Shown: positions 1 to 64,000 of the stretch, piece after piece
How positions within the stretch are numbered: position 1 is the stretch's first letter
Layout: each line of letters begins with the position of its first letter
Origin: Macrostomum lignano
Lineage: Eukaryota
Reading direction: 5' to 3'
DNA length: 64,000 nt
NCBI GenBank assembly: GCA_002269645.1
Contig: NIVC01000983.1
Location: 1-64,000, forward strand
Translations under genes and position numbers: made by a program
Notes under the pieces: generated by a model
Told to the model about the DNA's origin: nothing
What the model saw: the letters and a program-made list of their open reading frames with translations, nothing else
Database searches by the model: none

Positions 1-870
1 ACTCTCCGGATCTCTTCTGTTGTCTCACCTTTACTCTCCGTCTGCTTCTGTTGTCTCACTTTACTCTCCGTCTCTTCTGTTGCTCACAACCTTTACTCTC
101 CGTCTCTTCTGTTGTCTCACTTTACTCTCCGTCTCTTCTGTGTCTCACCTTTACTCTCCGTCTCTTCTGTTGTCTCATATTTGCTCTCTGGATCTTCTGT
201 TGTCTCACCTTTACTCTCCGGATCTCTTCTGTTGTCTCACCTTTACTCTCCGTCTCTTCTGTTGTCTCACTTTACTCTCCGTCTCTTCTGTTGTCTCACC
301 TTTACTCTCCGTCTCTTCTGTTGTCTCACCTTTACTCTCCGTCTCTTCTGTTGTCTCACCTTTACTCTCCGTCTCTTCTGTTGTCTCACCTTTACTCCCG
401 TCTCTTCTGTTGTCTCACCTTTACTCTCCGGATCTCTTCTGTGTCTCATCTTTACTCTCTGGATCTTCTGTTGTCTCACCTTTACTCTCTCGCGATCTCT
501 TCTGTTGTCTCATCTTACTCTCTGATCTTCTCGTTGTCTCATGGACTCTCTGGATCTCTTCTGTTGTCTCACCTTTACTCTCCGTCTCTTCTGTTGTCTC
601 ACCTTTACTCTCCGGATCTCTTCTGTGGTCTCACCTTTACTCTCCGGATGCTCTTGTCTCACCTTTACTCTCCGTCTCTTCTGTTGTCTCACCTTTACTC
701 TCCGTCTCTTCTGTTGTCTCATCTTTACTCTCTGGATCTTCTCGTTGTCTCATGACTCTCTGGATCTCTTCTGTGGTCTCACCTTTACTCTCCGGATCTC
801 TTGTCTCACAACCTTTACTCTCCGTCTCTTCTGTTGTCTCACCTTTACTCTCCATCCCCTTTCTTGTATA
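1..870. repeat. 30-bp minisatellite (ACTCTCCGTCTCTTCTGTTGTCTCACCTTT), runs off window start
   Basis: About 28 imperfect units; source of spurious ORFs. Confidence 0.95.
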
Positions 871-1856
871 GTCTAATCTATAATTTACATCTCTTTTGTT
901 GTCTTGTCTCACCTATACTAATTTATCTACTTTGTCTCCTATAAAATATCAACTTCTCGTATTATCTATCACCTTTGCTTTTTGCAACCTTTTCTTATTT
1001 CCACCCAGTCTCTCGTTCTATAGTCAAAACGATTCGATGGCAAGTGGCAGCTGCGCGCTTCACCCACGCAGCAGCAAGCCAGGGCCGCTGAGCCCCGAGC
1101 TCAAACTCCAATTCCCAGTCACGCCACTCGCCAAGTGTTTGCTCAAATTGTGTCGCCACTCTGCCCCCCCCCCCCAACTGACGTTATCTGCCTCTGCAAT
1201 TGCGCCAGGGCTGCACCAAAAAAACCCCAATCGAACTCCACCTAGGGGCTCGTCTTGTCACCTTATTAACAATTCTGAGCTCCGGTTGAAGCTGCGCTCG
1301 CCCGGCGCGCACGCAGAAGACGGTTGTAGGGGGGGGCATAAATTTCAGCGTTCGGCGCCCCAATATGGCGCTGGCAGGTGCTCTTATCGGGCTCGCACAT
1401 ACTAAGAAATTGGCATTTCGCGCTGTTTGTTTCAGGTTGCACAGGCGGCCACAGGCGCACTCGGATAGTCGGTTGCCGCTCCGAGCTCGCACTCCGATTT
1501 CCAATTTCCGTGCTTCAGCAGGCTGACGCCAGCAGGGCAGGGGGAGGCGGTGGGGTAAATTAAACGTGCCGTTTTTGTTGATCTGTGTTGCCAGGGTGAG
1601 ATAACTAAAATCCTGAGTGGGGGGGATGAAGTTGAAGGCTTCGAGGACCTGTCATCTGACATGCAGCGAGCTTATTCGCAATGCACCTGTTTACTTGGAG
1701 TTCAGACAGATTTATTATAAAACATCAGGTGTTCCTTTAAGCCTGTTTAAAGTTCTCTTATTAAGAGAGACTTGTTGAGAGACAGCAGAAGTTGAGCCTT
1801 CTGAAATTGCATCATTACCTGACCCTCTTATTGGTTAAATTGTGTCATATTTCTGC

Positions 1857-2095
1857 TCATGAACTCACTCATGGACTCATGAGCTCACTCATGGACTCAT
1901 GAACTCACTTATGGGGTCATAAACTCACTCATGGGCTCATGAACTCACTCATGGACTCATGAGCTCACTCATGGGCTCATGAACTCACTTATGGGGTCAT
2001 AAACTCACTCGTGGACTCATGAACTCACTCATGACTTATAAACTCACTCATGAGCTCTCTCATGAACTCACTCTTAATTTCTTTCATAAACTCAC
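1857..2095. repeat. CATGAACTCACT-type minisatellite
   Basis: Reverse complement of the array at 4408-5098. Confidence 0.9.
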
Positions 2096-2602
2096 GGACT
2101 CACGCACAATCTCCCAAACGCCTTCGAATTAGCTATGTCTGTTGACATTATGGGTAGCATTGCTCTAGGTCGAGGGAAAGTTGATATTTGCAAGAAAAGT
2201 TCGGCCAAGGCTCGCTAGCTTTCCTACCTGCCTGGGTCATATTTTTCTGATTGTACATCAGCGCGCCGAGATGGATCGGACCGGACAGAATCCCTGATTA
2301 GACAGGCGGAGCTCTGGCCTAGCAAACAGACTGCTGGTTGGCCTAATCGACATCCGCGGTCTTTCCTCGGTTCGCCTGTCTGTCGGCTTTGCTCAATTCG
2401 TTATGGATTATGCATACATGCCGGTTTCAGTTAGGAGTCTTGGAATCCACCCGAGCTGGGGATGTCTAAGCAGTACTTGGACGGAGGCTTAATTACTGCT
2501 GGGATGCCAGCTACTTGGGAAAGAAATTATTTTATATAAGGGTACAGAGAGCTAAGTAAAGAGAAAGGAAGGCTAGGGAGGTGAAGGGTACATAGGAAGT
2601 TA

Positions 2603-2705
2603 AGGGTAGAAAGGCAGTTAAAAGGGTAAAAAAGCAGTTAAAAGGGTAGAAAAGCAGTTAAAAGGGTAGAAAGGCAGTTAAAAGGGTAGAAAAAGTTGAG
2701 GGTAG
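2603..2705. repeat. About 20-bp purine-rich repeat (AAGGGTAGAAAAGCAGTTAA)
   Basis: About 5 units. Confidence 0.8.
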
Positions 2706-2999
2706 AAAAGAAACGGAGGTAGAAAGTTCCTGTCCTGAATCAGAGTGCAGATGCATGCTTCTATTCCAATCCTACTCACTTCACAGGACTTCACAGGGAG
2801 CTTTTGCCGCAGCAAATGCGAGGCAGACAGGCAGTTTCCATCCATTAGCGACCTCTAGCATAAATCACTTCTCAGGGAAATTCTGCTTCTGGTAGAGAAT
2901 GTTAATCAGCTTCGAGAACGTGCCGAAAAGAAGCAGGAAAAGAAAAAGTTTTGACAACTCCCTAGAGGACCGGGATCTCATCTGCACCATGAGACTTGT

Positions 3000-3297
3000 G
3001 CTCAAAAAAATTTGAAAAACTGTTAGATAAATTCAGCTCCAGATCATGTTTTGTACTCAGTAGGTGTCTCAGTATGTCTGCAGCTTGAAGTCTCATGTCC
3101 CTCGACCACTTACTGCAGGTGTTGTTTACAAGTTTCAGTGCCCTGAGGATCAGAATATCTCTTGCATAGGGAAAACGAAGCGACACCTGTACACTAGGAT
3201 CAAGGAGTATTGGACTAAAAGATCAGCCTTCCAAGAACACCTGCTCACGTGTGACTCATGTTGTAGCAGCAAACCTCTCGACTTGTTTAAGATCCAG
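3000..3297 (+). pseudogene. Degenerate GIY-YIG fragment of a second, diverged Penelope family
   Basis: SQYVCSLKSHVPRPLTAGVVYKFQCPEDQNISCIGKTKRHLYTRIKEYWTKRSAFQEHLLTCDSCC aligns with GQYVSRLKSHVPLALAAGVVYKFSCSVDQNITYIGKTKRHLYTRVREHWLKRSAIQDHLLCCNSCC; stops upstream; 3' end replaced by a 15-bp array. Confidence 0.9.
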
Positions 3298-3805
3298 TAG
3301 CTAGATTTCCAGTTAGATTTCCTGTAGCTAGATTTCCTGTAGCTAGATTTCCTGTAGCTAGATTTCCTGTAGATAGATTTCCTGTAGATAGATTTCCTGT
3401 ACCTAGATTTCCTGCAGCTAGATTTCCTGTAGCTAGATTTCCTGTAGCTAGATTTCCTGTAGCTAGATTTCCTGTAGCTAGATTTCCTGTAGATAGATTT
3501 CCTGTACCTAGATTTCCTGCAGCTAGATTTCCTGTACCTAGATTTCCTGCAGTTAGATTTCCTGTAGCTAGATTTCCAGTAGCTAGATTTCCAGTAGTTA
3601 GATTTCCAGTTAGATTTCCTTTAGCTAGATTTTCAGTAGTTAGATTTCCTGTAGCTAGATTTCCTGTAGCTAGATTTCCTGTAGCTAGATTTCCTGTAGC
3701 TAGATTTCCAGTAGTTAGATTTCCAGTTAGATTTGCTGTAGCTAGATTTCCTGTAGCTAGATCTCCTGTAGCTAGATTTCTAGATTTCCTGTAGCTAGAT
3801 TTCCA
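3298..3805. repeat. 15-bp minisatellite (GCTAGATTTCCTGTA)
   Basis: About 33 units abutting the GIY-YIG fragment. Confidence 0.95.
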
Positions 3806-4016
3806 GCGCCCCATCTCCTGGGTAAAAAGCAATTCATTCAATCCAATGCACCAAGGCAGATCGAACTCCTCCAACAGGAAGCAGTTCCGCCATTGGCTGG
3901 CTGCATTCCCACTCCGTCCAGAGCCGCAAAACTGCGGTAGATAAGCTGCCGCTCTGTGGCAGAAAGAGCTTCGCTCCCAAACGACTTCCTCCACAGCTGA
4001 TCTGCCGGCTACCGAA

Positions 4017-7000
4017 ATGTTTCTCTTCATCCGCGACAACCATTGCCGTTTCGACGAGTTCAACTTGACTCGCCTGCTGCACGACGACGACTACCAGGAC
4101 CTGGAGCGTCGGATGCTGGCCTGCATCTGCCCCATTAGCTTGCTGGCTCTGTGCGCCAACGCTCTGAGCCTGTTTGTGTTCCTGCGGCAGCGCTGGGACA
4201 ACCGGGCCATCCGCCTCGTGCTGGTCAGCGTCTCCGTCTGGGAGGTGATGCTCCAGTCCGCCATCCTGCTGGAGGCCGTGCTGGTGTTCAGCGGAGTCAA
4301 GCACAGCCATAGTCCAGCCAGCTATGCGATCACCTCGCTGCTGCAGGTGCGTCTTGAGCACTGTGTACTCAACTAACTAATCATTAGCTGGGAGTGAGTT
4401 TGTGCACTACTTGAGTTCATGATTGGGTTTATTAGTGAGTTCATAAGTGAGTTCATGATTGAGTTCATGAGTGGGTTCATGAGTGAGTTCATGATTGAGA
4501 TTATGAGTGAGTTCATGAGTGAGTTTAAAAGTAAGTTCATAAGTGAGTTCATGAGTGAGTTCATGATTGAGTTCATGAGTGAGTTCATGATCGAGTTCAT
4601 GAGTGAGTCCATGGGTGAGTTCATGAGTGAGTTCATGATTGAGTTCATTTGTGAGTTCATGGGTGAGTTCATGAGTGAGTTCATGATTGAGTTCATGATT
4701 GAGTTCATGAGTGAGTTCATGATTGAGTTCATGATTGAGTTCATGAGTGAGTTCATGATTGAGTTCATGAGTGAGTTCATGATCGAGTTCATGAGTGAGT
4801 CCATGGGTGAGTTCATGAGTGAGTTCATGATCGAGTTCATGAGTGAGTCCATGGGTGATTTCATGAGCGAGTTCATGATTGAGTTCATGAGTGAGTTCAT
4901 GGGTGAGTTCAAAAGTAAGTTCATAAGTGAGTTCATGAGTGAGTTCATGATTGAGTTCATGAGTGAGTCCATGGGTGAGTTCATGAGTGAGTTCATGAGT
5001 GAGTTCATGAGTGAGTTCATGAGTGAGTTCATGAGTGAGTTCATGATTGAGTTCATAACTAAGTTCATGAGGGAGTTCATGAGTGAGTTCATAGCTGAGT
5101 ACATCAGCTCGCTCTCATCGCCGCTGCCCCGCCCGCAGGTGTGCATCAACGCAGCCACGGCGGTCCGCAACTGGAACATGGTGGTGCTGAGCCTGTCCCG
5201 CTGCGAGCTGGTCTGGTACCCGATCCCGTCCCGCGGCCAGCAGCTCATCTTCACCATGCGCCGGCTCAAGCTGCTTCTGGGCCTCATCGTGGCAGCCGGC
5301 CTCGTCCTCGGCTGCCTTGCCCGCCTCGAATACATCGGCGTGGTCTGCGAGAACATCAGCGACCCAGAGATGGGCTCCGTGGTGATGCGCCCTCTGCTCA
5401 GCGGAGTTCAGCTGCACCAGCCGCCGCCTCCGTCGCCGTCCGCGCCGCCCGCGGTCCTGAGCGGCGATTCCAACCTGTCTGGCGGCAATTTCAGCCAGCA
5501 GTCTCTGCTGCTAGAAGCGGCAACAGCTGAGCCGATCGGCGCCCCCGGCCTGCCGTCCATCGCCTTTTACACCTTCCAGTCGCTGCTGCCGCCGCTAATC
5601 ATCCCCTTCCCCACCGTGCTGATGCTGCTGAAGCTTCGGCGAGCCCGGCAGGTGACCAGAATCCTGCAACTGTCGAGGAGCTCCAATTTTCAACTGCCCG
5701 GCTCGAGGGCCGACCTGCGGCTGCTGATGCGGAGAGGGACTTCCGAGCAGCAGCCCCAGCAGCCAGCCAGGTAAGAGATTGCCCTGCTGACTTTCACGGT
5801 TTCTGAGTTACCGCAGACTCAAATCCCAGAAGACTCAAATTCCAGTAGACTCAAATCCCAGTAGACTCGAATCCCAGTAGACTCAAATCCCAGTAGACTC
5901 AGATCCCAGTAGACTCAAATTCCAGTAGACTCAAATTCCAGTAGACTCAAATTCCAGTAGACTCAAAATCCCAGTAGACTCAAATTCCAGTAGACTCAAA
6001 TCCCAGTAGACTCGAATCCCAGTAGACTTGAATCCCAGTAGACTCAAATCTCATGCAGTAGACTCAAATCCCAGAAGACACAAATCCCAGTAGACGCAAT
6101 TCCAAGTAGATTGAAATCCCATGCAGTAGACTCAATTCCCAGTAGACTCAAATCCCAGTAGACTCAATTCCCAGTAGATTCAAATCCCATGCAGTAGACT
6201 CAAATCCCAGTAGACTCAAATCTCATGCAGTAGACTCAAATCCCAGTAGACTCAAATCTCATGCAGTAGACTCAAATCCCAGTAGACTCAAATCCCAGTA
6301 GACTCAAATCTCATGCAGTAGACTCAAATCCCAGTAGACTCAAATCCCTTAGATCCCGACTCGAAAAGGATTCGATTCCATGAAATATCTCATGAGCTCG
6401 CATCCTCAACTGGCAGATCTCACTCGCTGCGCAGTCAGCAGCAGCAGCCCACCGAGAGGCTCTCGTCGTCGCAGTCGAGCTCGTACGCGGCGCAGCAATA
6501 TCGAACCTCCGTGTTGGTGCTGGCCCTGGTGTTAATATTCTGCCTGCTCGAGTCGCCAACCTTTCTGAGCACGCTGTCTCACTACCTGCTGCCCACGCTT
6601 GACCTGCTGGGCCACAATACCATCTTCATTGTCAACATCCTGACCGTGATGGACTCGCTGCTCAACTTCTTTGTTTACGCCGCCGCGAGCTCAACATTCC
6701 GTCAGGTTTGTTAGCTGCCGACGTTCCAGATCCCAAAGTCCCGAATCCCTAAGTCCCAAATCCCAAAGTCCCGAATCCCAAAGTCCCAAATCCCAAAGTC
6801 CCGAATCCCTAAGTCCCAAATCCCAAAGTTCTTAGATCCTAGCCGCTAGGCCAGACCCTATTTAAACCTCCAACCCCGGTGCCTCCTCCCCAGGAGACCA
6901 AGAAGGCTCTGCTGTGCCGGCCGTCCCCGCCGCCGGCGCACTTCATCCTGCGTACGCCGAAGAACTCAACCGTAACGCCGCCCAACATGGCCGGCCTGCA

Positions 7001-7208
7001 GTTGAACAGCTGCTCCGCCGCGAACGCCGCCGCCGCCGCCGCGGCTGCCACCAACGTCCGCCGACGCTCGCTGTTGCACCCGCCGCCGCCATCGCCGTCC
7101 ATCTCGGCTGCCTCATCGTCGGCGCATTCGATGCAGCAACAGCAGCCGCAGCAGCAGCAGCAGCCGCAGACTAGCGTCAGCTGGGATGCCTGCATAGTAA
7201 TCGTGTAG
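4017..7208 (+). CDS. Orphan rhodopsin-family (class A) GPCR, peptide/FMRFamide-receptor-like, 4 exons, about 521 aa
   Basis: Exons 4017-4346, 5139-5770, 6417-6705, 6894-7208, all with GT-AG boundaries and matching phases (0,2,0); total 1566 nt. Seven hydrophobic segments; TM1 ..ALCANALSLFVF, TM3 end LSLSRCELVWYP (DRY position = SRC), TM6 LVLIFCLLESP, TM7 MDSLLNFFVY then helix 8 STFRQ. AATAAA at 7265-7270. Exon 4 joining is inferred; read-through would instead stop at 6714. Confidence 0.85.
4408..5098. repeat. 12-bp-based minisatellite (GAGTTCATGAGT) in GPCR intron 1
   Basis: Translates as EFMS/EFMI repeats; intronic. Confidence 0.95.
5813..6347. repeat. About 17-bp minisatellite (CCCAGTAGACTCAAAT) in GPCR intron 2
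   Basis: Direct inspection. Confidence 0.93.
6728..6830. repeat. 15-bp repeat (CCCAAAGTCCCGAAT) in putative GPCR intron 3
   Basis: Direct inspection; its presence supports the intron call. Confidence 0.85.
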
Positions 7209-7729
7209 AACTCGCCCAGCAACTGTTGCAGATGAGGCTCCGTGTGAAACATGAAAAAAGTGTAAATAAAACCTGCTAAGACTCGGTTAAAAATGAATAT
7301 GAAAGCTCTGATTGTTGTCTCTGGTTTGTTTGTGCATGCCGCTTTAAATTAACCAGCTGTTGTCGTGTGCTCCCATTCGCTGTTTTTTTGAAGCTTTTCG
7401 ATTTAAGAATTTATTAGATCAGTGTATAAAAATATATTTTAGCAAGGATTTTTTGTTGGATTATTTTATTAAGTAAATATGCACTACTTATTACTGTTAC
7501 GTTCGTACTATCAGTAGTTGCCTCAGAGAATTGCACCTTGTAAAAAATTTCTAACTAGTCAGCAAGCGGCTTTTACTATGCAAAATTAAAATATATTTTA
7601 TTTTGAAATTAGTGACTGATTACGAGCTGTATCCACCTTCCGGACAATAAATTTGTAATAGCATTTGTCACTGTTTTTTGTAAGTGACCCGAGTTTCTTG
7701 GTAAGCCATGCGCATTCACCGAAGATTCA

Positions 7730-7990
7730 CGCAAGCCCATTCACACATGCCCATGATTCTTGGAAATTCATTCACATTCACTCAAGATTCTAGGAAACCC
7801 ATTCACATTCACTCAAGATTCTAGGAAGCTCATGCACATTCACTCAAGATTCTAGGAAGTCCATGCATTCACATTTACCCAATATTCTAGGAAACCCATT
7901 CACATTCTCTCAAGATTCTAGGAAACCCATTCAAATTCACCCAATATTCTAGGAAACCCATTCAGTTTCGCCCACGATTCTAGGAAACCT
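7730..7990. repeat. About 32-bp repeat (CTAGGAAACCCATTCACATTCACTCAAGATT)
   Basis: About 8 degenerate units, intergenic. Confidence 0.85.
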
Positions 7991-8720
7991 ACGTTAGTCA
8001 AGAGCTCTGGCCATGCTATCTTTAATCTCCGGCTGGGTCTCATGCCATCACATTTTCATCTGTGATGTCTTTCCCCATGCTAGGCAGCTGTGCTCAATCT
8101 AGAGCTGCTTACACCATCATTAGGCTGGCTCACTCTTGCGGAATGAAAAGTGAAGCAAAGCGACACAATAGCAGAACATTTCCCAGGCTATAATAAGTCA
8201 GCTCAGAACAGAACTTTTTAGGAGAGGACGAAAGTTCAAGTGCCCGACTGCAGTGTCAGCAGCAGCAGTGGCGGCTGTTTCCCTTCCTCTCTCCTGTTGT
8301 TCTCAGCTCTGAGCCACCGCTACCGCCATATCAGCCAGTGCTTCCCCATTCACCCCTGGGCTATGTACACTGCGCCGGGCTGCTCAAACATTCAAACACT
8401 GTGCATGAGCACGCTTCCCCAGAGCCATAAGCTGAGAGCCAAGTGTGTGTTTGTAGAATAGAAAAGCAGTTTTTATATTCATAAATTGAGCTATGAGAAT
8501 GATTGTCCTACGTGGATCGATTATGAATGCATGGCCGATGTCGCAACCCAAAGCCAGTTAGAATCGCATAGGGAAACTGTCAACAAATCAAAAGCATGCT
8601 CATCATTTTACAAGCTATAGTCGGTGCATAAATTAGGATTTCAGACGGGCACAGATTAGTTCCCAATTCAAGAATCCATAAGTCCCTGGTAGAGTTTTGA
8701 GCTGAAGAAGACAGTGGGCG

Positions 8721-8758
8721 CACGTGCGAGTGCAGTGGATTGGCTGTTCTAAAAATAG
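8721..8758 (+). promoter_or_regulatory. E-box CACGTG, inverted CCAAT and MEF2 site CTAAAAATAG upstream of the KChIP-like gene
   Basis: CACGTG 8721-8726, ATTGG 8739-8743, CTAAAAATAG 8749-8758, about 140 nt before the ATG. Confidence 0.4.
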
Positions 8759-8895
8759 CTCTTCAAGACGGGTTGGCCCCTGCCCAGAAAAGCGGCTTGC
8801 AGAGAGCTGAGCTGCTGGAAAGGCGTGACGGGCAGACAGACTGACAGACTTAGAGCTGACGATTTGCGATTTGCGCTGACAGATTCAAAGCCGAC

Positions 8896-11800
8896 ATGCT
8901 GGGCCAGCAGCGAAGGCAGCAGCGGTCGGGAGCGATCTCGCTGCCCGCCGCCAGTTCGCAGACTCGCTTTCAACGCTTCATCCGGCGATTCTACGCTGCT
9001 CCGGGCAGCTTGATTGGGCAGGTGCGACGCAAATCCATGGCGGTGCTCAGCCCGCAGACTGCCGCGGCTGCAGCGGCTGCCGCCGCTGCTACAACGACTT
9101 CGGCCACATCGCCGAATTCAACAGCGGCTGGAGCTGGTGACACCTGCGGCAGCCAGGCGGATCTGGCCAGCATGATGCTGATGAAGCGGCCGCAGCCGGC
9201 CAGCCTGCAGTCTCTGCTGAGGAAAACTCGATTTACCAGCGTCGAGCTCAAAGTCATTTATCGACGCTTCAAGACAGAGTGTCCTTACGGTAGGGCTGGG
9301 GCGGAGCTTTTACCTGGATCTGCTCTATTTTGTTTTGCTTGAGCAATGTCACCCCAAAGAGATTGACGTGGCGGCTTATCAAAGAGATTTGGGTGGCGGT
9401 TCATCAAAGAGATTGGGGTGGCGGCTCATCAAAGAGATTGGGGTGGCGGCAGCTTATCAAAGAGTGGGTTGGTGGCTCATCAAAGAGATTGGAGAGGTGG
9501 CTTATCAAAAGAGATTAGGGTGGCGGTTCATCAAAGAGATTAGCGTGGCGGCTTATCAAAGAGATTTGGGTGGCGGTTCATCAAAGAGATTGGCATGGCG
9601 GCTCATCAAAGAGATTGGAGTGGCGGCAGCTTATCAAAGAGTGGGTTGGCGGATCATCAAAGAGATTGGGGTGGCGGCGGCTCATAAAAGGCCCTGTGCA
9701 ACAATGGCAGCTAATGAGGAAATCAGTATTGAAATTTATTGGCAGTAAAGTCAAGGCCTTGTAGTTGATGGCAATTGGCAAGCTATAAGTAGTTAATCAA
9801 GCAAAAAAGGCTTTGAATTGAAGATCTATTATCGGGTCATTTTGTCATAAAAAGTGGCATAAATTGCAGCGCAAAGATAGAACACTTAACTTAATCAGCG
9901 AATATCACTGGAGAACCGGAGTTTAATATTAATAGTGCAAATCGTCAGTGTAATAAAGCTGGCAGTAAAAGTCTGCTGGCTTTTGGCTATGAATTATGCA
10001 TGTATTGCCGCATTTTTATGCCTCTTGCCTCGCCAGCCGTGGCTCTAGTGGCATAGAATGGCCCTTGCCAGGGAGCTAGTGAAAATCTCCAATGCCATGC
10101 ACCAGGAGACTCACAAAGCATTGAGCTGATCAAGAGAATGAAACAGATAATGGAAAACAAAAAATGGTAATGAATGCGTTAGAATTAACTTGCATGGTGA
10201 GACAGAAGTCTTCCTACCTCAGGCCTGCACTGCAGCAGCACTATATTGACATTCTTGCATTATTGAAGGCAGTCATTCTCTCCCCTAACCAGTGTTCCAC
10301 TCTGGCTAACCATGTACAGTTGCTCCACACCAGTAGCGCAACCAGAAAATTTTTTAGGGGGGGGGATTCTGGAGAGTAAAGACCCAAGGGGGCGGAGGGG
10401 GTGGCTCTGTATTTTGGCAAAAATTCGCTTGGTCCCCCCTTTGATTTTTTCAGGTCTCCGCCTAAGGGGGGGAGTCAGTGCTCCACACACCCCTTGCTTT
10501 TTCTTGCTTTCCACTAAAATGTACATTTCCTGCACGCCAATTAAGTTCCCCCCTCTCTCTCTCCACTGAATGTACATTTCCTGCACGCCAATTAAGTTCC
10601 CCCCTCTCTCTCTCCACTGAATGTACATTTACTGCACGCCAATTAAGTTCCCCCCTCTCTCTCTCCACTGAATGTACATTTCCTGCACGCCAATTAAGTT
10701 CCCTCCTCTCTCTCTCTCCACTGAATGTACATTTACTGCACGCCAATCAAGTTCCCCCCTCTCTCTCTCCACTGAATGTACATTTCCTGCACGCCAATTA
10801 AGTTCCCCCCTCTCTCTCTCCACTGAATGTACATTTACTGCACGCCAATCAAGTTCCCCCTCTCTCTCTTCACAGGATGTACATTTACTGCAGCACGCCA
10901 AACAAGTACCTCGCTCTCCCCACTGCATACCAGCATACATACCCTTCCTTATGCCTAATGAATCAAAACTTACTCCATGCCGCTTTGCTTCCTTATCGAC
11001 TCAAGTTCTCGAAATTCCCAGCCAGTCTGTTGCCCTTCACAAGTGCACTGAAGTAGCTGCTTAGTCTATAGCCCAATCAAGCCAAATCAATCTTCTGAAG
11101 CATTATCAATGCTATTGACGCAGAAGTCTTTGCATAGTTGGCGAGATTTTCTTAAGAAAACTGCAGCTCTCTCAGCATTAGCAGCACTCAGACAATCGAT
11201 GACGCTGAGAAGCTACTTTAGCTACTGCTGTCAAGATCTCTACAACATAGGATAGGAGAAAGCCGTCAATCGATTGAGGGTCTCACATGGAGCAGAATTG
11301 CTCAAGAGTCCAGTCTACGTATCGATGAATGGTTGCTGGATTAGTAAAAGGGGCCCAGCAACTCACTAAAACCCAGCTTTTAAACCTGCTGCTTGCTGCT
11401 CCGCAGAAATAAGCACTATTCCTTAGCCGTCTTAAGTCTTTCTTGACTATCCACGCAGTCAGAGCTCTGAGCGAAAGCGCCCTCTCTGCCCTCCGGCTCA
11501 ACGAAAAAGAAGAGAGTTGCCATCGCCCCAGCCCACTTGTTCAGGGCTTTTCTCTCAATTAACATTCCCAGGGCACTTCATTGCCTGCTGAGACCTTCAG
11601 AACTGCGCTTCCGGGATTCTTAGGCCAGGCGTGGTGTAGCGTTGTGCATACCTGACCCAGCGGGGCCACTTCTGTATTATTCATGTCCTGGGCTTGGGAT
11701 CCGAAAGGCCCCCTCAACTATTGCACCGAATTGCTATCTCGGTGGCTTGCCCAGCTGGAGAGATACCTGCCGGTGCTTTTGGCTCTTTACCTTCAGTAGA

Positions 11801-13688
11801 ATGCTGACATTGGGCAGTGAAGCAGTACAAGCTAACATTCCGCAAATCCACTGGCTTTGCAGTAACCTGCTGCGTTTTGTACTTTAATAATGAGCCTAAT
11901 GCATGGAATGCTTCAGCCTTGAACATGGAACTCTTCTTGTCTGTTCTGATCTGTTCTGCTTCTGCTTCTGCTTCTGTTTCTGCTTCTGCTTCTGCTTCTG
12001 TTTCTGCTTCTGCTTCTGCTTCTGTTTCTGCTTCTGTTTCTGTTTCTGTTTCTGTTTCTGTTTCTGTTTCTGCTTCTGCTTCTGCTTCTGTTTCTGCTTC
12101 TGTTTCTGTTTCTGTTTCTGTTTCTATTTCTGTTTCTGTTTCTGTTTCTGTTTCTGTTTCTGCTTCTGTTTCTGTTTCTGTTTCTGTTTCTGTTTCTGTT
12201 TCTGTTTCTGTTTCTATTTCTGCTTCTGCTTCTGCTTCTGTTTCTGTTTCTGCTTCTGTTTCTGTTTCTGTTTCTGTTTCTGTTTCTGCTTCTGTTTCTG
12301 TTTCTGTTTCTGTTTCTGCTTCTGCTTCTGTTTCTGTTTCTGTTTCTGTTTCTGTTTCTGTTTCTGTTTCTGTTTCTGCTTCTGTTTCTGTTTCTGTTTC
12401 TGTTTCTGTTTCTGTTTCTGTTTCTGTTTCTGTTTCTGTTTCTGCTTCTGCTTCTGTTTCTGTTTCTGTTTCTGTTTCTGTTTCTGCTTCTGCTTCTGTT
12501 TCTGTTTCTGTTTCTGTTTCTGTTTCTGTTTCTGTTTCTGTTTCTGTTTCTGTTTCTGTTTCTGTTTCTGTTTCTGTTTCTGTTTCTGTTTCTGTTTCTG
12601 TTTCTATTTCTGCTTCTGCTTCTGCTTCTGTTTCTGTTTCTGTTTTTGTTTCTGCTTCTGTTTCTGTTTCTGTTTCTGTTTCTATTTCTGTTTCTGTTTC
12701 TGTTTCTGTTTCTGTTTCTGTTTCTGTTTCTGTTTCTGTTTCTGTTTCTGTTTCTGTTTCTGCTTCTGCTTCTGTTTCTGTTTCTGTTTCTGTTTCTATT
12801 TCTGTTTCTGTTTCTGTTTCTGTTTCTGTTTCTGTTTCTGTTTCTGCTTCTGTTTCTGTTTCTGTTTCTGTTTCTGTTTCTGTTTCTGCTTCTGCTTCTG
12901 TTTCTGTTTCTGTTTCTGTTTCTGTTTCTGTTTCTGTTTCTGTTTCTGTTTCTGTTTCTGTTTCTGTTTCTGTTTCTATTTCTGTTTCTGCTTCTGCTTC
13001 TGTTTCTGTTTCTGCTTCTGTTTCTGCTTCTGTTTCTGTTTTTGTTTCTGCTTCTGCTTCTGCTTCTGTTTCTGTTTCTGCTTCTGTTTCTGTTTCTGTT
13101 CTGTTCTGTTCTGTTCTGTTCTGTTCTGTTCTGTTCTGTTCTGTTCTGTTCTGTTCTGTTCTGTTCTGTTCTGTTCTGTTCTGTTCTGTCTCTGTTCCGA
13201 GTGCCCACCCGAACCCCGGCCTGAATCCCGCAGGCGTCATGCACGAGGAGATCCTGGAGCACATTCTAGCCCAGATCTTCCCGCTGGGCAACGCGCACCT
13301 GTTCTCCCATTTCGTCTTCTGCTGCTTCGACGTGAACCGGACCGGCTCAGTAAACTTTGAGCAGTTCGTGCTCTGCCTGAACATCCTGCTGAAGGGCAGC
13401 CGGGAGGAGCGGCTGCGCTGGATCTTCAACATGTACGACATCAACAGGGACGGCGAGATCAACCGGCGCGAGCTGCAGGAGCTTGTCGGCGCCGTTTTCG
13501 AACTGCTCGGCGCCCGAGTGCGACCGGCTGTGTCTCCCGGCGACATCGAACGTCATACTGGCGAAGTTTTCTGTCGACTGGACACCGACGGCGACGGAGT
13601 GATCAGCTGGGAGGACTTCCGGGCTCACTTCCGCCGGAACCCGCAGCTGGCAGCCGAAATGGACGCCCTGCTCACCCCTATTGCTTAA
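8896..13688 (+). CDS. KCNIP: KChIP/calsenilin-like neuronal calcium sensor (EF-hand), 2 coding exons, about 282 aa
   Basis: Exons 8896-9289 and 13234-13688 (phase 1, G+GC=Gly). Contains [29 protein letters not shown] (CPxG of dead EF1), [43 protein letters not shown] and [14 protein letters not shown], collinear with the KChIP core. No N-terminal myristoylation Gly. AATAAA at 13782-13787. Start Met uncertain. Confidence 0.9.
9345..9690. repeat. About 25-bp minisatellite (ATCAAAGAGATTGGGGTGGCGGCTC) in KChIP intron
   Basis: Direct inspection. Confidence 0.9.
10331..10515. mobile_element. Possible degenerate MITE-like element
   Basis: Starts CAGTAGCGCAACCAG followed by T and G runs; the putative right end CTTGCTTTCCACTA is only a weak inverted match. 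Confidence 0.25.
10512..10900. repeat. About 51-bp minisatellite (CTCCACTGAATGTACATTTCCTGCACGCCAATTAAGTTCCCCCCTCTCTCT)
   Basis: About 7 units. Confidence 0.92.
11950..13190. repeat. (TCTGTT/TCTGCT)n hexamer array switching to (GTTCT)n pentamer at about 13098
   Basis: Directly precedes the KChIP exon 2 acceptor. Confidence 0.97.
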
Positions 13689-14044
13689 ATTGGAGGAGCT
13701 CAGGAGGCTTCGGTTGCATTGACAACTCAAGTAGAAGGGCGCTGCACCAAATATCTTAGCAAGTCCCCGACAAGTTTCTTGAATAAAAGTTACTGAAGGT
13801 ATATTATAGGGGAGCGGAAATGCTTAAAATGCAATTGTGCTCTCTAAGTGGAGTGTGCATACGAGTACGATAGAAAAACTTGTGAGCGTTCCTCGCTCCA
13901 GAAGGTGAGACATATTGTGACTTTTAATGAGATTTAAGATTTGCACGATCTGCGGTGTAAGCTTGCCATGGACAGCTGAAGCAGAAGGTCCCTGGACTCG
14001 CAATTCGTGCAAATCTTACTGGAGGCCCCCAGGTATTCGCTGCT

Positions 14045-14365
14045 CTCTGTATCTCCCTCTCCGTATCTCCCTCTCCGTATCTCAATCTCCGTACGTATCT
14101 CACTCTCTGTATCTCCCTCTCTGTATCTCCCTCTCTGTATCTCCCTCTCTGTATCTCCCTCTCTGTATCTCCCTCTCTGTACCTCCCTCTCTGTATCTCC
14201 CTCTCTGTATCTCCCTCTCTGTATCTCCCTCTCTGTATCTCCCTCTCCGTATCTCCCTCTCTGCGTATCTCCCACTCTGTATCTCCCTCTCTGTATCTCC
14301 CTCTCTGTATCTCCCTCTCAGTATCTCCCTCTCAGTATCTCCCACTCTCAGTATCTCCCTCTCCG
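14045..14365. repeat. 14-bp minisatellite (GTATCTCCCTCTCT), copy A
   Basis: Same family and orientation as 17358-17910. Confidence 0.93.
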
Positions 14366-14749
14366 ATCTCCCTTTCATTCTCTTCAAGCAAAGTCGCAAC
14401 AACTGACTGTCTGAACTTCTGAATTAAAATAAAGCAAGTCTGAACGGGATTTGCCATTGACAAGTTCCGTCGAGAAAAATCCCATTTAGTAAATGCTCAT
14501 CAAAATCAATCCCCAGAAAATTGGCTGACAATCCTTCTCTCAGGACAGCTGCAATTTGATTGGCTGATTCCCACCCCCAGAGTCCCCTTATCGCCCTCGC
14601 CTATTCCAAATGAAATGTACAATTGTACATTCACTTTGTGTTACTAAAAATAGCTCCCCCTCTCAGAACTGCAATATGATTGGCTGATGCACATCGTTAA
14701 GCCAAGATAACATCGACCTCCTCTGCTCTCAAACTTTAACGGGAAATGA

Positions 14750-16805
14750 TGTAACCACGCTCTGGTCGCGGGATAGGGCATGGGAACTTTTTCGAAAGTG
14801 CCTCCTATCCCGTGCACCCCCTGCACAGAGCTGTCGAGACTCGGCCAGGTCTCCGACCAGGCCTGGAGACTCCCGCTCTGCTGCACCCCTCCTGCTGCCT
14901 TGGTTCCGTCTCCCCTGCCGCCACACCTGCCTTTCCGGAGCTCCCTACCCCTTTCTGCACCTCCCCCTCTACCCTATCTCTTCTGTTTTCCGCCCTATTC
15001 TTCCTGTACTTTCCCTATCCCCCCTCTTTTTGCCTCCCTCTGCACTCTTTTCCTGCGCTGTCCCCTCTTTCCCTGTGTCTACTTACAGTATTTTGTATGC
15101 TCACCGTCTCCCCATCCCCTCCCAAACTCCCAAACGGTGACGCAAGTCGTGTGACCCCTTCTCCCCCTCGGTGACTCATCGATGACTCATCCCCCTCTCT
15201 TGCGCAACCTTTTCTCACGCCATTGTTCTCCTCCCCAAATTTCTCATGCGACACCCACCCCACCTCCGCTTCTATTGTTCTCGTTTTTGATTCTTTTGTT
15301 CTCTCGACCCCCACCAATTATCACATTTCCTCCGATTTTCTCTTTCTTTTGTTCTCGTTTTCGCACCTAATTATCACCTTTTCCCCAATGTTTACTTTTC
15401 CATTGTTCTCAGTTTTCCCCAATTATCCCCGATTTCCAATTCCTTTGTTCTCGACCCCAGCCCTATTGTTCTCAATGTTTGCTTGCGCAACACTTTCGCG
15501 ACCACCCGCTGCGCCAATTATCCCCCACCCCGCCTCCGGATTGCGCAATTTCTCTAATTCTCATGTTGCTATGCCGGTCTCATGCTTCTCATCATGACTC
15601 ATTCTGACGTCATTCTGCCGGCAGCCAATCAGAGAGAGGGAGCCATGGTAACGACCTTGAGGAGGCGGCTGGGAGGTCTATAAAAGGAAGCGATTTCGGC
15701 ATGAGAATCCTCAGAAGCGTTCCTTCTCGTCCTACTGTGGACTTGCTGTCAGACTGAGTTCTGACCCATTCGTCTATAAGACGAATCCCTGCCGGTCCGC
15801 GGTCTGTTACCGCCAAGTTATCCTTAGCTCCCCAAGTGAGCTCGCCTATCGGCCAGCGGTCTGAAACCGCCCAGCATCATCAGCATCGCCTGATCTACAT
15901 CAGCGCCTCGTCGCTCCAGCGCATCGCCGCTTCACCGTCTGCTTGACTGCAGCCTACAGCCGCCCTCGGTCACTCCGCCTCTCTCTCTCTCTGTGCAGCT
16001 GCCGGTAAGTTCCTGCTACTAATTTGTGCTCTAATTGCCTTTGCTTATCCGGGGTTTGCCTATTTTCCATTGTCTGATTAGAGAGCTGAGCCAATTGTGA
16101 TACCGTACTTTTTGCTGTATTTTACTCAATAGTGAAGCCGCCTAATTGCCTGATTATTCGCCTGAGGGCCTAATTATTAACTATTAACTAACTCCATCAT
16201 TATTCACTCTTTAACCATCATTTCACTCATGGCTTGCTAAGCCTTTCTCCCGGGGTGGCAAAGCATAAGGAAGTTGGGTAAGCTAATGGCCTCTCCCCGT
16301 GCAAAGCCCGCCTGTGAGTGCGTGCTGCGGGGCCGTGTGTGCGTGCAGTAGAGGGATTAGCGAGTCTTGGCACAGAATGGCAGTAGAAAGGTTGCAACCC
16401 CATGCTGACGCGTCCCTTCGCCCTGAGCAATCTAAACTACAGACAGTACATGTTCGCCTCATACTACTCTTAGTAATCAAAGTCGTAAGTTAGCCTCGCT
16501 CACAGCCACAAAGGATCCCCTGCTGAGAAATCCTCCAGATTGAGCCCAGAGTTCCCGATCATGCCCCAAGCAGAGTCCCTGTACTCGGCTGCATGTGTCT
16601 CCCCTGTTAGCCTAAATCTCCTGGTAACCATCCCAGGCGGGGCTCTAGCCTCGAGAGGTCTGGTAGAAAGATCCAGGTGCGCCAGGTCACATAGAGTGGT
16701 GGCAGCCACTCGGTCATACTATTTTATTATTAACTTTTACTAAGCGTCTCTGATATTTGCTCTTATAGTGATATTACCGTCTATTCATTTCTCTCCTTTG
16801 TTACA
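14750..16805 (+). mobile_element. Candidate solo LTR / LTR-like promoter cassette
   Basis: Ends TGTAAC (14750) ... GTTACA (16805); internal CRE, CCAAT, TATA, then a G|GTAAGT donor at 16004/16005. No matching TSD (AATGA vs ATCTA) and no gag/pol. Confidence 0.35.
15605..15686 (+). promoter_or_regulatory. Pol II promoter-like cluster: TGACGTCA (15605-15612), CCAAT (15625-15629), TATAAAAG (15679-15686)
   Basis: Canonical order and spacing of CRE, CCAAT and TATA. Confidence 0.55.
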
Positions 16806-17357
16806 ATCTATTTTTTAGAAAATTTCAATACCATATTATAAAAATAAATGTGTAAATTACATCAAGAATGTAAAATCCCACAAATCTACGAGATTTTTGT
16901 AATTTGTGAGCAACACTCCATTCACCCCGATGTGGGTATACTCAATACCACTCCCCCATTTTTAATCATCCCTCAAACATTTCCGTGTAATCAATTATAA
17001 AACTGAAAATACTCTGCCTACACTACTGCATCTACTGAAATAAGTAGCGCTTTAGATTTATGACTTTTTAAAAAACCTCTGAAAAAATAAAAAGAAAAGT
17101 TCTAGTAACTTCGGATTTCAAATCAAGCCGTTTATGACGCCAAAGTTGAATTTGTAGCGTGAAAAATTTTATTTAATAATTAATTCGTGCTCCTTCAAAG
17201 TAGACAGATGTTGCAGAACAGGCAGCCATTGTTAACTATTGCTGACATCCTTTTCAGTTGCTGTCGGTAATCCAATTCCAGCTCTGCGGATGGCGCTCTG
17301 AAGTGCAGTTTGGAGCGGAGCATCAAGTTCAATTGCGAGTGTTCCTTTCCATATCTT

Positions 17358-17910
17358 TCCTCTCTGTATCTCCCTCTCTGTATCTCCCTCTCTGTATCTC
17401 CCTCTCAGTATCTCCCACTCTACGTATCTCCCTCTCCGTATCTCCCTCTCCGTATCTCCCTCTCAGTATCTCCTTCTCCGTATCTCCCACTCTCCGTATC
17501 TCCCTCTCAGTGTCTCCTTCTCCGTATCTCCCACTCTGTATCTCCCTCTCAGTATCTCCTTCTCCGTATCTCCCACTCTCCGTATCTCACTCTCTGTATC
17601 TCCCTCTCTGTATCTCCCTCTCTGTATCTCCCTCTCTGTATCTCCCTCTCTGTATCTCCCTCTCAGTATCTCCCACTTTACGTATCTCCCTCTCCGTATC
17701 TCCCTCTCCGTATATCCCTCTCAGTATCTCCTTCTCCGTATCTCCCACTCTCCGTATCTCCCTCTCAGTGTCTCCTTCTCCGTATCTCCCACTCTGTATC
17801 TCCCTCTCTGTATCTCCCTCTCTGTATCTCCCTCTCCATATCTCCCACTCCGTATCTCCCTCTCCGTATCTCCCTCTCCGTATTTCCCTCTCCGTATCCC
17901 CCTCTCTCCG
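17358..17910. repeat. 14-bp minisatellite (GTATCTCCCTCTCT), copy B
   Basis: Same family as 14045-14365. Confidence 0.93.
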
Positions 17911-18258
17911 TAGATTTCTCAGGCTGCTATTAGCAATCGTTTTCTTAATCAACAAACTTGAATGCTCCTATTCTGCTGTCTAAGCCTGAAGCCCAGTTCA
18001 ATTCATCGGTTGATGACTCAACCCCTCCCCCCCCCTATTGAGCGTTTCTGTCTAAAAAGCTGCCTTTTAGCTTTTCTAATAACTGAAGTCGGACCAGGCG
18101 TGAATAATGGGATTGGGATAATTTCCCGAAACGAAAAACTCCACGTTGCTACATATGGATGATGTAGAGCTTTGGGAGCTCACTGCAATTTCTCAGTTTT
18201 GGTGGTGGCTAATTAGATAATAATTCCCCCAATTAATACAAGTAACCTAATCTGCAGG

Positions 18259-18902
18259 TGCTAGATTAGCAATCCATTGTATTCGTGCATCCTTGTGGGC
18301 TAGATTAGCAATCCATTCTATTCCTGCATCCTTGTGGGCTAGATTAGCAATCCATTCTATTCCTGCATCCCTGTGGGCTAGATTAGCAATCCATTCTATT
18401 CCTGCATCCTTGTGGGCTAGATTAGCAATCCATTCTATTCCTGCATCCTTGTGGGCTAGATTAGCAATCCACTCTATTCCTGCATCCTTGTGGGCTAGAT
18501 TAGCAATCCATTGTATTCCTGCATCCTTGTGGGCTAGATTAGCAATCCATTCTATTCCTGCATCCTTGTGGGCTAGATTAGCAATCCATTCTATTCCTGC
18601 ATCCTTGTGGGCTAGATTAGCAATCCATTCTATTCCTGCATCCTTGTGGGCTAGATTAGCAATCCATTCTATTCCTGCATCCTTGTGGGCTAGATTAGCA
18701 ATCCATTCTATTCCTGCATCCTTGTGGGCTAGATTAGCAATCCATTCTATTCCTGCATCCTTGTGGGCTAGATTAGCAATCCACTCTATTCGTGCATCCT
18801 TGTGGGCTAGATTAGCAATCCATTCTATTCCTGCATCCTTGTGGGCTAGATTAGCAATCCATTCTATTCCTGCATCCTTGTGGGCTAGATTAGCAATCCA
18901 TT
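18259..18902. repeat. 39-bp minisatellite (GCTAGATTAGCAATCCATTCTATTCCTGCATCCTTGTGG)
   Basis: About 16 highly homogeneous units; probably the neuropeptide gene intron. Confidence 0.97.
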
Positions 18903-19384
18903 CTGAGTTCAAATGAATCGCAGAATTGAACCACGGACTTACCCTCAGCCATCTCAATCAGCTTCATTTCTAATAGATGTTCAGCGACATTGCCGAATCG
19001 AGCCTCGGACCTCTTCCTGCCCGGATGCCACGAGTTGTGAAAGTGGACGCTGCGGAAGTAGGCGGGCCGGTCTTCGGAGGAGCCGCCGCCCCCGCCGCCG
19101 CCGCCCCCGCTGCTGCCACCCCCGCCGCCAGCCGGAGTCATCGACTGCTGCGGCTGCTGACTGCGACAGGCCGGTCCCCAGCTTCTGCACGGCATCAGGT
19201 TGAAGAAGCGTCGAGCTCTCGACAAAGTTGGCGAAGCCGAAGATGGCGGAGTAGCTAGACAGAGGCCGGTCAGCAGCAGCAGCAGCAGCGGCAGCAGGTG
19301 CAGCGGCGGCTGTCGTTTGTACAGCGCGCCATCGGCTGGCGAAGGCATGGCTGATGATGGAATAGTTTGAGCTGGCTGGTTCAA
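18890..19384 (-). CDS. Secreted neuropeptide precursor with a corazonin/GnRH-like amidated peptide (SVHFHNSWHP-G-RKR) and a Cys-ring peptide (FFNLMPCRSWGPACR)
   Basis: Hydrophobic signal PLHLLPLLLLLLTGLCLA; furin-type RARR (19208-19219); Gly-rich spacer; amidation/cleavage signal G-RKR (ends 19010). A strong donor G|GTAAGT at 18943/18942 suggests the exon really ends at 18943, with the 39-bp array intronic. Confidence 0.8.
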   Translation of the reverse strand: MNQPAQTIPSSAMPSPADGALYKRQPPLHLLPLLLLLLTGLCLATPPSSASPTLSRARRFFNLMPCRSWGPACRSQQPQQSMTPAGGGGGSSGGGGGGGGGSSEDRPAYFRSVHFHNSWHPGRKRSEARFGNVAEHLLEMKLIEMAEGKSVVQFCDSFELRMDC

Positions 19385-19664
19385 TTGGATGACAGTCTCC
19401 GGGTCAGGCCTTCCAGATTGATGGCGAAGTTCGCGAGGGGCGGCTTGATTTTATTTTTGGCAGAGGGAATGCCCGGGGAATCAGGGGGATTGGCTAACTG
19501 GGAGTCGGGCCACTCATCCACTCGCTACACCTGGCTGCGATCACAGAAAATTGTTTTGAGTCACTGTTAGCCAACTCTGAGTTGATGTGAAACCTGGCAC
19601 AGCTGCTGAAGCAGCTGTAGAACAAAAATGGATCACTGATTTCTGTTTCTTCGCCATCCACTTT

Positions 19665-19970
19665 GTCACTTTTTATCTTGTCACTCTCCACCTTGTCAGG
19701 TTCCGTCTTGTCACTCTCTCCCTTATCAGGTTCCGTCTTGTCACTCTCTAACTTGTCAGGTTCCGTCTTGTCACTCTCTCCCTTATCAGGTTCCGTCTTG
19801 TCACTCTCTCCCTTATCAGGTTCCATCTTGTCACTCTCTAACTTGTCAGGTTGCGTCTTGTCACTCTCTACCTTGTCAGGTTCCGTCTTGTCACTCTCCA
19901 CCTTGTCAGGTTCCGTCTTGTCACTCTCCACCTCGTCAGGTTCCGTCTTGTCACTCCCTTCCTTGTCACT
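19665..19970. repeat. 30-bp minisatellite (TCAGGTTCCGTCTTGTCACTCTCTCCCTTA)
   Basis: About 10 units. Confidence 0.92.
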
Positions 19971-20689
19971 CTAGCTCTCTATCGGTCTCCGCACATCCCC
20001 TGCCTCTCTAATTAAGAAAAGATCAGGTAAAGTTCAGGTAAACCCATCATAGAATCTGTCAGTGAGCGGCGTTCATGAGGCACGGAGTTCAATGGGGATT
20101 CATGAGGATTTATAAAGCCAGTTAATTTTGATAATTTGATTACATGTTACTGACATTCCGTGCCCAATCCTGGCAACACGCAGAGCTCATGTATTTTTAA
20201 CTTCATCGCAAAAATGATTATAAAAAATCCTCTGTTTAGAGGCGGGCCCAGTGCAAGCTTCTAATTTTGGCATCAATCCGACGTCATCTGCAGGCTTCGA
20301 TTCAGCGCATTCAGAAACGGTTGGATGGATGAATGGATCACGAGAACGGGAAGGGGCCGGTTGAGTGCGGAAGAGTTTGGCTGACAAAAATTGGCTCAGA
20401 GCCAAGCTGCACGAGGCCGCGCGCTCTGGCGCACAGCGCCATCAAGCTCAGTTGAAGCTCAGTCACCCAGTGCAGCTGCACAGATTGACTGACCGAGCTC
20501 GCCCACGCATGCCTGGGAGGAGTTAGGGAACAACACACCTACGCTTTTGCCCTGAGGCGATTCTGCCCTGAGAGACTGACTGGGCGGGCTCGAAGAGACA
20601 AGCTGAGGGATTTGTATAGGAATGTTTGAAACTAAGAGAGATGGATGAATATGGAAAAAAGATCGAGAGGATGACAAAGAGAGAAGAGA

Positions 20690-21170
20690 GGTTGGCGGAG
20701 GGAGACGGAGAGGGAGGCGGAGGGAGACGGAGAGGGAGGCGGAGGGAGATGGAGAGGGAGGCGGAGGGAGACGGAGAGGGAGGCGGAGGGAGATGGAGAG
20801 GGAGGCGGAGGGAGATGGAGAGGGAGGCGGAGAGGGAGGCGGAGGGAGATGGAGAGGGAGGCGGAGGGAGATGGAGAGGGAGGCGGAGAGGGAGGCGGAG
20901 GGAGACGGAGAGGGAGGCGGAGGGAGATGGAGAGGGAGGCGGAGGGAGATGGAGAGGGAGGCGGAGGGAGATGGAGAGGGAGGCGGAGGGAGATGGAGAG
21001 GGAGGCGGAGGGAGACGGAGGGAGGCGGAGGGAAATGGAGAGGGAGGCGGAGGGAGATGGAGAGGGAGGCGGAGGGAGACGGAGGGAGGCGGAGGGAGAT
21101 GGAGAGGGAGGCGGAGGGAGACGGAGAGGGAGGCGGAGGGAGACGGGGAGAGAGACTGAGGGGGAGACGG
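20690..21170. repeat. Purine-rich GGAGAGGGAGGCGGAGGGAGA array
   Basis: Direct inspection. Confidence 0.92.
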
Positions 21171-23046
21171 AGATGGAGAGGAATAGGCAGAGAGGTGCAG
21201 TCGCACAAAAATAATGGCTACATGATGCAGGTAAAAGTTATGTAAGGAACAATGGCGTGATCCCATCATCAAAACCGTGTGTGGGGGGTGGCATTTCCGC
21301 ACAGGACAGCAGCTGATCAAGTGTTTAGTTGTCAACAGCAGCAGCAGCTTGAGCTACTCATGCAGATTAAACAGATGAAGCAGCTCCCTTGGCCGTTGCC
21401 ATTGGTGCCCGAGCCCAAACAGTCGCCAAGGCGGACAGTGCAGGGAAATCCAAATGAGAATGAGCGGAGAGCGTAATGTAAAAGCATGAAAAAAGCAAAC
21501 CATGCAATGAACACTGGAAGCTCCATGCCACATGTACTGCAGAGCGCAACAGCCCAATTATGAAATTATTATTCATAAAATTTATTAATCTAAATAATCG
21601 CGGTGGCCTAAGAAATAAGAAACAAATTTAGTGCTTCAAAGCTTCTGCAGGTGCCGGGCAATGGTTTGTTTCTCAGAAAAGATTTGATCGAAGCTTATAA
21701 ACATACTGAAGGTATAGTGGCGGAAAACCACTGGAATATTGAAGAAAACACAGTTAGTAAAATCAGGCAGTTCCCAGTGAAACTGGATGAAGCAATAGCA
21801 GTGGAAGCAACAGGTGGAGCAGGTGAGAGGAAAAAACAATGCTGGACAGCTGTTGGTTCGATGCCAGACTCCGCAGGCGCTGGGGTGAGTACGCAATTTA
21901 CAGTTTACATACAGTACACACAGATACTGGAATAACTAGATGAGCCACTCAGCACATTTGCGTGAAAGCTACTTTCAGTTCAGTAGTAAGTTAAACAGAA
22001 GCATTTTATTGTATTTTTAAAGCCAAGGCTCTTTTCATTGGCTTTTACCCCCCCCCCAGCCTTAAACCCTCCAACCGCGCATTTTCACACTACCCCCCGC
22101 GCACTCCAACTTTTATTGCCTTTCTCGGAATTCCAGCCTAAAGCTGCCATGTACATAGTGGACTGGCCAATGTACATTATGGCTGAACCAATTAGCAAGC
22201 TGTTTACGCCTGCAAGCTTGAGCTTCTAAACTTATCAAAGTCATCTCAGCTGGCTTTATTTTATAAAATAGCTTATGCATTCTTCTCTGCTACTGAAAGT
22301 AGAAAGCTGCTTTACCATCTTGTCATTCTAGTATCTGTGCAGTACACTAGATACAGGTACAGATGAATGAGATCTATTTGAGGGGGGGGCTAAATCACAG
22401 TTTCTAGCAAATTCTCAACAATGATTAACAACAATAATAAAAAACCCGAGTAGATAATAACAGTACATGTGGATTACTAATCAGAGTTGGAGATTATGAC
22501 AGACATTGCTTATTAAATGCTAATTAATCAAACCAGTTCACAGGCTTAACTAACAAATATTTGTTATAATAAGATTTTAGCTTTAGATATTAATATAAAT
22601 TATTTACGCAGTAAATTTACACACGATAATTAAGGTTATTTTGCATAAATATATGCATACTACACTACTACAGATAAGTAGCATTAGTAAAAAACAAAAA
22701 TAGAAATGGTTTTATATACCTTAAAAAGATATGTAAAAGAGAAAAAAATGGTTTGAGATTGTAGTCCCAATGAGCAGTTCACTTGGTCATGGTTTCTTAG
22801 AAAACCGACGAGATCCAGACAGCGCGCAAAATGAGCAGCAAAATTTTTAGATAGGGAATTTATTTCAGCTAGACAGGGTATCTTTGTCAACTATATAGAT
22901 ATTGGTAATTAGCTTCAACTCGATGGGGAATTATTTAGAGCTATATAGGGAATTATTTTGAACAAGATAGGGAATTATCCTAAAATAGATGGGGAATTAT
23001 TTATGGCCGGAGTCAAACGGGGGTCACACGGGGGTCACACGCGGGG

Positions 23047-62605
<39,559 letters not shown>

Positions 62606-63344
62606 TGTCAGGGCGCAAAGTAGGCGGACAACAATGCTGATAATTGAGCCTGGCTGTCTTAGCCGCGAGGCAATTTTAGCAGAAAGTTTTAGCATAAACT
62701 GTTGCAATATGAATGAGATTTCTATTCTTTGTCTAAATTGCTGAATGCATTTTGTCTAACAAAAGAAGATCACCAGGGTGGATTTTATTAAACAAACGAG
62801 TTTTGAGCAAAGTTTAGTATTGAATGTATATATGGCCAGATTAGAATAATTTACCAGAGAAACCTTCGCGGTTTGAAACTTGGAGTACATATTGATGAGT
62901 AATGATAACGATATTAGGTGGGAATTTTATTGCAAATCAATTTCATTCATGTTCATCATCTCTTTCATTTAAAGAAGCATTAAATAAAATACATATATTA
63001 TTTACTCTTACAGTTATTGTATATAGTAATTACTAGCAATTTTCGCCCCCCGTTGGGGGACATCTGGATAGAATCTCTGTTCTCTACAAGTAACAAAAAG
63101 ACAGCCAAATAAAGCCTTCACAAAGACGACAGACAAACTGCTCAAATAAAGTGTAATGCAAAAAGAAATCATCCCAAGACAGCAAGCATCCCCCAGATTG
63201 CAAGCATCCCCCAGATAGCAAGCATCCCGAAATAGTAAGCATCCACCATAAAATAAGTAGCTAGTGCTACAATTTCCTTAGCTCTATAGTGGCTCCTTTA
63301 AAATTGGCATGACGCTTACTTTTACGTTTGAAATTGTGTAAATT

Positions 63345-64000
63345 TTATGTTTGACTTGGTGGCTCTTTAATGTTTGACATGGTGGCTCTTTTATGTTCTA
63401 CATGGTGGCTCTCTTATGTTTGATTCAGGGTTTTCTTAATGTCTGACATGGTGTCTCTTTATTGTTTGACATAGTGGCTCTTTTATGTTTGACATGGTGG
63501 CTCTTTTATGTTTGACATGGTGGCTCTTTAATGTTCGACATGGTGGCTCTTTAATGTTTGACATTATGGCTCTTTAATGTTTGACATGGTGTCTCTTTAA
63601 TGTTTGACATGGTGTCTCTTTAATGTTTGACATGGAGTCATGTATATGTTTGCCATGGTGGCTCTTTAATGTTAGACATGGTGTCTCTTCAATGTTTGAC
63701 ATGGAGTCATGTATATGTTTGACATGGTGGCTCTTGTATTTTTAACATGTTAGCTCTTTAATGTTCGATATGGTGGCTCTTTAATGTCTAACATGGAGTC
63801 ACGTATATGTTTGACATGGAGTCATGTATATGTCTGATATGGTAGCTCTTTAATGTTTTACATGGAGTCACGCATATGTTTCACATGGTGGCTATTTTAT
63901 GTTTGACATGGTGGTTCTTAAATGTTCGACATGGTGGCTCTTTAATGTTTTACATGGTGGCACTTTCATGTTTGACCTGGTGGCTCTTTAATGTTTGACA
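63345..64000. repeat. 23-bp minisatellite (TTTGACATGGTGGCTCTTTAATG), runs off window end
   Basis: Degenerate units upstream of the cadherin gene. Confidence 0.9.

What the first reader, a model, noticed from the sequence alone, without database searches (positions are those of the whole stretch)
19010..19069. Corazonin/GnRH-like amidated peptide in an atypical position of a probable flatworm precursor
Seen: on the minus strand the precursor encodes ..DR-PAYFR-SVHFHNSWHP-G-RKR. Established: lophotrochozoan GnRH/corazonin-type peptides have an HFSxxWxP-amide pattern (octopus pQNYHFSNGWHPGamide); from memory, the leech peptide is QSIHFSRSWQP. H, F, N, W, H, P and G all align with the octopus peptide. 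Canonical precursors place one pGlu-peptide immediately after the signal peptide. Here there is no N-terminal Gln, and the peptide lies about 65 aa downstream, behind another peptide and a poly-Gly spacer. Inference: a structurally rearranged, non-pyroglutamated corazonin/GnRH-type hormone. GnRH-like precursors may already be annotated in other flatworms, so novelty must be checked.
Basis: partly seen in the sequence, partly recalled or inferred. Interest (0 to 1): 0.82.

Follow-up and report, generated by a model that had tools for sequence, protein, structure and literature searches.

The report
Divergent corazonin/GnRH-like flatworm neuropeptide gene
A small two-exon gene of the flatworm Macrostomum lignano encodes a secreted precursor with one corazonin-type ("invertebrate GnRH") amidated peptide; flatworms are already known to have this hormone family, but this copy lacks the usual N-terminal glutamine and sits far from the signal peptide.

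Summary
Window 19010-19069 (minus strand) encodes R-PAYFR-SVHFHNSWHP-G-RKR. It lies in a 149-aa, two-exon secretory precursor of Macrostomum lignano that overlaps the UniProt fragment A0A1I8GWJ3.

A profile of 13 non-flatworm spiralian corazonin-type precursors scores the protein at 19.9 bits (E 2.8e-8). The best of 5000 shuffles scores 7.6 bits. Among 1204 six-frame ORFs of the window, only this exon hits. Profiles of GnRH/AKH-type, vertebrate GnRH and arthropod corazonin precursors do not match.

Novelty is limited. Planarian Smed-grh-1 (QSYHFSNDWLP-amide, 2010) and polyclad Stylochoplana pusilla GnRH-2 (QNMHFSNGWQP-amide) are clear flatworm relatives.

The atypical features hold under the only available gene model:
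- Arg replaces the pGlu-forming Gln.
- 66 residues separate the signal peptide from the peptide.
- The associated peptide has no Cys pair and no detectable similarity to the family.
- The family's conserved phase-0 intron is absent.

Of 75 family representatives recovered, only this protein and one multi-copy metagenomic precursor lack the Gln. The upstream "other peptide" matches nothing known.

Transcript, orthologue and receptor evidence could not be obtained. Verdict: a probable genuine but divergent corazonin-type precursor, a new variant of a known kind, of moderate interest.

The parts
19250..19348 (-). Start codon (19346-19348) and predicted signal peptide, aa 1-33 (MPSPADGALYKRQPPLHLLPLLLLLLTGLCLA|TPP)
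   Evidence: This is the first in-frame ATG of the ORF. Mean Kyte-Doolittle hydropathy is 2.5-2.7 over aa 16-32, and small residues sit at -3/-1 (C, A). The cleavage site was placed by rule of thumb; no SignalP was available. The poly-Leu is encoded by a CTG run.
19208..19249 (-). Pro-region TPPSSASPTLS ending in the furin-like site RARR (aa 34-47)
   Evidence: Translation. Processing at RARR is inferred.
19166..19207 (-). FFNLMPCRSWGPAC (aa 48-61), a possible C-x6-C loop segment of unknown meaning
   Evidence: It matches neither elevenin (0.8 bits) nor the CRZ profile (-0.8 bits). Internal duplication with the CRZ-like peptide is not supported (p = 0.07).
19076..19129 (-). Low-complexity Gly/Ser linker (GGGGGSSGGGGGGGGGSS, aa 74-91) encoded by a GGC/GCC microsatellite
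   Evidence: TRF finds a period-3 array at 19082-19134; translation.
19052..19066 (-). PAYFR (aa 95-99). R99 occupies the position of the family's pGlu-forming Gln and is a candidate monobasic cleavage site (R94 at P6, Ser at P1', but Phe at P2).
   Evidence: Alignments. Seventy-three of 73 single-copy family representatives have Q at this position. The cleavage itself is inferred.
19022..19051 (-). Corazonin-type peptide core SVHFHNSWHP (aa 100-109)
   Evidence: HMM match at aa 100-116, 18.7-19.9 bits. It shares 6 of 11 positions with Smed-grh-1 QSYHFSNDWLP and 5 of 11 with S. pusilla QNMHFSNGWQP.
19010..19021 (-). Gly110 (amide donor, 19019-19021) and the tribasic convertase site RKR (19010-19018)
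   Evidence: G-[KR]2-3 follows the peptide in all 75 family representatives, and a single Gly giving Pro-amide is common (e.g. WHPGKR).
18943..19009 (-). Associated peptide, exon-1 part (SEARFGNVAEHLLEMKLIEMAE + first base of E136)
   Evidence: It contains no Cys, and a GAP-only HMM of 44 family members scores it at 1.3 bits, which is noise.
17298..18942 (-). Intron of 1645 nt, GTAAGT...CACTTCAG, phase 1, mostly minisatellite
   Evidence: Splice sites read. The junction reproduces UniProt A0A1I8GWJ3 exactly. Repeats are listed.
17254..17297 (-). Exon 2: ...(E)RHPQSWNWITDSN plus the TGA stop (17254-17256)
17168..17173 (-). AATAAA polyadenylation signal, about 80 nt after the stop codon
   Evidence: Sequence read. 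Its function is inferred.

Best explanation
The locus is a two-exon Macrostomum lignano gene for a 149-aa secretory prepropeptide. Its one recognisable bioactive module is a spiralian corazonin-type ('invertebrate GnRH') peptide. It is the macrostomid counterpart of planarian Smed-grh-1 and polyclad GnRH/corazonin precursors.

Proposed mechanism:
1. The signal peptide directs the precursor into the secretory pathway.
2. A prohormone convertase cuts at R111-K112-R113.
3. A carboxypeptidase removes the basic residues.
4. Peptidylglycine alpha-amidating monooxygenase uses Gly110 to leave a C-terminal Pro-amide.
5. The N-terminus is most likely made by monobasic cleavage after R99. This gives SVHFHNSWHP-NH2 ([M+H]+ 1246.586), one residue shorter than the canonical peptide and not pyroglutamated.
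6. The peptide is released from a few neurons and activates a corazonin-type rhodopsin-beta GPCR.

Shown here: the sequence, the ORF, the splice sites, the motif's statistical fit and the existence of flatworm relatives. Inferred: signal-peptide cleavage, all processing steps, the N-terminus, expression and the receptor.

The simplest history is that low-complexity sequence (including CTG and GGC runs) expanded between the signal peptide and the peptide within one exon, and that Gln changed to Arg, replacing exposure by signal peptidase with a convertase site.
For: - The exon is 100% identical to M. lignano UniProt A0A1I8GWJ3, whose model uses the same GT-AG intron.
- Against an HMM of 13 non-flatworm spiralian CRZ precursors, Mlig scores 19.9 bits (E 2.8e-8) and Smed-grh-1 scores 31.8 bits; the best of 5000 shuffles is 7.6 bits.
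- It is the only hit among 1204 six-frame ORFs of the window.
- The match is type-specific.
- Flatworm relatives have the same 11-residue frame and a single-Gly Pro-amide: Smed-grh-1 QSYHFSNDWLPGKR (PMC2953531) and S. pusilla GnRH-2 QNMHFSNGWQPGKR.
- Polyclads are reported to have GnRH-type and CRZ-type receptors (PMC13551398).
- A hydrophobic signal-peptide-like N-terminus lies in frame, the GTAAGT donor is a consensus donor, and AATAAA lies downstream.
- R94 at P6 and Ser at P1' fit the monobasic-site rules (Devi 1991 and Veenstra 2000, from my own knowledge).
- There are precedents for GnRH/CRZ-like peptides without Gln (xenacoelomorphs and Tian 2016, cited in PMC6188537) and for internal copies (P0077).
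Against: - Only about 17 residues carry the signal. The associated peptide shows no similarity (1.3 bits) and lacks the family's two Cys.
- The conserved phase-0 intron (Lineus L002, L001) is absent. The Mlig intron is phase 1 and lies 10 nt downstream of the equivalent position.
- The Gln is missing, and the peptide is not next to the signal peptide, unlike all 73 single-copy representatives.
- Phe at P2 of the proposed monobasic site is disfavoured (Devi's rule, from memory).
- The region is GC-rich, with long ORFs in several frames. The signal peptide and the linker are encoded by simple repeats, so the 5' half of the model is weakly supported.
- No transcript, orthologue or paralogue could be retrieved.
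- No M. lignano receptor was seen in a k-mer-limited search.
Confidence: 0.68

Rival explanations
1. The locus is a decaying or neofunctionalised duplicate. The gene descends from a canonical CRZ-type gene but has lost the Gln, the Cys pair, the FFRL-type peptides and the conserved intron. It has also gained repeat insertions. It may no longer yield a receptor-active peptide, while a canonical copy elsewhere in the recently duplicated M. lignano genome does the work.
For: Four typical precursor features are missing. Low-complexity CTG/GGC-encoded stretches fill the N-terminal half. M. lignano is a neopolyploid (PMC12896417).
Against: The reading frame, the amidation and cleavage signals, both splice sites and the AATAAA signal are all intact.
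Confidence: 0.15
2. The match is a chance motif. An unrelated low-complexity secreted protein, or a spurious ORF in GC-rich repeat-rich DNA, happens to contain HF..SW.PG-RKR.
For: The signal comes from only about 17 residues. Extrapolated to a whole six-frame genome, the expectation is about 0.3. Other frames here are also open. There is no transcript evidence. UniProt names the fragment 'Spondin domain-containing protein'.
Against: The motif sits in frame with an ATG and a signal-peptide-like segment, in an independently predicted spliced gene model. The Arg falls exactly at the pGlu position, and the Gly plus tribasic site fall exactly where the family has them. No Pfam domain, spondin included, is detected. 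Flatworms are expected to carry such a gene.
Confidence: 0.09
3. The gene is of the same family but the 5' model is wrong. An unrecognised upstream exon encoding a signal peptide splices to the acceptor-like sequence cctacttccgcag|C immediately before Val101. This would restore the canonical 'signal peptide then peptide' layout, and the 66-aa 'spacer' would be intronic or 5'UTR sequence.
For: A pyrimidine-rich ...ttccgcag sequence lies right at the R99/S100 codons. The upstream ORF is built largely of simple repeats in GC-rich DNA where open frames are cheap.
Against: In the one canonical gene whose exons I mapped (Lineus L002), the signal peptide and the peptide lie in one exon, and nearly all genomic ORF hits run from a signal peptide into the peptide. 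The junction codon would be xxC, which cannot encode Gln. The in-frame ATG with a good hydrophobic core needs no extra exon. GC3 is highest in the annotated frame (0.72 versus 0.64 and 0.59).
Confidence: 0.08

Closest known systems
[quoted passage not shown] 2010, PMC2953531; GB GU295185)
   Same: Both are flatworm secretory precursors with one CRZ-type peptide in the same 11-residue frame: x-S-x-H-F-x-N-x-W-x-P, then a single Gly and basic residues, giving a Pro-amide. Six of 11 positions are identical.
   Different: In Smed-grh-1 the peptide starts with Gln directly after the signal peptide. It is followed by two ...FRLKK peptides and a Cys-x-Cys C-terminal domain. Mlig has Arg for Gln, a 66-aa N-terminal pro-region, no FFRL peptides (only 'PAYFR' upstream) and no Cys in the C-terminal part.
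Stylochoplana pusilla (polyclad) GnRH-2, BCO16381.1, and the polyclad GnRH/corazonin systems (PMC13551398; PMC10396302)
   Same: The flatworm CRZ-type peptide QNMHFSNGWQP-amide shares 5 of 11 positions and the same processing signals. Polyclads also have candidate receptors.
   Different: It has the canonical layout plus FFRV/FFRL peptides and a Cys pair, as in Smed-grh-1. None of these is present in Mlig.
Spiralian corazonin-type ('invertebrate GnRH') precursors, e.g. octopus pQNYHFSNGWHPG-amide, Lineus QGFHFSQSWRPN-amide, Helobdella QSIHFSRSWQP-amide
   Same: The core H-F-x-x-x-W-x-P-G plus basic site is shared: 19.9 bits against their profile, and 7 of 12 positions identical to octopus.
   Different: Seventy-three of 73 single-copy representatives start with Gln directly after the signal peptide. 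The complete (not intron-truncated) members carry a two-Cys associated peptide: 44 of them passed that filter for the GAP model. Two genes whose DNA I examined (Lineus L002, metagenomic L001) have a phase-0 intron in its helix. Mlig meets none of these.
Non-canonical GnRH/CRZ-like precursors: xenacoelomorph peptides lacking N-terminal Gln, a Nemertoderma westbladi paralogue with two ligands (Thiel 2018, PMC6188537), and the metagenomic multi-copy precursor P0077
   Same: They show that CRZ/GnRH-like peptides can lack pGlu and can lie internally, released by basic-site cleavage on both sides.
   Different: In P0077 the internal copies are flanked by dibasic KR sites, are tandemly repeated, and the canonical Cys/helix/intron tail is kept. 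Mlig has one copy, a monobasic N-terminal site and a non-canonical tail.

Membership tests
Spiralian corazonin-type ('invertebrate GnRH') neuropeptide precursors | Core peptide x-x-[YF]-H-[FY]-S-x-x-W-x-[PAS] recognised by a family profile | tested here: met
   19.9 bits, E 2.8e-8, against an HMM of 13 non-flatworm members; the best of 5000 shuffles is 7.6 bits; it is the only hit in the six-frame window. Position 6 is His instead of Ser.
Spiralian corazonin-type ('invertebrate GnRH') neuropeptide precursors | C-terminal Gly amide donor followed by a di- or tribasic convertase site | tested here: met
   WHP-G-RKR. The same layout occurs in all 75 representatives, several of them with GRKR.
Spiralian corazonin-type ('invertebrate GnRH') neuropeptide precursors | N-terminal Gln that cyclises to pGlu (typical; exceptions are known in echinoderm and xenacoelomorph peptides) | tested here: not met
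   Arg99 aligns with the Gln. Seventy-three of 73 single-copy representatives have Gln.
Spiralian corazonin-type ('invertebrate GnRH') neuropeptide precursors | A single peptide copy immediately after the signal peptide ('N-terminal peptide' architecture) | tested here: not met
   The copy is single, but it starts at residue 100, 66 residues after the predicted signal-peptide cleavage site. This depends on the unverified 5' gene model.
Spiralian corazonin-type ('invertebrate GnRH') neuropeptide precursors | Associated peptide with two conserved Cys flanking an amphipathic helix | tested here: not met
   There is no Cys after the peptide. A GAP-only HMM of 44 members scores 1.3 bits, while shuffles reach 4.6 bits. 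A few other hits (P0142, P0144, P0145) also lack Cys.
Spiralian corazonin-type ('invertebrate GnRH') neuropeptide precursors | Conserved phase-0 intron inside the associated-peptide helix (shared with AKH and CRZ genes; Li 2016, PMC5024129) | tested here: not met
   Lineus L002 has ...VMKIIQ|GT and L001 has ...FINDIIE|GTAAGG, both phase 0. The Mlig donor is phase 1, after KLIEMAE+G, 10 nt downstream of the equivalent point.
Spiralian corazonin-type ('invertebrate GnRH') neuropeptide precursors | Peptide activates a corazonin-type rhodopsin-beta GPCR; such a receptor is present in the same genome | tested here: inconclusive
   A search with the Platynereis CRZ receptor returned 65 relatives, none labelled M. 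lignano. Activation is not testable with these tools.
Flatworm grh-1 / GnRH-2 type precursors (Smed-grh-1, S. pusilla GnRH-2) | 11-residue CRZ-type peptide ending in Pro-amide (single Gly) | tested here: met
   (R)SVHFHNSWHP-G compared with QSYHFSNDWLP-G and QNMHFSNGWQP-G.
Flatworm grh-1 / GnRH-2 type precursors (Smed-grh-1, S. pusilla GnRH-2) | Two x-[FY]-F-R-[LV]-[KR][KR] peptides and a Cys-x-Cys domain downstream of the CRZ-type peptide | tested here: not met
   Neither is present downstream in Mlig. The only possible trace is 'PAYFR' directly upstream, too short to evaluate.
GnRH/AKH-type peptides (spiralian GnRH-1/-2, AKH) and vertebrate GnRH | Match to the family profiles | tested here: not met
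   -1.9 bits (spiralian GnRH/AKH), 4.6 bits (vertebrate GnRH) and 1.0 bit (arthropod corazonin).
Elevenin (L11), considered for the upstream FFNLMPCRSWGPAC segment | C-x8-C loop with the ...P-x-C-R-G motif, recognised by a profile | tested here: not met
   The loop is C-x6-C. A small L11 HMM scores 0.8 bits, while shuffles reach 11.3 bits.

The most novel reading that the evidence does not exclude
M. lignano makes its corazonin-type hormone in a new way. The peptide has moved from the signal-peptide-adjacent position to an internal position in the precursor. A Gln-to-Arg change exactly at the old signal-peptidase/pGlu position now lets a convertase release a shorter, non-pyroglutamated decapeptide (SVHFHNSWHP-NH2) that still activates a CRZ-type receptor. 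This would be a caught-in-the-act transition from an 'N-terminal peptide' precursor to an internally processed one.
Probability: 0.35. Interest if true: 0.55.

Novelty: new variant of a known kind. Interest (0 to 1): 0.4.

Why it matters
Corazonin/GnRH-type signalling is an ancient bilaterian system, and its role in flatworms is almost unstudied. Smed-grh-1 has only an expression pattern, and the polyclad receptor data are unpublished. Macrostomum lignano is an early-branching rhabditophoran with RNAi and transgenesis (my own knowledge), so a defined ligand gene would make the system's role in a simultaneous hermaphrodite testable. If the unusual architecture is real, it also gives a natural test of how far the pGlu N-terminus and the 'peptide right after the signal peptide' layout are required for this family. 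If it is only a decaying duplicate, the value is limited to correcting a mis-named database entry.

Tried and rejected
1. Pfam scan of the precursor: no family, even at E<=10.

2. Transcript or identical-protein look-ups for P0001, the unspliced ORF, the spliced 149-aa product and three start variants: none on record.

3. Homologues by k-mer search with the precursor found only the UniProt fragment. The search with a family alignment found no new flatworm. A JGI metagenome scan found none.

4. Literature string search for the peptide: no paper.

5. Homology of the associated peptide despite an eye-catching 'MKLIE' / 'MKIIQ' / 'KLIEM' resemblance: rejected, 1.3 bits.

6. Conserved intron: rejected; the phase differs and the position is 10 nt away.

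7. Internal duplication (CRSWGPAC versus NSWHPG): protein p = 0.07, no DNA similarity, CRZ HMM -0.8 bits. Rejected as unsupported.

8. Upstream Cys loop as elevenin: rejected.

9. M. lignano CRZ/GnRH receptor: not found among 65 hits, but the method is k-mer limited, so the result is inconclusive. GPCR papers checked gave nothing specific.

10. Alternative acceptor before Val101: considered. It cannot restore a Gln and was not testable.

Full report
**What is there**

The window is Macrostomum lignano genomic DNA. Exon 1 of the ORF is 100% identical to the UniProt fragment A0A1I8GWJ3.

The gene lies on the minus strand:
- The ATG is at 19348-19346.
- Exon 1 runs to 18943 and ends in a consensus donor (G|GTAAGT).
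- A 1645-nt phase-1 intron follows. It consists largely of a 39-bp and a 14-bp minisatellite.
- It ends at the acceptor ...CACTTCAG|AG at 17298/17297.
- Exon 2 is 44 nt and ends in TGA (17256-17254).
- AATAAA lies at 17173-17168.

The spliced product is 149 aa:
MPSPADGALYKRQPPLHLLPLLLLLLTGLCLA | TPPSSASPTLSRARR | FFNLMPCRSWGPAC | RSQQPQQSMTPAGGGGGSSGGGGGGGGGSSEDR | PAYFR | SVHFHNSWHP | G | RKR | SEARFGNVAEHLLEMKLIEMAEERHPQSWNWITDSN.

**Is it more than chance?**

- The strict motif HF...W.PG[KR][KR] occurs once in the six-frame translation and in 0 of 200 simulated windows.
- I built an HMM from 13 non-flatworm spiralian corazonin-type ('invertebrate GnRH') precursors taken from the supplement of Thiel et al. 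2021 (PMC8557429). It scores the protein at 19.9 bits (E 2.8e-8 per sequence).
- The best of 5000 shuffles of the same protein scores 7.6 bits.
- Among all 1204 six-frame ORF segments of the window, only this exon hits (E 6.9e-5; the next best is 6.3 bits).
- The match is type-specific: -1.9 bits against spiralian GnRH/AKH-type, 4.6 against vertebrate GnRH and 1.0 against arthropod corazonin profiles.

The caveat is that only about 17 residues carry the signal. Across a whole six-frame genome, the motif alone would be expected about 0.3 times by chance. The argument therefore also needs the context. That context is an in-frame ATG with a strongly hydrophobic signal-peptide-like segment, an independently predicted spliced gene model, and the amide donor and tribasic site in exactly the family's positions.

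**Relatives and prior knowledge**

[quoted passage not shown] Collins et al. 2010 named it and found expression in restricted CNS cells (PMC2953531). Its peptide, QSYHFSNDWLP-G-KR, has the same 11-residue frame and single-Gly Pro-amide as (R)SVHFHNSWHP-G-RKR, with 6 of 11 identities.
- A full HMMER profile search of 1.84 billion representative proteins returned 79 hits. One of them is Stylochoplana pusilla (polyclad) 'GnRH-2', BCO16381.1: QNMHFSNGWQP-G-KR followed by ...FFRVRR...FFRLRK and a Cys pair. This is the Smed-grh-1 architecture.
- GnRH and corazonin precursors are also annotated in the polyclad Prostheceraeus crozieri (PMC10396302).
- I found no paper that mentions the M. lignano peptide. 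UniProt calls the fragment a 'Spondin domain-containing protein', which no Pfam hit supports.

**How atypical is it?**

Of the 79 hits, 75 carry the motif.
- Seventy-three are single-copy, and all of these begin with Gln. Where the ORF is complete, the Gln sits at the end of a signal peptide.
- One exception is the M. lignano protein, with Arg exactly at the Gln position.
- The other is P0077, an unnamed 466-aa ORF on an ENA metagenome contig (L001). It has about 11 tandem CRZ-like copies, mostly without Gln.

The M. lignano precursor also differs in three further ways:
- It lacks the two Cys of the associated peptide.
- Its C-terminal part has no detectable similarity to a 44-member profile of associated peptides (1.3 bits; shuffles reach 4.6). 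The visually appealing MKLIE / MKIIQ / KLIEM resemblance is not evidence.
- The family's conserved phase-0 intron is not shared. That intron was described for AKH and CRZ genes by Li et al. 2016 (PMC5024129), and I confirmed it in Lineus (L002) and in L001. The M. lignano intron is phase 1 and lies 10 nt downstream of the equivalent point.

So the peptide and its processing signals fit the family. The rest of the precursor does not.

**The upstream 'other peptide'**

FFNLMPCRSWGPAC follows a furin-like RARR site. It is followed by a single Arg with no basic residue at P4, P6 or P8.
- It matches neither elevenin (0.8 bits; shuffles reach 11.3) nor the CRZ profile (-0.8 bits).
- A duplication relationship with the CRZ-like module is not supported (p = 0.07; no DNA similarity).

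I treat it as pro-region of unknown meaning.

**Mechanism (inferred)**

1. Signal-peptide cleavage near A33.
2. Convertase cleavage at RKR.
3. Carboxypeptidase trimming.
4. Amidation from Gly110, giving ...SWHP-NH2.

The N-terminus is the weak point.
- In favour of cleavage after R99: R94 at P6 and Ser at P1'.
- Against it: Phe at P2, which the classical monobasic rules disfavour (my recollection of Devi 1991 and Veenstra 2000).
- Cleavage after R94 would place Pro at P1', which is worse.

The most likely product is SVHFHNSWHP-NH2 ([M+H]+ 1246.586). The alternatives are N-terminally extended forms. The target would be a corazonin-type GPCR.

I could not show that M. lignano has such a receptor. 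A search with the Platynereis receptor returned 65 relatives, none labelled M. lignano, but that search depends on shared 5-mers.

**Rivals**

- A decaying or neofunctionalised duplicate in a neopolyploid genome (0.15).
- A chance motif in an unrelated or spurious ORF (0.09).
- The same family but with a wrong 5' model (0.08). An acceptor-like ...ttccgcag|C lies right before Val101, but it cannot restore a Gln. In the one canonical gene whose exons I mapped (Lineus), the signal peptide and the peptide share one exon.

No transcript, orthologue or homeologue could be retrieved with the tools available. These rivals therefore remain open.

**Verdict**

This is probably a genuine but divergent corazonin-type neuropeptide precursor of M. 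lignano, related to Smed-grh-1 and polyclad GnRH-2. The family, and its presence in flatworms, are already known. What is new is the M. lignano gene itself and, if the gene model holds, an unusual non-pGlu, internally placed version of the peptide. I rate it a new variant of a known kind, with interest 0.4.

Noticed in passing
L001 803-2203 (+) (ENA metagenome assembly ERZ27263986, contig k141_806384), protein P0077: A 466-aa ORF has a signal peptide and about 11 tandem corazonin-type copies flanked by KR (e.g. AEYHYSNKWTPG, GGLHYSNQWTAG, QQMHFSNGWVSG, NYHHSNGWKPG), most without an N-terminal Gln. It ends in the canonical Cys/helix tail and a phase-0 GTAAGG donor. This is a multi-copy CRZ-type precursor from an unidentified animal. 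I know of no published CRZ-type precursor with this many copies.
   Followed up: partly
window 17254-19150 (-), UniProt A0A1I8GWJ3 (P0001): The database entry for this gene is an N-terminally truncated fragment named 'Spondin domain-containing protein'. No Pfam domain is detectable in the product, so the name looks like an annotation error.
   Followed up: partly
window 17344-17912 and 18260-18904: The gene's single intron is about three-quarters minisatellite: a 14-bp unit x38 (with an 86-bp higher-order period) and a 39-bp unit x16.5 at 98% identity. Both create long spurious ORFs on both strands.
   Followed up: no
window 19676-19968: A 30-bp minisatellite (9.8 copies, 91% identity) starts about 330 nt upstream of the start codon, in the presumed promoter region. 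An AAAAATAAAA stretch at 19449-19458 could be a TATA-like element.
   Followed up: no
window 55652-58129 (+): An 825-aa ORF with reverse transcriptase (RVT_1) and GIY-YIG endonuclease domains, the domain pair typical of Penelope-like retroelements.
   Followed up: no
window 26738-28414 (-): A long open exon encodes a Laminin G domain (Laminin_G_2, 47.6 bits), part of an unrelated neighbouring gene.
   Followed up: no
window 19166-19207 (-): The segment FFNLMPCRSWGPAC lies after a furin-like RARR site in the same precursor. It is a possible disulfide loop (C-x6-C) that shares 'SW.P' with the CRZ-like peptide. It matched neither elevenin nor CRZ profiles, and its meaning is unknown.
   Followed up: yes
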